IMG/VR virus record: IMGVR_UViG_3300009124_000007 | Location: 12,967-76,966 of that record | Direction: 5' to 3' (one strand) | DNA: 64,000 bases | Source: a virus | In this document: positions 1 to 64,000 of the stretch, one piece after another | Numbering within the stretch: the stretch's first letter is position 1 | How the letters are laid out: the number at the start of each line of letters is the position of its first letter | The notes under the pieces: generated by a model | The model's input: the letters and a program-made list of their open reading frames with translations, nothing else | The model's database searches: none | What the model was told of the DNA's origin: nothing | Translations under genes and position numbers: made by a program

Positions 1-422
1 TAGAGCGTCATGGAGACCCTCTTTATGAGATGATAAATAATAGTACCAACAGACCAGTATTTTATGTACATGGTGGAGTAGAGGTACAAGATAGAGAAAG
101 AGTTCGGACTATCACCGAACAATCAAATGACGCAATTATCGTTGCATCCTTCGGCACATTCTCTACTGGTATCAATATCAAAAATCTACATAACGTTATT
201 TTTGCTAGTCCTTCTAAGTCCAGAGTGAGGAACCTTCAATCAATAGGTCGTGTTCTGAGGAAAGGTGAAAATAAATCTCAAGCAGTGCTATATGATCTCG
301 CTGATGACACTTCCAAAGGAATGTCTAGGCGAAACTATACTCTGAATCACCTAATCGAAAGAGTAAAGGTGTACAACGAAGAGAAATTTGATTATGAAAT
401 CTTGGAAGTAAAGATCAAGTAG
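1..422 (+). CDS. uvsW: UvsW RNA-DNA helicase, C-terminal part (begins before the window)
   Basis: SF2 motifs ASFGTFSTGINIKNLHNVIFASPSKSRVRNLQSIGRVLR; typical position upstream of gp55. Confidence 0.93.
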   Translation, partial: ERHGDPLYEMINNSTNRPVFYVHGGVEVQDRERVRTITEQSNDAIIVASFGTFSTGINIKNLHNVIFASPSKSRVRNLQSIGRVLRKGENKSQAVLYDLADDTSKGMSRRNYTLNHLIERVKVYNEEKFDYEILEVKIK

Positions 423-426
423 AACT

Positions 427-867
427 ATGCTCAATTATGTAAAGCACAATGAAGAGTTTCATTGTACTGTCAAACTAAAAGACGGTGCAGAGATCATTGG
501 TCGTGCAATGGTATCTTACGATGATGAGATACAGACACATGTTGTGTACATTCAGGACCCAGTACAGATCAATGTCATCATCAACGACAAAGGTGATGGA
601 AAAGCAGTCCGAGGTATAGGATTCTCCAAGTGGATGAACTTCTCTGACGAAGACTTCTTTATCCTTACTGAGAATAACATTCTGACTATGGCATCTCTTG
701 CACCTGAAATGATTGGCATGTATGAGATGTTCTTGATCAGTGAAGAAGAAGATAAACTGAAAGATACAGACATTTACAAGAACTCTCAACCAGCAGACAC
801 TATCAAAGGGTGCTTAGGCACCATCGAAGAAGCACGTCAGAAGTTAGAAGACATATTCAAAAAGTAA
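427..867 (+). CDS. conserved cyanophage hypothetical protein (possibly Sm-like fold)
   Basis: 146-aa ORF between uvsW and gp55 with an N-terminal VKLKDGAEIIG pattern. Confidence 0.7.
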   Translation: MLNYVKHNEEFHCTVKLKDGAEIIGRAMVSYDDEIQTHVVYIQDPVQINVIINDKGDGKAVRGIGFSKWMNFSDEDFFILTENNILTMASLAPEMIGMYEMFLISEEEDKLKDTDIYKNSQPADTIKGCLGTIEEARQKLEDIFKK

Positions 868-899
868 CTATAAGAGTTCCTTTGAACCCTGGCAGTGTT

Positions 900-950
900 A
901 TTCTACAGAGAAATGAATGACTTGTCAAGTTCTTTTGTTCGTGCTATACT
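900..950. promoter_or_regulatory. back-to-back sigma70 promoters sharing a -35 region
   Basis: + strand: TTGTCA(922-927)-17nt-TATACT(945-950) with extended TG; - strand: TTGACA(928-923)-17nt-TAGAAT(905-900). Confidence 0.7.
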
Positions 951-973
951 TTTGTCAATGGTAAAATAAACTA

Positions 974-1516
974 ATGCTCAGAACTCCAGTGAAAAGAAAA
1001 AAAGAACATTACGTTGACAACAAACAGTTTCTTTCTGCAGTTATTGAGCTGAGAAATTATTTCCTGGAAGGTCAACATCTTGGACATAAGAGTCATATCG
1101 AGTCGGTAAACTATTTTCGGAATCATAGAGATAGAAGAACTAGTGTTAGGTTTCGTAGATGCTACGAGTATTTGGGAGATTGCTTCCTAAAGATTTCTAC
1201 ACACCTATCATATAGACCAAATTTCATCAACTACATGTACAAAGATGACATGATCAATGATGGAATTGAAAACTGCATTCAGTATGTTCTAAACTTCAAT
1301 CCAGAAAAATCTAAGAATCCTTTCGCATACTTTACTCAGATTGTTTATTACGCTTTCCTACGAAGGATAGCAAAAGAGAAACGTCAACTTGACATCAAAG
1401 ATAAAATGATTGAGAAGTCTGGTTTTGATGACATCGCTTCTGTAGATGAAGGTGATACCTATGGAAACAGTTATCACCAGATCAAATCCAAAATCGAAAT
1501 GAGAATGAACTACTGA
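974..1516 (+). CDS. gp55: late-transcription sigma factor gp55
   Basis: HYVDNKQFL, RPNFINYMYKDDMINDGIENC and NPFAYFTQIVYYAFLRRIAKEKRQ motifs. Confidence 0.96.
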   Translation: MLRTPVKRKKEHYVDNKQFLSAVIELRNYFLEGQHLGHKSHIESVNYFRNHRDRRTSVRFRRCYEYLGDCFLKISTHLSYRPNFINYMYKDDMINDGIENCIQYVLNFNPEKSKNPFAYFTQIVYYAFLRRIAKEKRQLDIKDKMIEKSGFDDIASVDEGDTYGNSYHQIKSKIEMRMNY

Positions 1517-2562
1517 TGAAAGTTTTACTAATCACTGACCAACATTTTGGTGTACGCAACGATAATCAAGCATACATTGAAATGTATAAAAAGTTTTATG
1601 GAAATTTAGTAATTCCTTTTATTGACAAAATGGGTATCGACACTATCATCTGCTTAGGTGATACCTTCGATAAACGCAAGTCCATCAACTTTATGTCTCT
1701 AGATGAGGCAAAGCAAATGTGGTTCGACCCTCTTGAACAGATGGGTGTGAAGATGTACATGCTTGTGGGTAATCATGACATCTACTACAAGAACACCCTC
1801 AGGATCAATGCACCCGCAGAACTATTGGGATCTTATAACAACATCGACGTTGTTGAATCTCCCACTACAATTACACTTGATTCTACTGATATACTTCTTC
1901 TCCCATGGATTTGTGATGACAACCGAGGAGACGCCCTACGAGAAGTCCAAAGCAGTACTGCTACTGTCTGTATGGGCCATCTTGAGCTTGACGGTTTTGA
2001 AGCTCATCCTGGTGCTTTCATGAAGGGTGGTATGAATGCATCTGTCTTTGATCGTTTCGATAAAGTGTTCTCTGGACACTTCCACATGAAGTCTTCTAGG
2101 GGCAACATCAACTATCTGGGTAATCCATATCAGTTGTACTGGAATGATTATGGATGTAAGCGTGGGTTCCATGTCTTTGACACTGAAACTCTGAAGACCA
2201 CTTTCTATCGTAATCCCAATGACATGTTCCGAAAGGTTTACTACAACAACGGTACAGTCAGGTTCGATAATCAAGAATCTATTGAAGGTACATATGTAAA
2301 ACTTATCGTTGAGGAGAAAGAGAACCACGCAGAGTTTGATGAGTTCCTCAGAGAACTGCAGGAAATGAAACCAGCAGATCTCAACATTATTGAAAACCTT
2401 TCTGTTGACTTAGAAAATGGTGACGTTGATGTCGGGGAAACCGAAGATACTCTTACCCTTCTAGAAACCTACATAGATGAAGCAAAAGACAAAATAAAGG
2501 CAGACACAGATTCAATCAAGAAACTTCTCAAGTCCCTATACATCGAAGCGTGTGAGATCTAA
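1516..2562 (+). CDS. gp47: recombination endonuclease subunit (Mre11/SbcD-like)
   Basis: Metallophosphoesterase motifs DQHFG, LGDTFD, GNHD, SGHFH. Confidence 0.96.
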   Translation: MKVLLITDQHFGVRNDNQAYIEMYKKFYGNLVIPFIDKMGIDTIICLGDTFDKRKSINFMSLDEAKQMWFDPLEQMGVKMYMLVGNHDIYYKNTLRINAPAELLGSYNNIDVVESPTTITLDSTDILLLPWICDDNRGDALREVQSSTATVCMGHLELDGFEAHPGAFMKGGMNASVFDRFDKVFSGHFHMKSSRGNINYLGNPYQLYWNDYGCKRGFHVFDTETLKTTFYRNPNDMFRKVYYNNGTVRFDNQESIEGTYVKLIVEEKENHAEFDEFLRELQEMKPADLNIIENLSVDLENGDVDVGETEDTLTLLETYIDEAKDKIKADTDSIKKLLKSLYIEACEI

Positions 2563-2813
2563 TGTATATCCTAGTTGCCACAGAAAGTGGAGGTGTGTAT
2601 GCCTCTAGAGATCAGAACAGAAAAAAAGTAGTTCAAATTTTTGTGGAAGAGGATGATGCTACCAGATATCTGGGAATGTTAGATGCAGAAGGGTTTCAAG
2701 AAGACCTAGAAGTTACTGAAGTAGATATAACAGTAGTGGTTGCCAACTGCAAGAAATACGGTTATAATTACTGCATTGTAGAACCAAATCAGTTAGTGAT
2801 ACCCCCCTCATGA
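2562..2813 (+). CDS. DUF3110-like cyanobacterial/cyanophage protein
   Basis: FVEEDDATRY...LVIPP pattern; lies between gp47 and gp46. Confidence 0.65.
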   Translation: MYILVATESGGVYASRDQNRKKVVQIFVEEDDATRYLGMLDAEGFQEDLEVTEVDITVVVANCKKYGYNYCIVEPNQLVIPPS

Positions 2814-4531
2814 TTTTATTTGAAAAGATTCGATGGAAGAACTTCTTATCAACTGGTAACCAGTTCACGGAGTTCAACCTGATGGATTGTTCTTCCACGT
2901 TGGTGATTGGCAGAAACGGTGCTGGCAAATCAACCATCTTGGATGCTTTGTGCTTTGGTCTATTCAACAAACCATTTCGTAAAATCAACAAACCACAGTT
3001 AGTAAATACCATCAACGAAAAAGACTGCATCGTTGAGGTGGAGTTTTCTGTAAACATGTTTCATTACAAAGTTGTAAGGGGAATCAAACCAACTAAATTT
3101 GAGGTATACAAAGATGGACAACTCTTGGATCAAGATGCTGCATCAAAAGATACTCAAAAGTACTTGGAGCAGTCAATTCTCAAACTCAACTACAAATCTT
3201 TTACACAGGTCGTCATCCTGGGAAGTTCAACGTTTGTACCGTTCATGCAACTCCCAGCAGCTCATCGAAGGGAAGTAATTGAGGATCTGCTGGACATCGG
3301 CATTTTTTCTAACATGAATACAATCCTGAAGGATCGTGTTAGTGCTTTGAGACAGCATCAGAGTGATTGCGATCACATGCTCAAACTTGCATCTGAGAAA
3401 GTGTCAATGCAAGAACGCAACATTGAGAATCTAGAGAAGGTTACTGACGATAGACTCTTAGAGAAACAAAACAAAATCTCTGACAATCAGAAAGAGATTG
3501 AGAAACTACAAGAAACAATTCTTGAACTGAAAAAAATAATTGATACAAAAGAAAACAATGCCGATGAACGGCATGATGTTTCTGAACGTATTGACAAACT
3601 CAAGATCATGCGAGCAAAGATCTCCGAGAAGAAACGCATGGTAGCAAAAGAACTCAAGTTCTTTATAGACAATGATACTTGCCCAACATGTCGTCAAGCA
3701 ATTCAACCAGACTTCAAAACAAATCGAACTGCAGAACTAGATGCTAAGGAGATTGAGTATGAAGATGCATTGGGTCAAATCACAACTACCATTGATCAGT
3801 CTGTTGAATCTCTGCATGTTTTGGAAGAGAAGTCTAAAGAACTTGCAGATCTCCGTTCTAACTACAACATACACGAACGAGAGGTTGTTCGATTTGAGTT
3901 TGAGAATCTAAACCTCAACAAAGAAATTATTGCTTTGCAATCAAATCAAACTGATGTTGATGCTGAACGAAAAACTCTAAATCAACTTAGAGAAGAGTAT
4001 GGCAAAACTAAGCAAGACTGTGCTAGTATAAGTAAAGAGTGCGACGAATACCGAATCGTTTCTAACCTACTGAAGGATTCGGGAATCAAGAGTCGAATCA
4101 TCAAGAAGTACATCCCTGTGTTCAATCAACTTATCAATAAGTATTTGCACAGTATGGACTTCTACGTCAACTTCACACTTGACGAAAACTTTGATGAGAA
4201 AATCAAGTCTCGATTCCGTGACGACTTTTCTTATGCATCGTTCTCTGAAGGTGAGAAGCAGAAGATCGACCTGGCACTCCTCTTCACTTGGCGAGAAATC
4301 GCACGAATGAAGAACAGCGTCTCTACCAACCTCCTGATTTTGGATGAGGTTTTCGACTCCTCACTAGACGATGGTGGCACACAAGAACTTCTAAAGATCT
4401 TGCGTAATCTGGGAAATGATGCTAATATATTCGTCATCTCCCATAAGGGAGAAATCCTAGTCGATAAGTTCCTCAGAACTGCTATCTTTGAGAAGGTCAA
4501 TGACTTTTCCAAAATGCGTTATGATGGATGA
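2810..4531 (+). CDS. gp46: recombination ATPase subunit (Rad50/SbcC-like)
   Basis: Walker A GRNGAGKS, CPTC zinc hook, coiled coil, FSEGEK signature, LILDEVFD. Confidence 0.97.
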   Translation: MILFEKIRWKNFLSTGNQFTEFNLMDCSSTLVIGRNGAGKSTILDALCFGLFNKPFRKINKPQLVNTINEKDCIVEVEFSVNMFHYKVVRGIKPTKFEVYKDGQLLDQDAASKDTQKYLEQSILKLNYKSFTQVVILGSSTFVPFMQLPAAHRREVIEDLLDIGIFSNMNTILKDRVSALRQHQSDCDHMLKLASEKVSMQERNIENLEKVTDDRLLEKQNKISDNQKEIEKLQETILELKKIIDTKENNADERHDVSERIDKLKIMRAKISEKKRMVAKELKFFIDNDTCPTCRQAIQPDFKTNRTAELDAKEIEYEDALGQITTTIDQSVESLHVLEEKSKELADLRSNYNIHEREVVRFEFENLNLNKEIIALQSNQTDVDAERKTLNQLREEYGKTKQDCASISKECDEYRIVSNLLKDSGIKSRIIKKYIPVFNQLINKYLHSMDFYVNFTLDENFDEKIKSRFRDDFSYASFSEGEKQKIDLALLFTWREIARMKNSVSTNLLILDEVFDSSLDDGGTQELLKILRNLGNDANIFVISHKGEILVDKFLRTAIFEKVNDFSKMRYDG

Positions 4532-4560
4532 CAGTTTCTAGGGGACTTCGGTCCCCGCTA

Positions 4561-4634
4561 CGAGCATTAGCGCAGTTTGGTAGCGCATTCGCTTTGGGAG
4601 CGAAGGGTCGTAGGTTCAAATCCTACATGCTCGA
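4561..4634 (+). tRNA. tRNA-Pro(TGG)
   Basis: Cloverleaf: acceptor CGAGCAT/ATGCTCG, anticodon stem TTCGC/GCGAA with loop TT-TGG-GA, T arm GTAGG-TTCAAAT-CCTAC; no encoded CCA. Confidence 0.95.
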
Positions 4635-4653
4635 CTCCGTGTGAAGGAAGTGT

Positions 4654-4691
4654 AAGGAGGGCTTGACGCCCTCCTTTTTCTTTGCTATATT
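4654..4691 (+). terminator. intrinsic terminator overlapping a sigma70 promoter
   Basis: Stem AAGGAGGGC/GCCCTCCTT plus T-tract; the loop TTGAC is the -35 of TTGACG-17-TATATT. Confidence 0.75.
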
Positions 4692-4711
4692 GCAGGAAAA
4701 TTTTTCACCCC

Positions 4712-4903
4712 ATGTACAAACCTTATTCTCCTGAGTGGCACCGCCATAGATACTTGAAGGAAGCACTTGATAAGTATATCGATGATGGTGTGGACAACCA
4801 AACCATTTTGAACGATATCCTAAATATAGTCAGTGCTCGTGCTGAAACCGCATATAGCGAGTTTAGTAGACTAAATGATCTAGAGTCAAAATTGAGGGAA
4901 TAG
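4712..4903 (+). CDS. conserved cyanophage hypothetical protein
   Basis: MYKPYSPEWHRHRYLKEALDKY; downstream of the promoter. Confidence 0.7.
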   Translation: MYKPYSPEWHRHRYLKEALDKYIDDGVDNQTILNDILNIVSARAETAYSEFSRLNDLESKLRE

Positions 4904-4904
4904 T

Positions 4905-5222
4905 ATGCTTTCGACTGCATATCGTAAAAGGTTAGAGGGGATCTGCCAAAAGATATCCATGGGGGAAGAGGTAGATCTACAAGATATGATTTGGGCAGAA
5001 AAAATTGCTAAGTCATATACCACTGCTAGAGACTGGTTGAATCAAGCAAGACGCAAAGCAGCAAATCCAGATATGCAGGAAGGTAGTATGGATGATTTTA
5101 TGAATAGGATGGGATTAGGTGACCCCGACCCATCCAATCACAAAACGGGGTTCGGTTCTGCAGATGAAATTGTAGACTGGTTCAACAGAGACAAACCTGA
5201 TGATTGGAGACAACGTGACTAA
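4905..5222 (+). CDS. conserved cyanophage hypothetical protein
   Basis: 105-aa ORF ending KPDDWRQRD; tight operon packing. Confidence 0.75.
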   Translation: MLSTAYRKRLEGICQKISMGEEVDLQDMIWAEKIAKSYTTARDWLNQARRKAANPDMQEGSMDDFMNRMGLGDPDPSNHKTGFGSADEIVDWFNRDKPDDWRQRD

Positions 5223-5442
5223 CGACTTTCTTGATAATCTGGCAAACCATCAATACCAGAAAATGAATAATGAACCCATGATAAAAGGTGATTGGCGCAA
5301 AGCAACTAATAAAGCAATTGCTGCCAATCTCATTGAAAGTCTTGAAAAACTTTTAGGTGGGGAAGCAAAGCATTACATTTGCTGTGATAGAACTACCGAA
5401 CATGAAAAAATTGTAATCGAGTATAACCACAAGAACAAATGA
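5200..5442 (+). CDS. hypothetical protein
   Basis: ORF overlapping its neighbours; start uncertain. Confidence 0.55.
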   Translation: MIGDNVTNDFLDNLANHQYQKMNNEPMIKGDWRKATNKAIAANLIESLEKLLGGEAKHYICCDRTTEHEKIVIEYNHKNK

Positions 5443-5678
5443 TTCAAGCACTAGTGTATGGTAACGGCGGTCAAGAATCTGAACGAGCAATTATGGTTCT
5501 TGAAGCATGTGGTCAGGATGTAAGAGAATTCTTACTAGGTGCTGACTTTAGCGACAAACAATTCAGAGCAGAATTTGGATCGGAAGCAGAGTACCCACAG
5601 ATTGCCATTGGGTTGGACCATCGTGGCAGTTTGAAGGAAACTCTCAAGTACATGAGTGACAAAGGGATGTTCACCTAA
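5439..5678 (+). CDS. glutaredoxin-fold protein lacking CxxC
   Basis: FRAEFGSEAEYPQI resembles the Grx cis-Pro motif (FGNGSTFPQV in 50961..51197). Confidence 0.65.
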   Translation: MIQALVYGNGGQESERAIMVLEACGQDVREFLLGADFSDKQFRAEFGSEAEYPQIAIGLDHRGSLKETLKYMSDKGMFT

Positions 5679-5680
5679 GG

Positions 5681-5725
5681 AACTGGCACAGTAGTTTGAC
5701 GGGTTGACCTATGGGACGCTATAAT
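5681..5725 (+). promoter_or_regulatory. early promoter with upstream AACTGGCACA motif
   Basis: AACTGGCACA(5681-5690) followed by TTGACG-18-TATAAT. Confidence 0.7.
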
Positions 5726-5749
5726 GGTTACATACCAAAAGAACCAGAG

Positions 5750-7852
5750 ATGACCGTCAACACCGAAGTCAAAGGTACTCTTGCCAAACTGCTGGCAACT
5801 GAGAATCTGACCATCGAACATCGTAAGACTAGTACTGCTTACTTTGACGTTGAGCGTCGTTTGCTTGCCCTGCCTATCTGGAAGGACGTTACGGGCGACG
5901 TATACGACCTTTTAGTGGGTCACGAAGTTGGTCATGCACTCTATACCCCTGCAGATGATTTCGGCACTGCTCCAAAGGATTATGTGAACGTTCTGGAGGA
6001 TGCTCGGGTTGAGCGTAAGATGAAGGTAACTTATCCTGGTCTTCGTAAGTCCTTCTTCAAAGGATATCAAGAACTCAACAACCGCGACTTTTTTGCTGTT
6101 GAGGGTTGTGACATCTCTAAGATGAATCTGATTGACCGTATCAATCTTCATTACAAGATTGGCGGTGAATTTGATGTACCTTTTACGGAAGAAGAACAGG
6201 TATGGGTTGATCGTGTTGGTGCGACTATCACCTTTGCCGACGTTGTAAAACTTGCTGAAGAACTTTATGCATATGCAAAGGAGTGTCAGAAAAAGCAAGA
6301 ACCTGTTCCGACTCCTCCTACTCAGGCGCAGGGTTCGTCCAACTCGGACGAATATGATCCTCCGTCAAACTCACAAACTGATGAGACATCTGACGAGGGA
6401 GAAGATACTGACAGTGATAGCGATAGCGATTTTGACGAGAGCGACGTTGATCCTTTTTCTCTAGATTATACAGATCCTTCTGTTTCTCAAACAGAACGTG
6501 CATGGACTGATAACCAGCATACCCTGGTTGATGATGATGCTAAAGAATGGATCTACCTAGATCTTCCTAAAATCAAACTGGACAATGTGATTGTGCCGTG
6601 GAAAGTTGTTCAGAATGATCTGGGTCAGTATTTCGCTGAGCATGAAGGGATTCGTTCTTTGGACATGACTTATGGAAAGTATGAAGAGTACAAGAAGTCT
6701 GCTCAGAAGTCTGTCAACTATCTGGTCAAACAGTTTGAGATGAAGAAGTCTGCAGCAGAGTATGCTCGTGCTGCTACGTCTAAGACTGGTGTTATCAATA
6801 CCAACAAACTGCACAATTACAAGTTTAGTGATGACATCTTCAAGAAGGTAACTGTGCTGCCTGATGGTAAAAATCATGGTCTGATCTTCCAGTTGGATTG
6901 GTCTGGTTCTATGCATGATGTGATGATGGATACTATCCGTCAACTCTATAATCTGATCTGGTTCTGTAAGAAGGTGCAGATTCCTTTCCTGGTCTATGCA
7001 TTCCAATCACAGGATCACCACTACGGTGAAGTTTCTCCAGATAAGTTTGAAATCAAAGAGAACACTCTCTCTGTTGCTCACGATTTTAGTCTGATTGAGT
7101 TGTTCTCTTCTAAGATGAACAATAGGCAACTTGATAATCAGATGAAGTATGTGTGGGCACAGTGTTGGGGAATGACTTCAAACTGGGCAACTCACGGTTC
7201 TGCATGGAAGTATAGTCTTGGTTCTACTCCTCTGGCAGAAGCAATTCTCTGCACTAAGGAACTGGTCAAGAGATTTCGAGCAGTGGAAAAGATTGAGAAA
7301 GTCAACGTAATTGCCCTGACTGATGGTGAGGCAAACCCTCTCAGGTTTGTTGTTACCAAACGTGAAAGCGAGAAGTATGGTGATCACTGGGTCCAAGATT
7401 ACCTGTGTCACAATATCCGCAAAGTTTTTATCCTTCGTGATCCTGTCACTGGATATCAACGTAAGATCAATCCTTCTCCACACAAGACCACACTGGAGAT
7501 TGTATCTTTTGTTAGAGAGATTACAGATTATAACTGGATTGGATTTAGACTCTGTTCTAAGTCTGATGTTCAGCACCTGCTCCGTTCGATATTACCCAAT
7601 GAAGAAGAAATCAGTGCTATCATGAAGACGTGGACAAAAGAACGTTATGCTGAGTTGAAGCATGATGGAGGATTCGATGTTCAATACTTCATTCCAAACC
7701 GATACATTGGTGGTGGAACAGATGATATTGAAGTAAAACAAAAGGGTGAGGTTGCCACAAAAGCAGAACTTACCCGAGCATTCCGAAAGCATATGGGTTC
7801 TAAAATGACTAATAAAACTTTGTTGAATAAATTTGTGGAGATGATCGCTTGA
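5750..7852 (+). CDS. metallopeptidase-like (HExxH) plus vWA domain protein, CobT-like partner of the MoxR ATPase
   Basis: LVGHEVGHAL, acidic linker, MIDAS DWSGSM...STPL...LTDGE; start placed after the promoter at MTVNTEVK. Confidence 0.8.
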   Translation: MTVNTEVKGTLAKLLATENLTIEHRKTSTAYFDVERRLLALPIWKDVTGDVYDLLVGHEVGHALYTPADDFGTAPKDYVNVLEDARVERKMKVTYPGLRKSFFKGYQELNNRDFFAVEGCDISKMNLIDRINLHYKIGGEFDVPFTEEEQVWVDRVGATITFADVVKLAEELYAYAKECQKKQEPVPTPPTQAQGSSNSDEYDPPSNSQTDETSDEGEDTDSDSDSDFDESDVDPFSLDYTDPSVSQTERAWTDNQHTLVDDDAKEWIYLDLPKIKLDNVIVPWKVVQNDLGQYFAEHEGIRSLDMTYGKYEEYKKSAQKSVNYLVKQFEMKKSAAEYARAATSKTGVINTNKLHNYKFSDDIFKKVTVLPDGKNHGLIFQLDWSGSMHDVMMDTIRQLYNLIWFCKKVQIPFLVYAFQSQDHHYGEVSPDKFEIKENTLSVAHDFSLIELFSSKMNNRQLDNQMKYVWAQCWGMTSNWATHGSAWKYSLGSTPLAEAILCTKELVKRFRAVEKIEKVNVIALTDGEANPLRFVVTKRESEKYGDHWVQDYLCHNIRKVFILRDPVTGYQRKINPSPHKTTLEIVSFVREITDYNWIGFRLCSKSDVQHLLRSILPNEEEISAIMKTWTKERYAELKHDGGFDVQYFIPNRYIGGGTDDIEVKQKGEVATKAELTRAFRKHMGSKMTNKTLLNKFVEMIA

Positions 7853-8244
7853 AACACGTACTTTTTACACTCTATCGGTGTGATGTAGAATTGCTCAATG
7901 ACCGAATGTTTATTGAGAATCTTTTGTATGAAACTGCATCTGAATGTGGATCCACATTTCTAAATACAGTATCACACCAATTTGAACCTCAGGGTGTTAC
8001 TGCGGTCACTTTGCTAGCAGAATCTCATATCTCAATTCACACTTGGCCAGAGAATCAGATGGCAGTATGTGACATCTTTACCTGTGGTGATCATACTGAT
8101 CCTATGAAAGGATTCTGGTTTATGAAAGAGAAACTCAAGTCTCTTTGTGCGACTCATCGAGAATACATTCGTCCATTCGATACCCCTGTGCCAGTTGATG
8201 AAGCGGTTTCTACCGTGGTCAGTCACGGCACTTCCGTGCTATAA
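7849..8244 (+). CDS. speD: S-adenosylmethionine decarboxylase proenzyme
   Basis: FEPQGVTAVTLLAESHISIHTWPE and CDIFTCG. Confidence 0.92.
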   Translation: MKHVLFTLYRCDVELLNDRMFIENLLYETASECGSTFLNTVSHQFEPQGVTAVTLLAESHISIHTWPENQMAVCDIFTCGDHTDPMKGFWFMKEKLKSLCATHREYIRPFDTPVPVDEAVSTVVSHGTSVL

Positions 8245-8272
8245 TTACTAGGTAATCAAAGGAAAACACTCC

Positions 8273-9349
8273 ATGCCTCGCAAGTCTCAAGTTACTACTG
8301 AAAATCTGGTCAATCAACTGACTGATATGTTCGGTGTTGAGGTTGGTGCTGATCAAGTCCGTACTGCTGCTGATCAGATGGGTATCTCTTACCCCACTGC
8401 TTGCAAACGTTTGGATCAGTACAAGACCAGTCGTGGTAAGTGGAACCTTACTGCTCAAGAAGTTCGTCAAAAAGTAGAGACTATCGTTCACAATCTCGTT
8501 CCCGAAGTCAATGATTCCTACGTCCCTTTCGGTAATTTTGTCGATATCAAGAAAGTTGTTCGCTCTGGGCAATTTTATCCTGTCTTCATCACTGGTCTTT
8601 CTGGCAATGGAAAAACTTATTCCGTGGAACAGTCTTGCGCTCAACTTGACCGTGAACTGATCCGAGTCAACATTACTATTGAAACTGATGAAGACGATCT
8701 TCTTGGCGGTTTCCGTCTGGTTGACGGTAATACTGCTTGGCACAATGGTCCTGTGGTTGAAGCTCTTGAGCGAGGTGCTATTCTCCTCTTGGACGAAATC
8801 GATCTGGCGTCCAACAAAATTCTTTGTCTACAGTCTATTCTCGAAGGCAAAGGTGTTTTCCTGAAAAAAATTGGTCGTTATGTAAAACCCGCTAAAGGAT
8901 TCAATGTTATTGCAACTGCAAATACTAAAGGTAAAGGCAGCGATGACGGTCGCTTTATTGGAACTAACGTTCTCAATGAGGCATTCCTAGAACGATTCCC
9001 CATCACCTTTGAGCAGGACTATCCCACTGCTGCAACTGAAATCAAGATTCTACAAAACGTTGGTGCCGACGATCAGTTTGCTGATAACCTAGTCAAATGG
9101 GCAGGTGTTATCCGCAAAACTTTCTTTGATGGTGGAGTTGATGAAGTCATCACCACTCGTCGCCTGGTGCATATTGTTCAGGCATATCAAATCTTCGGTG
9201 ATCGCATCAAAGCAATCACCAATTGTGTCAACCGTTTTGATTCTGACACCAAACAATCTTTCCTCGAACTTTATTCTAAGGTTGACGCAGGAGAGGATTC
9301 CGAGTACAATCAAGAAAACCAAAATCTTCTACATGATGAACAAGTATAA
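8273..9349 (+). CDS. cobS: CobS-like MoxR-family AAA+ ATPase
   Basis: GLSGNGKT, LLLDEID, ATANTKGKG, NEAFLERF. Confidence 0.9.
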   Translation: MPRKSQVTTENLVNQLTDMFGVEVGADQVRTAADQMGISYPTACKRLDQYKTSRGKWNLTAQEVRQKVETIVHNLVPEVNDSYVPFGNFVDIKKVVRSGQFYPVFITGLSGNGKTYSVEQSCAQLDRELIRVNITIETDEDDLLGGFRLVDGNTAWHNGPVVEALERGAILLLDEIDLASNKILCLQSILEGKGVFLKKIGRYVKPAKGFNVIATANTKGKGSDDGRFIGTNVLNEAFLERFPITFEQDYPTAATEIKILQNVGADDQFADNLVKWAGVIRKTFFDGGVDEVITTRRLVHIVQAYQIFGDRIKAITNCVNRFDSDTKQSFLELYSKVDAGEDSEYNQENQNLLHDEQV

Positions 9350-9623
9350 TGAAGATCAACTCCTGAAGGAGTTGCGTGATTACATTGCCAGCACGTATGG
9401 TCAACATTATTCTGCTGGCAATGATAGCATTCAGACTCTAGATCTGATTGAAGCATGTGGTGATGCTGAGGCATTCTGTCGGAGTAACATCCTGAAGTAT
9501 GCATCTCGATATGACAAGAAGGGCAGTGCTCGTCGTGACATTATCAAGATTCTGCATTACGCATTGCTTCTTCTTCACTTTAGTGACAAATCTGCACCCC
9601 CTATTGAAACGTATCCTCAATGA
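9333..9623 (+). CDS. DUF3310-like conserved phage protein
   Basis: HY...FCRSNILKYASRYDKKG...DIIKILHY. Confidence 0.75.
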   Translation: MMNKYNEDQLLKELRDYIASTYGQHYSAGNDSIQTLDLIEACGDAEAFCRSNILKYASRYDKKGSARRDIIKILHYALLLLHFSDKSAPPIETYPQ

Positions 9624-10282
9624 GTATGACCGTCCTTACCCGAGACACTGTTGACATTCTTCAAAACTTTGCCACGATCAACAATTCTATTGTGATCAAA
9701 CCTGGCAATACTATCGGGACTCTTAGCGTCAATAAGAATATTCTTGCTTCGGCAGATGTTCCTGAGGAGTTTGAACGTCAAATCTCTATTTACGATTTGG
9801 GTTCGTTTATTGCAGGAACTAAATTCTTTGACACTCCCAAACTCGTCACTGACAATGATAACTATGTGACAATCACCGAGCAGGCAAATACCAGGAAGCG
9901 AGCAAAGTTCTACTATGCTGACCCTGATATTATTGTTCAACCACCCGAAAAAAACATTCAACTTCCTTCTATTGATGTTGAATTTGATCTGTCTGGTAAT
10001 GATCTGAAGCAACTTCTTGCTGCTGCAGCAACTTACCGTGTACCTGATCTCTGTGTGTATGGTGATGGTGAGTCTATCAGTCTTTGCATCACCGATAAGA
10101 AGAATGATACTTCCAACACATATTCTGTGGAAGTCGGTGAGACCGACAAAGAGTTTTGCTACTGCTTCAAAGTGGAGAACCTCCGAGTCGTCAATCGTAA
10201 CTACACTGTCAGTATCAGCAATGCTAACGTTGCATATTTTGATGGTGGCAACATTCGTTACTGGATTGCACTTGAACCATGA
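9620..10282 (+). CDS. gp45: sliding clamp
   Basis: LQNFATINNSI...IYDLGSF...YWIALEP. Confidence 0.95.
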   Translation: MSMTVLTRDTVDILQNFATINNSIVIKPGNTIGTLSVNKNILASADVPEEFERQISIYDLGSFIAGTKFFDTPKLVTDNDNYVTITEQANTRKRAKFYYADPDIIVQPPEKNIQLPSIDVEFDLSGNDLKQLLAAAATYRVPDLCVYGDGESISLCITDKKNDTSNTYSVEVGETDKEFCYCFKVENLRVVNRNYTVSISNANVAYFDGGNIRYWIALEP

Positions 10283-10821
10283 ATCAATATGAATTCTATG
10301 GTTGTGATGAACTACCAGGAATTCTAGATCAGAAGGAGTGTATCTTTCTAAAACGTGAACTGGATACTGAGTTTGCAACTCGTCCAGTTCATTTCGATGA
10401 GGGCAGAGGATTGGTCAAGATGATCTATCGACCAAAACCTGCCCTCTTTGTATTTGAGAGACTTCACTATTTTCTAGAAAGGTATCTCAATACAAAACTC
10501 TATCCAACGTATTGGTTCACCACACAATACTATAACAAGTCTTATATGGCAGCACATACGGATAGGGAAGCATGTGAAGTGTCCGTCAGTCTGAATGTAC
10601 ACCAGGATAATCCCTGGCATCTAAAGGTAAAAGATAAGACAGGAAAGAAACATTCGCTTGCCACTCCACCAGGAGATGCTGTATTATACAATGGTATAGA
10701 GTGTGAGCATTGGAGAACTCCTTACTCAGGTCAAAACTACACCCAACTATTTTTACATTATGTCAAACAAAGTGGAAAGTACTCAAGATACAGATACGAC
10801 TCTAACTGTGAGGGAGTTTGA
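10279..10821 (+). CDS. 2OG-Fe(II) oxygenase
   Basis: HTDREACEVSVSL, PGDAVLYNG, EHWR, QLFLHYV. Confidence 0.85.
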   Translation: MNQYEFYGCDELPGILDQKECIFLKRELDTEFATRPVHFDEGRGLVKMIYRPKPALFVFERLHYFLERYLNTKLYPTYWFTTQYYNKSYMAAHTDREACEVSVSLNVHQDNPWHLKVKDKTGKKHSLATPPGDAVLYNGIECEHWRTPYSGQNYTQLFLHYVKQSGKYSRYRYDSNCEGV

Positions 10822-11314
10822 TTACGTCAAACGTGACTGTGGATCCTGCAATGAATGCTGTAAGGGTTATCTCTACGGTGATGCACATGGCGTTCCATTC
10901 TATCCTGATAATCCCTGTCATTATCTTGACATGAAGTCACCCTGTGGTGGGTGTACAATCTACAACGATCGTCCTGCTATTTGTAGAGACTTCAAGTGCT
11001 GGTGGTTGATGAGTCAACAAGTTCCTAACTGGATGAAACCAGAACTTTCTAAGGTCATCGTATACACTCGTGAGTTCACCGATGTGGATGGTGAATACTT
11101 GGAAGAAGGTGAGACTATTCAGTGGGTTTCTATGGTAGAATGTGGTCAAAAGGTAGACTCGATTGTTCTGTCTTGGGTCATCCAGCAGGCACAACGCACT
11201 CAGTCTAACCTTCATTATCAGGTGAACAAGCAAGACCATTATCTTGGTTCTGCTCAGTTCCATCAATTTGTCAGCGATTCAAGTGGTTTCCAATTCAAGC
11301 GAAATGAAAAATGA
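10808..11314 (+). CDS. YkgJ-like CxxCxxCC Fe-S/Zn cluster protein
   Basis: CGSCNECC...PCHYL...GCTIYNDRPAICRDFKC; GTG start inferred. Confidence 0.75.
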   Translation: MREFDYVKRDCGSCNECCKGYLYGDAHGVPFYPDNPCHYLDMKSPCGGCTIYNDRPAICRDFKCWWLMSQQVPNWMKPELSKVIVYTREFTDVDGEYLEEGETIQWVSMVECGQKVDSIVLSWVIQQAQRTQSNLHYQVNKQDHYLGSAQFHQFVSDSSGFQFKRNEK

Positions 11315-12248
11315 TTTTCTGTGGGTAGAGAAGTATCGCCCTCAAACTGTGGAGGAGTGCATCCTCCCAGAAGAGACGAAAGAGATCTTTCAGGGATTTG
11401 TAGAACAGGGTGAGATCCCTAACCTGCTCCTGTCTGGTTCTGCTGGTGTTGGTAAGACCACCATTGCTAAGGCACTCTGCCGTCAACTTGGCGTGGACTG
11501 TATGGTCATCAACGGATCCGACGAGGGTCGTTTCTTGGACACTGTGAGGAACCAGGCAAAGACCTTCGCAAGCACCGTCTCTCTGACCTCTAGCGCCCGC
11601 CATAAGGTCCTTATCATCGATGAGGCAGACAACACCACCCCAGACGTGCAACTGCTCCTGAGGGCGTCTATTGAGGAGTTCCAGAAGAACTGTAGGTTTA
11701 TTTTCACCTGCAACTTCAAGAACAAGATTATCGAACCTCTGCACTCTCGTACCACTGTTGTTGACTTCAACATCAATGGTAAGACAAAGCAGCAACTCTG
11801 TGCCAGTTTCATGAAACGCTGCCAGCATATTCTCGATGAGAATGAGATCGAGTATTCACCTAAGGTTGTGGCAGAACTGATCATGAAGTTCTTCCCCGAT
11901 TTCCGTCGCACTCTGAATGAACTGCAGCGGTATTCAACCACTGGAAAGATTGACACTGGTATCATGGCAGTGTGTTCAGATGCTACCTATGATGCACTTG
12001 TGAAGTCCATGAAGGACAAGAAGTTCACTGATGTGAAGAAGTGGGTTGAGCAGAATCTAGATAACTCTCCTGCTATGATTATGCGTGGAATTTACGATCG
12101 CATGTATAATGTTATGCAGAAGCAGAGCATTGCTGCTGCTGTTTTGATCATTGCTGAGTATCAGTACAAATCTGCTTTTGTTGCAGACCAAGAAATCAAC
12201 CTGCTTGCCTGTTTGACCCAACTTATGATGGAGTGTGAATTCGTATGA
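11304..12248 (+). CDS. gp44: clamp loader large subunit
   Basis: LWVEKYRP, GSAGVGKTT, IIDEAD, PLHSR. Confidence 0.96.
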   Translation: MKNDFLWVEKYRPQTVEECILPEETKEIFQGFVEQGEIPNLLLSGSAGVGKTTIAKALCRQLGVDCMVINGSDEGRFLDTVRNQAKTFASTVSLTSSARHKVLIIDEADNTTPDVQLLLRASIEEFQKNCRFIFTCNFKNKIIEPLHSRTTVVDFNINGKTKQQLCASFMKRCQHILDENEIEYSPKVVAELIMKFFPDFRRTLNELQRYSTTGKIDTGIMAVCSDATYDALVKSMKDKKFTDVKKWVEQNLDNSPAMIMRGIYDRMYNVMQKQSIAAAVLIIAEYQYKSAFVADQEINLLACLTQLMMECEFV

Positions 12249-13081
12249 ACCTAAAAACCCCTCTTCGCTATCCTGGTGGTAAATCTCGTGCCACTAAAAA
12301 ACTCGCACAGTTTCTGCCTGACATGAGTCAGGTTCGTGAGTTCCGTGAACCCTTCCTGGGAGGTGGTTCTGTGGCACTCTACATGACTCAGATGTACCCA
12401 CATATGTCTGTATGGGTCAATGACCTGTATGAACCTTTAGTGAACTTCTGGAAGGTCTTGCAGACCGATGGTAAGAAGATGCGCGATGAACTCGTTCAAC
12501 TCAAGAATCGCCATCCAGATCCTGCATCAGCGAAGGTTTTGTTTCTAGAGGCAAAAGAATATCTACAGCATTCTATCAAGAAGACTGAACCTTTTCATCG
12601 TGCTGTTAGTTTCTATGTGGTGAACAAGTGTTCGTTCTCTGGTCTCACTGAGTCTTCTTCTTTCTCGAATGCAGCATCAGATTCCAACTTCTCGATGCGT
12701 GGCATTGATAAACTGCCCGAATACCAGATGCTGATTCGTAACTGGAAAATCACAAATCATTCTTACACTCAGGTGCTGGGTAATGGGGAAGACATCTTCA
12801 TCTATCTCGATCCCCCATACGATATCAAAGACAATCTGTATGGTAATAAAGGTAATATGCACGCTACATTCAATCACGATACCTTTGCAAAGGATTGTGA
12901 GAATCATGCAGAACGAGTCAAGATGATGGTCTCATACAACTCCAGTCAATTGATTCGAGATCGATTCATGAACTGGCATCCTTATGAGTTTGACCATACC
13001 TATACCATGCGATCTGTTGGTGATTACATGGCAGAGCAACAAGAACGTAAAGAATTGGTACTAATCAACTATGGCATTTGA
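12245..13081 (+). CDS. dam: DNA adenine methyltransferase (Dam/D12 class)
   Basis: LRYPGGKS, EPFLGGGSV, YLDPPY. Confidence 0.92.
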   Translation: MNLKTPLRYPGGKSRATKKLAQFLPDMSQVREFREPFLGGGSVALYMTQMYPHMSVWVNDLYEPLVNFWKVLQTDGKKMRDELVQLKNRHPDPASAKVLFLEAKEYLQHSIKKTEPFHRAVSFYVVNKCSFSGLTESSSFSNAASDSNFSMRGIDKLPEYQMLIRNWKITNHSYTQVLGNGEDIFIYLDPPYDIKDNLYGNKGNMHATFNHDTFAKDCENHAERVKMMVSYNSSQLIRDRFMNWHPYEFDHTYTMRSVGDYMAEQQERKELVLINYGI

Positions 13082-13472
13082 CGAGAACTATCCCCTCAAA
13101 GATTATCTGAACAGTATCAATAAGACTAAGAAGAATCTGCTGAGGGATGGTGATCCTATGTGGGAAAAGAAGTATCCTGCATTCATTGTCAACAAATGTA
13201 TGTCTCATCACTTGGATACGATCATGTATGCCAATGAGATGAATCAGTATTCCGATCTAGATAATCTCTTGCAGTATGACTTTTTTATAAATACTGTGAG
13301 ACCACGGCAGAGATTTTCTCCGTGGGGTAAGAAGGAAAAAGTACAAGACCTCGATATTGTCAAACAGTATTATGGTTATAGTAATGAGAAGGCATTAGAT
13401 GCTCTTCGCATTTTGACTTCTGACCAACTTGAATACATTAGATGTAAACTGAATACTGGTGGTAAAAGATGA
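13071..13472 (+). CDS. gp62: clamp loader small subunit
   Basis: LKDYLNSIN...YPAFIVNKCMS...YYGYSNEKA. Confidence 0.93.
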   Translation: MAFDENYPLKDYLNSINKTKKNLLRDGDPMWEKKYPAFIVNKCMSHHLDTIMYANEMNQYSDLDNLLQYDFFINTVRPRQRFSPWGKKEKVQDLDIVKQYYGYSNEKALDALRILTSDQLEYIRCKLNTGGKR

Positions 13473-13897
13473 TCGAGAACGAAGTACAGTGGGATAAAAA
13501 CAGCATGATTGAAGTTACTCTGGGGGAACCAGATGACTTCTTGAAAGTGAGAGAAACTCTCACTCGTATTGGCGTAGCATCTCGCAAAGAGAAAAAACTA
13601 TACCAGTCTTGTCATATTCTTCACAAGAAAGGACAATACTACATTGTTCATTTCAAAGAATTATTCGCCCTAGACGGTAAGACTTCTAACATTACCAGTA
13701 ATGATCTGCAACGCAGAAATAGAATCATTCAACTTCTGTCCGACTGGGGTCTCGTGAGCATTGTGTCTTCAGACTCAATTCTCGATATGGCACCTTTGAG
13801 TCAAATCAAAGTTATTTCTTATAAAGATAAAGGTGAGTGGCAACTTGAGTCGAAGTACAACATCGGCAAAAAGAAGCAACCCACTGAACAGACATGA
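13469..13897 (+). CDS. regA: translational repressor RegA
   Basis: DDFLKVRETLTRIGVAS...LYQSCHILHK...YIVHFKELFALDG. Confidence 0.97.
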   Translation: MIENEVQWDKNSMIEVTLGEPDDFLKVRETLTRIGVASRKEKKLYQSCHILHKKGQYYIVHFKELFALDGKTSNITSNDLQRRNRIIQLLSDWGLVSIVSSDSILDMAPLSQIKVISYKDKGEWQLESKYNIGKKKQPTEQT

Positions 13898-14172
13898 CGG
13901 AAACAACAAAAGAAACGAAAGCAGTAAAAAGAGATAAGGTTGATTGGCATGACGAGGGAGTTGCAACTCTAGTGAGAGTTATTATTCTCTCTTGGTCAGC
14001 ATTTATTCTCACACTAAACTATGTTACCATCCCAGGTTGGCAACAAAGACAAATTGATCCCACTTTCATTGCCAGCGTCTTTACTGGGACGTTAGCTACT
14101 TTCGGGGTTCAGACAGCAAAGAAGAAAGAAGAAGAAAAGAAAGAGGAAAAGAAAGAAACTAAAGTAGAATAA
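13894..14172 (+). CDS. small two-TM membrane protein
   Basis: Hydrophobic segments with IDPTFIASVFTGTLATFGV. Confidence 0.7.
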   Translation: MTETTKETKAVKRDKVDWHDEGVATLVRVIILSWSAFILTLNYVTIPGWQQRQIDPTFIASVFTGTLATFGVQTAKKKEEEKKEEKKETKVE

Positions 14173-14174
14173 TT

Positions 14175-14981
14175 ATGGAAATACAGGAACTGGGTATTAG
14201 CACACCTAATATCAAAGGGGTTGAAATACCTGTCATTGATGCAACAATTCCAGTTCCTAGAACAGATATTTTTATTGGACCACCAGTAGTGGTCAACATC
14301 GGACTTCCCATTGTTGACGTTCCAGGTTGTGTGGAAGCACACGAAACTAATAATGCCAAGAATAATCAGATCAAAACAGATGACCAGAGAGGCACATATG
14401 TAGTCTGTGATGGTGGTATTCCTAGTTACAATCCAATCAATTTTGAACCTGAGCAGATAATCCCTACTGCTCCTGCTGGTGTTGATACTAGAGAAAAAGA
14501 GAACCCAAAACCACCAGGGCAGGTAGAACTACCTCAGGCAGCACCACCTGCTACTGCTAAGGTAGATTGCCCTACGGCAGCACAGCAATCAAAGGAACCT
14601 GTCGGAACATATGTAGAGGGTTTCCGAAAGAAGGTTGTTGAATATAAACTAATAGGCAACGAGTGTGTCCAGATAACAGAAGCAGTCCCACTACCTCAAC
14701 AGATAGTAGCAGGACTGCCTAGTGGTGGTCAGGTTGTTCAGGTGGGTGGTGTTGCTGTGATTGCTACTGCATCAGCACTGCTAGCAAAACCGTTGGCAGA
14801 CATCCTACTAAAGGCAGTCAAACCAACGGTCAAGAAAGTGATGAAGAAGATTGCTACGATCAGGAAGAAACCTATTCCCGTCCTGTCGTCAGGGGAGCGC
14901 CGAGCAGAGCAGCGTCAGATGAACCACGCTGTTCGGGAGTTGCGTTCTGTGTTCCCGAGGAAGAAGAAACGGAAGGGATAG
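14175..14981 (+). CDS. conserved Pro-rich hypothetical protein with C-terminal TM and basic tail
   Basis: 268-aa ORF with Cys pairs and a GGVAVIATASALLA segment. Confidence 0.75.
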   Translation: MEIQELGISTPNIKGVEIPVIDATIPVPRTDIFIGPPVVVNIGLPIVDVPGCVEAHETNNAKNNQIKTDDQRGTYVVCDGGIPSYNPINFEPEQIIPTAPAGVDTREKENPKPPGQVELPQAAPPATAKVDCPTAAQQSKEPVGTYVEGFRKKVVEYKLIGNECVQITEAVPLPQQIVAGLPSGGQVVQVGGVAVIATASALLAKPLADILLKAVKPTVKKVMKKIATIRKKPIPVLSSGERRAEQRQMNHAVRELRSVFPRKKKRKG

Positions 14982-15762
14982 TGTGACGGTGTGGTTTGAC
15001 AGCATTCACGTTATTCACTACAACATCAGCACAGATTTTATAGTAAGGACTACGTGGGTGGAATTGGATTCCTTTGAGCATCAAATCACCACAATTCTTG
15101 AGACGGGCAATCTCAAAATCTAATCTCTTGTTAGCAACTAACTGAGAGTTCAATTCAATTTGAGTTTGTGCTGCTTTCTTACATAGATCCTGCAACTTCT
15201 TATCGGTAGGTGTGCTCCATGTCATAGAGAATCCCAGACCTAAGTTGTAGTTATCTTTCTGTCCTGTTCTTACAGGAACACGATAAAGCACAGACCCAGG
15301 ATTATCAGGAGCACCATCCTCATCGAGATCCCGCATATCGTACACAGGATCATAATAATATGGCTCGTATGGTTTGGTAGCAGATGCACTTCCAGTTACA
15401 TATGGTGTGAAATTTCTGGTAGGTCCCTGACACTGGATTCCTCCACCGTAGGTGTTGGTGATGTATGGACCCTGTAAGACTTGGATTGCTTGGTTCGTGA
15501 CTGAACCAGAGGAATTAGCAACAGGAGCAGCAGTAGCACTAACACCGCCCACCTCTGCGGAGGCTCCATTTCCATAACAAAATGCTCCTAATGTAATTAT
15601 TGTGAGAAGATACTTGTAGTGTCTGTGACGCTTGTTACTTCTGTTGTTCTTTGTATAATTGTTTGGTTGCTGAGACCAGGACCCTGATACGTTTCTGTGA
15701 ACTGAAACGCTGCTCCTGGTGTTGTCTGTGTGAAGGTTGGTTTGCTGTTGATTCCTGTCCAT
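14872..15762 (-). CDS. putative exported protein (start uncertain)
   Basis: Signal-like KYLLTIITLGAFCYGNGASA; ANSSGSVTNQAIQV; RLDFEIARLKNCG. Confidence 0.7.
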   Translation of the reverse strand: MDRNQQQTNLHTDNTRSSVSVHRNVSGSWSQQPNNYTKNNRSNKRHRHYKYLLTIITLGAFCYGNGASAEVGGVSATAAPVANSSGSVTNQAIQVLQGPYITNTYGGGIQCQGPTRNFTPYVTGSASATKPYEPYYYDPVYDMRDLDEDGAPDNPGSVLYRVPVRTGQKDNYNLGLGFSMTWSTPTDKKLQDLCKKAAQTQIELNSQLVANKRLDFEIARLKNCGDLMLKGIQFHPRSPYYKICADVVVNNVNAVKPHRHTIPSVSSSSGTQNATPEQRGSSDAALLGAPLTTGRE

Positions 15763-16031
15763 GTCGAAGTCACGCCATCTATAGTTACATTGTTTGTTCC
15801 AGTGCCAGGAGATAAATTACCTGAGGCACTTACACCACTCCCAGTTACAGAGTATTGATACCCTGTGTTATAGTCCATCGAGTTGATGGTTTCCGTTATT
15901 TTTTGTGTTGTCTCTGTGTGACTGGTCATCGACCCCTGTGTGAAGTTTGGGACCACGGGGACCCCCAGGGCAGCAGCAGGTATGGCAAATACACCCGCCA
16001 CACTTAGGACACACCAACGAATCATATTCAT
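15597..16031 (-). CDS. putative exported beta-rich protein
   Basis: Signal peptide followed by VPVVPNFTQGSM; Thr/Ser/Gly-rich. Confidence 0.75.
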   Translation of the reverse strand: MNMIRWCVLSVAGVFAIPAAALGVPVVPNFTQGSMTSHTETTQKITETINSMDYNTGYQYSVTGSGVSASGNLSPGTGTNNVTIDGVTSTWTGINSKPTFTQTTPGAAFQFTETYQGPGLSNQTIIQRTTEVTSVTDTTSIFSQ

Positions 16032-16042
16032 TACTATTTACC

Positions 16043-16495
16043 TCAGTCAATGACAGTGATCTCAGTAACGAATTGTCCTGTTGCAGATGAACCAGCACCA
16101 CCAGCAGTCAGCGTGATAGCATGAGTTCTGTCAATCGTACCTGCAAGTGTGCTAGCAGAACCAGCAGCATAAGAGCTAAGGTTACCGAAGTTGGGAACAT
16201 CACCTGTGCTAACAGCAGATGCAGGAACACTATCTGCTGCGTTGTATGTTTCACTCAACGACCAATCTTGACCAGATGTAGTGACAGTGTATGTGCCAGC
16301 ACCAGTGGAAACACCACCCATCGTGCCTGCCGTGATGTTAGAACCAGAAGCAGAATAACTACCACCGATTCTCACTGCAGTAGAGCGAGCAGCATCAACA
16401 GTCAGTTGGACCGAAGAGGCGTGCTTAGTAACAAGACCACCAGCGTATGCAGGGGTTGCCATCAAAATCATTACGATAGGAAGAAGTTTACGCAT
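16043..16495 (-). CDS. putative exported beta-rich protein
   Basis: Signal peptide MRKLLPIVMILMATPAYA; Gly/Ser/Thr/Ala-rich. Confidence 0.78.
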   Translation of the reverse strand: MRKLLPIVMILMATPAYAGGLVTKHASSVQLTVDAARSTAVRIGGSYSASGSNITAGTMGGVSTGAGTYTVTTSGQDWSLSETYNAADSVPASAVSTGDVPNFGNLSSYAAGSASTLAGTIDRTHAITLTAGGAGSSATGQFVTEITVID

Positions 16496-16600
16496 TTTTC
16501 CATCGATTAGAAGTCCTATCTATATGTAGGTCGGGAAAACCTTACAGAGAAATACGGTTGACACCACTCATTTATTTCTAATAAGTTGTGTATATAATAT

Positions 16601-16655
16601 GGTTGCCTTCGGGGACCACACATCAAACTCGCTTATAAAAGGAGCATAACAAATG
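16601..16655 (+). promoter_or_regulatory. structured hsp20 5' leader, ROSE-like RNA thermometer candidate
   Basis: UUCG hairpin followed by CUC-G-CUU/AAG-GAG hairpin covering the SD with a bulged G. Confidence 0.55.
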
Positions 16656-17099
16656 ACTGGACTGCGTAAGTTTGGCACCAAAGATCTTGGTGCGATCATC
16701 GACGCTGCTGAGCGTTATAGCGTCGGACTAGATGACATTTTTTATAGACTACATTCCTATGGAATGGGGTCAGTCAACGAAGCGTATCCCCCTTACAATC
16801 TCGTGAAGGAATCCGAGATCAAGTGGAGGATCGAGATGGCACTTGCTGGCTGGTCGAAGGACGAGATTGAAGTTTCTACAGAATCTAACGTCCTCCTAGT
16901 CAGGTCTAAGGCGGCGAAGTCTAAAGGAGAAGAAGAGTACATGCATCGTGGCGTTGCAACTCGGACTTTCGCCAGAGGATTCAACTTGAGTGATGATGTT
17001 GAGATTGGTGATGTATCTTTCCAAAACGGAATGCTTGTGGTAGAATTGAGGAAGATCATTCCAGATCATCAGAAACTCAAGATTTATGATATTACATGA
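16653..17099 (+). CDS. hsp20: small heat-shock protein
   Basis: YPPYNL...IEMALAGW...YMHRGVATRTFARGFNLSDD...NGML. Confidence 0.95.
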   Translation: MTGLRKFGTKDLGAIIDAAERYSVGLDDIFYRLHSYGMGSVNEAYPPYNLVKESEIKWRIEMALAGWSKDEIEVSTESNVLLVRSKAAKSKGEEEYMHRGVATRTFARGFNLSDDVEIGDVSFQNGMLVVELRKIIPDHQKLKIYDIT

Positions 17100-17500
17100 T
17101 TCTAAAAAAACTTAGATTGAAACAGCGATGGTCTAACAGACCCCGCACTCGTAGAGAGTGGGTAAGATTATATGTTTCATATCTGAAGCGTATTCCAGAG
17201 AGGCAATACTGGCCAATCTTTATTATTCTGTCTCTCTACTTCGTCGTTCCGATGAGTGAGATTACCGTAACACTTGGAGCACTTCTCTATTTCAAATTTG
17301 AAAAGAGAGTTCGACCATCTATTGAAAAACTAACCAGCAGATTGCCCGACTGGTTGCGTTATGGTGGCAGTATCATCTTCTTCCTAGTGATGATTGATGA
17401 CACTTTGTTTTATTTTGGTTTGATGGCTCTGGCATTCTGGAGCAGCAAGCAAGTCCAGAAGGAAGAAAATAATGTTATCTGTGAGGATACAGACACATGA
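17096..17500 (+). CDS. membrane protein
   Basis: Basic N-terminus and several hydrophobic segments. Confidence 0.65.
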   Translation: MILKKLRLKQRWSNRPRTRREWVRLYVSYLKRIPERQYWPIFIILSLYFVVPMSEITVTLGALLYFKFEKRVRPSIEKLTSRLPDWLRYGGSIIFFLVMIDDTLFYFGLMALAFWSSKQVQKEENNVICEDTDT

Positions 17501-17688
17501 AATATCTGAAGGTATTACTTCATCCTATTACTCAATTCAACCTGTTGGTTGTGGGGTTTCTGATTGTAATTCAGGGACTCCACCTTCAAGCCCATTACAG
17601 TATGGATCTTGATGTAGAATCTTATGTGACTGCCTTCTGTAAAAAGAATCTTGAAAAGTGTGAGAGAATTATCTCTAACTTTGATTGA
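17497..17688 (+). CDS. small membrane-anchored hypothetical protein
   Basis: N-terminal TM and C-terminal C-x6-C. Confidence 0.6.
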   Translation: MKYLKVLLHPITQFNLLVVGFLIVIQGLHLQAHYSMDLDVESYVTAFCKKNLEKCERIISNFD

Positions 17689-17704
17689 TATATAGTATAC
17701 AACT

Positions 17705-17733
17705 AAAGAGACTCCCGCTGGGGGTCTCTTTTT
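17705..17733 (+). terminator. intrinsic terminator
   Basis: AAAGAGACTCCC-GCT-GGGGGTCTCTTTTT. Confidence 0.75.
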
Positions 17734-17748
17734 ATTTTGGAGGACATA

Positions 17749-17979
17749 ATGAATGTATTTGTGAACTGTTGTCCCAGTGGTTACAATGGTGAATCAGAAC
17801 TAATCACAGTAGAAGTCCCATCAAAGTTTACTGATGAAATGCTATCTTATGCTAGACTACTGTCTGATGAGTATGGCGTTTCCGAACGTAAAATTGTAAA
17901 GGACATCATCAAAGAATCGGCACTTGAAATTGAAAGGAGGTATTATGAGCGTAAAGATCGCAAGACTAAGAAACGGTGA
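17749..17979 (+). CDS. hypothetical protein
   Basis: GGAGG SD before ATG 17749. Confidence 0.65.
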   Translation: MNVFVNCCPSGYNGESELITVEVPSKFTDEMLSYARLLSDEYGVSERKIVKDIIKESALEIERRYYERKDRKTKKR

Positions 17980-18319
17980 GGATGTCATCTCTGACATTCG
18001 TGAAGTACACTCTTCACCAGAACCAGAAGATGCTAGTGTTCCTATTGCATGGCAGTTGAATTATCCATATTCAATTCAAGTCTTGAGCATTCAGGCAGAT
18101 GACGGTGTTGGTAAGATTCAAAAGATCAGTGAACCTGAGTTGTTCTTTCAACCATGGGCACCACTTGCTTCTAAATCTGACATCATGCTCAGACTGGAAG
18201 AAGTCGTGAGTCTTTATGACCCTCACGATGCAGTAATGGAAAAGTATCAAGAAATTATGGAGGCACAGCAAGATGGACAACGTGAAAGTTCTTCTACTGA
18301 AGAACGGGAATCTGAATGA
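17945..18319 (+). CDS. conserved hypothetical protein upstream of gp43 (possibly Sm-like)
   Basis: MSVKIARLRNGEDVISD; AGGAGG SD. Confidence 0.75.
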   Translation: MSVKIARLRNGEDVISDIREVHSSPEPEDASVPIAWQLNYPYSIQVLSIQADDGVGKIQKISEPELFFQPWAPLASKSDIMLRLEEVVSLYDPHDAVMEKYQEIMEAQQDGQRESSSTEERESE

Positions 18320-18533
18320 TTATCTGATCGGTAGGGTTCAGGAACTAGATGAAGAACCCTCAGTCTTTATTGAGAAGTGTTATCGTATTACTGGCGAAGA
18401 TATGGAACCATATCCTCGTTACAGCAAACAACGCGATCTCTTCTTGACATCCGACTCGATCTTTACTATAGTGGATCCGAACAAAGCAGTGTTAGAACTG
18501 TATTTGGATAAGGAGAAAAGCGAACCTTCATGA
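18273..18533 (+). CDS. conserved hypothetical protein (distant paralogue of the previous ORF)
   Basis: VKVLLLKNG...TIVDP. Confidence 0.7.
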   Translation: MDNVKVLLLKNGNLNDYLIGRVQELDEEPSVFIEKCYRITGEDMEPYPRYSKQRDLFLTSDSIFTIVDPNKAVLELYLDKEKSEPS

Positions 18534-21010
18534 GTTTCTATACTAACGTCGAACTGATCGGTGACAACGTGTTGTATCGTGGGTATGAGAATGGGCAGCG
18601 AGTCCAGTCTCGTACCCATTTTTCTCCCACGCTGTTTATTACTTCAAACAAGAAGGAGAAGCACAAGACTCTAACTGGAAAGGACGTAAAACCAATCCAG
18701 TTTGAATCGCCTCGTGAAGCACGAGAGTTCATCGGTAAGTATGAAGATGTGCATGGCGTAGAAGTTCATGGATATGAGAGGTTCGTTTATCAATTCATCT
18801 CAGACCAGTTCCCTGGCGAGATTGAATATGATATGACCCAGATGAATATCATTACGATTGACATTGAGGTTGCATGTGAGAATGGATTCCCTGATGTAGA
18901 AAGTGCAGCAGAAGAAATGCTGCTGATCACAGTCAAGAATATGATGACAAAAGAAGTCATCACTTGGGGCACTAGGGAATACAATACGGATCAAATTGAA
19001 TATCGTGTCTTCTGGACTGAGCAGGAGATGCTAAACGATTTTGTTGGGTGGTGGGTAGATAACACCCCCGATGTTGTAACAGGATGGAACTGTAACCTGT
19101 ATGACATTCCATACCTGTGTCGTCGTATCAATCGTGTCCTAGGTGAGAAGTGGATGAAGTCCCTGTCACCATGGAACAAAGTGAACGAGCGAGAGATTGT
19201 AATCATGGGCAGGACTCAACTTGCCTATGAAGTTGTTGGTGTGTCTGTTCTGGACTATCTGGATCTGTATAAGAAGTTTACTTATACCAACCAAGAGTCA
19301 TACAAACTAGACCATATTGCCAATGTAGAACTGGGGCAGAAGAAACTCGATCACTCCGAGTTCGATACTTTCAAAGATTTCTATACACAAGATTGGCAGA
19401 AGTTCGTCGTCTACAACATTCTTGACGTGGAACTGGTGGACAGACTTGAAGATAAAATGAAGTTGCTTGAACTTGCATTGACTATGGCATATGATGCCAA
19501 AGTGAACTTTGAGGATGTTTATAGTCAGGTCCGCATGTGGGACACTCTAATCTATAATTATCTAAAGGATCGCAACCTCGTGGTTCCACCACGAAGAGGT
19601 GCCAAGAAAGATGAAAAGTATGCAGGTGCTTATGTCAAAGAACCGATTCCTGGAAAGTATGATTGGGTTGTGTCTTTTGACCTCAACTCTCTGTACCCTC
19701 ATCTTATTATGCAGTACAACATCTCGCCAGAGACACTGGTCGAGAAACGACATCCCTATGCCACAGTTGACAAAATACTTTCTAAGCAAATAGAAGTTGA
19801 TAGAGAGTATTGTGTATGTGCTAATGGTGCTCAGTACCGCAAAGATGTGCATGGGTTCCTACCCGAAATGATGCAAAAAATTTATGATGAACGAAAGATT
19901 TACAAGCGTAAGATGTTGGATGCAAAACAAGAATACGAAGCATCTCCGTCCGATTCACTTCAAAAGACCATTTCTAGATACAACAACTTCCAAATGGCAA
20001 GAAAGATCCAACTCAACTCTGCCTATGGTGCCATTGGAAACCAATACTTCCGCTACTACAATCTGGCAAATGCTGAGGCGATCACTCTCTCGGGTCAAGT
20101 CTCGATTCGTTGGATTGAGGGGAAGGTAAACGACTACCTAAACAAACTACTAAAAACGGAGGACCACGATTATGTTATTGCCAGTGATACTGACAGCATC
20201 TATATCTGTCTTGATCTACTTGTCCGTAGCGTATTTGATGTACAGAATGTTCCTGCAGAGAGGATCGTCAACTTTCTCGATGCTGCCTGTAAGGAGCGAA
20301 TCGAACCATTCATCGAACGATCCTACCAGGAACTAGCAGACTATGTTGGTGCTTATGAACAGAAGATGTTCATGAAGCGCGAGAACATTGCTAACAAAGG
20401 TATCTGGACTGCTAAGAAGCGATACATCCTCAACGTCTGGGACAGTGAGGGTGTTCGCTATGAGAAACCTAAACTGAAGATGATGGGTATTGAAGCAGTC
20501 AAGTCTTCAACCCCTGGTCCCTGCAGGCAAAAGATCAAAGACGCACTGCAGGTTATTATGAATGGTACTGAAGAAGAGGTGCAGAAATTTATTGCTGACT
20601 TCCGAGAAGAGTTTCGATCGTTGCCAGTCGAAGATATTTCATTCCCACGAGGTTGTAACAATCTAAATAAGTGGTCGAGTCCAGCGACCATCTACTCGAA
20701 GGGAACACCTATCCATGTACGTGGCGCTTTGCTCTACAACTTCCACATCAAAAATAATAAACTCACTCACAAGTATCAACTTATTCAGGATGGTGATAAA
20801 GTCAAGTTTGTTTATTTGAAGACCCCAAACAAAATCGGTGAGAACGTTATTAGTTTCATCGGTACGTTTCCTATGGAATTGCAACTTGACAATCAGGTAG
20901 ACTATGACCTACAATTCGACAAGAGTTTTCTTGAACCATTGAAAGTCATCATGGACACTATTGGGTGGAAGTCCGAAAAAGTAGCATCACTGGAGTTTCT
21001 ATTTGGATGA
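18530..21010 (+). CDS. gp43: family B DNA polymerase
   Basis: DIEV exonuclease motif, SFDLNSLYPH, KIQLNSAYG, SDTDS; no intein or intron seen. Confidence 0.98.
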   Translation: MSFYTNVELIGDNVLYRGYENGQRVQSRTHFSPTLFITSNKKEKHKTLTGKDVKPIQFESPREAREFIGKYEDVHGVEVHGYERFVYQFISDQFPGEIEYDMTQMNIITIDIEVACENGFPDVESAAEEMLLITVKNMMTKEVITWGTREYNTDQIEYRVFWTEQEMLNDFVGWWVDNTPDVVTGWNCNLYDIPYLCRRINRVLGEKWMKSLSPWNKVNEREIVIMGRTQLAYEVVGVSVLDYLDLYKKFTYTNQESYKLDHIANVELGQKKLDHSEFDTFKDFYTQDWQKFVVYNILDVELVDRLEDKMKLLELALTMAYDAKVNFEDVYSQVRMWDTLIYNYLKDRNLVVPPRRGAKKDEKYAGAYVKEPIPGKYDWVVSFDLNSLYPHLIMQYNISPETLVEKRHPYATVDKILSKQIEVDREYCVCANGAQYRKDVHGFLPEMMQKIYDERKIYKRKMLDAKQEYEASPSDSLQKTISRYNNFQMARKIQLNSAYGAIGNQYFRYYNLANAEAITLSGQVSIRWIEGKVNDYLNKLLKTEDHDYVIASDTDSIYICLDLLVRSVFDVQNVPAERIVNFLDAACKERIEPFIERSYQELADYVGAYEQKMFMKRENIANKGIWTAKKRYILNVWDSEGVRYEKPKLKMMGIEAVKSSTPGPCRQKIKDALQVIMNGTEEEVQKFIADFREEFRSLPVEDISFPRGCNNLNKWSSPATIYSKGTPIHVRGALLYNFHIKNNKLTHKYQLIQDGDKVKFVYLKTPNKIGENVISFIGTFPMELQLDNQVDYDLQFDKSFLEPLKVIMDTIGWKSEKVASLEFLFG

Positions 21011-21159
21011 GTAAAAAGTACATCGTATCCTATCAAAAAGCATTTGGTTTCTCTGTCCGTGAGGAGAAAGAGTTTACGAATGAAGAAGACGCAAAATGGT
21101 TTTCCCGTGCCATGAAACGGGCACAATATATCACAACAATTTTGGAGGACAAAGCGTGA
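21007..21159 (+). CDS. small hypothetical protein
   Basis: [14 protein letters not shown]; ATGA/GTGA coupling on both sides. Confidence 0.6.
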
Positions 21160-22172
21160 ATTTTCTACAGGATGTAGTAAAGGAGATTGGTAATGAGTAT
21201 GCTGGTTTGGTTGCTGACGGAGTGGCAGCAGGAGATACTGAGTCTTACATTGATACTGGTAGTTACATTTTCAATGCTCTGGTTAGTGGTTCAATCTACG
21301 GTGGAGTCCCCTCAAACAAGATCACTGCTATCGCTGGTGAGTCTAGTACTGGCAAGACTTTCTTTTGTCTTGGGATTGTCCAGCATTTTCTTGAATCTAA
21401 CCCCGATGCTGGGGTAATCTACTTTGAATCTGAGTCTGCTATTACTAAAAGTATGATCGTTGAACGTGGCATTGATGCCAATCGTATGATGATCGTTCCT
21501 GTTACTACTGTGCAGGAGTTTCGTACTCAAGCACTGAAAATTCTCGATAAGTATCTTGAGGTAAAGAAAGAAGATCGTCAACCTATGATGTTTGTTCTGG
21601 ATTCTCTAGGCATGTTGTCCACAACAAAGGAGATTGAAGACTCCTCTGAGGGCAAAGAAACGAGAGATATGACTCGCGCACAAGTCACTAAGGCAATCTT
21701 CCGTGTACTGACCCTGAAACTAGGTAAGGCAAATGTTCCTATGCTGGTGACTAACCATACATATGACGTGGTTGGTGCCTATGTACCCACTAAGGAGATG
21801 GGTGGAGGTAGCGGTCTCAAGTATGCTGCCAGCACTATCATCTATCTCTCCAAGTCAAAGGAGAAAGATGGTAAGGAAGTGATCGGCAACATTATCAAGT
21901 GTAAAGCACATAAGTCTCGTTTGACAAAGGAGAACTCTCAGGTTGAAACCCGTCTTTACTACGATCGTGGACTGGACAAGTATTACGGACTACTGGAACT
22001 GGGTGAGAAGTACGGAGTCTTCGAGCGGGTGGGGAATCGTATCAAGATTGATGGTACTTCTGTTTATCCTAAGAGTATTCTCAGCGATCCTGAGAAGTAT
22101 TTCACGCCAGAAATAATGCAGGCACTTGACGAATCAGCAGCAAAGGAGTTTAGATATGGAAACGACGCTTGA
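21156..22172 (+). CDS. uvsX: RecA-like recombinase
   Basis: [23 protein letters not shown]; GTG start after GGAGG. Confidence 0.96.
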
Positions 22173-22716
22173 TAACTATATCAGAGAGTACGATAACATC
22201 GTTCCACCTACTTTCTGCAATCATGTAATCAATACATTTGAACTATCTGAGAAAGTAGAGGTCGATAGAGAATTTCGTCCTAAGTGGGAGGAGTTCAATA
22301 TCTCTCAACACTACGATGATCCCCAATATGGATTGATTCAAAATGAAGTACAAAAGTATTTCATTGATGCCATCAAACTGTATATGGAAGACCTGCAATG
22401 TGGTGTGGACTTCCCTGCAAAGTATTGCTTTGAGGAATATCGTATCAAAAAGTATAGAGCACATAGTGAAGATCAGTTCAGAGACCACGTTGATGTACAA
22501 GATCTTCGTTCTGCTAGACGATTCATGGTCGTCATGCTATACTTGAACAGTGTTGATGAAGGTGGTGAAACACATTTCCCTCTAATCAATCGGACAGTGA
22601 AACCTCAAACAGGAAAACTTCTTCTGTTCCCATCAAACTGGCAGTATCGACATGCTGGTAGACCAGTTCAATCTAACAACAAGTACATTCTCGGATCCTA
22701 TCTCCACTACCTATGA
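22156..22716 (+). CDS. 2OG-Fe(II) oxygenase (prolyl-hydroxylase-like)
   Basis: HVD...[11 protein letters not shown]...[11 protein letters not shown]...KY. Confidence 0.87.
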
Positions 22717-24095
22717 ACATCGAAGAATTGATTATAAATAACCTTTTGTTTCAAGAGGAGTATAGTCGTAAGGTTCTTCCGTTCATAAAGAGAGAGTATT
22801 TTTCTACGAACTCTTTGGGTATTCTCTTTGAAGAAGTCCAGAGTTACATTGAGAAGTACAATAAAGTAATCAGTCCTGAGATCTTATCCATTGAGGTTGA
22901 GAACAGATCTGATTTGAATGAAGACCAATACAAAGAAGCGTCTTCTGTTATTGGATCTCTTTCTGGCGACAAGAGTGAGTTGCAATGGATTCTCGATTCT
23001 ACTGAAAGGTGGTGTCAAGAACGTGCAATCTATCTTGCCCTGATGGAATCAATCAAGATTGCAGACGGACAAGATGCTAAGCGTGAGAAGGGAGCAATCC
23101 CCCAGATCCTCTCTGAAGCATTGGGTGTATCATTTGACACTCACATTGGTCACGATTACATTTCAGATTCAGATGAAAGATTTGCCTCTTATCATAAAGT
23201 TGAAAAGAAAATCCCCTTCGATCTGGATTTCTTCAATAAAATTACGAAGGGCGGTCTCCCTAACAAAACTCTCAATATCGCACTCGCTGGCACTGGCGTT
23301 GGCAAATCTCTGTTTATGTGCCACTGTGCTGCCGCTACCCTCCTCCAGGGCAAGAACGTCCTTTATATCACACTGGAAATGGCAGAGGAGAAGATCGCAG
23401 AGCGTATTGACGCGAATCTTCTCAACGTCAAAATCCAAGAGTTAGGTAATCTTCCCAAACCTATGTTTGATAAGAAGATCAATAGTCTTGGGAAGAAGAC
23501 ACAGGGCAAACTAATCATCAAAGAGTATCCTACTGCGAGTGCTCATGTCGGACATTTTTCTTCTTTGTTTAGTGATCTTGCTCTCAAGAGGGACTTTAGA
23601 CCCGATATTATCTTCGTGGATTACCTCAATATTTGTGCTTCATCAAGATATAAGGGAAGTCTCGTCAACTCGTATACCTATGTCAAAGCAATTGCTGAAG
23701 AACTACGGGGTATGGCGGTGGAGCATGATGTACCTGTGGTGTCTGCTACGCAGACCACTCGTGCTGGTTATGGTAGCAGTGACGTTGATATTACTGATAC
23801 TAGTGAATCCTTTGGTCTTCCTGCCACTGCTGATCTTATGTTCGCCCTTATTTCTACTGAAGAACTTGAGGGTATGAATCAGATCATGGTCAAGCAGTTG
23901 AAGAACCGCTACAACGATATCTCCATAAACAAACGATTCTGCGTGGGTATTGACAGGGCAAAGATGAGGTTGTATGATGTAGAGCAATCAGCTCAGGATG
24001 ATATTCAAGATTCGGGACAGACTGAATCTTCACGACCATCTATTCTAGACAAATTCAAAACAAACAAAACATTCCAAGATCTAAAGTATGATTGA
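22713..24095 (+). CDS. gp41: replicative DNA helicase
   Basis: AGTGVGKS, VDYLNIC, SATQTTR, SESFGLPATAD. Confidence 0.97.
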   Translation: MNIEELIINNLLFQEEYSRKVLPFIKREYFSTNSLGILFEEVQSYIEKYNKVISPEILSIEVENRSDLNEDQYKEASSVIGSLSGDKSELQWILDSTERWCQERAIYLALMESIKIADGQDAKREKGAIPQILSEALGVSFDTHIGHDYISDSDERFASYHKVEKKIPFDLDFFNKITKGGLPNKTLNIALAGTGVGKSLFMCHCAAATLLQGKNVLYITLEMAEEKIAERIDANLLNVKIQELGNLPKPMFDKKINSLGKKTQGKLIIKEYPTASAHVGHFSSLFSDLALKRDFRPDIIFVDYLNICASSRYKGSLVNSYTYVKAIAEELRGMAVEHDVPVVSATQTTRAGYGSSDVDITDTSESFGLPATADLMFALISTEELEGMNQIMVKQLKNRYNDISINKRFCVGIDRAKMRLYDVEQSAQDDIQDSGQTESSRPSILDKFKTNKTFQDLKYD

Positions 24096-24489
24096 CCTTC
24101 AAAAATATGTCGAATTCGTTGACTCTACTACTTCTTCGCCCAGTAAAAACTACTATGATTTTGCCCAGCGCATTGCCGTTCTGCAGGATCAGGAATTTCC
24201 TACCGAGCGACTGCTTACTGCTGCTGTAGGTATGTCTGCTGAGGCAGGTGAGTTTACTGAGATTATCAAGAAGATTATCTTTCAGGGCAAACCCGTCAAT
24301 GAAGAGAATCTATTCCACCTAAAGCGTGAACTGGGTGACATCATGTGGTATGTTGCTCAAGCATGTATGGGTCTTGATATTTCTCTTGATGAAGTGATTC
24401 AAATGAATTTTGAAAAACTGACTGCCCGCTATCCAGAGGGTGCTTTTACTATCGAACATTCCGAAAACCGTAAGGAGGGTGACCTGTGA
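24088..24489 (+). CDS. mazG: MazG-like nucleoside triphosphate pyrophosphohydrolase
   Basis: EAGEFTEIIKK...ELGDIMWY. Confidence 0.92.
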   Translation: MIDLQKYVEFVDSTTSSPSKNYYDFAQRIAVLQDQEFPTERLLTAAVGMSAEAGEFTEIIKKIIFQGKPVNEENLFHLKRELGDIMWYVAQACMGLDISLDEVIQMNFEKLTARYPEGAFTIEHSENRKEGDL

Positions 24490-24632
24490 CCAATCGCGAA
24501 TTTATTGACAAGAACGGTAACACTTGGACTTGGGAGGAAACTCCTGAGACTATTGAAGCACTGAAGAAACTACATTCATCTGTAGTGGATACTGAACTAA
24601 AACGACCAAACAAACCAAGTAATAATGCTTAG
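24486..24632 (+). CDS. small hypothetical protein (48 aa, not in the ORF track)
   Basis: GTG-started VTNREFIDKNGNTWTWEETPETIEALKKLH..., coupled to the mazG stop, with a GGAGG SD. Confidence 0.55.
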   Translation: MTNREFIDKNGNTWTWEETPETIEALKKLHSSVVDTELKRPNKPSNNA

Positions 24633-24822
24633 TTTCTGGATTCACTTGGTAGCATTCTTCCAAGTTGTCGTGATGAATTGCATTCAACCTGCCAACTGGA
24701 AGTATTGCTACCGTGTTGACCAGTGGTTGATCCCAGATCTTGTAGAAGGTTATGAGATCTGGACTCAGAAAAAACATCCTTATCAAAACGAAAAGGAATA
24801 CCTAAATCGCATTGATAAATAA
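24625..24822 (+). CDS. small hypothetical protein
   Basis: 65-aa ORF with CIQPANWKYC and HPYQNEK. Confidence 0.6.
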   Translation: MLSFWIHLVAFFQVVVMNCIQPANWKYCYRVDQWLIPDLVEGYEIWTQKKHPYQNEKEYLNRIDK

Positions 24823-24845
24823 GGGGGTAGAGTCCCCTCTTTTTT

Positions 24846-26267
24846 ATGGCTTCCACAATGTATAATATGCCTCTTGCTGAGGCTAAAAAGAAAGCAAAGA
24901 CCATGAAGATTGATACACTCTTCAATAAAGCCGTGGCGGGAATACCAGAACCAGAATACTTCTTTGCGGATTCTCTGTGGAGACCCAATACAAGATCTAT
25001 GTGGACGATCAAAACTGGTGAAAACAATATTGATAAAATTGAAGAAATTCTTAGTAAAGAAGATCCGAATGTAGATATCAAAGTCAAAGCAGGAAAAGCG
25101 ACTTTGGATTATCAAATGGGTCAGTATAAAATTAGATGGATTGCAAGTAATAAGAAATCTGCAGGAGCAGCAGATGCTAAGACAACTGCTATGCAAGAGA
25201 GAGCATCTGCATGGATTTTTCGTAGAGTCTTGAATGATAACCAATCTTATAATTCTTGGACAGACATCAAACAAGATGCTAAGTATGGTGAACTTGAAAA
25301 GATATATCCAAATGTAGAAGAAGAGTGGTTGAAAGTATTCTATGCACAGCAAGCAAGAATGCTCAAAGAATTCGCACCAACGAAATTTTCTGAGTTCAAT
25401 CGTGATGGTGGATTCATGGATTATATTACTAAAGTTGTTAGGGAAAAATTTGGTATCAGTAAGAAAGATACTTGGAACCCAGCAGACATTTGGTGCATTC
25501 AGGATGAGGCTGGTGTGACCAGATTGATTGAACAAACTGTAGATGGTAATGGATCTCAAACTATTCTTGAATTGAACGCAGTTCTTAGGAAGTTGTATCG
25601 TGATCGTAAGGTAGTTGGAATCTCTCTAAAGAAAGTATCGGGCAAAGTTGCTAAGTTTGAAGAAGTCAATGTTAGAGAAGATGCATTGAATGATGATTAT
25701 AACTTTGATATCAAGAGTTATGAATGCAAAGTCAATTTGAAAAATGGTGATGAGTGGGATTCGCTTGCATGTAGAATCATTGTTGGATCTAATGATGCTG
25801 AATATAACTTTCAGATTCAGGGGAATGATACCACTAAGGAATCAAATCTAAAATTTGAACCAACACAAAAGGGAGCACAAGCAGCTCGTATGGGTAAGGC
25901 ACCAGTTGACATGGTTGCTAAACTAATTGAAGATAATAAAATGGATTTTGAAAATAATCATAATAAGTACCCAGCTAATGCAACTGAGTTCAATAAAAAG
26001 GCAGATGAATATAAGAAACTATTCAGCAAACTAAAAACAAAGGGAGTTGATGTTGGAGGAGTTACAAAGCAGACTGACTTTCTTGTAAATATTCAAACTG
26101 TATTTGCAAACAAACCACATACAGCAAAGGCAAAACTCATGGAGATGAAATTTATTGAAGCAGTTATTGATCTGGATGATAAGAAACGAGAAGAGTTCAT
26201 GACTGATATGGTCTTCATCGCTGCCAAGAAAGGCAAACGCTTTGGACCATTTGGCAAACTGTACTAA
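24846..26267 (+). CDS. large hypothetical protein, possible PD-(D/E)xK nuclease
   Basis: TAMQE...WNPADIW...GISLKK arrangement; late-promoter-like ATAAATA just upstream. Confidence 0.6.
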   Translation: MASTMYNMPLAEAKKKAKTMKIDTLFNKAVAGIPEPEYFFADSLWRPNTRSMWTIKTGENNIDKIEEILSKEDPNVDIKVKAGKATLDYQMGQYKIRWIASNKKSAGAADAKTTAMQERASAWIFRRVLNDNQSYNSWTDIKQDAKYGELEKIYPNVEEEWLKVFYAQQARMLKEFAPTKFSEFNRDGGFMDYITKVVREKFGISKKDTWNPADIWCIQDEAGVTRLIEQTVDGNGSQTILELNAVLRKLYRDRKVVGISLKKVSGKVAKFEEVNVREDALNDDYNFDIKSYECKVNLKNGDEWDSLACRIIVGSNDAEYNFQIQGNDTTKESNLKFEPTQKGAQAARMGKAPVDMVAKLIEDNKMDFENNHNKYPANATEFNKKADEYKKLFSKLKTKGVDVGGVTKQTDFLVNIQTVFANKPHTAKAKLMEMKFIEAVIDLDDKKREEFMTDMVFIAAKKGKRFGPFGKLY

Positions 26268-26358
26268 AAGCAGGGACTATATAAAAACTGTCACAAGACC
26301 CCCGCCACGGGGGTTTTTTCATGCTAGTATATAAGGGTCAAAGAAAAACGCCCTTTCT

Positions 26359-27333
26359 ATGCCTGCTAATACTCATCTGGAACACCCCGAAGACATGGTT
26401 TTCCACGGGGAGTATATAAGTCTGCTCAACTTTTTCTACAATCTGCCGTCCAATCAGCGTGTATCAGTCAAGTGGGACGGTGCCCCTGCTTTGGTATGGG
26501 GTATATGCCCTTCCTCGGGTCGCTTCTTTGTAGGAACTAAGTCGGTTTTCAATAAGCGCAAGATCAAGATCAACTATAATCACCATGATATTGATATGAA
26601 TCATGGTGACAATCCTGCTGTAGCATCTATTCTTCACGTTGCATTTGAGTGTCTTCCTGTTCCTGGCAACGGAGGTTATCTGCAGGGAGACTTCATTGGT
26701 TTTGGCGATACCAATACTTTCAAACCCAATACCATTGAGTATCGGTTTGACAATACTATCAAGCAATCTATAGTTGTTGCTCTCCATACTCGTTATGAGG
26801 GTGCTTTTATCGAACCTCGCGTTCAGTTTGGTATTAGTACCAACGATGTTATTTGGTCAGATCGTCGTCAAGATCGCTGCTATCTGATTGACACTGCCCA
26901 TGCATCTGTGGAATACAAGTCTGTCTTCGGTAAGATGTATCGCACTCAACTTGCAAAGTTTTTTGCTCACCGTGCTAAGTTTCCTGCTGCTCGTGCAACC
27001 ACTCAGTACCTGAAAACTCACGTCAATAAATACATCCGCCATGGCATCATGCCCACTGCTACTGAGATGTACGATTCGTTACCTGATAAATATAAGAGTC
27101 AAGTGAACGTTGATTTGTTTCGCCTCTTTGAGGTTATCTATAATCTGAAAAACAAAGTGATGAAACATATCGTTGTTTATAACCAAGCAGAATGTTACAT
27201 TGATGGTCAACCCACTGATCATGAAGGTTTCGTGATTACCAGTTCTGGTCAAACCTATAAAATGGTGAACAGGTTGGAATTTAGCAAAGCGAACTTTACC
27301 CTAGATAAAAATTGGACGAATGAAAAAGTTTAG
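26359..27333 (+). CDS. ATP-dependent ligase-fold nucleotidyltransferase-like protein
   Basis: NTHLEH N-terminus; KWDG (motif I), QGD, HEGFV (IV), YKMV (V). Confidence 0.65.
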   Translation: MPANTHLEHPEDMVFHGEYISLLNFFYNLPSNQRVSVKWDGAPALVWGICPSSGRFFVGTKSVFNKRKIKINYNHHDIDMNHGDNPAVASILHVAFECLPVPGNGGYLQGDFIGFGDTNTFKPNTIEYRFDNTIKQSIVVALHTRYEGAFIEPRVQFGISTNDVIWSDRRQDRCYLIDTAHASVEYKSVFGKMYRTQLAKFFAHRAKFPAARATTQYLKTHVNKYIRHGIMPTATEMYDSLPDKYKSQVNVDLFRLFEVIYNLKNKVMKHIVVYNQAECYIDGQPTDHEGFVITSSGQTYKMVNRLEFSKANFTLDKNWTNEKV

Positions 27334-28492
27334 CACCTTCCTTAGCGAGGCGGCAAAATCCACAGCAGGACAGCAAGCAGAGAAACTAGGACTTACCCAT
27401 GCTGGGTATGGTCGCTGGATGAACAAACGTGGCGAGGTGACACACATCTCAAAGCAGGGCAAACTGATTCCTATAGCACAACAACCCGAAGTAGCACCAG
27501 ATGGAGGAGAGGCACCAGCACCCGAAGCGCAACAACCCGCTGCGCCAGAAGCACCTGGAGAGGTATCTAAAGGTCCGATTACTATTACTTTTGGAAGATT
27601 CAATCCTCCTACTACAGGGCATGAAAAACTCATTCAGCAGGTAGCATCACAAGCAGGTGATGGTGACTATCGAATCTACCCATCACGCTCCCAGGATCCT
27701 AAGAAGAATCCTCTGGATCCAGAAACTAAGGTGCATTACATGCGCTTGGCATATCCAGATCATGCTCATGCTATCCACAATGATGATAATATGAAGAGCA
27801 TCTTTGATGTTCTTGAGGGACTATATGGTGAGGGGTATAGTGATGTCAATATTGTAGTTGGTGGCGATCGAGTAAAAGAGTTTGATGCTCTCGCTAACAA
27901 GTACAACGGCAAACTTTATAACTTTACCAGCATCAATGTGAAGTCTGCTGGTGATCGTGACCCAGATGCTGATGATGTATCTGGCATGTCTGCATCTAAA
28001 CTTCGTGCTCATGCAGCAGAGAATGACTACGAATCTTTTTCTTCTGGTTTGTCTAAGAACCTAGAGGATAAGCACAAGAAAGAACTGTTTGCACATTTGC
28101 GTGGTAATATGAAGATGGAGGAGGCAGAAGATTTTGCTGAAGCATCTTTTGTTCTTCATGAAGTTGCTCCCAAACTAGATCCTACAAGTTTACGTGAAGC
28201 ATATTACAACAAAGAAATTTTCAAAGTCGGACAGATTGTTGAGAATTTGAACACTGGTGTGATCGGTAAGGTTGTATCACGCGGTGTAAATTACGTTATA
28301 TACATAGATGAGCATGAGGAAATTTATCGCGGTTGGTTGAAGGATCTCGTGGAGAGAAACGACATCAAACGCTTTGATTTTACTCCGCTTGGTAAGATTG
28401 GTACAGATGAACTAGCACATAAAGTTGCTGCTATGACACCTGGACAATTTATTCAGAAGATAAATAAAAGAAACAAAACTGCTGAACGATGA
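27320..28492 (+). CDS. cytidylyltransferase-family (HxGH) nucleotidyltransferase with N-terminal capsid-targeting-like peptide
   Basis: TFGRFNPPTTGHEKL, VVGGDR, MSASKLR; N-terminus MKKFSTFLSE. Confidence 0.85.
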   Translation: MKKFSTFLSEAAKSTAGQQAEKLGLTHAGYGRWMNKRGEVTHISKQGKLIPIAQQPEVAPDGGEAPAPEAQQPAAPEAPGEVSKGPITITFGRFNPPTTGHEKLIQQVASQAGDGDYRIYPSRSQDPKKNPLDPETKVHYMRLAYPDHAHAIHNDDNMKSIFDVLEGLYGEGYSDVNIVVGGDRVKEFDALANKYNGKLYNFTSINVKSAGDRDPDADDVSGMSASKLRAHAAENDYESFSSGLSKNLEDKHKKELFAHLRGNMKMEEAEDFAEASFVLHEVAPKLDPTSLREAYYNKEIFKVGQIVENLNTGVIGKVVSRGVNYVIYIDEHEEIYRGWLKDLVERNDIKRFDFTPLGKIGTDELAHKVAAMTPGQFIQKINKRNKTAER

Positions 28493-29532
28493 ACTACGAA
28501 GCACTGCCTGGAATGGAAGAAGCACTAAGACTAGTGCAAGAAAAGAAGATGAGCAAAGAAGCTCATAAGAAAGCTGCTAAGGCGGGCAAGCGTTGGCAGG
28601 ACTCCGATGGTGACGGTAAGTGGTATGAACCTGGTGAGGATGTAAAAGAAGCAAAGAAGGATGACACATATCTGGAAACGGATATGAAGAAGCGCCAAGC
28701 AAATAACGAGAAGGCTCGTAAGGAACTTGCAAAGGGTCCTCAAATGAAGAACCCACACTTTGAAGAAGTCCAACTAGAAGGTGTCCGTGACACTGACCCA
28801 GAGAAGGGCACTGAAGAGAGAAAGGCACGTCTTGAGAAGAAGCGTGGCATGAAACTCGATGACCATCCTCAGTATAAGAAGGAAGAGGTTGAACTAGACG
28901 AGAACCGTGCTGCTGCTCGTGCTGCTGGTGGTTATAAGGATGACAGCAAGAAGCAGACCGATCCTTCTAAGGCAGGTTTCACTGGCATCTCTGGTAGCAT
29001 CAAAGACATCATGCGCCAGAACAAAGAGATCGAAGCAGCAAATAAAGCAAAGGCGAAGAAGGAAGAAGTAGAACTTGAGGAAGGTAAGAACAAAGAAGGA
29101 AAAGAGCAGGGTGTTGACGGTAAAGCATGTTGGAAAGGTTACCGCTATGCTGGCACCGAGAATGGTAAGGACAAGTGCGTTCCTGCTAACGAGGAACTAG
29201 AGACCATGGAAGCAAGTCTGCTTGAGTCTGGTCTGTTCTCTGATGATGAAGTACGTTACATCATCGGTGAGAAGTTCGACGAACTTGAGGAACTCTACAA
29301 AGGTAAGCACGGTCAGTCTGAGAAAGAGTATCAGGATGGTCGCTCTGATGGCGGCAAGATGGTTTCGGGTGACAGCAAGCACAGTGGTGCTGCATACTCC
29401 TCCCGTGCTGTCAAGAATAGTGGTCCTAATCCTGCAGGTGGATCTAAGAAACCTCAGGGTCAGGGTCGTATGACTTCTGGTGCTCGTGCTGATCTACAGT
29501 ATCGTAAGGCAAATATGAAGGCAGGTAAGTGA
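28489..29532 (+). CDS. modular Lys-rich protein with repeated EEVxLxE linkers (putative internal head polyprotein)
   Basis: EEVQLE, EEVELDE, EEVELEE separate short basic modules; ATAAATA upstream. Confidence 0.7.
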   Translation: MNYEALPGMEEALRLVQEKKMSKEAHKKAAKAGKRWQDSDGDGKWYEPGEDVKEAKKDDTYLETDMKKRQANNEKARKELAKGPQMKNPHFEEVQLEGVRDTDPEKGTEERKARLEKKRGMKLDDHPQYKKEEVELDENRAAARAAGGYKDDSKKQTDPSKAGFTGISGSIKDIMRQNKEIEAANKAKAKKEEVELEEGKNKEGKEQGVDGKACWKGYRYAGTENGKDKCVPANEELETMEASLLESGLFSDDEVRYIIGEKFDELEELYKGKHGQSEKEYQDGRSDGGKMVSGDSKHSGAAYSSRAVKNSGPNPAGGSKKPQGQGRMTSGARADLQYRKANMKAGK

Positions 29533-31709
29533 TGGCAGACGAAAAGAAAGTCACTGGTAAGCAATCCAAAATCAAAGTCAACCCACGATCTGAAGAAATA
29601 ATGGAACGCAGAACTAATATCGCAAGACAAATCCTCGGCAATAAACTCACAGAAATGAGAGTTGCCGATGACTTTGATCACTTTGCAGCAGATCATTTCA
29701 CTGATGAAGAACTTCTAGAAATCTGCGAAGAAGTTCTCTCAGAAATGAATACTGAAGATCTGGAAGAGATCTGTGAAGCGATTGAAACTAACCTGGAAGT
29801 CATCTCTGAGAGAATGGATCCTAAAGAGATCCAACGTCGTAGAGACCAGGCAAAGGATAGACTTGCAACTGGTGCTGCAATGAAGAAAGCAGCAGAAAAG
29901 TCTGCTGCAGAGAAATCCTCAACCACATCTTCCGATGCAAAACCATCTCGTGCAGAACGTGTCAAGTCTGCTCTCAAGAAAGCTGCTTCGACCACTAAGA
30001 ATGTCGCTAAGAAAGTCGCTAAGGGTGCTGGAGAGGTCGCTGGTGCTGCTCGTGCTGGCTACCGCGATGCTGCGGGTTCCTCATCCTCTGGAAATACTGC
30101 TGGATCTTCTAGTGGTTCTTCTAGTAGTTCTTCTTCTTCCTCTAGTGGCGGTGGGTCATCGTCTGGAGGCAGTGGGGAGAACAGAGTCAGACTTCGTGAC
30201 AGACTGAAAGGTGCTATCAAGAAAGGTGTAGGCAAACTTGCACGTTCAGTATCTCGTGGTGCTCGCAACGTTGCTCGTAAGATGGGTGAAGAAACTGTAC
30301 TTGGTTTCTCCGCATTCATTACTGAAGGCAAAGTCAAGTGTAAGGAGTGTGCTGGCAAAGGTTGCAAGCACTGTGGTGATAAGGGTTACATGGTGACCCA
30401 TGACTGCTCCAAGAAAGTAGAACATGCTGAGTGGGGTATTGGTGAGTGTATTGCTGAGCAGCATACACTAGATGAAGAAGGTAACATCACTCACTACGAT
30501 GTTCAGTTTGAGCATGGTTTGGAAGAGAATGTATCTGTAGAGGTTCTCAAGACTCTTGTCTCTGAAATGCATGAACATGCTATCAACTACGACAAGAACC
30601 AGGAGGTACTTGGCGAAAAAAAGGATGAAGAGGGGTTCGCTGGTGAAGCAACCTCTTACAAAGGTGTAGTAATCAGACGTACCAAGTCTGGTTATGAAGC
30701 ACCTAGATTCAATCTAAAGAGCAATTCTGTCGATGGTATCAAGCAGAACATCGATAAAGAGATTGCTAAGGTTGATGAGTCCTACAAACCAGATGCTGCT
30801 AACAACTACAACGGTCCTCTCTATGCTCCCTGGACTGCTGTGAAGAAAGAAGATGTAGAATATGTTGATGAGGATTCCCGTCGTATGAGCAATAAGCAAC
30901 ATACTGCTCGTGTAAAACAAAACATCAAAACTTTTGGAAGTAATTTCACTCCACCCAATAACTATGACCCCGATGCTAATCGTGGTAAGGGTGAAGTTGT
31001 TACTCGTAAACAGATGGAGAAGAAGCGTCGTAAGGCACTTCGTCAAGAAGAAACTATCCTAGAGCGTGGTGACTATTGGCATCCAGATCCTGAGAAGGAT
31101 AAGAAACTGGGTGGTCCTGGTGCTAACCAACGTGCTCGTGAAGATCGTGGATCTAAATCTTCTTCCTCTTCTTCCTCCTCCTCTTCCGATTCTAAGAAAC
31201 TGAAGCCAGGTGAGTCCTATATGGACTATGCTAAGCGTCAGAAGTCGGGTAAGTCTTCTTATGCGTCCAGTGGTAAGACTGCTCGTGAGCGTCTTCAGAA
31301 AGCAGGTGCAAAATTTTCGACTCCTGCTAAGAAAGAAGGACTCCGTGATAAGATCAAGCGTAAGTTGGGTCTGAAAAAAGAAGAGTTTGCCATGCAGGAA
31401 GGCAGAGCAGAAGATGCACAAGCATCTCTAGCAAAAGTCAAAGCACGTCAGAAGGTTCTCGATGCACATGAGAAGAAGACTGGCAGGAAACTTGACATCT
31501 CTAAGACACCTGAGCACAAAGCACACAAGAAAGAATTCCCTGGTGCTAAACGCACTGGTAAGAAAGTTCCTGGTGCTAAGGAGACTCCTGCTGAAACTCA
31601 GCGTAGACAAACCAATCGTCAGGTTTCTAGGGTCGTCAAGCATGGTTACACTTCTAAAGAAAAGAAAGAAGTTGAATCGATGGCAAAGCATACCTCAGCA
31701 AGAGATTGA
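29529..31709 (+). CDS. 726-aa modular basic protein (putative internal head polyprotein) with an internal -1 frameshift signal
   Basis: Modules bounded by EVISE, AFITE, EDVEYVDE, EETILE, EEFAMQE; poly-Ser linkers; CxxCxGxGCxxC module. Confidence 0.7.
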   Translation: MMADEKKVTGKQSKIKVNPRSEEIMERRTNIARQILGNKLTEMRVADDFDHFAADHFTDEELLEICEEVLSEMNTEDLEEICEAIETNLEVISERMDPKEIQRRRDQAKDRLATGAAMKKAAEKSAAEKSSTTSSDAKPSRAERVKSALKKAASTTKNVAKKVAKGAGEVAGAARAGYRDAAGSSSSGNTAGSSSGSSSSSSSSSSGGGSSSGGSGENRVRLRDRLKGAIKKGVGKLARSVSRGARNVARKMGEETVLGFSAFITEGKVKCKECAGKGCKHCGDKGYMVTHDCSKKVEHAEWGIGECIAEQHTLDEEGNITHYDVQFEHGLEENVSVEVLKTLVSEMHEHAINYDKNQEVLGEKKDEEGFAGEATSYKGVVIRRTKSGYEAPRFNLKSNSVDGIKQNIDKEIAKVDESYKPDAANNYNGPLYAPWTAVKKEDVEYVDEDSRRMSNKQHTARVKQNIKTFGSNFTPPNNYDPDANRGKGEVVTRKQMEKKRRKALRQEETILERGDYWHPDPEKDKKLGGPGANQRAREDRGSKSSSSSSSSSSDSKKLKPGESYMDYAKRQKSGKSSYASSGKTARERLQKAGAKFSTPAKKEGLRDKIKRKLGLKKEEFAMQEGRAEDAQASLAKVKARQKVLDAHEKKTGRKLDISKTPEHKAHKKEFPGAKRTGKKVPGAKETPAETQRRQTNRQVSRVVKHGYTSKEKKEVESMAKHTSARD
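30076..30170 (+). repeat. low-complexity TCT/TCC tract encoding poly-Ser/Gly
   Basis: GSSSSGNTAGSSSGSSSSSSSSSSGGGSSSGG; a second poly-Ser tract lies near 31158-31187. Confidence 0.7.
30601..30657 (+). other. putative programmed -1 ribosomal frameshift cassette
   Basis: AGGAGG(30601-06), 10 nt, in-frame A_AAA_AAG(30617-23), -1 stop TGA(30626-28), stem-loop 30628-57. Confidence 0.65.
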
Positions 31710-31732
31710 GCATATATAAGGTATAATCCTAT

Positions 31733-31945
31733 TTGGTAACACCCATGGTATCATTTCTACTTCCACTTGCTTATAAAGTAGTCGATGCTGCAGTTGCTAA
31801 GATTCCTGATGATGCAGAACTAGGTGAGAAACTCATCGATCTCTGTCTTCTGATCGTTGGCAAAGCAGTAAAACTAACTAAGACTACTGCTGATGATGAA
31901 CTATTTGAGAAGGTAAAAGAAGCACTCCAAACCCGCGAGGGTTGA
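31733..31945 (+). CDS. small conserved hypothetical protein
   Basis: LLPLAYKVVDAAVAKIPDDAELGEKLIDLC...TKTTADDEL. Confidence 0.65.
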   Translation: MVTPMVSFLLPLAYKVVDAAVAKIPDDAELGEKLIDLCLLIVGKAVKLTKTTADDELFEKVKEALQTREG

Positions 31946-31950
31946 GTTTT

Positions 31951-31981
31951 AGAGGGGCAAAAGCCCCTCTTTTTATAAATA
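31951..31981 (+). terminator. terminator followed by a T4-type late promoter
   Basis: AGAGGGGC-AAAA-GCCCCTCT-TTTT, then TATAAATA(31974-81). Confidence 0.8.
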
Positions 31982-32010
31982 AATATTAGGAAAACATTCG
32001 GGGAACACTC

Positions 32011-32595
32011 ATGTCTTTATACGGAAGAGTTGACTCTGTTGCCAACCAGACCGCTGTTGGTCTTACTAGAGGTAATGGCGCAGGGTCTGCAACAGAAACA
32101 ATTGTTTTCGTTGACGAAACGGAAGCAGGTCTTGCAGCAAACAAAGAGCGTGGCATCACTGCTCCTGGTTGGTGGGCATATCGTACCTACACTGATGCAG
32201 CAGGTAGCACCCGTCATAAAGCAGAGCACCTGATGGTTCTCACTAATCCTGAGGCAAACGCACAAGAGACTCTCGCTGACGACACCATCGCAGCAGACGT
32301 TCAAGCACTCATCACCATCTCTGCACAACCTACCGATCAGACCACCGTCAGCGGCGCAGCAACCTTCAGCGTTACTGCTGCTTGTGATAACAGTGGCACG
32401 GTTACCTTCCAGTGGCAGAAGAAGACAGCAGGTAGCACCCGCTATGTCAACGTCTCTGGTGCAACCTCTGCATCTCTGGCACTCACAGGTCAAACCGCAT
32501 CCGAAACTGGTGACAAGTATCGCGTCAAGTTGAATGCTAACGTTGGTGCTCCTGAGGTTATCTCTGATGCTGTAACACTAACATTTGGCACCTGA
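32011..32595 (+). CDS. virion structural protein with C-terminal Ig-like domain
   Basis: ITISAQP...ATFSVTA...FQWQ...KYRV; late promoter upstream. Confidence 0.75.
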   Translation: MSLYGRVDSVANQTAVGLTRGNGAGSATETIVFVDETEAGLAANKERGITAPGWWAYRTYTDAAGSTRHKAEHLMVLTNPEANAQETLADDTIAADVQALITISAQPTDQTTVSGAATFSVTAACDNSGTVTFQWQKKTAGSTRYVNVSGATSASLALTGQTASETGDKYRVKLNANVGAPEVISDAVTLTFGT

Positions 32596-32601
32596 TAATA
32601 T

Positions 32602-32964
32602 ATGAACTTCAGCGAACTGAATGCTAATAACTACATTCTGTTCGCCATCAAACATTATGAAAATCCTCAGAGCGTAACGCGAGAGGATTTTGATGAAGAC
32701 ATGAAACGCTTCAAGTATCTCAAGAGATTGTTCAAGAGATACTTGAAGTCTCATGATTTGAGAACTCATCTCATCATCAATCATATTATTATTTTGTATA
32801 ATGTTTTTGGCGAAGCAGCAACACCGTTACTCTTTTTCAAACTGGAAAGGGAGTATTGGCCTTTGCTAAAAACCTTTCTATTATTTTTGAATAAATATCC
32901 TGTAGGCATGTTGCCAGGATTAGATATCGAAGAAGAAATTCAAGAGGAGCTTGATAAACTATGA
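32602..32964 (+). CDS. conserved T4-like hypothetical protein
   Basis: FAIKHYENPQ...DMKRFKYLKRL...HLIINHIIILYNVFG. Confidence 0.8.
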   Translation: MNFSELNANNYILFAIKHYENPQSVTREDFDEDMKRFKYLKRLFKRYLKSHDLRTHLIINHIIILYNVFGEAATPLLFFKLEREYWPLLKTFLLFLNKYPVGMLPGLDIEEEIQEELDKL

Positions 32965-33875
32965 TGACCGTAGGTACTGGTGGTTTTAGTGGTTCCGCTG
33001 CAGCAACTGGACCTGTAGCAGGGTTCGATCCTGTCTTGGATTTTCGTAAGAGAATGGCAAACAAGATCAAAGATCATCCTTATGCCCAGCAGTATAAGGA
33101 GAAGCGTAAGAAAGCAAAAAAACTGAAAGAGGCAATGGATCGCCATGCCCATCAGGTTGCTCATCTCTACCAGTACAAAGTAAACATCCCTGAAGTGGGT
33201 GAAACTATTATCTTCGCATCTTCGCAAGCAGAACTAACAATGAAGATGCGTCTTCTTATCAACCCACGCTATCGTGGTGATGTAAAGATTGATAGAATCT
33301 TCCCTTCTGATGCTGGAAAGTTTTATAACGAAAAGAGAATGAAAGCATATAAAAATCTCCCTGAGCAGATGGAAGATCCTGCAGACAAAGCAGCAGCTGC
33401 TTCGGCAAAGAAAGAGCAAGATGCTGCTAAGAAGGCAAATGATGCTGCTAAGAAACAAGCAGCAGCACTGAAGAAGCAACAGTCGCAGAAAGAAATTGCC
33501 ACCAAGATTGCTGCAGAGAAGAAAAAAATTCAACTGAAGACTGCAGAGATGCAGAAAACACTGCAAACTAAGATTGCAGGCATGAAAAAAGCAGCAGCAT
33601 CTGGCGCATCTACTGGTGGTGTTGCCGAAGAGTTCATGCATGAATCTTCAGGTGGTAACATCGATGCAATCAAAAAGATTGCTGATAGCAATCAACCAGG
33701 TAAGATTACATTCTTGAATGGCGAGAGTTTCCAACTCCAACCAGCAATTGCACAGAAAATTTTCCAAGCATACGAGACACTAGGTATGCAAAGGAACAAA
33801 GCGAAGTTTAGTAATGCTGCAAATGAGAATACACAATCATTCCAAAAGATCTTAGATTTTGTGGGGCAGTCATAA
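32961..33875 (+). CDS. modular hypothetical protein (possible third head polyprotein)
   Basis: GPVAGFDP N-terminal module, Ala/Lys coiled module, C-terminal module after EEFMHE. Confidence 0.65.
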   Translation: MMTVGTGGFSGSAAATGPVAGFDPVLDFRKRMANKIKDHPYAQQYKEKRKKAKKLKEAMDRHAHQVAHLYQYKVNIPEVGETIIFASSQAELTMKMRLLINPRYRGDVKIDRIFPSDAGKFYNEKRMKAYKNLPEQMEDPADKAAAASAKKEQDAAKKANDAAKKQAAALKKQQSQKEIATKIAAEKKKIQLKTAEMQKTLQTKIAGMKKAAASGASTGGVAEEFMHESSGGNIDAIKKIADSNQPGKITFLNGESFQLQPAIAQKIFQAYETLGMQRNKAKFSNAANENTQSFQKILDFVGQS

Positions 33876-34300
33876 TGGCCTTCGGTCTTCAAAAATTAGC
33901 AGTTCTTGAATCCAAACTCGATATTTATGAAGATCTCTCTAAAGAGATGCTTGACAAACTTGAAAGAGCAGTCGGGACTATCTCTGAGAATAGCAATAAG
34001 ATTGCTATAATTCTTGAGCGTCATGAGGCACGTCTAGATGAAGGCGACAAAGCAAACGATGCCATCCTAAAAATGGTGAATGATCACCAGAAGTATGATG
34101 AAAGAATGTTCAATAACTTTGCAGAGAAGTTAGAGACTCTAGAGAAGAAGGTAGACGATAATCAAAAGATGCTCTGGATGGTCACCGTGAGTGCTGGTGC
34201 AGTCATCTTTGTATTACAGATGCTACCTCAACTGGGATTACGGTTGACTCCTACTGGATCGTCTGCTAGCATAGGGACAGCAATCCACCGTTCTGCATGA
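33875..34300 (+). CDS. coiled-coil protein with C-terminal TM
   Basis: KLAVLESKL...ILERHEARL; hydrophobic tail. Confidence 0.7.
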   Translation: MAFGLQKLAVLESKLDIYEDLSKEMLDKLERAVGTISENSNKIAIILERHEARLDEGDKANDAILKMVNDHQKYDERMFNNFAEKLETLEKKVDDNQKMLWMVTVSAGAVIFVLQMLPQLGLRLTPTGSSASIGTAIHRSA

Positions 34301-35292
34301 GCACAGTTGATATGAGGTTTGCGGATCTTGTGGGTCCGAGACTTCAGAAGTTTGTCCGTAAGAAGAGCGGACTATGGAACTTTCGTTGTCCTTATTGTGG
34401 GGACTCGCAGAAGTATCAGAACAAAGCACGAGGATACTTCTTCCTGAAGAAGAATGACATCGTGTACAAGTGTCACAACTGTGGTGTTGGGAGGTCTTTC
34501 GGTGGGTTCCTGAAGGATAATGCTCCTGATCTCCATGATGAATATGTCATGGAAAGGTACAAGAAGGGATTGACTGGTAAAGGTAGAAATGTTGCTGACC
34601 CAGAGTTCAAAACTACCAAACCTGTCTTCATATCTAAACCTACAGGTCTTACAAAAATTTCTGACCTAAATATTTCTCACCCAGCAAAGAAATATCTTCT
34701 AAGCAGACAGTTACCAGAAGACGCAATGCAGCGTCTATATTACGTTGATAGATTTCAGCACTGGGTCAACACACAAAAGAAAACTTTTCCAAATTCAAAT
34801 GCTGATCATCCACGAATCATTATCCCTCTTATCGATAGAGATGGAAGTTGGTTTGGGTTTCAGGGCAGGTCCCTAAATCCTAAGGATAAGATGAGATATA
34901 TTACTATCATGTTAGATGATAGCAAACCAAAGATTTATGGATTGGACAAAGTTGATGACAAACGAACAGTCTACGTCACAGAAGGACCCTTTGACTCCTA
35001 TTTCATTAGGAACTCTGTTGCTATGTGTGGTAGCGATGTTGACTACCGCTCTCTATCTTATCGAGATAGGGTCTGGGTCTTCGATAATGAACCAAGAAAC
35101 AAAGAGATCGTTGCAAAGATTGCAAAGACCACCGAGTCAGGAGATAAGGTAGTCATCTGGCCTTCTAGCATCAAAGAGAAAGATCTAAATGATATGTTCA
35201 TTGCTGGTCACGACGTTCAGTCTGTGGTAGAATCTAATACCTTCAGTGGTTTACAAGCACAAGTCAAATTTTCAGAGTGGAAAAAAGTATGA
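34297..35292 (+). CDS. gp61: DNA primase
   Basis: CPYCGDS...CHNCG zinc finger, TEGPFDS, FDNEPRN, KDLNDM. Confidence 0.96.
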   Translation: MSTVDMRFADLVGPRLQKFVRKKSGLWNFRCPYCGDSQKYQNKARGYFFLKKNDIVYKCHNCGVGRSFGGFLKDNAPDLHDEYVMERYKKGLTGKGRNVADPEFKTTKPVFISKPTGLTKISDLNISHPAKKYLLSRQLPEDAMQRLYYVDRFQHWVNTQKKTFPNSNADHPRIIIPLIDRDGSWFGFQGRSLNPKDKMRYITIMLDDSKPKIYGLDKVDDKRTVYVTEGPFDSYFIRNSVAMCGSDVDYRSLSYRDRVWVFDNEPRNKEIVAKIAKTTESGDKVVIWPSSIKEKDLNDMFIAGHDVQSVVESNTFSGLQAQVKFSEWKKV

Positions 35293-37592
35293 GTAACGGC
35301 ATCAAAGTTGTAAAGCGAGACGGAAGTACCGAGAAGATCAATCTCGATAAGGTACATAAGATGGTTGAACATGCCTGTGCAGGTCTTGCAGGTGTTTCTG
35401 CTTCTCAGGTTGAGATCAGTTCTGGTCTACAATTTTTCGATGGTATCAAGACTAGCGACATTCAAGAGATTCTTGTACGTTCTGCAAATGATCTGATTAG
35501 TTTGGAAGCACCCAACTATCAGTATGTGGCAGCACGACTGTTGTTATTTGGTCTTCGTAAGAGAGTGTATGGCGAGCACCCAGATAATCACCCACCTCTC
35601 CTAGAACATTGTTACAAATGCGTAAGTGGAGCAGTATATGAAGGGCAAATTTTGCGTAAATATACTGCAGAGGAATGGGCACAAATTGATAGTTGGATTG
35701 ATCATGATCGTGACATGCTATTCACTTATGCAGGTCTACGTCAGGTCGTTGACAAGTACCTCGTGCAAGATAGAAGCAGTGGCGAAGTATATGAGACGCC
35801 ACAATATATGTACATGATGATCGCTGTTACTCTGTTCCAAGATTATCCTAAGGAGACTCGTCTCGAATATGTCCGACGCTACTACGACGCAATCTCAAAG
35901 CACAAAATCAACATCCCAACCCCTGTCATGGCAGGAGTTCGGACGCCACTTCGACAGTTTGCTAGCTGTGTTCTTGTTGATGTTGATGACACCCTCGATA
36001 GTATCTTTAGCAGCGACATGGCTATTGGTTACTACGTTGCTCAACGTGCAGGAATCGGCATCAACGCAGGTCGAATCCGTGGCATCAACAGTAAAATCCG
36101 AGGCGGAGAGGTTCAACACACAGGTGTGGTCCCCTTCCTCAAAAAGTTTGAATCAACTGTGCGATGCTGCACACAAAACGGCATCCGAGGTGGGTCAGCT
36201 ACTGTCCACTTTCCTATCTGGCACCAAGAGATAGAAGATATCATTGTTCTCAAGAACAACAAAGGTACAGAAGACAATCGCGTAAGGAAACTTGACTACT
36301 CAATCCAGATTTCAAAACTGTTCTACGAACGATTCATCCAGAACGGAGACATCACCCTCTTCAGTCCGCATGACGTACCAGGTCTGTATGATGCTTTTGG
36401 CACTCCTGAGTTTGATGATCTCTATATCAAGTATGAATCTGATGAATCAATTCCTAAGCGATCTGTCCGTGCTCAAGAACTCATTCTGGACCTCCTGAAG
36501 GAGAGAGCAGAGACTGGTCGTTTGTACATCATGAACATCGACCACTGTAACTCCCACTCTTCATTCAAAGATAAGGTAAACATGTCCAACCTGTGTCAGG
36601 AGATCACTCTCCCCACAGATCCTATCGATCACATCGATGATGATGCAGGTGAGATTGCTTTGTGCATTCTGTCTGCTATCAACGTTGGTAAGATCAAGTC
36701 CCTGGATGAGATGGAGAACCTCTGTGACCTCGCTGTGAGGGGTCTGGATGCCCTTATTGACTATCAGGGATACCCAGTTGCTGCTGCTAAGCGTTCGACT
36801 CTTGCTCGCCGTTCTCTGGGCATTGGTTTCATCGGTCTGGCACACTACCTCGCTAAGCATGGATACTATTACAGTGAACCTCAGGCACTCACCCTAGTAC
36901 ATAAATTGACTGAGGCATTCCAGTACAACCTCCTGAAAGCATCTAATGAACTTGCAAGAGAGTATGGTCCATGTGCAGCATATGATCGTACTAAGTATGC
37001 AGATGGTATTTTGCCGATCGATACATACAAGAAGGAAGTTGATGAGTTAGTAGACCCAGAATACGATTATGATTGGGATAGTTTACGGGATGCTATCGCC
37101 CGCCACGGACTACGGAACTCAACACTGTCCGCACAGATGCCATCAGAGAGCAGTTCCGTTGTGTCAAATGCCACAAACGGAATCGAACCACCTAGAGACT
37201 ACTTGTCCATCAAGAAGAGTAAGAAGGGTCCGCTCAAGCAGATCGTTCCTCAGTATGGTTCTCTCAAGAATAACTACACGCTTCTCTGGGACATGCAGTC
37301 CAACGAAGGATACATCAACGTAGTGGCAGTTATCCAAAAGTTCTTCGACCAAGCAATCTCTGGTAACTGGTCTTACAACCCCGAGAACTATCCAGATAAT
37401 GAAGTGCCTGTTTCTGTGATGGCACAAGACTTCCTCAATACATACAAGTATGGTTGGAAGACTTCTTATTATCAAAACACATATGACAACAAAAAAGATG
37501 CAGACATCGACGAGAAATCTGAGAATGTTGACATCCTTATCCAACAACTGCTAGAATCAGAGGAGGAAGATTGTGAGTCCTGCAAAGTCTAA
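35289..37592 (+). CDS. nrdA: class Ia ribonucleotide reductase alpha subunit
   Basis: ATP cone VVKRDG, SCVL, SNLCQEI, C-terminal CESCKV. Confidence 0.97.
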   Translation: MSNGIKVVKRDGSTEKINLDKVHKMVEHACAGLAGVSASQVEISSGLQFFDGIKTSDIQEILVRSANDLISLEAPNYQYVAARLLLFGLRKRVYGEHPDNHPPLLEHCYKCVSGAVYEGQILRKYTAEEWAQIDSWIDHDRDMLFTYAGLRQVVDKYLVQDRSSGEVYETPQYMYMMIAVTLFQDYPKETRLEYVRRYYDAISKHKINIPTPVMAGVRTPLRQFASCVLVDVDDTLDSIFSSDMAIGYYVAQRAGIGINAGRIRGINSKIRGGEVQHTGVVPFLKKFESTVRCCTQNGIRGGSATVHFPIWHQEIEDIIVLKNNKGTEDNRVRKLDYSIQISKLFYERFIQNGDITLFSPHDVPGLYDAFGTPEFDDLYIKYESDESIPKRSVRAQELILDLLKERAETGRLYIMNIDHCNSHSSFKDKVNMSNLCQEITLPTDPIDHIDDDAGEIALCILSAINVGKIKSLDEMENLCDLAVRGLDALIDYQGYPVAAAKRSTLARRSLGIGFIGLAHYLAKHGYYYSEPQALTLVHKLTEAFQYNLLKASNELAREYGPCAAYDRTKYADGILPIDTYKKEVDELVDPEYDYDWDSLRDAIARHGLRNSTLSAQMPSESSSVVSNATNGIEPPRDYLSIKKSKKGPLKQIVPQYGSLKNNYTLLWDMQSNEGYINVVAVIQKFFDQAISGNWSYNPENYPDNEVPVSVMAQDFLNTYKYGWKTSYYQNTYDNKKDADIDEKSENVDILIQQLLESEEEDCESCKV

Positions 37593-38736
37593 AGAAGTAT
37601 CTGGTATGACCGTATTCAACAAAAAGAAAGTAAACAGCAAGAAACAACCTATGTTTTTTGGACAACCACTCGGTGTCCAACGCTATGACGGATTCAAGTA
37701 TCCAGTATTTGATCGACTAACGCAGCAGCAACTGGGGTATTTCTGGAGACCTGAAGAGGTCTCCCTCCAGAAGGATCGTGCAGACTATGCACAACTGACT
37801 CCTGAGCAAAAGCATATCTTCACCAGCAACCTGAAGTATCAGATCATGCTGGACTCTGTGCAGGGTCGTGGTCCTGGTATGGCATTCATTCCATACTGCT
37901 CCCTCCCTGAACTGGAAGCATGTATGACTGTGTGGGAGTTCATGGAGATGATCCACTCTCGTTCATACACATACATCATCAAGAATGTGTACTCTGACCC
38001 AGGTGAGGTGTTTGATACTATTCTCGATGATGAACGTATCATCCAGCGTTCTGCTTCTGTTACTGAATCGTATGATCAATTCATTGAACATGCTCATCAG
38101 TATGACAACACTACTACTTGGGAACTTGCTAAGGAAGGACACGTATCTGGTATCTACGATCGTGTCGAACTGAAGCGTAAACTCTATCGTGCTATTGCTA
38201 ATGTCAATATCCTGGAGGGCATCCGCTTCTATGTTAGTTTTGCTTGCAGTTTTGCTTTCGGTGAAAATAAACTCATGGAAGGTTCTGCAAAAATCCTATC
38301 CCTTATTGCTCGTGATGAGAATCAACACCTGGTGATCACTCAAAACATCATGAACAAGTGGCGTGATGGAGATGATCCTGAGATGCAGCAGATTGCTATC
38401 GAAGAGGAAGAGAATGTCATCAACATGTTCCGTCAGACCGTGGATGAAGAGAAGGCATGGGCAGAGTATCTGTTCAAAGATGGATCTATGATCGGTCTGA
38501 ATGAACGTCTTCTTGGTCAGTATGTTGAATGGATTGCTAACCGTCGTATGAAAGCGATTGGCATCAAACCTATCTATGATATCCCTGCTAAGAACAACCC
38601 TCTGCCCTGGACTGAGCACTGGTTGAACAGTAAGGGTCAACAAAATGCACCTCAAGAAACGGAGATTGAAAGTTATGTCATCGGAGGAATCAAACAAGAT
38701 CTCAAAGCAGACACCTTCGCAGGGTTCTCCCTCTGA
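37573..38736 (+). CDS. nrdB: class Ia ribonucleotide reductase beta subunit
   Basis: FWRPEEV, EMIHSRSY, EGIRFY, RDENQH, APQETE; start may be at MTVF. Confidence 0.97.
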   Translation: MSPAKSKEVSGMTVFNKKKVNSKKQPMFFGQPLGVQRYDGFKYPVFDRLTQQQLGYFWRPEEVSLQKDRADYAQLTPEQKHIFTSNLKYQIMLDSVQGRGPGMAFIPYCSLPELEACMTVWEFMEMIHSRSYTYIIKNVYSDPGEVFDTILDDERIIQRSASVTESYDQFIEHAHQYDNTTTWELAKEGHVSGIYDRVELKRKLYRAIANVNILEGIRFYVSFACSFAFGENKLMEGSAKILSLIARDENQHLVITQNIMNKWRDGDDPEMQQIAIEEEENVINMFRQTVDEEKAWAEYLFKDGSMIGLNERLLGQYVEWIANRRMKAIGIKPIYDIPAKNNPLPWTEHWLNSKGQQNAPQETEIESYVIGGIKQDLKADTFAGFSL

Positions 38737-38956
38737 GATTCAAAAGGACCTCTACACAGAGGTCACTAACTATTATAACAATCAGAGTGACGCTTGGATA
38801 GATAGTCTTTATGATGAGCTCATCAATAGCGGTAACGAATTAGAAGACCATGAAAATTTCTTCGATATTTGGGACAAAAACTACGCCAAGCGTCAACTCC
38901 TCAGAAGACTCAAAGCAGAAGAACCAGACGTGGACCTGGACGAAATGGGGCAATAA
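38645..38956 (+). CDS. acidic hypothetical protein (start uncertain)
   Basis: ORF overlapping the nrdB end. Confidence 0.45.
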   Translation: MHLKKRRLKVMSSEESNKISKQTPSQGSPSEIQKDLYTEVTNYYNNQSDAWIDSLYDELINSGNELEDHENFFDIWDKNYAKRQLLRRLKAEEPDVDLDEMGQ

Positions 38957-39125
38957 CGTTGATATTCCTGAACGTCTCACAAAAGAACAGGTTCAGGAAA
39001 TGATCGATAAGGCTATTGACAACCACAATAAAACTGCTACAATGATATCAGCATCGATAGGAGGGGTTCTCCTCTTCTTCTATGCTCATGGTGTACTCGC
39101 TGTGATCGATCGTGTATCACACTGA
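38850..39125 (+). CDS. small membrane protein (start uncertain)
   Basis: VQEMIDKAIDNHNKTATMIS...FYAHG. Confidence 0.55.
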   Translation: MKISSIFGTKTTPSVNSSEDSKQKNQTWTWTKWGNNVDIPERLTKEQVQEMIDKAIDNHNKTATMISASIGGVLLFFYAHGVLAVIDRVSH

Positions 39126-39174
39126 ACAGCACCATGTCGTATAAATAATATGGTAACAATAGTTACCACTTATA

Positions 39175-39434
39175 CGTTCATCTTACAATTATAGTAAGAC
39201 GCAAGTAAGTCGCGGAACGGAGCGTTCATCCTATGTTATCATTGGCACTCATCTTTTTTAGTCACGTCCCAGTGGAGAATTATCTTCGCTGTGAAGACTA
39301 TGAATGGTTGAAGCAGGGACTACAAGAGACAACTCTTTTCACTCCCTTTGAGAAATCTGATATTCTCATCCACTGGATGAATCATACAGATCCTCATTGT
39401 TTTGATAGCAAGGACGCACACGACTGAAGGAACG
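39175..39434 (+). ncRNA. glutamine-riboswitch-like (glnA/Downstream-peptide type) double aptamer
   Basis: Two CGUUCA-stem-CGCA...GGAACG units, AGUA/GAA E-loop, AGUCG/CGACU stem; late promoter TATAAATA at 39140; upstream of YRG peptides. Confidence 0.7.
39233..39427 (+). CDS. 64-aa ORF embedded in the second aptamer
   Basis: GGAG SD at 39219-22, ATG 39233, hydrophobic N-terminus, two Cys. Confidence 0.55.
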   Translation: MLSLALIFFSHVPVENYLRCEDYEWLKQGLQETTLFTPFEKSDILIHWMNHTDPHCFDSKDAHD

Positions 39435-39470
39435 GGATTTAATTATCTCATTTCTTTAGGAGTACCTACA

Positions 39471-39635
39471 ATGAACACACTAACCCTTATCAAGAAGCAG
39501 ATCCAGAAGCAAGCAGCACTTCACGATGCTCAGATTGCGATGACCACTTATCGTGGTGTTCGCTATGAGTGCCAGCAAGGTGCTGAAGAAGTTCATGGAA
39601 CATTCTGCTATCGCGGTCACACTTATAACAAGTGA
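39471..39635 (+). CDS. DUF4278-like YRG peptide
   Basis: AGGAG SD; MNTLTLIKKQI...TYRGVRY...CYRGHTY. Confidence 0.8.
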   Translation: MNTLTLIKKQIQKQAALHDAQIAMTTYRGVRYECQQGAEEVHGTFCYRGHTYNK

Positions 39636-39636
39636 T

Positions 39637-39804
39637 ATGGAAAACTATGTCTATCATCATGATGACATGGATAAAGATAGCAGACCACCCAGTTGTTATC
39701 AACTCAAATATAGAGGAGTAACATACTGGTCCTGCTATAATATGCACTTGCATGAATACTTTGAGCGTCTGCTTGAAGTTGAAGCAAGTAACAGGGGACG
39801 GTGA
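39637..39804 (+). CDS. second YRG-motif peptide
   Basis: MENYVYHHDDMDKDSRPPSCYQLKYRGVTY. Confidence 0.65.
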   Translation: MENYVYHHDDMDKDSRPPSCYQLKYRGVTYWSCYNMHLHEYFERLLEVEASNRGR

Positions 39805-39822
39805 CATACCGTCCCTTTTTTT
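39793..39822 (+). terminator. intrinsic terminator
   Basis: GGGACGGT-GACAT-ACCGTCCC-TTTTTTT. Confidence 0.8.
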
Positions 39823-39858
39823 ATGTCTGCGAATAGATATAGCAGACGCTAATTCATT

Positions 39859-40026
39859 ATGCCGAGATCTGCTTTGAACAAGAATGACATGCTCTACAGG
39901 GTCTACAAACTAAAGACTGGTCTGCATGACGGAACCATGTGGGGAGACGCCTCAGAGGAGCATAAAGAGGGCGTACACGATGCCTTAGGGAAGGTGCTAG
40001 AGATTCTAAACGAATACTCCTCTTGA
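39859..40026 (+). CDS. small hypothetical protein (55 aa)
   Basis: MPRSALNKNDMLYRVYKLK...LEILNEYSS, read directly from the sequence. Confidence 0.55.
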   Translation: MPRSALNKNDMLYRVYKLKTGLHDGTMWGDASEEHKEGVHDALGKVLEILNEYSS

Positions 40027-40074
40027 CATACATATCTAAAATAACTAGAATCAACACTGTCAGGGTTGGAAGAG

Positions 40075-40227
40075 ATGGAACAGAGAAAGCTAAAAGAGAT
40101 TATCAATGATCTAGAGAAAGTTCTAGATGATTTGAAATCAGAGGTCTATTCGGACCCTTCTAAATATCTTCAAGACATTGGATCCAATGTCAAGATTGGA
40201 GATGATAACGATGGAGAAGCAGATTGA
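40075..40227 (+). CDS. small hypothetical protein (50 aa)
   Basis: MEQRKLKEIINDLE...LKSEVYSDP, read directly from the sequence. Confidence 0.55.
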   Translation: MEQRKLKEIINDLEKVLDDLKSEVYSDPSKYLQDIGSNVKIGDDNDGEAD

Positions 40228-40660
40228 TTATGAAAACCCCTGGATTTATGAAGGTACTCCCTTCACTAGCGAGGATATTGGTGATTACTACGGGTTTGTG
40301 TACAGTATCCGTAACCTCATTTCTGATAGGCGTTACATTGGCAGAAAGTACTTCTGGTCGTTACGAAAGCCTAGAGGCAAAAGTAGGAGAGTTAGAAGTG
40401 AAAGTGACTGGAAGAAATACTATGGCAGTTCTGATGAAGTTGCTGCAGATGTCAAAGAGTATGGAAAGATACAGTTTGAAAGAACTATAATCAGCCTACA
40501 TAAAACAAAGGGTCAATGCAATTTTGAAGAGACCCGACAACTTTTTCTACACAATGTACTAACGGAGGAGATGTCAGATGGAACACCTGCTTACTACAAC
40601 AGCAATATTCTCGGTCGGTACATGCGGAAGGACTATTTCCGAGGTGGCACTTGCTCTTGA
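40211..40660 (+). CDS. GIY-YIG endonuclease, T4 endonuclease II-like
   Basis: GFVY...RYIGRKYFW...ESDWKKYYGS...YYNSNI. Confidence 0.85.
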   Translation: MEKQIDYENPWIYEGTPFTSEDIGDYYGFVYSIRNLISDRRYIGRKYFWSLRKPRGKSRRVRSESDWKKYYGSSDEVAADVKEYGKIQFERTIISLHKTKGQCNFEETRQLFLHNVLTEEMSDGTPAYYNSNILGRYMRKDYFRGGTCS

Positions 40661-40686
40661 CGCACCAGGGTAACACCTGCTATAAT
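40657..40686 (+). promoter_or_regulatory. sigma70-type promoter
   Basis: TTGACG-18-TATAAT with extended TG. Confidence 0.7.
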
Positions 40687-40712
40687 TACGGAGTAGTCAA
40701 CCAATGAGGGAC

Positions 40713-40931
<219 letters not shown>

Positions 40932-40971
40932 TTCCTCGCAAGAGGAAATGTTCAATGCTTAGGACAGAGAT

Positions 40972-41172
40972 ATGACTACCGCACAAAAGTTCGCACCTGT
41001 AACCAACATTCTTCGCGATGCCGTTACAGGAGATGTAAGTCTCGACACTGACTATCCTATTATTTTCCAAAAGGTCTATAGACATTACGAGGAAAAAGGT
41101 GTAGACTTCTATGGTAACTCAGAAGAGGATTACGCAATCCTCATCGACCGTCTTGAAATTGACTTGTTCTAA
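40972..41172 (+). CDS. conserved hypothetical protein
   Basis: VSLDTDYP...YRHYEEKGVDFYG. Confidence 0.65.
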   Translation: MTTAQKFAPVTNILRDAVTGDVSLDTDYPIIFQKVYRHYEEKGVDFYGNSEEDYAILIDRLEIDLF

Positions 41173-41175
41173 ACT

Positions 41176-41415
41176 ATGAAAACCAAAGTCCTCCTAGAAC
41201 GTTATCCTTATCGATACGTGGAGTGTGGCATCCTAGAAATCAATGGGATGCCCGACTTCCGTCTCCAAAAGGCAAATGAGTACACAAAGCGATACTCTGA
41301 CATCTATCTTTTTGACAATGGCGCTCAATGTTCACTCGCTATTGAGGACTTTGAATACACGAAATGGTTAGATCCTGATCGTGTTCCCTGTTATGTACGT
41401 GATTCCTGCTCTTGA
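41176..41415 (+). CDS. conserved hypothetical protein
   Basis: LERYPYRYVECG...EDFEYTKWLDP. Confidence 0.7.
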   Translation: MKTKVLLERYPYRYVECGILEINGMPDFRLQKANEYTKRYSDIYLFDNGAQCSLAIEDFEYTKWLDPDRVPCYVRDSCS

Positions 41416-41417
41416 TT

Positions 41418-41633
41418 ATGAACGTGTATGATCAGGCAGTTGCTTCTGCAAAAGAAGCATTCAAAACTGCCCTAGATACTGATGTAGATGCTTCTACATT
41501 GTCTGAACTCTGGAGACATTATCTTGGACTACGAGCAATCGTTGACAAGATTGCCCAGACAGACAAACCACAATTCAATATTGATTTACAACAATCGCCT
41601 TTGACTTTTGGAGATGATCGCATCAGTCTCTAG
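41418..41633 (+). CDS. hypothetical protein
   Basis: SELWRHYLGL; operon packing. Confidence 0.6.
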   Translation: MNVYDQAVASAKEAFKTALDTDVDASTLSELWRHYLGLRAIVDKIAQTDKPQFNIDLQQSPLTFGDDRISL

Positions 41634-41910
41634 TCTTTGCCAATAGACTCTAAACTAGATGGTTGTAACGCATGAGAGATGTTTATACAACTCGTTGACG
41701 CGAACACCCCAAAAGAGTTTCCCCGTTCTCACAAAACGGGGTGGTGGAGTCAATTATGACCCTCTTAGTCTCGGGAAGACATAAAACTCGCCCTGGTCGG
41801 GATGGTCCTAGGACCCCTGGAGTTTCCTGCTTCTCTCAAAAGCAGGTGGTGCGGATGGGAACTCTCCCGCCTGTTTCTTATTTCAGTAAAAAATAAGTGG
41901 CGAGCCTGCT
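41634..41910 (+). ncRNA. structured ncRNA, manA/wcaG-motif-like, with three UGGYG-tailed pseudoknot units
   Basis: Non-coding gap next to a tRNA; units at 41715-46, 41820-51 and 41871-902 with compensatory changes. Confidence 0.7.
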
Positions 41911-41936
41911 CTGGGGGACTTGACCCTCCCCCTCAA

Positions 41937-42018
41937 GCACATGTGGCGGAATTGGTAGACGCGCTGGGTTTAGGTTCCAGTGACTTATGTCGTGGAGGTT
42001 CAAGTCCTCTCATGTGTA
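41937..42018 (+). tRNA. tRNA-Leu(TAG)
   Basis: Acceptor GCACATG/CATGTGT, D loop GGAATTGGTAGAC, CTGGG-TT-TAG-GT-TCCAG, long variable arm. Confidence 0.93.
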
Positions 42019-42036
42019 TACAATGAACTTAGTATT

Positions 42037-42684
42037 ATGACTCTTCTAAATCTTTTTCCCTGTCCAATTATTCGAGAACCTGCTCATCCCGAACATAACT
42101 ATCACCAGGTACAGCAAGAGATCCTACCTATCCTGAAAGCAGTAGAGGAAGGTGATCTAGAATGTGTGTCTTACATCTATAGAGACTGTAAGAAAGACAA
42201 GCAACTTGCTAAGGTCGGTAATGTTCTACCCACTTGGCAGATTGAAGATGATCTGATTGGCAAATACAATCTAGTAAATCTAGAGAAACGTATCTACGAG
42301 GCACTAGGAAAGTATTTGGGTTTCATCAAAGCAAATAAATCTGAGCACAATAAAGAAAACAAGAGTGCTGTTATCAAATGCTCTTGGATCAATATTGCCG
42401 AACGTGGAAAGTCCCACGACATTCATGCTCATCCTGGGTATGATATCGCTGGCATTTATTACTTTAGGGTGTCTGAAGATCAGGGTGGTATTACCTTCAA
42501 CAATCCTAACATGATGGTGTATAATGGTAACTTCCCTGAGGGTCAGATGACTCCCATGAGTATGGAGATCATTCCACAAGACGGAGATCTCTTCTTGTTT
42601 CCTGCCTGGTTGCAGCACGGAACAAGACCAAACAAAACTGATGACCCTAGGGTCAGTATTTCATTCAACATCAACATCGAATAA
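42037..42684 (+). CDS. 2OG-Fe(II) oxygenase (TIGR02466-like)
   Basis: SWIN...HDIHAHPG...GIYY...FPAWLQHG...RVSISFN. Confidence 0.87.
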   Translation: MTLLNLFPCPIIREPAHPEHNYHQVQQEILPILKAVEEGDLECVSYIYRDCKKDKQLAKVGNVLPTWQIEDDLIGKYNLVNLEKRIYEALGKYLGFIKANKSEHNKENKSAVIKCSWINIAERGKSHDIHAHPGYDIAGIYYFRVSEDQGGITFNNPNMMVYNGNFPEGQMTPMSMEIIPQDGDLFLFPAWLQHGTRPNKTDDPRVSISFNINIE

Positions 42685-42686
42685 TT

Positions 42687-43187
42687 ATGCAAATCCCTGA
42701 TACTCTTCTCCGCCATCGTATTGATGGTAAATTTGTGGACGTGAGAACCCACGAGGTGTTCGGAGGCAAACGAGTCGTTGTCTTTGGACTGCCTGGTGCA
42801 TTTACTCCTACCTGTAGCACTAAGCAACTGCCTGGTTTTGAAAAACTGTATACTGACATTACCACTCTTGGTATTGATGAAATCTATTGTACTTCTGTCA
42901 ATGATTCGTTCGTGATGGATGCTTGGTTCAATGACCTGGGTATTCGTTATGTGAAACCTTTTGCTGATGGTTCTGGTCACTTTGCTGCCATGATGAATAT
43001 GCTTGTGACTAAAACTAATCTTGGTTTCGGTCTTCGTTCTTGGCGTTATGCTACCATCATCAATAACCTGGAAATTGAACTGATGCGTGAGGAAGAGGGC
43101 AAACGTGATGATGCTGAAGACGATCCGTTTGAAATCTCTAACGCAGAAGGTATCCTAGAATACCTAAAGACACATCCGACTGCTTGA
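42687..43187 (+). CDS. peroxiredoxin (Prx5/type II)
   Basis: FGLPGAFTPTCS, SVNDSFVMDAW, GFGLRSWRYA. Confidence 0.9.
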   Translation: MQIPDTLLRHRIDGKFVDVRTHEVFGGKRVVVFGLPGAFTPTCSTKQLPGFEKLYTDITTLGIDEIYCTSVNDSFVMDAWFNDLGIRYVKPFADGSGHFAAMMNMLVTKTNLGFGLRSWRYATIINNLEIELMREEEGKRDDAEDDPFEISNAEGILEYLKTHPTA

Positions 43188-43212
43188 CAAGAATGTAAAA
43201 ATACTATATAAT
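43184..43212 (+). promoter_or_regulatory. sigma70 promoter of the hli cluster
   Basis: TTGACA-17-TATAAT. Confidence 0.8.
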
Positions 43213-43238
43213 TCTGTAGTAAATCTTTACAAAGCATT

Positions 43239-43457
43239 ATGACCGTCACAACTAATGAGCAGGGGCAGAACAATATGTTCGCTGTTGAACCTGCAATGTA
43301 CATGACTGATGAAGACCGCGCTAAGTATGGCATGGAGTCTCATGCAGAACGTGCAGAAAAACTAAATGGTCGCACTGCAATGCTTGGATTTGTTGCTGCA
43401 GTCATCTCGTATGCTACTACGGGTAGCGTGTTCTTCTTTGGAGCATTTGGGTTCTGA
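43239..43457 (+). CDS. hli: high-light-inducible protein
   Basis: AEKLNGRTAMLGF. Confidence 0.93.
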   Translation: MTVTTNEQGQNNMFAVEPAMYMTDEDRAKYGMESHAERAEKLNGRTAMLGFVAAVISYATTGSVFFFGAFGF

Positions 43458-43460
43458 TCT

Positions 43461-43610
43461 ATGCCAAATCCAAATGCTCTTTACGAGGACATGCAGAAGC
43501 TCGATGATTTGTATGAAGAGCTACTGTGGCATCCTGACGATGAATTACAATTTACCCACGATGGCACTAAGGTCATCATTATCAACAAAACATTGGAGGA
43601 AAAATCATGA
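43461..43610 (+). CDS. small conserved hypothetical protein
   Basis: MPNPNALYEDMQKLDDLYEELLWHPDDEL, read directly from the sequence. Confidence 0.6.
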   Translation: MPNPNALYEDMQKLDDLYEELLWHPDDELQFTHDGTKVIIINKTLEEKS

Positions 43611-43714
43611 ATGAAAAAGCAGAACGTATCAATGGTTGGGCAGCAATGATCGGTGTGATCGCTGCTATGGGTGCATACGCAACCACTGGTCAAATCATTC
43701 CTGGAATTTGGTGA
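43607..43714 (+). CDS. hli: high-light-inducible protein (35 aa, not in the ORF track)
   Basis: MNEKAERINGWAAMIGVIAAMGAYATTGQIIPGIW; GGAGG SD. Confidence 0.92.
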   Translation: MNEKAERINGWAAMIGVIAAMGAYATTGQIIPGIW

Positions 43715-43797
43715 TGGCACTAGCAGTACTGGCAGTCATTCTTTTTGGCACTTTTGTTGGTGCTGCCGTCATGACACAATCGGGCGAAGAAAACTGA
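43714..43797 (+). CDS. 27-aa single-TM peptide
   Basis: TGATG coupling; MALAVLAVILFGTFVGAAVMTQSGEEN. Confidence 0.45.
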   Translation: MALAVLAVILFGTFVGAAVMTQSGEEN

Positions 43798-43805
43798 ATA
43801 GAAAG

Positions 43806-43844
43806 AAGGGGGGTCTTGACACCCCTCTTTTTTTATTCTAATAT
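43806..43844 (+). terminator. terminator overlapping a sigma70 promoter
   Basis: GGGGT-CTTGAC-ACCCC plus T-tract; TTGACA-17-TAATAT. Confidence 0.7.
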
Positions 43845-43906
43845 ATACTCTGAGTCGTCACTCGAATCATTTCTCTTGGAGACGAATGCTGAGTTCAATT
43901 ATTTCG

Positions 43907-44494
43907 ATGCGCTTCAAAAACTTTATACCTGCTGCTGTAGTGGCAACTGCTCTTATTTCTCCTGCATGTGCAAAATCTAGCGTTGACGTTACTGTCAATG
44001 AGGAGAAGGCAGTACCCATCGAAGTGGTAGCAAAAGAGTGGAAGTGTCCTACCTGCAATAATAACGAGCAGTATGTTCTCGACCAACTCCAAGAAAAAAC
44101 CAAGATCTCAGATCGTAATGCACTTGCAACGATTATGGGAAATATCAAATCTGAAAGCAACTTCATTCCCAACATTTGCGAGGGAGGGGCTAGAGTTCCT
44201 TACAACGCTTGCCGTAGCGGGGGTTATGGTCTTATTCAGTGGACCAGTCTAGGACGCTACAATAACCTCGGTAAGTTTGCTATACGCTACGGTTACGACC
44301 CTTCCACTCTTGAAGGTCAGACGGCATATATGATCAACGAAAGCGTCTTCCAACGCTACCTTCCTGAGTTTGAAGGTACTGGTAAGACCATTGATCAGTA
44401 TATGGTTGCTGCATACTACTGGTTGGGTTGGGGCATCAAAGGTCACCGCCAACTCTATGCTTATGACTACCACAAGAAACTGGTATTTGCCTAA
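43907..44494 (+). CDS. exported lysozyme-like cell-wall hydrolase (phage tail lysozyme family)
   Basis: Signal peptide; IMGNIKSESNF and GYGLIQWT. Confidence 0.75.
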   Translation: MRFKNFIPAAVVATALISPACAKSSVDVTVNEEKAVPIEVVAKEWKCPTCNNNEQYVLDQLQEKTKISDRNALATIMGNIKSESNFIPNICEGGARVPYNACRSGGYGLIQWTSLGRYNNLGKFAIRYGYDPSTLEGQTAYMINESVFQRYLPEFEGTGKTIDQYMVAAYYWLGWGIKGHRQLYAYDYHKKLVFA

Positions 44495-44518
44495 GTAAAA
44501 ATACTCTAATTCAGGGGC

Positions 44519-44568
44519 TTGACGGATTCCCGAACCCCTGCTATACTAAATAGGTAAACAAATGTAAC
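44519..44568 (+). promoter_or_regulatory. psbA promoter: sigma70 plus overlapping late TAAATA plus HLR1-like repeat
   Basis: TTGACG-17-TATACT, CTAAATA, and TAGGTAAA-CA-AATGTAAC. Confidence 0.7.
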
Positions 44569-44591
44569 GGACCTTTACGGAGTCGTTACAA

Positions 44592-44702
44592 ACCCCTGCC
44601 GCTTGACCGAGACTAGGCAGGGTTACCAATCCGTCTCTCATATCCTTACCTGAGGGTGGTAAGGAAATAAGTATCTCCACCATTTCCCTGATGGACCTAC
44701 TT
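44592..44702 (+). ncRNA. structured psbA 5' UTR (PhotoRC-II-like motif)
   Basis: AACCCCTGCC/GGCAGGGTT stem, GAGAC/GTCTC pseudoknot pairing, TCCTTACC/GGTAAGGA hairpin. Confidence 0.65.
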
Positions 44703-44716
44703 CTTTGTACAATTTC

Positions 44717-45799
44717 ATGGCTAACTCTACTCTCGTTCAACAACGACAACAATCTACCTGGGACAACTTCTGTGACTGGGTAACTAGCACTGACAACCGT
44801 CTTTATGTTGGTTGGTTCGGTGTCCTGATGATTCCCTGCCTCTTGGCAGCGACCATCTGCTTCATCGTTGCCTTCGTGGCAGCACCTCCCGTCGATATTG
44901 ACGGTATCCGTGAACCCGTCGCTGGTTCGCTTCTCTACGGTAACAACATCATCTCTGGTGCAGTTGTTCCTTCTTCTAACGCTATCGGTCTTCACTTCTA
45001 TCCCATCTGGGAAGCAGCAAGTCTGGATGAATGGCTCTATAACGGTGGTCCTTTCCAACTCGTTATCTTCCACTTCCTGATCGGCATCTATGCTTACATG
45101 GGTCGTGAGTGGGAACTTTCTTACCGTCTGGGTATGCGTCCCTGGATCTGCGTTGCATACTCTGCTCCAGTCGCTGCTGCGAGTGCAGTGTTCCTCGTCT
45201 ATCCTTTCGGTCAGGGTTCTTTCTCCGATGCTATGCCTCTGGGTATCAGTGGCACCTTCAACTACATGCTTGTCTTCCAAGCAGAGCACAACATCCTGAT
45301 GCACCCCTTCCACATGCTCGGCGTAGCAGGTGTGTTTGGCGGTTCTCTGTTCAGTGCAATGCACGGTTCGCTGGTTACTTCTTCGCTGGTTCGTGAGACC
45401 ACCGAAAATGAGTCACAGAACTATGGTTATAAGTTTGGTCAAGAAGAAGAGACCTACAACATTGTCGCTGCTCACGGTTACTTTGGTCGTCTGATTTTCC
45501 AGTACGCATCGTTCAACAACTCCCGTTCGCTGCACTTCTTCCTCGCAGCATGGCCTGTTGTCGGCATCTGGTTCACTGCTCTTGGTGTTAGCACCATGGC
45601 ATTCAACCTGAACGGTTTCAACTTCAACCAGTCCATCATTGATGGTCAGGGTCGCGTTCTGAACACCTGGGCAGACGTTCTCAACCGTGCTGGTCTTGGT
45701 ATGGAAGTCATGCACGAGCGTAATGCTCACAACTTCCCTCTTGACCTCGCTGCTGCTGAAAGCACCCCTGTTGCTCTCACTGCTCCTTCTATCGGTTGA
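44717..45799 (+). CDS. psbA: photosystem II D1 protein
   Basis: [14 protein letters not shown]...[13 protein letters not shown]; no intron. Confidence 0.99.
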
Positions 45800-45818
45800 T
45801 ATGGAACCTGGTAGTTTC

Positions 45819-45848
45819 AACCCCGCTGCTCAGGTGGCGGGGTTTTTT
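45819..45848 (+). terminator. intrinsic terminator after psbA
   Basis: CCCCGCTGC-TCAG-GTGGCGGGG-TTTTTT. Confidence 0.8.
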
Positions 45849-45895
45849 ATAGGCATTCTTACTATTGCACTTCCGTTACTTTGTGTGGTATTATT

Positions 45896-46165
45896 ATGAT
45901 TGGTAATTTGGAACCAGAGGAAAATGTTATGAGCGACAATCGTTTCACCCAAGATGATCTATGGCACATGATGCATGATCTAGGGTGGGATGTTAGTACA
46001 GATGACATCTCACTAGAAATTGGGGGAACATCTGTTTATGGTATTGATGGTGCTGGTACTAAGTGGGCACCAAAATTAGGTACTCGAAAGTACAACCAGG
46101 ATGCCTTTATCGTGATCAAAAATCGTTCACGCAATCCTGTAATCCCTTCTAAACCTATGGAGTAA
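45896..46165 (+). CDS. conserved hypothetical protein between psbA and psbD
   Basis: EIGGTSVYGIDGAGTKWAP...AFIVIKNRSR. Confidence 0.65.
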   Translation: MIGNLEPEENVMSDNRFTQDDLWHMMHDLGWDVSTDDISLEIGGTSVYGIDGAGTKWAPKLGTRKYNQDAFIVIKNRSRNPVIPSKPME

Positions 46166-46168
46166 TAA

Positions 46169-47227
46169 ATGACTACAAGTACACTTTCACAAAAATATCA
46201 AAGGGGGTGGTTCGATGTACTCGACGACTGGCTCAAGAGAGATCGTTTCGTTTTTGTTGGCTGGTCTGGACTTCTTCTTTTTCCCACTGCTTATCTTGCT
46301 CTTGGGGGTTGGCTCACTGGAACTACTTTCGCGACGAGCTGGTATACCCACGGACTCGCTTCTTCCTATCTTGAGGGTGCGAACTTTCTTACTGCAGCAG
46401 TTAGTTCTCCAGCAGATGTTATGGGTCATTCTCTTCTGCTTCTCTGGGGTCCTGAAGCTCAGGGAGATTTCGTCCGCTGGATCCAACTTGGGGGACTCTG
46501 GACTTTTGTGGCGCTCCACGGAGCCTTTGCTCTCATTGGTTTCATGCTTCGACAGTTTGAACTTGCACGTCTGATTGGTATTCGTCCTTACAATGCAATT
46601 GCTTTTTCAGGTCCTATTGCTGTATTCGTTAGTGTTTTTCTTATCTATCCTCTGGGACAGTCGTCGTGGTTCTTCGCGCCGTCGTTCGGGGTCGCAGCAA
46701 TCTTCAGGTTCCTCCTCTTCCTTCAGGGGTTCCACAACTGGACACTGAATCCATTTCACATGATGGGTGTAGCAGGTATCCTGGGTGGTGCATTGCTCTC
46801 AGCAATCCACGGTGTTACCGTAGAAAATACTCTTTATGAAGATGGTGAACAAGCAAATACTTTCAAAGCATTTGATTCGACTCAGGAAGAGGAAACTTAT
46901 TCCATGGTCACTGCTAACCGATTCTGGTCTCAGATTTTTGGTATTGCTTTCAGCAATAAGCGTTGGTTGCACTTCTTTATGCTTTTCGTTCCTGTCATGG
47001 GACTTTGGACAAGTTCTATTGGTATCATCGGTCTCGCACTCAATCTTCGTGCTTATGACTTTGTGTCTCAGGAAGTTAGAGCAGCAGAGGATCCAGAGTT
47101 TGAAACTTTCTATACGAAAAACATCCTCCTCAATGAAGGACTCCGTGCCTGGATGGCTCCAGTAGACCAACCTCATGAGAACTTCGTGTTCCCTGAAGAG
47201 GTCTTGCCAAGAGGCAACGCTCTGTGA
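46169..47227 (+). CDS. psbD: photosystem II D2 protein
   Basis: [18 protein letters not shown]...[10 protein letters not shown]. Confidence 0.99.
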
Positions 47228-47233
47228 TATAAT

Positions 47234-47258
47234 AAGGGGGTCTTCGGATCCCTTTTTT
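47234..47258 (+). terminator. intrinsic terminator after psbD
   Basis: GGGGTC-TTCG-GATCCC-TTTTTT. Confidence 0.75.
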
Positions 47259-47259
47259 T

Positions 47260-47667
47260 ATGACCTACGAAGCAACGGTCGAATTCAAGTTTGATGCTAC
47301 CTACACTCACTCCTATGGTGGATTTGGTTCTACTATTGGTGATGATGACTTCCTACCTGAAGAGCATTATGTGATCACTGCACCTGCTGCTGATCTCAAT
47401 GCCAAACAGTATTTCAAACTGTTTGAGAAGTTCATGCTATGTGTAGGCATGTGCCCCTCATCTATCAGATCAGGTGCTATGTCGTTGGTCTTCAACGATT
47501 ATGTTACTGAGGAAGAGCAGCGTAAGGTCTGTAAAGAGTATGAACTGACCATGGATGAGGACCTGGAGAAGAAATACCAGGACTTCAAAGAGCGTGATGC
47601 TCAGTGGGCAAAGATGAATGCTCATTATAAAAATAACTTTGAAGATAGTGCTAATGGAGTAGCATGA
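47260..47667 (+). CDS. conserved cyanophage hypothetical protein
   Basis: LPEEHYVITAPAADLNAKQYFKLFEKF. Confidence 0.7.
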   Translation: MTYEATVEFKFDATYTHSYGGFGSTIGDDDFLPEEHYVITAPAADLNAKQYFKLFEKFMLCVGMCPSSIRSGAMSLVFNDYVTEEEQRKVCKEYELTMDEDLEKKYQDFKERDAQWAKMNAHYKNNFEDSANGVA

Positions 47668-48062
47668 CTGAAAGGGATCGTAAAGCAGAGTATCAACGTT
47701 TATCACCAGAAGCAAAGGCAAGAAAGAGTGCTCGCAATCAACTACCAGAAGTAAAACAAAAGAAAAAAGAATACTATCAAAGAGACAAACATTTGATAAA
47801 GGAAAGATACCATCAGAATTTTGCTATTGTGGTCAAGTTCTTGGAAGAAAGAGATAACCATGAGGGATGTATCAAATGTGGTAGCAAAGAACGACTAGAA
47901 CTTGATCATATCAATCAACAAGACAAAAGTTGGAATCCAAAGCGTAGTATGGCTTCCAAAGTTTTATCAGAAAACTTTTGGGAAGAAATCAACAAGTGCC
48001 AACTCTTATGTTTTGATTGTCACAAACAAAAAACCATTCAACAACTTAGGAAAACCCCATGA
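47664..48062 (+). CDS. HNH endonuclease (putative free-standing homing endonuclease)
   Basis: CIKCGSKERLELDHI...KCQLLCFDCH; basic N-terminus; AT-rich. Confidence 0.85.
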   Translation: MTERDRKAEYQRLSPEAKARKSARNQLPEVKQKKKEYYQRDKHLIKERYHQNFAIVVKFLEERDNHEGCIKCGSKERLELDHINQQDKSWNPKRSMASKVLSENFWEEINKCQLLCFDCHKQKTIQQLRKTP

Positions 48063-48400
48063 CTATCCCACATTTCAAATCCCAACATGATTGGGAAGCA
48101 TTTACCCAAATCTTTGATAGTCAGTGGCATTGTAAGAAAGCACTGCTAGATCGTGTCAAAGATGATATGTTCCCCAATACATCCTGGAACGGACTTACCG
48201 CAAAGTCTATTGAAGTTATCAATGACATCGTAACAAATCTCCTGTACGATGTAGATCGTAAGTTCAAAGAGACCCACCAGGACTACAAGACTGAGGATGA
48301 TGAAATGTTCATTCCTTATCGCTCATTCAAAGAGAATGTGCTTGAAGCATTGAATGAAGCACTCACACCCTATGAGTTGCAATATAAGGAACCGCAGTGA
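48059..48400 (+). CDS. conserved hypothetical protein
   Basis: IPHFKSQHDWEAF...SFKENVLEAL. Confidence 0.65.
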   Translation: MTIPHFKSQHDWEAFTQIFDSQWHCKKALLDRVKDDMFPNTSWNGLTAKSIEVINDIVTNLLYDVDRKFKETHQDYKTEDDEMFIPYRSFKENVLEALNEALTPYELQYKEPQ

Positions 48401-48405
48401 TCTAA

Positions 48406-48591
48406 ATGTGGAGAATTTGGGCAAAAGCATTAGGGGAGAAGCATGGACGAAACGACAAAGAAGCAGATCTTATTGCTTGCATACGCACCATTATTTTTAT
48501 TTCTTACTTGGTCACTAACTGTTTTATTATATCTGGAGTAATTCGACACTGGAATGACGTACCACAATCCCAAATCGAAACCACCAAATGA
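48406..48591 (+). CDS. small membrane protein
   Basis: MWRIWAKALGEK...NCFIISGVIRHW. Confidence 0.7.
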   Translation: MWRIWAKALGEKHGRNDKEADLIACIRTIIFISYLVTNCFIISGVIRHWNDVPQSQIETTK

Positions 48592-48739
48592 TGATGAACT
48601 TATGGGAGAAATCGATGTCGATCGTGACATGCTTGAATGGTTGTATGGATTTGATGAAGACGAAGACACCTATGATGATCTCAGTGGTACAGAACTATGA
48701 CATATAGATATAGAGTGAGTGTTTGAACCAGATACATAG

Positions 48740-50077
48740 ATGGCATTTTACCGTCCTGAAGGAAACTTTGGACCTGTATGTGATCCTATTGGAGTTATCA
48801 CAGCAGGGTCGGATCCTGTTGTCATTGATGAACAAATTTCTGATAATGATTTCAAACCCTGCAAAGGGTTTGCTGAGTATCCACCCAATCCATCTTGGGT
48901 AACAATGCCAACTCAAACTAGAGTTCTTTGTAGGGAGATTGAAGGTGGTGCTGTCGAATATAAGTTTGAAACTGACATTGAATCGGATGCCCTTTATGTG
49001 GCAGAAGAGATCAATAGACGTATTGCCGAACTAACACTAGCAGCAGTACCACCTGCCGTTCCATTTGAACCATATGATCCCAATAGATATTGCCAAGAAT
49101 TTTTTGGTGATACAAAATTGTATCCTGAAACACTAAACGGGGTAACAACTTACTATAAACTAAAGTCAGTACCGAGATCTTATAGTGTCACCCACACTAC
49201 CTGGGATGATGAGATGAATGTAGAAGCAGCATGGATCTCACAGGGTGTCTGTAGTTTTGAAGATAAAACAATTGCTGGTGGTACTGCTGCATATGTTGTT
49301 ACTGACTTCACTGTAGACACTACAGGAACACACACTCTAAGATATAGATTTTCTAAACAGGGTGAGGTGTGGTTGAATTACTTTGATGAGAATCCAAACA
49401 ATAGAATACAGTTGTTGAATGTAACTGAGACCAGATCTTCTTATGACAACTCACAGTTTGAAACCAAACAAGTAACCCTTACTGAGGGAGATTATAAACT
49501 TTATATTGTAATTGAAAATCCAACAGTAGGAACTTTCAAGAAACTATGGGATGATTCTCCTGCTGCTGTAGGTATGCAAATCTATGAGGGTTCTTACAGC
49601 AGCAGTACGGTGAATGGTATACCTACCTCTGTGGGTATCGTAACATCAAGCAGTCAGGGTTCTACATACACAAGTTCCTGGGGTCAGAATTGGATCCGAG
49701 ATGATGATGATCAGTCTGGAGTGTTTGCACTTTCTGAAGGTGGACAAGAGTACAATGTTAGTTTCTCTAACTCTGGTCTCACAGGAACAGCAAAGGTAAA
49801 ACCAATTGTGACTCATACATATAACGCAACCACCCAACAAAATGAGTACATCACTACTGCAGAATGGACAGTCCATGATGTAACTGCATTTGGTAGTGGC
49901 AAATCAGTTGACGATAGGATCACTATCAGTTATACTGGATCTGTTGGTGGAACAATTACTGCAGACGTAAAAGTCTTTGCAGTTACAAATCAAACTACCA
50001 CTACAGGTACAAAGATTTGGTCCACAAGTGAAAACCTTACAGGTTATTTTAGGTCTACAACTCCCTTTGATGATTGA
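48740..50077 (+). CDS. putative virion/adhesin-like beta-rich protein
   Basis: FYRPEGNFGPVCD N-terminus; PA14-like and Thr/Ser-rich beta segments. Confidence 0.6.
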   Translation: MAFYRPEGNFGPVCDPIGVITAGSDPVVIDEQISDNDFKPCKGFAEYPPNPSWVTMPTQTRVLCREIEGGAVEYKFETDIESDALYVAEEINRRIAELTLAAVPPAVPFEPYDPNRYCQEFFGDTKLYPETLNGVTTYYKLKSVPRSYSVTHTTWDDEMNVEAAWISQGVCSFEDKTIAGGTAAYVVTDFTVDTTGTHTLRYRFSKQGEVWLNYFDENPNNRIQLLNVTETRSSYDNSQFETKQVTLTEGDYKLYIVIENPTVGTFKKLWDDSPAAVGMQIYEGSYSSSTVNGIPTSVGIVTSSSQGSTYTSSWGQNWIRDDDDQSGVFALSEGGQEYNVSFSNSGLTGTAKVKPIVTHTYNATTQQNEYITTAEWTVHDVTAFGSGKSVDDRITISYTGSVGGTITADVKVFAVTNQTTTTGTKIWSTSENLTGYFRSTTPFDD

Positions 50078-50349
50078 TGGAAATTAGTAAAGACAATCTA
50101 CCAGATTCTGTAAAGAAACTAATCGGTGACGATGAGTTTGTCATTGAAACTTTTTGTCCAGATCAAGACCCTGCTCTTACCGAAGCATTCGGTATGGATC
50201 CTGTCGAACGTGAGATTATGAAACTGCAATCTCAATATCAAATGAGAAAAGCAGTAGATGAACTGAACAAAGTTCGCTTCCCAAAGAAATATAAGAAGCG
50301 TAAAACTTCTAAAAAACATTCAGTTTTGGACGAGTTGAAAAACTTATAA
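50077..50349 (+). CDS. hypothetical protein
   Basis: ORF coupled to the previous gene; basic C-terminus. Confidence 0.6.
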   Translation: MEISKDNLPDSVKKLIGDDEFVIETFCPDQDPALTEAFGMDPVEREIMKLQSQYQMRKAVDELNKVRFPKKYKKRKTSKKHSVLDELKNL

Positions 50350-50418
50350 ATAAATTCACGCAACCAATTGTTACGTTTTACAACAGAGGATGGTGCCTCA
50401 ACTACTCGCGCCAATCTG

Positions 50419-50447
50419 TTGACCTGACCACGGTTATGTGGTATAAT
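50419..50447 (+). promoter_or_regulatory. sigma70 promoter
   Basis: TTGACC-17-TATAAT with extended TG. Confidence 0.75.
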
Positions 50448-50527
50448 AAACAAAGCGAAGGGTAGTCGAACCCTTCCGACATCTGTGGGTAACCATTCCA
50501 CAAGCAAAAATTACGAGGTAAACTACT

Positions 50528-50899
50528 ATGATCAAATCCGCATTCGCAGCTCTGGCTGCTGCTCCCCTTTTCGCTGGCGCTGCTTTTGCAGGTCCTTACG
50601 TGAACGTCGAAGCTAACTCTGGTTGGACTGGTTCTAACTATGGTGGCACCGCTATCGATAACCATATTGGTTACGAAGGTGCTCTGGGTGAGTCTGCTTC
50701 TTACTACGTTCAGGGTGGCGCTACCGTCAAACTTCCTGATGGTGGTGACGCTAAGTGGGTTCCTTCTGGTAAGGCAGGCGTTGGCGTCGGTCTGACCGAT
50801 TCTCTCGGTGCTTACGGCGAAGTCTCCTTCGTTGGCAGCGGCGAGTCTGGTGTTGACCGTGGTTACGGCACCAAAGCTGGTCTCAAGTGGACCTTCTGA
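50528..50899 (+). CDS. small outer-membrane beta-barrel protein
   Basis: Signal peptide, GPYVNVEANSG, C-terminal KAGLKWTF (Bam-type terminal Phe). Confidence 0.8.
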   Translation: MIKSAFAALAAAPLFAGAAFAGPYVNVEANSGWTGSNYGGTAIDNHIGYEGALGESASYYVQGGATVKLPDGGDAKWVPSGKAGVGVGLTDSLGAYGEVSFVGSGESGVDRGYGTKAGLKWTF

Positions 50900-50921
50900 T
50901 CCTTCCTACATAGCGTAGAAG

Positions 50922-50946
50922 TGGGGGACCTTCGGGTCCCCTTTTT
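50922..50946 (+). terminator. intrinsic terminator
   Basis: GGGGACC-TTCG-GGTCCCC-TTTTT. Confidence 0.85.
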
Positions 50947-50960
50947 ATTCGGAGATAATT

Positions 50961-51197
50961 ATGAACTTCAAAGTATATACACGTACAGGTTGCCCTTATT
51001 GTGATAAAGTAAAGGCAGTTCTTAGTGGCAAAGGACTTAGTTACAGTGAATATGTTCTCGATATTGATTTCAATCGAGAAAGTTTTTACCGTCAGTTCGG
51101 CAATGGTTCGACATTTCCCCAAGTTCTAATGGATGGTAAACAACTAGGTGGATGTACAGAAACAGTACAGTATCTACGGGAACAAAAACTCATCTAA
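50961..51197 (+). CDS. nrdC: glutaredoxin
   Basis: CPYC, TFPQV, GGC. Confidence 0.92.
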   Translation: MNFKVYTRTGCPYCDKVKAVLSGKGLSYSEYVLDIDFNRESFYRQFGNGSTFPQVLMDGKQLGGCTETVQYLREQKLI

Positions 51198-51266
51198 ATA
51201 ATTCTGAGTTTATCCAAAAGGAGGTTGGGTTTCCATAGATCACTAATAAACTAAGGAGGGAAACTC

Positions 51267-51506
51267 ATGGAAGTAGCACTAGTTGTACTAGTTGTACTTG
51301 GCGCTTTTATACTAGGTGGCGTAGTCATCTGGTCAGTAAAAGACCACGTTGATGCATTTATTGATAATGCTGCTTATGCCAAAGCAGTAACACATCCAGA
51401 AATGTTGGATGAAGACGGTAATGTATTACGTGATGAACTCATCTACATCCGTCCAGACAATTCCATTTGGGAAGACTGGGGGGATGAAGAAGAAGACGAA
51501 GATTGA
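51267..51506 (+). CDS. small membrane protein (DUF2973-like)
   Basis: TM followed by HPEMLDEDG. Confidence 0.7.
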   Translation: MEVALVVLVVLGAFILGGVVIWSVKDHVDAFIDNAAYAKAVTHPEMLDEDGNVLRDELIYIRPDNSIWEDWGDEEEDED

Positions 51507-51522
51507 TTATTGAGGTATCGCA

Positions 51523-51987
51523 ATGGCTAGACAATCACTTACTAATAGCAGTAAGAGACTATTGATTAGCGAAGTTTTACAGAAAGTTCACAACGCTAAG
51601 ACCAAAGTAGAAAAAATTTCTCTGCTTCGGAAACATAATAGTACTGCTCTTAGACAACTCTTGATTTGGAACTATGATGAATCTATAGAGAGCATGATCC
51701 CTGAGGGTGATGTTCCTTATACTCCTAATGATGCTCCTGCAGGAACCGAACACTCTCGGTTAGAGCAGGAGTATCGTGGTTTTTATCGCTTTGTAAAAGG
51801 TGGAGACAGCAGACTCCCCTCCCTGAAGAGAGAGTCCATGTTCATTCAACTTCTTGAAGGACTGCATGAGTCTGAAGCAGAGGTTCTGTGTCTTGTAAAA
51901 GATAAGAAACTCACAGACAAGTATCGTATTACATTCAAAGTAGTTCAAGAAGCATTTCCTCAGATTATATGGGGGGGACGCTCTTGA
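51523..51987 (+). CDS. conserved T4-like hypothetical protein
   Basis: LISEVL...PEGDVPY...RESMFIQLLEGLH. Confidence 0.8.
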   Translation: MARQSLTNSSKRLLISEVLQKVHNAKTKVEKISLLRKHNSTALRQLLIWNYDESIESMIPEGDVPYTPNDAPAGTEHSRLEQEYRGFYRFVKGGDSRLPSLKRESMFIQLLEGLHESEAEVLCLVKDKKLTDKYRITFKVVQEAFPQIIWGGRS

Positions 51988-52238
51988 AGTTTATCGCTAA
52001 GGATTGTGACCCATCTCTCGCACAGGATAGGTCACTTCCTTATACCGCATACTTGGTTGAGTACCTACAAGATGGCATGACCAAGTTTGATTTGGTGTAT
52101 GGTAATAAAAAGTCTGAAATCTTTGATCATTATTGGGATCTATACAGACATGATCTCATCAACATGACACAATCTGAAGGTAGAGTAAATCCTAAATTAT
52201 GGAACGATCCAAAGGCACAGAAAAAGAAAGGAAAATGA
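51984..52238 (+). CDS. conserved hypothetical protein
   Basis: DRSLPYTAYLVEY...EGRVNPKLW. Confidence 0.7.
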   Translation: MKFIAKDCDPSLAQDRSLPYTAYLVEYLQDGMTKFDLVYGNKKSEIFDHYWDLYRHDLINMTQSEGRVNPKLWNDPKAQKKKGK

Positions 52239-52510
52239 CTGTCTATCTCGATAAGAGGGCAGAGGAAGACCCAGACAAAAAGGAAGAAGAGCAGGAGGTA
52301 GAACTAGAAATACAAAAGAAACTTGCTGCGGTTGCTCTTGCTAAGTTCACCTGGCATTTTATTGCTGCACCTATTGCATTCTTTCTTCTCTGGAATTCTT
52401 GCTTGACACCTGTGCTAGGAATTGGTAAAATAGGATATCTAAAGTCATTAGGAATTTTGACTATAGCAGCAATTGTTAGAGGAGGTCCTAAGTTTGAGCC
52501 CAATGAATGA
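52235..52510 (+). CDS. small membrane protein
   Basis: Acidic N-terminus plus two hydrophobic segments. Confidence 0.6.
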   Translation: MTVYLDKRAEEDPDKKEEEQEVELEIQKKLAAVALAKFTWHFIAAPIAFFLLWNSCLTPVLGIGKIGYLKSLGILTIAAIVRGGPKFEPNE

Positions 52511-53204
52511 TGTGAAACTGGTTCAGGTTACACCTGATGCAGAAGCAATGATGGCATACATTGCCCGAGTGAGTAATCCGAATAATCAAGACAACCCTAA
52601 CTATGCCAAACTTCTAGGGTACTGCATCAAACATAACCACTGGTCTGTGTTTGAGCAGAGTTCTATGACCCTAGAGATAAATACTACTCGTGGCATCGCA
52701 GCACAAATCCTGCGCCACCGTTCGTTCACCTTCCAAGAGTTTTCTCAGCGGTATGCAGATACTAATCTGCTTGCCGATACAATCCCAACTCCTGAATTGC
52801 GTCGTCAGGATACTAAGAATCGTCAGAATTCTACTGATGATCTTGATTCCGAACTTACAAAAAGTTTACAGCGCCGCATGTCACATGTCTTTGCTGATAT
52901 AATGGATCTATATGATGACATGATTGCAGCAGGAGTGGCAAAAGAATGTGCTCGCTTTGTGCTCCCACTCGCAACGCCCACCAAAATTTACATGACGGGC
53001 ACATGTCGTTCATGGATCCACTACATTGAACTTCGCTCTGCTAATGGAACACAAAAAGAACACATGGATGTTGCACTGGGTGCTAAGCGCATCTTTACGT
53101 GTACGTTCCCTTCCGTCGCTGACGCATTGGGTTGGACTTGTCCTGATGACGATTGCAGGTGCGAAGAGATCCAAAACTACGCCCCCTCATTGATGATAGA
53201 GTAA
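52503..53204 (+). CDS. thyX: flavin-dependent thymidylate synthase
   Basis: HWSVFE, QILRHRSFTFQEFSQRY, ARFVLP, GTQKEH. Confidence 0.96.
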   Translation: MNDVKLVQVTPDAEAMMAYIARVSNPNNQDNPNYAKLLGYCIKHNHWSVFEQSSMTLEINTTRGIAAQILRHRSFTFQEFSQRYADTNLLADTIPTPELRRQDTKNRQNSTDDLDSELTKSLQRRMSHVFADIMDLYDDMIAAGVAKECARFVLPLATPTKIYMTGTCRSWIHYIELRSANGTQKEHMDVALGAKRIFTCTFPSVADALGWTCPDDDCRCEEIQNYAPSLMIE

Positions 53205-53434
53205 TGCCAACTTACCCAGTAATAAATAAGACCACAGGAGAAAAGAAAGAACTCCACATGTCCATGACTGAATACTGTGCCTGGAAGGATGAGAATCCTG
53301 ACTGGGACAAAGATTGGTCAGAAGGTTGCGGGGGAGTCTACTACGGCAAACCCAAACAATCTGATGGCTTCAAAGAGGTCATGAGTAAAGTCCAGAAAAA
53401 ACATCCTGGCGCTAACCTATCCCGATTTACCTAA
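53204..53434 (+). CDS. FmdB-like small conserved protein
   Basis: MPTYPVINKTTGE...DGFKEVMSKV. Confidence 0.7.
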   Translation: MPTYPVINKTTGEKKELHMSMTEYCAWKDENPDWDKDWSEGCGGVYYGKPKQSDGFKEVMSKVQKKHPGANLSRFT

Positions 53435-53435
53435 T

Positions 53436-54197
53436 ATGCCTAGATCTAGAAAGCGTAATAATGGTGCTCCTCCAGTACCTCCTGGTATGTCTGCCAAGCA
53501 AATCAAACGTCGTAAACCAATCGATGCATCTTACATGGTTCCTATTGAACCAGTAACAGACAACCAAGAATGGATGTTCAATGAGTATGCTCTAGGTAAA
53601 AACATGCTACTCCATGGTGTAGCAGGTACAGGCAAGACATTTATTACTCTCTACAATGCACTGAGAGAAGTGCTTGACGAGAACACTCCTTATGATAAAA
53701 TCTATATCGTAAGATCTCTAGTACCAACTCGTGAGATTGGTTTCCTTCCTGGGGATCATGAAGATAAATCATCGCTCTATCAGATTCCATACAAGAACAT
53801 GGTAAGATACATGTTCAGTATGCCTGACGATAATTCGTTTGAAATGCTTTATGATAACCTCAGAGCACAAGAAACTATTTCTTTTTGGTCTACTTCTTTT
53901 ATCCGTGGAGTTACTCTTGACAATGCTATTATCATTGTCGATGAGTTCTCTAATCTAAACTTCCATGAACTTGATTCTATCATTACCCGTGTTGGTGAAG
54001 ACTCTAAGATCATGTTCTGTGGTGACATCACTCAGTCTGACCTAACCAGAGAGAGTGAGAAAGCAGGCATCTCAGACTTCATGAAGATCATTCAAAACAT
54101 GGAAGAGTTTGCTTGTATTGAGTTTGGTATTGAAGATATTGTACGTTCTGGTCTAGTCAAATCTTACCTCCTGTCCAAATATAAACTTGGTTATTGA
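53436..54197 (+). CDS. phoH: PhoH-family ATPase
   Basis: GVAGTGKT, IGFLPG, FIRGVTLD, CGDITQSD. Confidence 0.95.
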   Translation: MPRSRKRNNGAPPVPPGMSAKQIKRRKPIDASYMVPIEPVTDNQEWMFNEYALGKNMLLHGVAGTGKTFITLYNALREVLDENTPYDKIYIVRSLVPTREIGFLPGDHEDKSSLYQIPYKNMVRYMFSMPDDNSFEMLYDNLRAQETISFWSTSFIRGVTLDNAIIIVDEFSNLNFHELDSIITRVGEDSKIMFCGDITQSDLTRESEKAGISDFMKIIQNMEEFACIEFGIEDIVRSGLVKSYLLSKYKLGY

Positions 54198-54868
54198 TGT
54201 TCAACTTTGTGAAAACCATCGACTTCGTAGAACCCAATGTGGTTCAGGAGAATGGTGTACGTTGGTATAAGTTCGGAAACCAAGATAAATACTATCCGAG
54301 TGTAACTTCTGTTACTGGCATTCGCTCCAAGAAGTCTATTGCTGAATGGAGAAAGCGTGTCGGTGAAGAAGAAGCAAACAAAGTATCTGCCAGAGCAACC
54401 TCACGCGGCACAGCGTTCCACCTACTCGCAGAAAAGTATCTCAAAGGTACTATCACCGAGAAAGATAAGGATCATCCTCTTGCATACTATATGTTCTCTT
54501 CAGCGAAGGACGCTCTTGACAAAATTGATAATATCCACTGCTTAGAAACACCATTGTATTCAGACTACCTCGGTCTCGCTGGGCGAGTCGATTGTATTGC
54601 TGAGTTTGATGGTGAACTAGCAGTCATAGACTTCAAGACATCCACTAAACCAAAAGAGGAGAAGTGGATTGAAAATTATTTTGTTCAAGAGACTGCCTAC
54701 GCTGCTATGTTTTTAGAACGTACAGGGTTAGAGGTAAAGAAAATTGTCACACTGGTCGCAGTCGAAGAGGGCTCTATTCAAATCTTTCAGAAGTACAATA
54801 TTGATGACTATTTACAATTACTCAAGTGCTACATCGAAGAATTCACTAGGAGCCAAACAAATGAATAA
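54194..54868 (+). CDS. PD-(D/E)xK exonuclease (Cas4-like phage exonuclease)
   Basis: YPSVT, RGTAFH, AGRVDCI, IDFKTS, QETAY. Confidence 0.88.
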   Translation: MMFNFVKTIDFVEPNVVQENGVRWYKFGNQDKYYPSVTSVTGIRSKKSIAEWRKRVGEEEANKVSARATSRGTAFHLLAEKYLKGTITEKDKDHPLAYYMFSSAKDALDKIDNIHCLETPLYSDYLGLAGRVDCIAEFDGELAVIDFKTSTKPKEEKWIENYFVQETAYAAMFLERTGLEVKKIVTLVAVEEGSIQIFQKYNIDDYLQLLKCYIEEFTRSQTNE

Positions 54869-55112
54869 GAAGGAAGTCGAAAAGAAATTTATGACTTCCG
54901 CAAAGTTTGCTGAAGAGATCGAAACCATTGTCAAAAATGGTAAGGGTCTGGTAAACTATATTGATGCTATCGTTTCATTCTGCTCAGAGAATGAGATCGA
55001 AATGGAAACAGTTCCCAAACTGATGTCTAAATCTCTGAAGCAAAAACTGCAATACGATGCACAAAAACTAAACTACATCAAAAAAACATCTAAAGGAGTT
55101 TTGCCATTGTGA
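54861..55112 (+). CDS. gp33: late-transcription co-activator
   Basis: FAEEIE...YIDAIVSFC...LKQKLQYDA; synteny with gp59 and gp32. Confidence 0.87.
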   Translation: MNKKEVEKKFMTSAKFAEEIETIVKNGKGLVNYIDAIVSFCSENEIEMETVPKLMSKSLKQKLQYDAQKLNYIKKTSKGVLPL

Positions 55113-55708
55113 CTGGGTTTGAAGTGTACCGCACTTATCTTGCATTGAAACAGCACTTCACTAAAGAACAGTATGATTTCTTCCAATATAAAGGAAAGGT
55201 CCGAGCAAATGAAACTTCCTTTCAGAAACGAAAGGATGTATATTTTTTCAAGAAACTAGGTGTGAAGTACAGTCATGAAGACTTACTTTACTACCTAGTT
55301 TCTAATTTTATTACAGACTTTGGTGGTTACATCAGAAACTTCAACGATGATGTATACAAAACTTGGAAAGTCAAGCAAGAATCTTTTACTTATAAATTCA
55401 AAGAGGACATCGAGTATTTACTAGACGAAGTTGATGCTCCTTACGAAGAGAATTTTGACAAACTATTCACTGCAAAGTCTGGAACACACCCCATCCTTTT
55501 GAAAAGTTTCTATGCTCAGGACATTAGTCTTGAAACGATGGCAGTGCTAGAGCATTGTCTTGGTTATGTAAATCAATTTGATAAGACACTAACAGATCCT
55601 GTGTGGAGAGAGACTAGACTAAAGATTGTCAAGTACATACCTTTCTTAGATATTGAATGTAGCAGATATAAAAAAGTAATCTTAGAAACAATAAGGAGAA
55701 AACTATGA
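55109..55708 (+). CDS. gp59: helicase loader
   Basis: YRTYLALKQHF...YDFFQYKGK...RKDVYFFKKL. Confidence 0.9.
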   Translation: MTGFEVYRTYLALKQHFTKEQYDFFQYKGKVRANETSFQKRKDVYFFKKLGVKYSHEDLLYYLVSNFITDFGGYIRNFNDDVYKTWKVKQESFTYKFKEDIEYLLDEVDAPYEENFDKLFTAKSGTHPILLKSFYAQDISLETMAVLEHCLGYVNQFDKTLTDPVWRETRLKIVKYIPFLDIECSRYKKVILETIRRKL

Positions 55709-56040
55709 GTTTTTTCAAGTCGGAAATCGTCCAACAAGATCTAGAAGAAATCTTTCAGACTTATCAATTCATCGCACATATGTCTGCCAATCTTCCAGAC
55801 ATGTCGCACCACGATAGAATTCAACACATCAATGACACCAAACAGCTTGTGGAAAAGCAGAAGTTGTTCTATACTAGGTTGTGTCTGGCGGCGTCGGAGG
55901 ATGCAGAAGCACTTCAGATGAAAGAGCGTATCGATGCATTGACACAAGCGTTCGGGTATGCTAATCTGAATGAGTGCGTGGAAGGGATGCTTGAAATCCT
56001 GAACGGCGCTATGAAAAAGGAGTTGGAAGAGAACTCCTAA
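55705..56040 (+). CDS. DUF1825-like protein
   Basis: FFKSEIVQ...KQKLFYTRLCL. Confidence 0.75.
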   Translation: MSFFKSEIVQQDLEEIFQTYQFIAHMSANLPDMSHHDRIQHINDTKQLVEKQKLFYTRLCLAASEDAEALQMKERIDALTQAFGYANLNECVEGMLEILNGAMKKELEENS

Positions 56041-56102
56041 ATAGTATCGGTACGCCGATACAGTACCAACAGACCAAATCCAATCTAATACGAGGTAATC
56101 CT
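56037..56102 (+). promoter_or_regulatory. late promoter plus gene-32 leader hairpin/pseudoknot
   Basis: CTAAATA; GTATCGG/CCGATAC stem; GGTAC/GTACC cross-pairing; A/C-rich spacer to the SD. Confidence 0.6.
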
Positions 56103-57077
56103 ATGTCTTTCGCAAGTCTCAAGAAGTCCAGTGGCAATAACTTTGCCAAACTTACTCAAGAAATTGAGAAGTTGAATCAACCCACCAGTGGTGGTGGTGC
56201 TGATGACCGTCTCTGGAAACCTGAACTTGACAAGAGTGGCAACTCTTATGCTGTTATCCGCTTCCTCCCTGCACCTGATGGTGAAGACCTGCCTTTCGCA
56301 AAGGTCTGGTCTCATGCTTTCAAAGGTCCTGGTGGTTGGTACATCGAGAACTCTCTAACTACTCTGGGTAAAAAAGATCCCGTGGGTGAACTGAACCGCG
56401 AACTGTGGAACAGTGGTGTTGAGTCGGATAAAGAAGTTGCCCGCAAGCAAAAACGTAAACTGTCCTATTATGCTAACATCTATGTTGTTAGTGATCCCAC
56501 TCGCCCTGAGAACGAAGGTCGGGTCTTCCTCTACAAGTTCGGGAAGAAAATCTGGGACAAGATTGTAGAGGCAATGCAACCCCAATTTCAAGATGAGACT
56601 CCTGTTGACCCCTTTGATCTGTGGAAGGGTGCGGATTTCAAACTGAAAGTCCGCCAGGTAGAAGGTTATTGGAACTATGATAAGTCTGAGTTTGCTTCTC
56701 CTAGCACTCTCGGTAACTTCGATGACGACGATCTCGAAAAGATCTGGCGTCAAGAATTCTCTCTGAAGGACTTCACTGATCCTCAGAACTTCAAGACCTA
56801 TGAAGAACTTCAACAGCGTCTCACTACTGTTCTCGCTACAGGTTCTGCACGTCCAAAGTTTGATGCAGAAACTGCTGAGGACGAAGAAACTGTCTCCTTC
56901 GGAGGCGGTGCTAACCAACGATTCGGATCCTCCTCTGGATCCAAACCTGAAACCCCTAAGCAGTCTTGGGCAGAAGAAGTATCTTCTTTCCGAGAGAAGG
57001 CGACTGCAGTTGCTCCATCAACTGATGATTCAGACGACACTCTCTCGTTCTTCGCAAAACTTGCAGAAGAAGATTGA
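56103..57077 (+). CDS. gp32: single-stranded DNA-binding protein
   Basis: AVIRFLPAP, WYIENS, YKFGKKIWDKI, NYDKSEF, acidic tail. Confidence 0.97.
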   Translation: MSFASLKKSSGNNFAKLTQEIEKLNQPTSGGGADDRLWKPELDKSGNSYAVIRFLPAPDGEDLPFAKVWSHAFKGPGGWYIENSLTTLGKKDPVGELNRELWNSGVESDKEVARKQKRKLSYYANIYVVSDPTRPENEGRVFLYKFGKKIWDKIVEAMQPQFQDETPVDPFDLWKGADFKLKVRQVEGYWNYDKSEFASPSTLGNFDDDDLEKIWRQEFSLKDFTDPQNFKTYEELQQRLTTVLATGSARPKFDAETAEDEETVSFGGGANQRFGSSSGSKPETPKQSWAEEVSSFREKATAVAPSTDDSDDTLSFFAKLAEED

Positions 57078-57080
57078 TCG

Positions 57081-57164
57081 ATAAATAAAACTGAATATCG
57101 TCGTCGCAGGACGGAGGGGTAACTGGCCACTATCAGTACGACCCCTCTTTTTTTCTGCTATAAT
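57081..57164 (+). terminator. late promoter, short structured RNA/terminator, then extended -10 promoter
   Basis: ATAAATA(57081-87); GAGGGGT...ACCCCTC plus T-tract; TGCTATAAT. Confidence 0.6.
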
Positions 57165-57185
57165 AAGAGCATAACTGAGGTCACT

Positions 57186-57776
57186 ATGAAACTACCTAAC
57201 TGGCAACACCACTCTAAGAAAGAGCAGAAGCGTAGTCTGAAACCACAAGCAATGCGTCAGGCGAAAGCACGTCGTCAAGCACTGAAGAAGAAACTGGTTG
57301 CTGCTTCAGCACTGATGGTTGGGTTTGGTTCTCCTGCTATGGCACATACGTATCATCACCACCATGAACATCACTACAAACCAAGACCATATGTAACCAC
57401 ATCATATAACTATCGAACTTGCACAAAGACAGTTACTACTCACTTCTTTTTTGCTGGTCAATGGTCTGAGAGAGTTGATTATCAAAGGATCAAAGGGTGC
57501 CGAAAGCATCATTACCATCATGATTACAGCACTAGGAGATTTGATCCTCCAGTTCTTCCTGCCTTCCCCGAAAGAAAACGTGATCGTCAACCCGATCGTC
57601 AACCTGATCGAGCACAGAACACTGATGACAACTCCTGCATCGAAGGTAGCATCCTCGGAGGCATCGCTGGAGGCGGTCTGGGTGCTGCTCTGAGCAGAGG
57701 AGACGGTCGTTGGTGGGCAGTGCCTACGGGGATCGTTGGAGGCGCTCTGGTGGGGTGTCAGGTTGATGGGGGTTAG
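57186..57776 (+). CDS. glycine-zipper membrane protein with His-rich segments and basic N-terminal extension
   Basis: DDNSCIEGSILGGIAGGGLGAALSRG...GGALVGCQVDGG; internal signal-like VAASALMVGFGSPAMA. Confidence 0.7.
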   Translation: MKLPNWQHHSKKEQKRSLKPQAMRQAKARRQALKKKLVAASALMVGFGSPAMAHTYHHHHEHHYKPRPYVTTSYNYRTCTKTVTTHFFFAGQWSERVDYQRIKGCRKHHYHHDYSTRRFDPPVLPAFPERKRDRQPDRQPDRAQNTDDNSCIEGSILGGIAGGGLGAALSRGDGRWWAVPTGIVGGALVGCQVDGG

Positions 57777-58714
57777 TACCCTGTAGAACCTCCAGTACCA
57801 CTACTACCAGTGCTACCAGTGCTACCATTTGTTGTTCCACTGCTAGAACCAGATGTCTGTGACTGTGTTGGATTGAAACTACCAGTCACAGAACTTCCAG
57901 TTTGAACGATGTTGGTAGTGTATGTGGCAACTGTTGTAGAAGTTGTTTCTTCTTCTGCCTCTAGGAATGCTTTGGTAGACTGTGCAGCAGCAATAAAGTT
58001 TTTGTACTTACCAAACTGAGGTGTAATACCAACACCAGAACTATTGACCAAGAATCTATTCAGTGGTTTGAGGTTAGTTTTTGGTACATCATACTCATCC
58101 TGCTCAGAGTTTCTTAGATAAGAAGTAAGCTCCTCAAACTCATACAAGAAGTCATCGATGAGAGCAGGTTCAAGAACATAGATAAATCTTTTCTTTTCGT
58201 TTTCTAGTTCTTCATACTCATAGTTAGTGATTGATGTAATTGGATTTAGTATTGCCTCTTTTGTTTTATAGTTTACAGGTGCATAATCTTCTTGGACAAT
58301 CAAACCACCCCTTTGGATTAGTGTACCGTCAGCATCTTTGATTTCCCTAGTTTCCCAGTGGTGAATTGCAACTTCATTGCCAGCACCATACTTCTCAATT
58401 ACAAATCTAGAAAGTTCATCGTTGGGATCCTTTGGCCATGACATGTAAGGATCCGTCATGTTGTTTGCGATACAGAGAGTCCAGTCTAATCTAGAGTCAC
58501 GATATAGTTTGTATGCAACGTTGTCTGGTCTATCACCAGACTGAATTACATAGGGACTAAAGAGAGTGACATACTTACTCATGTCCTCTCTGATCTTTGC
58601 AGTTCTGAAGAAGTTTTTTACTCTAACATATGCAATAGAGTACTCTTCAAAGTATGAAACTGATTTCTCAACACCGACGTATTGATCTGGAACGTAGTCG
58701 AAAAAATATGACAT
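57773..58714 (-). CDS. gp53: baseplate wedge protein
   Basis: MSYFF...KNFFR...GDRPDNVAYKLY (LysM-like)...NYEYE...NEKKR. Confidence 0.87.
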   Translation of the reverse strand: MSYFFDYVPDQYVGVEKSVSYFEEYSIAYVRVKNFFRTAKIREDMSKYVTLFSPYVIQSGDRPDNVAYKLYRDSRLDWTLCIANNMTDPYMSWPKDPNDELSRFVIEKYGAGNEVAIHHWETREIKDADGTLIQRGGLIVQEDYAPVNYKTKEAILNPITSITNYEYEELENEKKRFIYVLEPALIDDFLYEFEELTSYLRNSEQDEYDVPKTNLKPLNRFLVNSSGVGITPQFGKYKNFIAAAQSTKAFLEAEEETTSTTVATYTTNIVQTGSSVTGSFNPTQSQTSGSSSGTTNGSTGSTGSSGTGGSTGY

Positions 58715-58715
58715 A

Positions 58716-59657
58716 TCAATACCCCTGTGATGCGAGTTCTTTTGTGATGTATGCTGTTTCTTTGAATTGCATATTGAGACTAATTGCAGGCACTTTTAGT
58801 TTGTTTGCTGTTGAGTCTGCCGATTTCAATGCTGTGTATGCTCCATCAGGTGTGTACTGCACATCCATACTTTCCATAACACACTGCATAAATTTGATGT
58901 GAGGAATCTCCTGTAGTTCAGCACCATCAGGAACCAGTCTCATGAACTTCAGTTCAAATTTATCTGGGACATAAATGTAACGACCTTTAGCAGGGCTTCC
59001 TCCTGCATTTACTGTAGAATCATCACCACCCATGTGTGGAAGCATACCCTCTTTCAGATACTTTACGATTTCACCAATCGTTGTTGCCTCGCCATCATTT
59101 CTTGCAACCAATTTGAACGAGAAGGAGAAGGTTCTAAAACCTGTTCCTTTGAATAGTATTTCTTCATATGGGTTGAAGATTTTACCCTGAGATACTGCGA
59201 GTAGATCGTTTTTACCACCACTGAACTCACTACCCATAATGTTTCCCAGACCTCGGGTCACGTCAGTAACAGCACTCATAACCATCTCTGGCATGGCAGC
59301 ACCACCAAGTGCTTGTAGAGTTGCTGTTGCTTCAGACTTACCGAAGGTTTTACCAGCAGCAAGTGCTTCACCTGCTGCCATACCGACAGTACCAAATGCT
59401 ACTTTGTCGTATGAAGCAGCATACTGTGCAGCGATTCCGTTAGGACATGCCAGATAAACTACAGTACCGTTTGGTGTGACGTTATCTAATTTAGCACCAG
59501 CAGTGTTGTAGAAAAATCCGTTTGGCATTTCTGATTGTTTTTTCAGTGCCAATCTTCTTATACTTAGGTAGTCAATCGATCCAGTAGGTTGATCTGGATC
59601 CGTGTATGACATACTGCCAGGAACGGGAGGTCTATTTGGATATACTAAGTTTGCCAT
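58716..59657 (-). CDS. gp48: baseplate tail-tube cap
   Basis: FNPYEEILFKG...RTFSFSFKL...YTPDG...FKET. Confidence 0.85.
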   Translation of the reverse strand: MANLVYPNRPPVPGSMSYTDPDQPTGSIDYLSIRRLALKKQSEMPNGFFYNTAGAKLDNVTPNGTVVYLACPNGIAAQYAASYDKVAFGTVGMAAGEALAAGKTFGKSEATATLQALGGAAMPEMVMSAVTDVTRGLGNIMGSEFSGGKNDLLAVSQGKIFNPYEEILFKGTGFRTFSFSFKLVARNDGEATTIGEIVKYLKEGMLPHMGGDDSTVNAGGSPAKGRYIYVPDKFELKFMRLVPDGAELQEIPHIKFMQCVMESMDVQYTPDGAYTALKSADSTANKLKVPAISLNMQFKETAYITKELASQGY

Positions 59658-59663
59658 TCCTAC

Positions 59664-59694
59664 CTAAATACTTTTAGTCCTAATTATATTTATC
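59664..59694. promoter_or_regulatory. face-to-face late promoters for gp4 (+) and gp48 (-)
   Basis: CTAAATA at 59664-70 (+) and GATAAATA at 59694-87 (-). Confidence 0.6.
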
Positions 59695-60117
59695 ATGCGC
59701 TACCAGGGAAAGTACACACCATCCTTCCCGCAAAAGTACAAAGGCAACCCTAGGAATATCATTTACAGATCATCCTGGGAGTATAAATTCATGAAGTTCT
59801 GTGATATCACCCCTACTGTACTTGAATGGGGTAGTGAAGAGATATTTATACCTTATATATCTCCTGTTGATGGCAAGAAGCACAGATATTTTCCTGACTT
59901 CTATGTAAAAATAAAAGGCAAAGGAAAATACATCGTTGAGGTAAAACCATTTTACCAAACACAAGAACCCAAGACACAACAGCGACATACTAAGAAGTAC
60001 ATCAGAGAAGTTGTTACTTACTCAGTCAACCAAGCAAAATGGAAAGCTGCCGAAGAGTTCTGTGCTGATAATTCAATGCAATTTATGTTGATCACAGAGA
60101 AAGAACTGAAAGTCTAA
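59695..60117 (+). CDS. gp4: head completion nuclease-like protein
   Basis: KYKGNP...YRSSWE...WGSEE...YFPDF...EVKP...NQAKW. Confidence 0.92.
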   Translation: MRYQGKYTPSFPQKYKGNPRNIIYRSSWEYKFMKFCDITPTVLEWGSEEIFIPYISPVDGKKHRYFPDFYVKIKGKGKYIVEVKPFYQTQEPKTQQRHTKKYIREVVTYSVNQAKWKAAEEFCADNSMQFMLITEKELKV

Positions 60118-60851
60118 TGTCAAGTTTAGCCAACTGGAGTAATACAGAACCATACGCAAAGTCAACTCTTGGGGGTAATCTCCAAGAGTTCATGGCGCAT
60201 GTGCTTAGTAGTAAGACACATGAGGTATCCAGATCTAACATCTGGCACTTTGATATGACGTTTCCCACCATTCTGCAGGGTAGTTTGGGGGATCTTTTTG
60301 CTGGTGCATTTACTACATCTGATCTTTCAGCTGCTAGAAAGACTATTACAATGTATGCTAATGAGGTGAACACACCCACTAGACAGGTGACAACTTCATC
60401 TCATAAGATGGTTGGTTCTGAGTATGAATATGCCACAGGTTCTACCTTCAGTGAGACAAACGTTCAGTTCTTTATTCCTAGAAACTACATCGGAGTAACT
60501 ATCTTTGAACGTTGGATGAACATCATGGCAAACGATGCCAACCAATATGTAGATTTCTTTGACGACTATGTTGCACCTACGTTTACTATATACAAACTAG
60601 AACGAGGTGGTGGTGGAGACATCCCACTAACCAACGAAACTCTAAGCCAACTAAACTCAGACAACAGACCACAGTACAATAAAGTTTCTGGTATGTGGGT
60701 CATGTTCAATGTCTTCCCCAAAAATATTGGAACCTTACAGTTCAACAACCAACCAGGTGCTCCTCTGACCCTGGATGTTACGTTGAGGTATGAGAGATTC
60801 AGATTCTATCCCGAACCAAGCACCGATGTGAAGGGTGGCATCTTAGTCTAA
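60117..60851 (+). CDS. tail-tube-like / baseplate tail-tube initiator (gp54/gp19 fold)
   Basis: FERWMN...NVFPKNIG...VTLRYE pattern; synteny. Confidence 0.6.
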   Translation: MSSLANWSNTEPYAKSTLGGNLQEFMAHVLSSKTHEVSRSNIWHFDMTFPTILQGSLGDLFAGAFTTSDLSAARKTITMYANEVNTPTRQVTTSSHKMVGSEYEYATGSTFSETNVQFFIPRNYIGVTIFERWMNIMANDANQYVDFFDDYVAPTFTIYKLERGGGGDIPLTNETLSQLNSDNRPQYNKVSGMWVMFNVFPKNIGTLQFNNQPGAPLTLDVTLRYERFRFYPEPSTDVKGGILV

Positions 60852-60955
60852 ACCAAAATCAACTTTTGATTACAAAAATAGCGGAAAAAAATTTCCGCCA
60901 AAAATTTGACCCCCTTAGATTTTTTACTAAATAATCATACTGAATTGAGAACATT

Positions 60956-61672
60956 ATGGCACTCCCGAAGCTTAGTACACCACAGTATACTTTGAAATTG
61001 CCCTCTACTGGTAAGCAAGTAAAGTATAGACCATTCCTAGTCAAAGAGGAGAAACTTCTTCTCATGGCAATGGAATCTGAAGATGAGAAAGAAACCATCG
61101 AGACTATCAAAACGATTATCAAGTCGTGTACTGATATCAAACAAAGAGTAGATGAGTTACCTACTTTTGACATTGAATATTTGTTTTTGAAGATTCGTGC
61201 AAAGTCTGTTGGCGAAAAGTCGAAGGTCATTCTTACTTGCCCTGATGATAACACCACCAATGTGACTGTGGATATCGATCTTTCTGACATTGAGATCACT
61301 AGTGATCCTAAACACGATAAGAAGATTGAACTGAGTGATACTGTTGGTATGGTGATGAAGTATCCATCACTGGAAACTTTCGTCAAGATCAACATTACTG
61401 GTTCTTCCGACAATCAGATCGATCAGGTGTTTGATCTTGCATGTGATTGTATTGACCACATCTATGATGAGAATCAAGTTTATGATGGTACTGATACACC
61501 TAGGAAAGAAAAACTAGAATTTCTTGAGCAGTTGAGTTCTGATCAATTTGCAAAACTCCAATCGTTCTTCGAGACGATGCCTAAACTGAGCAAAGAAGTT
61601 CCAGTCAAGAATCCTAAGACTGGTGTTGAAAGTAAAGTTATGCTTGAGGGTCTTGCATCTTTTTTCGGGTAG
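60956..61672 (+). CDS. gp26: baseplate hub subunit
   Basis: MALPK...YRPFLVKEEKLLL...FDIEYLFLKIRAKSVGE...LEGLASFF. Confidence 0.92.
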   Translation: MALPKLSTPQYTLKLPSTGKQVKYRPFLVKEEKLLLMAMESEDEKETIETIKTIIKSCTDIKQRVDELPTFDIEYLFLKIRAKSVGEKSKVILTCPDDNTTNVTVDIDLSDIEITSDPKHDKKIELSDTVGMVMKYPSLETFVKINITGSSDNQIDQVFDLACDCIDHIYDENQVYDGTDTPRKEKLEFLEQLSSDQFAKLQSFFETMPKLSKEVPVKNPKTGVESKVMLEGLASFFG

Positions 61673-61674
61673 CG

Positions 61675-61863
61675 ATGTTGCATAATACGTTGAAAAACTA
61701 TTATGAAACCAACTTCGCGCTAATGCATTATCATAAATGGGATCTTGAACAAATGGATAACCTTATCCCATGGGAAAAGGAAATCTATGTTGGCATGTTG
61801 ATGCAACACCTCAAAGAGGAAGAGCGTCGTTATAAAGAACAACAACAACGAGCCAGCATGTAA
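61675..61863 (+). CDS. gp51: baseplate hub assembly catalyst
   Basis: NYYETNFALMHYHKW...IPWEKEIY. Confidence 0.88.
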   Translation: MLHNTLKNYYETNFALMHYHKWDLEQMDNLIPWEKEIYVGMLMQHLKEEERRYKEQQQRASM

Positions 61864-64000
61864 TGGCAGGTAAACTAGGATATAAATTTGTAAACCCAGC
61901 ACTCACAAGCGACGAAAAGACCGCTGTAAAGAGTGCTGGGATTCCTACTGACAATTTACCACACAAAAGACTTTTACTTGGAGTCAATAGACTTGGTGCT
62001 GCAACGAATAGCATCTATGATTCAGTAAAAGCACTAAAAGGATTAGAAGAAGTCCGTGCAATCTCTCTTAGAGATGAGGAAGTAGATAAGAGAAGGGCGA
62101 GAAGAGATAAGAAACTAGATAAGGCAGAGGATAGACAGGAGGGGAAACTAACTAAAAAGGAGATGCAGGGCGGCGAGAAAGAAGCTGCCAATAAGATCAA
62201 GAAAGACAAGAAGAGTAAAGGTATTCTTGAAAGGATCTTTGGTCCAATCTTCAATCTCCTAGCACCGTTTATAAAATTTACGGCACTATTATCGGCACTA
62301 AAGTGGTTCTCAGACCCAAAGAATACGGAGAAGGTAGAGAGATTCGTTGAATTTCTTGGTGAGATATTCAAGTTCTTATACAAGTGGGCAGAATTTGGTG
62401 TCAAAAATGTCCTGAATGGACTTGGTGATGTATTTGGTGGTGTCAATAAGTTCAAAGAGGGAAATATATTAGGTGGTGCCTGGGATTCTGTAATGGGTCT
62501 GGGGCAACTCCTTATGGGATTGATTGCCCTGAAGGGTCTTGCATTATTCTTGAACCCATTCAAGTTGATGGGTCGCATCCTCGACCTGATGGATGTAGTA
62601 GATTCTCAGGAGAAAGGAGGCGGTCCATTAGACTGTCTACCAGACCCGACAGATGCAAAAGGACCGAAGGGGCGTCGTCCTAAGGGTAAGTTTGCAAAAC
62701 TTCTACAACGTGCTAGGATTGGCATCAAGAGGTTACGCAGGTTCCTCAAACCAATTCTTCTTAGAGCAATAGCACTCTTGAGTGGACTTGCATCATCACT
62801 TGCTGGTCGTATTGCTAGGTTTGGTGCCTCGTTCATGCAACGTGTTGCCCAACCACTAATCAAACAAGCAAGTGAGGAACTTGTAAAGAGACTTCCTGCT
62901 GGTGTAGTAGAAGGTGCAGGAGCACTAAGAAAAACTGGTGAGAACTTAGTCAAAAATGTCACTGGAGGACTTGCTAAGGGTGCCGATGATCTTGCTAAGG
63001 GTGCTAGTAATGTAGCAGGGTTTGCTACTCAACAGGGTTCTAGATTTAGGAACTGGGCAGGCGGACTCTGGCAGGGTGCTGTGAAAGGTAAAGATGCTCT
63101 TTTCAAAGCAGCATCTGATAGATGGGCAACCATGAAGCAGGGTGCCATCGACATGGCACAAAGTGCTATGAAAACTGCTAAGGGATGGGGAGATAACATC
63201 ATCAAAGGTGTTGTCGATCTAAAGAATAAGGCAGCACAGCAAGTTGTAGATGGAATTCTTGCACCACTGAAATCGCAAGCAGACAATCTGATTGCAAAGT
63301 CTCCTGTCTTGCAAAAGGTTCTAGGTATATTTGGTGGCGGTGCTGGTAAAGAAGGATTAGGTGAAGCAGCAGAAGCAGCGTTCAAAAAGTTCCTGAACTT
63401 TGCTAAACCAACAATTGAACCTCTTGCTAAGACTCTCAAAGGTCTGAACCTACCAGTTATTGATACTGTTATTGAGGGTCTGTTTGCTCTCTATAATTTG
63501 AAGCAGGGTGTTCCACCAGTTCGTGTTGCGATGCGACTGGGTGGTTCTATTGCTGGTCTAGCATTGGGTACTGCTCTAACGGGTAGTGCAGCATTCTTCT
63601 CTGGTGGTATGGGTGCTTTCTTGGCACCTGTTCTCATTGGTGTTACTCAGTTTGGTGGTGAGTGGTTAGCAGATCGTCTTGCCGATATGATGGGAATACC
63701 CGAGGGTCCTGGAGATGATCCAGAAACTGAGGGATCATTTGCTACAGGTGGTATCATCACTGAAAGATCTTTCATTGAGGTTGCTGAAAAAGAACCAGAA
63801 GTTGTTGCTGACCTGGGATTCATCAAGCAGTTGATCAATCCAATGACCAGCATTCTACCTGGTGCTTCAATGCTAGTTGGTAGTATGGCATCACTGATTG
63901 ATACTCTAGGCAATGTACCTGGTGTGTCTTCAGTAAAAGGAGAATTGAATAGTATTGCTTCTGCTCCTGTCTCTTATACACATCTCCGAGCCCACGAGAC
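61863..64000 (+). CDS. large helical baseplate hub / tape-measure-like protein, truncated by the window end (absent from the ORF track)
   Basis: TAATG-coupled start MAGKLGYKFVNP; Gly/Ala/Lys-rich amphipathic sequence; follows gp26-gp51; only the start was translated by hand, continuity to 64000 is inferred from its absence in the track. Confidence 0.7.
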   Translation, partial: MAGKLGYKFVNPALTSDEKTAVKSAGIPTDNLPHKRLLLGVNRLGAATNSIYDSVKALKGLEEVRAISLRDEEVDKRRARRDKKLDKAEDRQEGKLTKKEMQGGEKEAANKIKKDKKSKGILERIFGPIFNLLAPFIKFTALLSALKWFSDPKNTEKVERFVEFLGEIFKFLYKWAEFGVKNVLNGLGDVFGGVNKFKEGNILGGAWDSVMGLGQLLMGLIALKGLALFLNPFKLMGRILDLMDVVDSQEKGGGPLDCLPDPTDAKGPKGRRPKGKFAKLLQRARIGIKRLRRFLKPILLRAIALLSGLASSLAGRIARFGASFMQRVAQPLIKQASEELVKRLPAGVVEGAGALRKTGENLVKNVTGGLAKGADDLAKGASNVAGFATQQGSRFRNWAGGLWQGAVKGKDALFKAASDRWATMKQGAIDMAQSAMKTAKGWGDNIIKGVVDLKNKAAQQVVDGILAPLKSQADNLIAKSPVLQKVLGIFGGGAGKEGLGEAAEAAFKKFLNFAKPTIEPLAKTLKGLNLPVIDTVIEGLFALYNLKQGVPPVRVAMRLGGSIAGLALGTALTGSAAFFSGGMGAFLAPVLIGVTQFGGEWLADRLADMMGIPEGPGDDPETEGSFATGGIITERSFIEVAEKEPEVVADLGFIKQLINPMTSILPGASMLVGSMASLIDTLGNVPGVSSVKGELNSIASAPVSYTHLRAHE

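Follow-up and report, generated by a model that had tools for sequence, protein, structure and literature searches.

[quoted passage not shown] Targeting depends on residues 4 and 7 and processing on residues 8 and 10; Asp at the last position prevents processing (PMC9026906). Core proteins of T4 carry several L/I-x-E sites at which they are cleaved, and for the most part they do not stay in the head (PMC9026906). In the giant phages phiKZ, 201phi2-1 and SPN3US, many proteins of the head are substrates of a diverged gp21 relative that cleaves after Glu, propeptides carry several redundant sites, and inner-body or ejection cargo is packed with the DNA (PMC9026906). Viral polyproteins generally hold several functional units in one translation product, with short protease sites between them.

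T4-like cyanophages are among the most abundant marine viruses. To our knowledge, the cyanophage virion proteomes that have appeared since 2010 list a "cytidylyltransferase" and several hypothetical proteins without explaining them. We analyzed a window of 64,000 nucleotides from a virus record of IMG/VR (IMGVR_UViG_3300009124_000007), whose source phage is a T4-like cyanomyovirus (an ocean cyanophage), and compared it with 17 isolates and 17 metagenomic loci; the latter were recovered from IMG/VR with the transferase as query, few of them with the downstream flank, and the isolate records were more informative. Two open reading frames, ORF2 and ORF3, lie downstream of a cytidylyltransferase-like gene (Table 1) inside a conserved gene block, which is flanked by helicase and MazG genes on one side and by primase and NrdA genes on the other and also encodes an Ig-like head protein and a protein with a gp23 arm (ORF7). 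Directly upstream of the transcription unit no late promoter (TATAAATA) was found, only TATATAAG-like sequences before position 26359. The first-pass annotation had proposed maturation by gp21, and the record does contain a gp21-type prohead protease gene, located 6 kb upstream of the window (Peptidase_S77, PF03420, E 1.4e-34; 41% identity to T4 gp21). The gp23 of this phage reads VLSE/T at the position where T4 has FLTE/A.

We propose that ORF2 and ORF3 encode head-internal cargo polyproteins that would be cut by gp21 at their module junctions, the basic modules being retained with the DNA, and assign this reading a probability of roughly 0.55. Like the T4 internal proteins and Alt, these proteins are basic and highly variable among related phages, a gp21-type protease is encoded in the genome, and relatives are found in virions. 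They are unlike them in having no sequence relation to them and in forming many-module chains with their own sites, whereas the T4 proteins are single units cut once; moreover, several leader types occur here, and ORF3 lacks the ten-residue leader at its N-terminus. With T4 gp22, gp67 and gp68, which are cut to small peptides in the prohead, the cassette shares several hydrophobic-x-Glu sites per protein and acidic helical segments. Those proteins are conserved and mostly expelled, whereas the cassette varies, is basic for the most part, exists alongside the gp22 that the phage itself encodes and has no Pfam T4_CASP match. In the giant phages, unlike here, P3 of the motif is a small residue (S/A/G-x-E), and the substrates are large single units rather than shuffled mini-modules, in much larger capsids. 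Viral polyproteins are a main expression strategy and yield essential enzymes, whereas here accessory cargo would be processed inside the capsid.

Table 1. Features of the cassette and its surroundings (window coordinates; numbers after motifs are residue positions)
Feature	Coordinates	Strand	Matches and context
Cytidylyltransferase-like nucleotidyltransferase (T4-GC190)	27320..28492	+	PHROG 395, E 3e-120; Pfam CTP_transf_like at cut-off
ORF2, 347 aa, ~8 segments	28489..29532	+	PHROGs 9737, 1418 and 3326, each covering part only; piecewise tblastn/BLASTP matches
Junction VQE18/K, leader end	28534..28542	+	LPxMxxALxxVQE kept in first post-transferase protein of 10 phages
Junction VKE54/A, before KDDxYLE module	28642..28650	+	S-ShM2 diverges exactly here
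Linker EEVQLE97/G (residues 92-97)	28762..28779	+	ACG-2014f module, 94% identical, starts at residue 97; disordered in model
Linker EEVELDE138/N (residues 132-138)	28882..28902	+	L002 homology breaks here; DNA repeated at 29056, 85% identity
Linker EEVELEE198/G (residues 192-198), before CWKGY module	29062..29082	+	L002 and S-ShM2 homology resumes here
Junction LEE268/L, before YKGKHGQ module	29284..29292	+	S-ShM2 protein terminates at same point
ORF3, 726 aa, GTG start overlapping ORF2 stop	29529..31709	+	PHROG 11470, E 6e-198; seven more PHROGs (E <=2e-4), each matching part
Internal FSAFITE266/G, copy of transferase leader pattern FSTFLSE	30306..30326	+	Zinc-ribbon module directly after
Junction LGE363/K, end of beta module	30609..30617	+	VLGE/VFGE closes same module before another module in ACG-2014a and S-RIM8
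Junction ILE512/R, before GDYWHP module	31056..31064	+	Same module after VNE (S-ShM2) and LKE (L006)
Junction MQE624/G, before C-terminal HEKKTG module	31392..31400	+	Same module after LEE/G (S-RIM8) and FNE/D (S-RIM2, S-IOM18)
Terminator-like hairpin (31951-31970), then TATAAATA (31974-31981)	31951..31981	+	Ends unit of about 26359-31945
ORF7 (T4-GC426)	32961..33875	+	Residues 3-26 copy gp23 residues 56-79 of same phage

Residues 1-10 of the transferase (MKKFSTFLSE, positions 27320-27349) follow the pattern of the T4-type capsid-targeting leader. This leader is kept in all relatives seen, with starts such as MKKFSAFLTE, MKSYKDFLSE and MKRYKEFLNE, and its last position is always Glu. A leader of the ten-residue type is also present at the start of the second downstream protein in other phages (MLSFKALSE, MKTFQSFISE or MKSFKSFIAE); both proteins show the aromatic residues at positions 4 and 7, Leu or Ile at position 8 and Glu at position 10. 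ORF2 has a leader of a different, conserved type, which closes with VQE. ORF3 of the window keeps the KIKVNP...IME part and the internal FSAFITE, which together with FSTFLSE of the transferase makes up the only two matches to the leader pattern in the 77-kb record. At least three leader types are in use among these proteins, and we infer for them a role in targeting.

ORF2 is composed of the leader (MNYEALPGMEEALRLVQE, residues 1-18), five Lys-rich segments, a short acidic segment (residues 247-268) and a basic C-terminal YKGKHGQ module (residues 269-347, net charge +10). The Lys/Arg-rich composition reported in the first-pass annotation was reproduced (Lys plus Arg 20.5% in ORF2, 19.8% in ORF3 and 17.4% in ORF7), and the CWKGY...C and CxxCxGxGCxxC modules described there were both found. 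The three acidic linkers EEVQLE, EEVELDE and EEVELEE lie exactly where they had been placed, and LVQE18, DVKE54 and DELEE268 are present as well. The description of the linkers as near-identical holds for the first three, while the others share the pattern only; EEVQLE itself is not a strict hydrophobic-x-Glu motif because its P3 residue is Gln. A single-sequence AlphaFold2 model of ORF2, of low confidence (pTM 0.19), consists of helices and disorder with no compact fold, and several of the predicted cut sites fall within predicted helices.

In a three-way alignment of the window with L002 and S-ShM2, all four ORF2 homology breakpoints coincide with linkers named beforehand. The modules themselves recur behind different tripeptides: the KDDxYLE module is preceded by MSE, VKE or VTE (three contexts), in 10 of its 11 occurrences the CWKGY module is preceded by hydrophobic-x-Glu at a distance of 5-15 residues, and the YKGKHGQ module has this motif at a constant offset in 11 of 11, with eight different tripeptides and six unrelated upstream contexts.

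ORF3 starts with a leader containing KIKVNPRSEEIME26, followed by an acidic stretch (residues 27-94, net -15), a basic stretch (residues 95-266, net +21), a zinc-ribbon plus beta module (residues 267-363) and more basic modules up to the C-terminus. All the motifs listed for it earlier (EVISE94, FSAFITE266, EDVEYVDE448, EETILE512 and EEFAMQE624) were located. The gene of S-ShM2 terminates 22 codons past the LGE363 junction. The single-sequence AlphaFold2 model is again of low confidence (pLDDT 49.6, pTM 0.23) and shows helices and disorder without a compact fold. Pfam gave no match for ORF2 and a sub-threshold match to Mu Gp48 only for ORF3, and no module could be assigned a function from Pfam, the ESM Atlas or a sequence search of the PDB.

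Judged by sequence comparison, ORF2 and ORF3 are mosaics, whose small modules recur in other orders, in other proteins and in other gene splits. The alignments show module exchange among cyanophages, and the prediction that modules would be shuffled while linkers persist agrees with the recurring cores, the varying residues and the retained junction pattern.

Across about 29 distinct module-context junctions, hydrophobic-x-Glu precedes the module core at a fixed offset, and its residues vary. Glu occupies P1 in 43 of 43 occurrences and Asp never does; at P2, Glu accounts for 14 of the acidic residues and Asp for 8, the background Asp share (P2 versus P1, Fisher P 6e-5; 2.5e-4 on distinct contexts). 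In relatives, gene ends and gene splits fall on junctions. The motif as such is 1.68-fold enriched over independence (z 15.6), but this global enrichment is uninformative because the reversed Glu-x-hydrophobic pattern is equally enriched (1.70-fold). The evidence above chance is positional and does not lie in the raw motif count. As in a polyprotein, the protease-site pattern is kept at the edges of independently recurring modules; an automatic test of whether BLAST segments end on the motif gave a weaker signal (starts 31% versus 27%, P 0.17; ends 38% versus 28%, P 0.003). The BLAST segments in this test extend through similar linkers and low-complexity stretches.

Possible but doubtful is the alternative that these are virion proteins that lose their leader at most, the acidic hydrophobic stretches being spacers that balance charge, bind a partner or mark joints of recombination rather than cut sites. 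The enrichment of the reversed motif is in keeping with this, as are the modeled helical state of linkers 132-138 and 192-198, the possible microhomology of the three best linkers (69-85% DNA identity over 26 bases) and the fact that the T4 internal proteins are cut once only (PMC8442874). However, Glu is invariant at P1 and Asp common one place earlier, a directional signature that fits a protease rule; the varying tripeptides with a constant pattern argue for selection on the pattern and not for shared descent or DNA homology; and gene ends and splits fall at the same positions. Linkers acting as DNA repeats were considered as a source of the pattern and rejected as its main cause, as only 26 bases are shared and the tripeptides differ between phages. 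We infer from the pattern at the junctions that the internal linkers would be cleaved.

The virion evidence consists of published proteomes (peptide counts) of the isolates S-SM1, S-CREM2 and S-SZBM1, relatives of the uncultured phage of the window. The transferase family (T4-GC190) was detected in the virions of all three. In S-SM1 it reached 25 counts, compared with 10 for GC1454, 7 for GC1455, 17 for the ORF7 homologue GC426 and 13 for GC119; GC1454 and GC1455 have leaders and one module in common with ORF2 and ORF3, and GC119, the Syn9 gp114 family, is homologous to ORF3 residues 501-706. In S-CREM2 virions gp154, gp155, gp156 and gp160 were detected, the last with a CWxGY-type module; the proteins found there include those encoded by both genes that follow the cytidylyltransferase. 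Packaging into the head, as claimed by the first-pass annotation, is well supported, with homologues of ORF2 and ORF3, both positional and mosaic, in S-SM1 virions and post-transferase proteins in those of S-CREM2. As a protease-site motif precedes the modules and relatives occur in virus particles, the proteins probably enter the capsid and are cut up inside it. Since gp21 and gp22 were likewise detected in S-SM1 virions, virion detection is no proof of retention as cargo. Our literature search returned no report of separate mature products from these proteins and no paper describing such modular protease-site cargo chains in cyanophages.

It is improbable, in our estimate, that ORF2 and ORF3 serve as accessory components of the scaffold or core, cut by gp21 in the prohead into pieces that are mostly expelled before packaging, with modules that have no post-assembly role. 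The multiple cutting and expulsion of the T4 core proteins would provide a precedent, acidic helical stretches with many sites (e.g., ORF3 residues 27-94) resemble T4 gp22 and gp68, ORF3 residues 288-351 provide a structural lead to the T4_CASP cluster (TM 0.58 over 64 residues), and gp22 itself is found in S-SM1 virions. However, a gp22 gene and a gp67-like gene are present in this phage's own genome, and at E 0.1 neither ORF2 nor ORF3 gave a Pfam T4_CASP match. The bulk of the mass is strongly basic, a property better suited to contact with DNA than to scaffolding, the extreme variability is atypical for an assembly part, and the peptide counts in S-SM1 are on par with those of genuine virion components. 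Non-virion proteins of the replication region, such as DNA-binding or nucleoid-remodeling proteins of the infected cell with the motif as a composition effect, would fit the Lys-rich composition and the location between helicase/MazG and primase/NrdA, but are very improbable given that three independent virion proteomes include relatives, that the same block encodes an Ig-like head protein and a gp23-arm protein, and that the leaders fit the T4 targeting pattern.

If ORF2 and ORF3 are cargo polyproteins, they would be expressed from one tightly packed transcription unit together with the leader-bearing nucleotidyltransferase, and their short N-terminal leaders would bring them into the prohead core. 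A gp21-type serine protease would then cut after Glu at the hydrophobic-x-Glu motifs that close the leaders and precede each module. The predicted fragments alternate between acidic and basic; acidic segments (the leaders and ORF3 residues 27-94) may act as propeptides, whereas strongly basic modules (net +8 to +21) would remain with the packed DNA, like the T4 internal proteins, and probably exit the capsid together with it. This scheme presumes that the products stay in the head and reach the host; an effector role for them is speculation. Because each module carries its own site, processing would survive the transfer, loss or gain of modules and their separation into different genes, which would explain the mosaic. 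A bolder version, which we regard as unlikely, sees the cassette as a combinatorial library of injected mini-proteins, each module an independent agent (anti-defence, host-takeover or DNA-handling) freed by the head protease; the cut sites would then permit free reshuffling by recombination and give a fast-evolving arsenal for the first minute of infection. More generally, a common loading tag and cut-site grammar would account for the entry of these proteins into the particle, would mark out a variable set of proteins that is delivered as cargo at the very start of infection, and would yield a search rule for such cargo in uncultured phages, namely hydrophobic-x-Glu at module starts.

ORF7 had been suspected of the same polyprotein architecture, and this suspicion is not borne out. 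Its motifs LKE, LPE and EEFMHE are present as listed, but the protein is a conserved virion protein made up of a copy of the N-terminal arm of the mature major capsid protein (gp23), a folded core and a coiled stretch. The arm copy matches gp23 in 21 of 24 residues and 53 of 78 bases. In the window, ORF7 carries an additional C-terminal module after VAE/EFMHE, and short-form homologues stop near residue 220; one added C-terminal module is a feature of this family in some phages.

The source of the DNA is an uncultured T4-like cyanomyovirus. DNA and protein searches returned matches only to Synechococcus and Prochlorococcus myoviruses, and genes for a gp41-type helicase, MazG, gp61 primase and NrdA flank the region in the ORF map. 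The window is only part of the virus record (76,966 bases), which about 6 kb further upstream encodes gp20, gp22, gp23 and a protease matching Peptidase_S77 (E 1.4e-34). Identity to the T4 counterparts is 41% for the protease (T4 gp21, the prohead protease) and 37% for the capsid protein (T4 gp23).

ORF2 (347 aa), directly behind a cytidylyltransferase-like gene (transferase; T4-GC190), and ORF3 (726 aa) had been read in the first-pass annotation as chains of basic modules separated by prohead-protease sites. All the motifs listed there were confirmed in the sequence at the positions given; EEVQLE falls outside the junction pattern hydrophobic-x-Glu (P3-P2-P1), its P3 residue being Gln. Lys plus Arg account for approximately 20% of both proteins, Glu is abundant and hydrophobic residues are scarce. 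Single-sequence models consist of helices and disorder without a compact fold (pTM 0.19 and 0.23), and each protein is covered piecemeal by PHROG profiles.

Table. Features of the cassette region (window coordinates)
Feature	Position (nt)	Remark
Terminator-like hairpin	24821-24841	
Terminator-like hairpin	26299-26320	
Gene unit	26359-31945	genes overlap or tightly packed
Transferase	27320-28492	T4-GC190
ORF2	28489-29532	
EEVQLE	28762 (start)	ORF2
EEVELDE	28882 (start)	ORF2
EEVELEE	29062 (start)	ORF2
ORF3	29529-31709	
ORF3 residues 288-351	30390-30581	structural lead
AGGAGG and A_AAA_AAG	30601-30623	ORF3
Terminator-like hairpin	31951-31981	stem-loop at 31951-31970; closes gene unit	
ORF7	32961-33875	T4-GC426
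gp23-like arm of ORF7	32961-33038	68% DNA identity

Eleven module cores were located through short conserved words, after which the preceding residues were read. The YKGKHGQ core has Glu at -2 and a hydrophobic residue at -4 in 11/11 occurrences; the tripeptide is FDE, FAE, LEE, LSE, VEE, IEE, VVE or ILE, and the sequences upstream of it represent six unrelated contexts. GDYWHP is preceded by LKE, VNE or ILE, TRYAKETG by LYE or LDE, KDDxYLE by MSE, VKE or VTE, and NRKRAAQR by LGE, FDE, FGE or VQE; the same pattern precedes NKMFRK, DPKEIQRR and 10 of the 11 occurrences of CWKGY. When all cores were pooled, the last junction position was Glu in 43/43, in a search that permitted Asp as well. One place earlier the acidic residues are 14 Glu and 8 Asp, near the background ratio (Fisher P 6e-5 for the Glu bias between the two positions; 2.5e-4 on distinct contexts). 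The T4 protease demands strict Glu at its cut position, and the same residue is invariant at the pooled junctions. When ORF2 is aligned with the two proteins closest to it, similarity stops or restarts at DVKE54, EEVELDE138 and EEVELEE198, and the S-ShM2 relative terminates at the ELEE268 junction.

The overall motif count is equalled by that of the mirror-image motif, hydrophobic and acidic residues being clustered in these proteins anyway, and an automatic test found only a small excess of BLAST segment ends on the motif. What supports the junctions is therefore where the motif lies and which way it points, rather than how often it occurs.

Within ORF3, AGGAGG lies 10 nt upstream of an in-frame A_AAA_AAG placed exactly on the junction between VLGE363 and KK. 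Since the -1 frame meets a stop after two codons, and S-ShM2 retains both the heptamer and the immediate -1 stop (its gene ends 22 codons downstream), a putative -1 frameshift would yield a short form ending at the module boundary.

The transferase starts with MKKFSTFLSE, followed by Ala, and its relatives with MKKFSAFLTE, MKKFSDFLSE, MKSYKDFLSE, MKRYKEFLNE and MKNFSSFLTE. The capsid-targeting sequence of T4 is MKTYQEFIAE (PMC8442874); there, targeting depends on residues 4 and 7 and processing on residues 8 and 10, and Asp at position 10 prevents processing (PMC9026906). In other phages the second variable protein opens with the same leader pattern (MLSFKALSE, MKSFKSFIAE, MKTFQSFISE), followed by a second conserved piece, K-I-K-I-N-P-x-x-x-E-x-x-E. 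ORF3 retains only this second piece at its N-terminus (KIKVNPRSEEIME) and carries FSAFITE internally, at residues 260-266; apart from this site and the start of the transferase, nothing in the whole record matches the leader pattern. The ORF2 leader is of another type (MNYEALPGMEEALRLVQE), with a core, LPxMxxALxxVQE, that ten phages conserve in their first variable protein. RB11-B (L023, 5756-9145) encodes two consecutive large proteins with leader-like N-termini, MDVFKYLKKADTFLKE and MKSFLNFFSE, each followed by the transferase piece GLxxxGxGxW; the tail fibre annotation of one of them is probably wrong.

Relatives of these proteins are present in virions of S-SM1, S-CREM2 and S-SZBM1; absence from virions, named in the first-pass annotation as an outcome that would refute its reading, therefore does not hold for the relatives. 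For purified S-SM1 virions (Sullivan et al., 2010; PMC3037559, Table S8) the counts are 25 for T4-GC190 (transferase), 10 for GC1454, 7 for GC1455, 17 each for GC425 and GC426 (ORF7 family), and 13 for GC119 (Syn9 gp114 family). GC1454 (SSM1_191) and GC1455 (SSM1_192) are encoded directly downstream of the S-SM1 transferase; the former has the ORF2 leader and the module of ORF3 53-255 (E 3e-23), and the latter shares the KIKVNP leader with ORF3. The published S-CREM2 virion proteome includes gp154 (the transferase), the products of the two genes after it (gp155 and gp156) and gp160 of the ORF7 family, and S-SZBM1 virions contained the transferase along with the product of the neighbouring gene. 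SSM1_188 (GC1453; L033 6447-7280), which takes the place of the window's nuclease-like gene but belongs to another family, is a further protein detected in S-SM1 virions (12 counts), and the packaged set may therefore begin upstream of the transferase. S-CREM2 gp156 (L036 4013-4726) starts with MKKLISE and has a GG...D-x-D pattern of nucleotidyltransferase-like look, and may be another head-loaded enzyme.

The modules are shuffled among cyanophages, as had been anticipated. When ORF2 and ORF3 were compared by BLASTP with ORFs from the retrieved loci, matches were local only, and their order varied by phage. The YKGKHGQ module shows this clearly: it closes ORF2, opens a 530-residue S-SCSM2R protein, occupies residues 64-147 in the first variable protein of S-CAM22, lies close to the C-terminus of a 632-residue S-RIM2 protein, and is central in the second variable protein of ACG-2014d. 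In most phages the putative zinc-ribbon and beta module (ORF3 267-363) belongs to the first variable protein, close to its N-terminus. ORF3 corresponds to two genes in S-ShM2; ORF3 501-706 matches Syn9 gp114, encoded elsewhere in the Syn9 genome, adjoining neck and terminase genes; and S-CREM2 has a CWxGY-type module inside its ORF7-family protein.

Gene order is conserved in isolates whose matching genes lie in the block (including S-ShM2, S-RIM2, S-RIM8, S-IOM18, S-RIM12, ACG-2014a, ACG-2014d, S-CAM22 and S-SM1): nuclease-like gene, DUF6267 gene, cytidylyltransferase, one to three variable proteins, a protein of 64-70 residues, Ig-like head protein, DUF7207, ORF7 family, DUF7201 and primase. 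TATAAATA directly follows the hairpin closing the gene unit, before the Ig-like gene; the window holds 6 copies versus 1.7 expected. Both the nuclease-like gene and the unit are bracketed by terminator-like hairpins, three in all. In P-HM2 (L032, 3846-5741) the transferase is split into a catalytic part without leader and a second gene, starting MKSLSDFTKKSKVAE, which holds the C-terminal beta domain and cassette modules.

Cutting at the best-supported junctions is predicted to release eight pieces from ORF2 and nine from ORF3. Net charge is negative (-3 to -15) for the leaders and for ORF3 27-94, which contain several sites and resemble propeptides. It is positive for the large pieces: ORF2 269-347 (net +10) and ORF3 95-266 (+21), 513-624 (+14) and 625-726 (+15). 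Basic internal proteins of T4 remain with the DNA, their lysines touching phosphates (PMC3012670). From this charge pattern and the T4 precedent, we propose that the acidic pieces would act as propeptides and the basic pieces would remain with the packed DNA. The principle, in which basic cargo enters the head by a targeting leader and is cut behind Glu, is known from T4 and giant phages; what is new is the chain of many small exchangeable units in cyanophages, each with its own site before it, of which literature searches found no description. Profile, sequence and structure searches gave no name to the function of single modules; judged by sequence alone, the CxxCxGxGCxxC piece resembles a zinc ribbon. 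As a lead only, the Atlas model of ORF3 288-351 aligns with a T4 capsid-assembly scaffolding cluster (TM 0.58, 64 residues).

ORF7, which had been suggested as a further module chain, is instead a virion protein composed of a gp23-arm copy, a conserved core, a Lys/Ala/Gln-rich stretch and one added module. Residues 3-26 match residues 56-79 of gp23 of the same phage at 21/24 positions, and the matched stretch starts three residues past the likely maturation site, between VLSE and T. The added C-terminal module follows VAE-EFMHE (predicted cut behind VAE) in the window phage, S-ShM2 and ACG-2014d. In S-CREM2 the gp23-like arm comes after a 20-residue extension. This copy of the N-terminal arm of the mature major capsid protein suggests that ORF7 docks in the capsid lattice via mimicry.

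Follow-up and report, generated by a model that had tools for sequence, protein, structure and literature searches.

The best-described system resembling the locus studied here is dnaX of E. coli, which combines a Shine-Dalgarno (SD) sequence, the slippery heptamer A AAA AAG and a hairpin with termination one codon after the shift (PMC5389563, PMC5009743). A single tRNA-Lys(UUU) is the condition that makes this heptamer, A_AAA_AAG, highly shift-prone (PMC5009743). In lambda G/GT, in other tail-assembly-chaperone shifts and in IS3/IS911 orfAB, a heptamer with a 3' structure likewise yields two proteins with a common N-terminus in a fixed ratio. The spacings in dnaX are reportedly 10 nt for the SD and 6 nt for the hairpin, figures attributed to Larsen et al. 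in 1994/1997.

We compared these systems with a site in the window, that is, the whole 64,000-nucleotide stretch of viral DNA analyzed here, which is part of a 77-kb IMG/VR contig from a T4-like cyanomyovirus. The site has the heptamer of dnaX, an SD 10 nt upstream, a predicted stem-loop about 6 nt downstream and a -1 stop after one codon, which would give a C-terminally truncated form. A single tRNA-Lys(UUU) is also found, here in a proxy host. Indeed, the dnaX-like layout pointed out in an earlier note on this DNA agrees with the dnaX spacings. Unlike dnaX, the gene is an unrelated one that encodes a cyanophage mosaic protein, is known here from sequence alone, and carries its site half-way along its length rather than two-thirds. 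The proposed fixed ratio of two proteins sharing an N-terminus recalls lambda G/GT and IS3/IS911 orfAB; those shifts, in contrast, extend into a second ORF, whereas the phage shift would truncate at once, and the phage gene is neither a tail chaperone nor a transposase. A dnaX-type programmed -1 ribosomal frameshift is, tentatively, our single best explanation of the site.

Elements of the candidate cassette

The contig carries genes for DNA polymerase, a gp41-like helicase, UvsX, gp32, NrdAB, PhoH, psbA and psbD. The phage is a T4-like Synechococcus myovirus of the Kyanoviridae, near S-RIM14, S-SSM2 and S-ShM2 (Kyanoviridae, Ahtivirus), which are the closest isolates at this locus and carry orthologues of the gene. 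All features described here are on the plus strand. The ORF (29529-31709) encodes 726 aa from a GTG or 725 aa from the ATG at 29532; the ATG, which shares bases with the stop codon (TGA) of the preceding gene, is likely the true start, the GTG being less favored. The protein is a modular mosaic rich in Lys, Glu and Ser. No Pfam family was found for it, its best PHROG is phrog_11470, and all of its PHROG matches lack a function; AAA+ and DnaX domains are absent among its Pfam and PHROG matches. In the literature searched, we came across no account of frameshifting in this gene and none that places its protein in virions; the paper examined for proteomic data likewise contained no record for this gene group.

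The gene frame (29529+3k) reads GAA AAA AAG at 30615-30623, encoding E363, K364 and K365, so that the heptamer A_AAA_AAG (30617-30623) is in slippery register. Upstream lies the SD-like AGGAGGT (30601-30607), encoded by CAG GAG GTA (Q-E-V). The letters bear out the earlier observation that AGGAGG (30601-30606) precedes the in-frame heptamer by 10 nt (30607-30616; 9 nt when the T is counted as part of the motif), as they do the immediate stop in the -1 frame, which reads GGA (30623-30625) and then TGA (30626-30628), one codon past the shift. The predicted -1 product has 366 aa (365 from the ATG) and the C-terminus ...EVLGEKKG.

A stem-loop after the heptamer, also proposed in the earlier note, is present in the predicted fold, and its position was revised: the minimum-energy hairpin spans 30630-30657 and starts 6 nt 3' of the heptamer, whereas the claimed start at 30628, 4 nt downstream, corresponds to an alternative pairing of the same arms. 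The predicted hairpin has 8 bp, a 1-nt bulge and 3 further bp, closed by a 5-nt loop. Its energy of -13.5 kcal/mol corresponds to a z of -2.7, with an equal or better fold in 1 of 200 shuffles. It is weaker than that of E. coli dnaX and contains G-U pairs, and an Rfam search of 30400-30900 with E up to 10 returned no relevant match, including none to the DnaX frameshift element. The candidate cassette would work like that of dnaX while standing outside the DnaX family and all Rfam elements. A second hairpin occurs in the window at 30669-30694; judged by eye on the aligned codons, it is probably not kept in S-RIM14.

In a dnaX-type shift, tRNA-Lys(UUU) would decode AAA AAG in the P and A sites, and translocation would be hindered by the hairpin at the mRNA entrance together with an AGGAGGU:anti-SD duplex behind the ribosome. 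Both tRNAs would shift to pairing with A AAA AA, GGA would be read next, and the following UGA would stop translation. A fraction of the ribosomes would in this way release the 365/366-aa protein, made of the N-terminal modules and a beta-barrel, and the remaining ribosomes would produce the full 725/726-aa protein. The elements, their spacing, their conservation in close orthologues and the features of the proxy host can be read directly; that ribosomes slip here, how often they would do so and what the product ratio might serve are inferred.

As this proxy we used Synechococcus MIT S9451, a marine strain with a complete genome. When all 43 tRNAs of MIT S9451 were typed, we found one tRNA-Lys(UUU) and none with a CUU anticodon, and no tRNA-Lys was found in the 77-kb phage contig. 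The 3' end of its 16S rRNA, GGAUCACCUCCUAA (...CACCUCCUAA, ...GGATCACCTCCTAA), carries a CCUCC anti-SD that can pair with AGGAGGU. A 4-nt SD-like motif is found at 19 of 56 crude gene starts in the window (about a third), and internal AGGAGG is not depleted there; the contribution of the SD may therefore be small in this system.

Protein modules around the site

The site falls between folded and disordered parts of the predicted protein. An AlphaFold2 model of residues 268-366, built on a 28-sequence alignment (pLDDT 76 overall), predicts a small five-stranded, Tudor/SH3-like beta-barrel with invariant His/Cys residues (30387-30578), whose strands occupy residues 20-83 of the fragment (about 287-350 of the protein). 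It is followed by a predicted disordered linker, INYDKNQEVLGEKKD (30585-30626), where pLDDT drops below 50 (residues 353-366, fragment 86-99). Foldseek searches against the PDB gave weak matches to Tudor/SH3-like folds, namely the Tudor domains of UvrD, PcrA and Mfd, the best being the UvrD C-terminal domain (E 0.13); against BFVD the only matches were to cyanophage relatives. The linker holds both the SD-like motif and the heptamer. Since the site lies in a disordered linker right after a folded domain, the putative short product would consist of whole modules, with the modeled beta-barrel as its last folded unit.

The linker is also a junction of module shuffling. Other cyanophages combine the part ending at E363 and the part starting at K364 with different partners, protein homology is lost within a few residues of EKK (E363-K365), and some metagenome contigs begin to align at 30614 or stop aligning at 30623. 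Every type of module junction seen is preceded by [LIV]-x-E, here V-L-G-E before KK, and the same genome encodes a gp21-type prohead protease (Peptidase_S77, PF03420; G000:6670-7140, E 1.4e-34). These motifs, as sequence motifs only, resemble those of the T4 head internal proteins, which gp21 cuts at (L/I)-x-E, although there is no sequence similarity to IPI-III. A polyprotein with a putative cleavage linker is compatible with the junction motifs and the protease gene; the motif lends this weak support, because it is short and Glu is abundant. It would be a further step, and in our view an unlikely one, to suppose that the polyprotein is packaged in the capsid, that the cassette ends translation one dipeptide after an L-x-E prohead-protease site and in doing so sets the head loading of N- versus C-terminal modules, and that the Tudor-like barrel might bind host RNA polymerase.

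Codon usage and conservation

In-frame A_AAA_AAG is rare in these genomes. With expected counts derived from synonymous-codon shuffles, it was observed once in the window versus 9.8 +/- 3.0 expected (79 crude ORFs, 18,802 codons), three times versus 16.4 in the whole genome of S-RIM14 and five times versus 14.4 in that of S-RIM2, a 3- to 10-fold depletion over the three cyanophage data sets. The non-slippery, codon-aligned AAA_AAA_G is mildly depleted as well (0.6-0.8 of expectation); A-runs are thus depleted in every frame, and the rarity of the heptamer is only partly frame-specific. In the window, an A precedes 31 Lys-Lys pairs; 20 of them use AAG-AAA and a single one uses AAA-AAG, at this site. 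A downstream 42-nt fold of -13.5 kcal/mol or better follows 3.2% of 571 Lys-Lys sites across the three cyanophage data sets. When such a hairpin is combined with an SD-like match of at least 5 nt, 2 of 22 in-frame A_AAA_AAR sites remain, which are the window site and its S-RIM14 orthologue. The hairpin beats 97% of synonymous recodings of the same peptide, and its stem includes the rare GGG, which makes up 8% of the Gly codons, and ACC, which makes up 21% of the Thr codons. By our own rough estimate, the chance of such an arrangement is roughly 1 in 500 per window, a figure that is not decisive for a site singled out in a very large scan.

The orthologues with DNA available are those of S-RIM14, S-SSM2 and S-ShM2, of the IMG/VR contigs L003-L007 and of the metagenome contigs L048-L050; P0002-P0008 are orthologous proteins. 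They represent about three lineages: the window with two metagenome contigs; L006 with L048; and S-RIM14, S-SSM2 and S-ShM2 with L003-5, L007, L049 and L050. The earlier note had proposed checking whether homologues conserve the heptamer and the -1 stop, and both turned out to be kept in the close orthologues of the roughly three lineages compared. Every orthologue with DNA has the identical GAA AAA AAG, and in each of them a -1 TGA comes up a single codon past the shift. It is preceded by GGA in the window and L048 (GGA TGA) and by GTC in the S-RIM14 lineage (GTC TGA); the codon preceding GAA went from GAT to TCT, a D-to-S replacement that left the final T unchanged and the -1 TGA in place.

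The stem is also kept in the three lineages, with energies of -13.5 kcal/mol in the window and -14.5 and -13.5 kcal/mol in the other two. All three substitutions within the hairpin span are unpaired, one at the bulge (30638) and two in the loop (30644 and 30645). The hairpin, a predicted one of modest strength, has no compensatory stem changes among the approximately three lineages. In a region that is about 79% identical at the DNA level among the orthologues, only two stretches of the gene reach 10 of 12 synonymously identical codons, and codons 361-376 make up one of them. Two assembled metagenome contigs across the site have none of their listed differences at 30614-30675, an observation of little weight given 26 further differences outside the list. 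A metagenome scan yielded five loci extending as far as the junction or the downstream module, and searching IMG/VR for that module with two degenerate patterns brought up no contigs beyond the six already known. The cassette is clade-specific, and inside the clade its conservation exceeds that of the flanking sequence; with only about three independent lineages, each of the conservation tests reaches only p of about 0.03-0.07.

Competing explanations and significance

The earlier note had claimed that two protein forms are made by a -1 shift. The anatomy of the site, its conservation in close orthologues and the prerequisites found in the proxy host support this claim; the lack of the cassette in distant homologues, and an SD that is a by-product of Q-E-V, speak against it. 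The latter points fit a coding coincidence that is tolerated and not selected, in which E-K-K, a linker common at the module junctions of this Lys/Glu-rich family, supplies the heptamer, Q-E-V the SD and EEGF...ATSY the stem, any slip being low-level noise. We consider such a coincidence nearly as likely as the programmed frameshift. In the distant homologues L051/L052, the same two modules are joined via EVEGELVESQDD with no heptamer, SD or equivalent hairpin, and other module arrangements also do without the heptamer (EAKDED, carried by P0012/P0023; EKKKKLDP; EKKGLW). P0009-P0021 have another upstream module, yet the same ...ITEKKSEEGFAGEATSYKG; a tblastn search of phage isolates with P0014 found no isolate with that arrangement. 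EKK or KK is found after the domain also in several unrelated module contexts, there with non-slippery codons. The SD-like motif derives from the conserved Q-E-V codons, and AGGAGG or CAAGAGG is present also in homologues without the heptamer, where the Lys codons are non-slippery (GAR AAG AAA). Moreover, the S-RIM14 lineage has a weakened SD, in which CAA GAG GTA (AAGAGGT) leaves GAGGT, and the same weakening change, 30602 G>A, is common in metagenome contigs. As a control, a homologous gene of S-RIM2 has an in-frame A_AAA_AAG with a downstream fold of -16 kcal/mol and a -1 stop after two codons, and relatives with about 75-83% identity have lost this site, a result that also counts in favor of the window site, which is retained over a comparable distance. 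In S-ShM2, a 2-nt deletion 46 nt downstream of the site splits the gene into ORFs of 408 aa and 281 aa; truncation near the site appears to be tolerated, which suggests, unless the deletion is a sequencing error, that linkage of the two protein halves is dispensable. Selection against a slippery sequence may be relaxed at this one place, where the truncated product would stop at a boundary, be it of a domain or of processing, and be harmless; if the protein is cut after E363 anyway, truncation three residues later would do no harm, and the slippery site would be tolerated. Against coincidence, the heptamer, SD, hairpin and immediate stop are expected jointly at about 1 in 2000, by our own arithmetic with codon-usage frequencies taken as independent, and the rare stem codons are kept in three lineages, with substitutions at unpaired positions only.

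The conserved 60 nt could instead serve the nucleic acid in another way, as a hairpin for mRNA stability or processing, or through GAAAAAAAG microhomology as a crossover point for module exchange. Homology to other module arrangements does start or stop within a few bases of the heptamer (30614, 30623), and protein homology breaks at E363-K365; such a role, however, leaves unexplained the in-frame register, the persistence of the -1 stop through the GAT to TCT change and the spacing of the SD, and there is no match to an RNA family, so that we think it quite improbable. Transcriptional slippage is known from dnaX of Thermus thermophilus (PMC5009743). On the A7 run here, it would add an A, and the resulting A8 transcript would read ...AAA AAA GGA TGA and encode the same truncated protein. 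Seven A are fewer than in the runs known for efficient slippage by RNA polymerase, and slippage would leave the flanking SD and hairpin without a function. The listed differences of the metagenome contigs, which are DNA assemblies and thus blind to RNA, include no insertion at the run. We regard transcriptional slippage as very improbable.

If the programmed frameshift is not real, the site would be an example of a Lys/Glu-rich linker that mimics a recoding signal. If it is real, the locus would hold a rare copy, outside dnaX, of the full cassette of SD, A_AAA_AAG, hairpin and immediate stop, in marine viruses that are abundant as a group and otherwise purge the heptamer from their genomes. 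It would also mean that the signals to which E. coli ribosomes respond act on picocyanobacterial ribosomes as well. With the site shared by the isolates S-RIM14, S-SSM2 and S-ShM2, the idea is directly testable. A programmed frameshift at this site would provide a first handle on a large, fast-shuffling and uncharacterized family of T4-like cyanophage proteins.

Slippery heptamers and A-runs in coding sequence

Counts over the whole gene sets of the window, S-RIM14 (W01) and S-RIM2 (W02) reveal a strong shortage of seven-A runs within coding sequence, whatever the frame, at 0.07-0.6 of the synonymous-shuffle expectation. In the same three sets, in-frame A_AAA_AAG is found at 0.1-0.35 of that expectation, versus 0.6-0.8 for AAA_AAA_G. 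Besides the candidate frameshift heptamer at 30617-30623, the window carries a second in-frame slippery run, A_AAA_AAA at 33116-33122, within a 304-aa ORF (32961-33875); AAGGAG lies 14 nt 5' of it and a fold of -11.6 kcal/mol lies 3', and the -1 frame after it is open for 23 codons. Another in-frame A_AAA_AAG occurs in S-RIM2 (KX349240.1, gene 150002-150859; L002:5290-5296), in a gene with homology to the C-terminal portion of the 726-aa protein encoded in the window. It is followed by a 3' fold of -16 kcal/mol, with a -1 stop two codons on, and is common to S-MS29 but absent from S-RS29, S-CAM22, S-RIM8, and the window.

Deletions around the heptamer in orthologues

A variant orthologue, represented by a metagenome contig (Ga0209557_1001967, L050:560-700) and by the homologous protein P0022, has lost an internal segment lying between two EVL repeats. 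The loss takes away the greater part of the barrel domain described below and the SD-like motif encoding Q-E-V, but leaves the slippery heptamer, -1 TGA, and hairpin in place. In S-ShM2 (NC_015281.1, about 154300-154390; L070:2600-2700), 2 nt are deleted at the counterpart of window 30672-30673, 46 nt 3' of the heptamer, changing GTAATCAAG to GTAAAAG. Because of this deletion, the annotation splits the S-ShM2 orthologue into a 408-aa ORF (SShM2_183) and a 281-aa ORF (SShM2_184). The orthologue is intact in S-SSM2 and S-RIM14, isolates of the same species.

Gene start and modular organization

Within GTGATG at 29529-29534, the ATG at 29532 overlaps the TGA that terminates the preceding ORF (28489-29532). 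This ATG is the probable start of the gene, whose translation is probably coupled to that of its upstream neighbor. Further downstream, 30387-30578 encode a small domain that has a predicted beta-barrel fold and invariant His/Cys residues (H..C..K...G.G...H..D..G...HYD..F.HG), and whose fusion partners vary among cyanophages, some such proteins being annotated as cytidylyltransferase. In structure, the barrel weakly resembles the Tudor domains through which UvrD, PcrA, and Mfd bind RNA polymerase. Throughout the protein family (window 28489-31709 and homologues), every module junction seen is preceded by [LIV]-x-E, the junction motifs being VLGE, EIVE, EVVE, ILDE, QLDE, TISE, KISE, EITE, and FVSE. 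[LIV]-x-E is the motif cleaved by the T4 gp21 protease, and the phage genome carries a Peptidase_S77 gene (G000:6670-7140).

Follow-up and report, generated by a model that had tools for sequence, protein, structure and literature searches.

The window analysed here, a stretch of 64,000 nucleotides, is taken from a 77-kb IMG/VR record (IMGVR_UViG_3300009124_000007, positions 12,967 to 76,966) of a T4-like cyanophage, and its nearest isolates are S-RIM8, S-RSM4 and their relatives. A preliminary description of this DNA had placed two glutamine-riboswitch-like RNA units between 39175 and 39434, one nested within the other, with a complete open reading frame (ORF) inside the inner unit. The genes and flanking features of the locus are the following:

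39140-39147, plus strand: TATAAATA, an exact match to the T4-type late-promoter consensus (predicted promoter)
39150-39169, plus strand (listed on the minus strand): hairpin with an 8-bp stem just before the aptamer
39233-39427, plus strand: embedded ORF of 64 codons, phrog_13397, with its UGA at 39425-39427 in the P3/E-loop
39451-39462, plus strand: region able to pair with 39424-39432, overlapping the Shine-Dalgarno (SD) sequence AGGAG (39458-39462) of the downstream gene
39471-39635, plus strand: downstream gene, 54 aa, YRG/DUF4278-like, phrog_545 (E 5e-33)
39637-39804, plus strand: second small YRG ORF, weak match to DUF4278 (E 0.013, with 39646-39804 as query)
39793-39826, plus strand: strong terminator-like hairpin, with an 11-bp stem and then a T run

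The motif TATAAATA occurs at the equivalent place in several isolates, and other phages carry TTGACT-N17-TATAAT there; the hairpin at 39150-39169 has counterparts of different sequence at the same position in other isolates. Four metatranscriptome studies supplied RNA contigs that together span 39172 to about 39795 with a high summed depth, starting in the bin 39172-39205 and ending at the terminator-like hairpin, and no RNA contig cover is seen between 39036 and 39171. Contigs of this kind neither reveal the ends, strand or level of an RNA nor exclude DNA, and the start at 39172 is taken as a hint. Motif and RNA cover together fit a late promoter, short of proof. A near-consensus sigma-70-like promoter (TTGACA-16-TACAAT, 11/12) is also present at 39016-39043, inside the upstream ORF, with no RNA contig cover after it.

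The product of the gene at 39471-39635 matches the Pfam family DUF4278 (PF14105) with an E value of 4.7e-4 and 20.9 bits, under the curated cut-off of 25.3 bits, and its translation contains two YRG motifs; the gene is probably of the YRG/DUF4278 type named in the preliminary description. The ORF at 39637-39804 contains a KYRGVTY motif, starts 1 nt past the stop codon of its DUF4278-like neighbour and runs into the terminator hairpin, where it ends, a placement that gives the transcript two YRG peptides. Two other cyanophage cis-regulatory RNA families are found within 5 kb 3′ of the element, namely a wcaG RNA (83.4 bits, 41818-41911) and a PhotoRC-II RNA (56.5 bits, 44586-44678). The window also holds three tRNA genes (4561-4634, 40858-40931 and 41937-42018) and an ORF of 160 aa (40178-40660) in which a GFVYSI...YIGRK stretch resembles, by eye, the GIY-YIG homing-endonuclease motif.

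The RNA element upstream of these genes is composed of the following parts:

39175-39180, plus strand: 5′ strand of outer P1, CGUUC, and A6 (together CGUUCA), pairing with 39430-39434
39181-39199, plus strand: outer P2 hairpin, UCUUAC (39181-39186) with GUAAGA (39194-39199)
39200-39207, plus strand: CGCA linking strand (39200-39203), then AGUA (39204-39207), the 5′ half of the E-loop
39208-39212, plus strand: 5′ strand of P3, AGUCG, pairing with CGACU at 39421-39425
39214-39228, plus strand: inner P1 hairpin, GGAACGG, loop AG, CGUUCA
39229-39241, plus strand: 5′ strand of the inner P2 helix, carrying the ORF start AUG (39233-39235); its closing pairs covary
39403-39414, plus strand: 3′ strand of the inner P2 helix, UGAUAGCA AGGA, pairing with 39229-39241
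39415-39418, plus strand: second CGCA, the inner linking strand
39421-39435, plus strand: 3′ strand of P3 (CGACU), UGA (39425-39427), E-loop GAA (39426-39428) and GGAACGG, covarying with 39208-39212 and 39175-39179
39430-39434, plus strand: GAACG, the 3′ strand of outer P1, inside GGAACGG

All motifs previously named for the outer unit are found at these positions, and they make up an aptamer of the glutamine-I type. In an alignment of 112 distinct related elements, variant-enriched by design, the top pair of outer P1 covaries (C:G 99, U:A 9, U:G 2) and the other four pairs are invariant. The closing pairs of outer P2 covary among 153 unique elements. AGUA is invariant and CGCA nearly so (few UGCA) in sets selected on neither, and the CGCA-AGUA region fits the Rfam Glutamine consensus CG(G)AAGUA. 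Pairing in P3 stands at 99.8%, with compensatory changes from G:C to A:U at two pairs, and one contig (L123) has AGACU/AGUCU instead and still pairs. The 3′ half of the predicted E-loop alternates between GAA and AAA. In the outer unit of three elements (L039, L070 and L130), a change of A6 to G (CGUUCG) goes together with a change of CGCA to UGCA, and this switch from A/C to G/U suggests that the two bases flanking the P2 hairpin may pair with each other.

A second, circularly permuted core lies within the outer P3, at the coordinates given to it in the preliminary description. Its P1 is formed by GAACG (39215-39219) and CGUUC (39223-39227) around the loop GAG, and its top pair is changed from G:C to C:G in 50 of the 112 aligned elements and unpaired in none. 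The inner P2 helix joins UCCU (39229-39232) to AGGA (39411-39414) and UGUUAUCA (39234-39241) to UGAUAGCA (39403-39410), with A39233 bulged. The covariation expected of these long-range pairs is seen at the four closing pairs of the helix, and the native duplexes average -13.3 kcal/mol against -9.75 ± 0.38 for swapped partners, indicating that the ends of the insert are co-adapted. The second CGCA is nearly invariant, including at synonymous codon positions (one UGCA among the 112 aligned elements), and is kept even where the embedded ORF stops earlier. The preliminary description had further assigned a GGAG Shine-Dalgarno sequence to the inner P1 loop; these letters are present in the window, however they are not conserved, as the loop is 3-5 nt long with an invariant first G and a variable remainder (AG, UUC, AAC, AA, AUU and others). 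The pattern of an invariant first G in an otherwise variable loop speaks against a conserved Shine-Dalgarno sequence and fits a linchpin G, the linchpin of glutamine-II being C19:G41 (PMC6698751). The binding-site nucleotides C1-C5, G18, C19 and G35-G41, as defined in PMC6698751, are present in both units with the exception of the inner C5:G36 top pair, which is flipped to G:C in many relatives. From this comparison, we infer that both cores bind glutamine; the inner P1 is capped by just 3 nt, including the linchpin G, which may impose steric strain.

The four strands able to form P1 helices, labelled a (CGUUC, 39175-39179), c (GAACG, 39215-39219), d (CGUUC, 39223-39227) and f (GAACG, 39430-39434), can pair in a nested (a-f, c-d) or a tandem (a-c, d-f) topology. 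Behind each CGUUCA come a hairpin and a CGCA (39181-39199 then 39200-39203; 39229-39241/39403-39414 then 39415-39418), AGUA-AGUCG (39204-39212) stands opposite CGACU-GAA (39421-39428), and either topology supplies two complete sets of binding-site nucleotides. For a 262-nt stretch with the element of the window (39175-39435), the minimum free energy and centroid structures are both the nested fold, at -76.1 kcal/mol (z -3.42), and 0 of 200 shuffles are as stable. The tandem fold is less stable by 1.7-3.4 kcal/mol, a gap small enough that it could form transiently during transcription.

Natural variants, collected first from contigs found via the downstream protein and then via degenerate-pattern scans, separate the two topologies. 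Among the 69 unique full elements from the pattern scans, c = GCAACGG co-occurs with d = CGUUGA in 67, and a = CGUUU with f = GAAACGG in 9. In the 112-element alignment, 99.9% of cells pair in the nested topology (shuffles 95.6 ± 0.3, with 0 of 500 as high) compared with 88.7% in the tandem topology (shuffles 88.6); cells changed on both sides number 96 in the former (shuffles 32 ± 3.5) and 0 in the latter, and pairs with compensatory change number 6 and 0, respectively. The nested top pairs are mismatched in 2/112 elements for a-f and in none for c-d, whereas the two tandem top pairs are mismatched in 64/112 and 63/112 (56-57%), none of them compensated, and sliding the partners in the nested structure lowers pairing to 26-49%. 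The two a-f exceptions, L358 and L360, look like the spurious upstream CGTTGA match that was exposed for L383 and L414. The nested over the tandem topology is supported by this covariation, a discrimination that comes from one variable pair per P1, in which the flips may reflect few evolutionary events. The structural reading of the preliminary description also holds, in which the outer aptamer is of the glutamine-I type, the inner copy is permuted and the inner stem is looped around a whole ORF.

The ORF at 39233-39427 fills the loop of the inner stem, its AUG within the closing helix and its UGA in the P3/E-loop, as had been described. The frame is conserved as well: an ORF is present in 84/84 unique elements of the first set, in each with its AUG 3-5 nt past CGUUCA, and the stop codon (UGA or UAA) occupies a fixed site in CGACU-GAA in 80 of these and lies about 15 nt earlier, directly before the second CGCA, in the other 4. 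Within the insert, dN/dS comes to 0.31 for the frame of the ORF and to 0.88 and 1.84 for the two others, and length differences are multiples of three; a non-coding insert is ruled out by dN/dS, indel phase and retained stop codons. In 195 of 242 unique inserts, the AUG has two or three of its bases paired. All 83 distinct embedded proteins have a hydrophobic N-terminus in common and keep two cysteines without exception, and their tail, DA(N/H)D, is the translated RNA motif. The AlphaFold (AF2) model of the embedded protein is a confident helical hairpin (pLDDT 84), and the tail dictated by the RNA is disordered. The protein matched no family in Pfam, a fold search of the PDB gave no match at E < 3, its 55 homologues are all hypothetical proteins, and the PHROG families it matches are of unknown function.

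Four insert states were recovered among 153 unique full elements: an ORF in the second hairpin only, as in the window (103), in both hairpins (35), in the first hairpin only (6) or in neither (9). The outer P2 hairpin therefore bears an ORF, of 65-75 codons, in 41 of the 153, and the start and stop codons of these first-hairpin ORFs are opposed in one helix, e.g., UCUUAUG with CAUAAGA. ORF-less forms, with a CUUCGG loop, occur among the RNA contigs too. The presence or absence of inserts is modular. The window protein belongs to phrog_13397, its shorter form to phrog_504 and the first-hairpin ORF of other phages to phrog_6471, and profile comparison connects the three families with probabilities of 98.9%, 88.6% and 92.3%. 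As judged by these comparisons, the embedded gene is a real gene of a small two-cysteine protein family whose relatives occupy one or both aptamer hairpins.

The nested layout was found again in 13/13 phage isolates inspected. Where the neighbouring genes of isolates were inspected, the element usually lies 3′ of the nrdB region and 5′ of small YRG peptide genes and, often, of talC. It is also present in 71 of 80 contigs recovered solely via the downstream protein, most of the remaining 9 being too short on the upstream side. A 35-nt junction sequence occurs in 290 GenBank phage records, none with a feature annotated beneath it. A scan of the genome collection with a 15-mer junction gave chance matches in unrelated bacteria, with the flanking motifs in 0/120. 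The nested element is a widespread family with four insert states, of which the copy in the window is not a unique member.

At gathering thresholds, Rfam reports no glutamine family in the window or in the whole 77-kb record. Relaxed thresholds gave alignments confined to 39172-39226, with Glutamine-II at 28.6 bits (cut-off 33) and Glutamine at 27.2 bits (cut-off 35); the compact reading of these models, which pairs a (39175-39179) with c (39215-39219), is contradicted by covariation. The Rfam Glutamine model applied to a natural ORF-less homologue (L126) scores 46.4 bits (cut-off 35) and pairs a with f, handling the inner unit as a 41-nt insertion in P3; the second hairpin of this homologue is a simple UCCGUC-UUU-GACGGA stem-loop. 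Recognition by the Rfam glnA and Downstream-peptide models, which the preliminary description had put forward as a check, thus holds above cut-off for the ORF-less form with the Glutamine (glnA) model and stays sub-threshold with both models for the window copy, where the 208 nt inside P3 exceed the span of the Glutamine model.

The outer unit shares P1, P2 and the CG(N)AAGUA junction with glutamine-I (glnA motif, RF01739), e.g., the Synechocystis gifB/IF17 leader (PMC6212724), together with the E-loop halves, P3, GAAGGAACG and a DUF4278-like gene downstream. Unlike glutamine-I, P3 of the element is no hairpin and opens into a permuted core and a gene, and the linchpin is C...G (CGCA with GAACGG) in place of G...C. 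With glutamine-II (Downstream-peptide motif, RF01704; PMC6698751) the element has in common the CGUUCA-hairpin-CGCA and GGAACGG cores, the C19:G41-type linchpin orientation and a downstream YRG gene, however the glutamine-II pseudoknot is contradicted by covariation and the element possesses an E-loop and P3. Tandem glutamine riboswitches are listed in a 2022 review as 157 doublets and described as pseudo-cooperative side-by-side systems (PMC9481103), and they resemble the element in carrying two glutamine cores in one leader; in the element, P3 of one core contains the other, this helix is shared and there is a single downstream expression platform. The word "nested" is absent from that review, and its glutamine passages contain no ORF inside an aptamer (PMC9481103). 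By analogy, group I introns with homing-endonuclease ORFs also hold a gene in a helix loop of a structured RNA in which translation and folding compete, but the element comes without evidence of splicing or mobility, and its start and stop codons lie in ligand-sensor helices. Leader-peptide attenuators offer another analogy, since the helices that can form, and hence the output of the downstream gene, depend there on where a ribosome stands on a short ORF before it; in contrast, the embedded ORF encodes a conserved folded protein of 53-75 aa and is not a codon-biased leader, and the competing structure is a metabolite aptamer. A few cyanophages have recorded glutamine riboswitch matches (PMC9964418). 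In the Weinberg 2010 glnA alignment, one metagenomic sequence has the junction, apparently aligned compactly with the rest as flank. No published description of the nested layout was found in the literature searched, which did not include Ames and Breaker 2011 or Ren et al. 2015.

Other readings of the element were weighed against the nested double aptamer. A final fold of side-by-side type-II-like pseudoknots (39175-39179/39215-39219 and 39223-39227/39430-39434) bridged by 39208-39212/39421-39425 would agree with the sub-threshold compact Rfam matches on 39172-39226, with the small lead of the nested fold and with the strand swapping between such cores in the glutamine-II crystal (PMC6698751); however the uncompensated top-pair mismatches in 64 and 63 of 112 elements, together with compensation between the nested partners in the same variant-enriched alignment, leave it disfavoured as an end state and very improbable. 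It is also conceivable, though unlikely, that only the outer unit is a working aptamer and that the inner copy is a degenerate duplicate, a scaffold joining the P3 strands across the gene. The free flipping of the inner P1 top pair (G:C or C:G) next to a nearly fixed outer one, the 3-nt inner P1 cap as an unusual context for a linchpin G and the scoring of solely the outer reading above cut-off by the Rfam models would suit such a scaffold. The other inner ligand-contact nucleotides (CGUU, A6, CGCA, G35 and AACGG) are nevertheless invariant or nearly so, the P2 and P3 helices covary, the first loop G is invariant amid a variable loop, and the second CGCA is unchanged at synonymous sites and retained beyond the earlier ORF ends.

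A further reading accepts the fold and treats the ORF as a tolerated passenger in a permissive loop, translated co-transcriptionally before the helix closes and with no coupling to sensing. The existence of all four insert states, which implies that the scaffold works without inserts, is compatible with a passenger, as are the unconserved GGAG before the AUG and a closing helix that is impossible until about 170 nt after synthesis of the AUG. Yet the AUG lies 3-5 nt past CGUUCA in the elements examined and is mostly paired, stop codons fall within aptamer helices at both insert positions, the stop of the ORF overlaps the strand that can mask the downstream SD, and homologous ORFs are found in both hairpins, pointing to a long-standing association and not a chance insertion. 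Taken together, these features make an uncoupled passenger improbable.

The putative masking strand comes from RNAalifold analysis of the 3′ flank, which pairs CUGAAG (39424-39429) with CUUUAG (39454-39459) in both length classes, a helix that in the window can be extended to 39432/39451. Positions 39426 and 39457 covary (G-C 59, G-U 31, A-U 39, A-C 0). The 6-bp core of this anti-SD helix covers just two SD bases, and the helix uses the P3/E-loop strand, also the site of the stop codon of the embedded ORF. About one-fifth of the elements, including L017 and L253, have a longer 3′ flank (79-88 vs. 54-63 nt), in which a further covarying hairpin, GGAUCC...GAAGGUU, separates the aptamer from the SD.

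We consider it probable that the element is a nested double glutamine aptamer whose gene is closed in the inner P2 helix and whose regulation follows the scheme proposed here. A short phage transcript, bounded by the late-promoter motif at 39140 and the terminator at about 39820, would be headed by the nested double aptamer. Glutamine would stabilise the outer P1/E-loop/P3 and so hold CUGAAGGAA (39424-39432) off the stretch overlapping the SD, turning the DUF4278 gene on. Cellular glutamine riboswitches have been shown experimentally to be ON switches and are linked to DUF4278 (PMC6212724), and sequestration of the SD-masking strand by the folded aptamer fits a switch of this kind. The folded inner unit would at the same time keep the embedded AUG in a helix, such that folding or ligand disfavours initiation. 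Conversely, a ribosome on the embedded gene would melt the inner P2 helix, and on reaching the stop codon in the P3/E-loop it would also melt the outer aptamer and the anti-SD helix; as this stop lies in the SD-masking strand, a terminating ribosome would unmask the SD too, and termination of the embedded ORF may couple to the downstream gene. As the closing helix pairs the AUG and the P3/E-loop contains the stop, exclusion of ligand binding and translation by one another is likely, in that translation would melt the aptamers and make sensing and translation mutually exclusive.

A more elaborate version of this scheme is possible and is proposed here tentatively: a two-way ribosome-riboswitch device, in which the two glutamine sites would form only on ribosome-free RNA and the bound RNA would shut the embedded gene or genes and open the IF17-like gene. 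Its reciprocal outputs would integrate host glutamine and translation, and the protein family and the aptamer halves that enclose it would share a history of joint evolution and duplication.

To our knowledge, no described riboswitch aptamer closes a core helix around a complete selected gene with its start and stop codons in the sensor helices. In the literature searched, no description was found of an aptamer with a second, circularly permuted core nested inside one of its helices. The element therefore provides a testable case of a translating ribosome and a metabolite sensor in direct competition and, if the logic outlined above is true, of one ligand exerting reciprocal control over two gene sets; its natural ORF-less form (L126 or L256), about 85 nt long, would also be a glutamine scaffold with two predicted sites. 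The census of phage riboswitches is affected as well: a 2017 survey recorded no more than two glutamine aptamers in cyanophage genomes and stated that phages use riboswitches rarely (PMC5473149), against the 290 GenBank records with the junction, which are left unannotated because the insert hides the element from covariance-model scans. Given the resemblance of the downstream gene to IF17, the glutamine-synthetase inactivating factor, the element may enable infecting cyanophages to adjust the nitrogen assimilation of their host.
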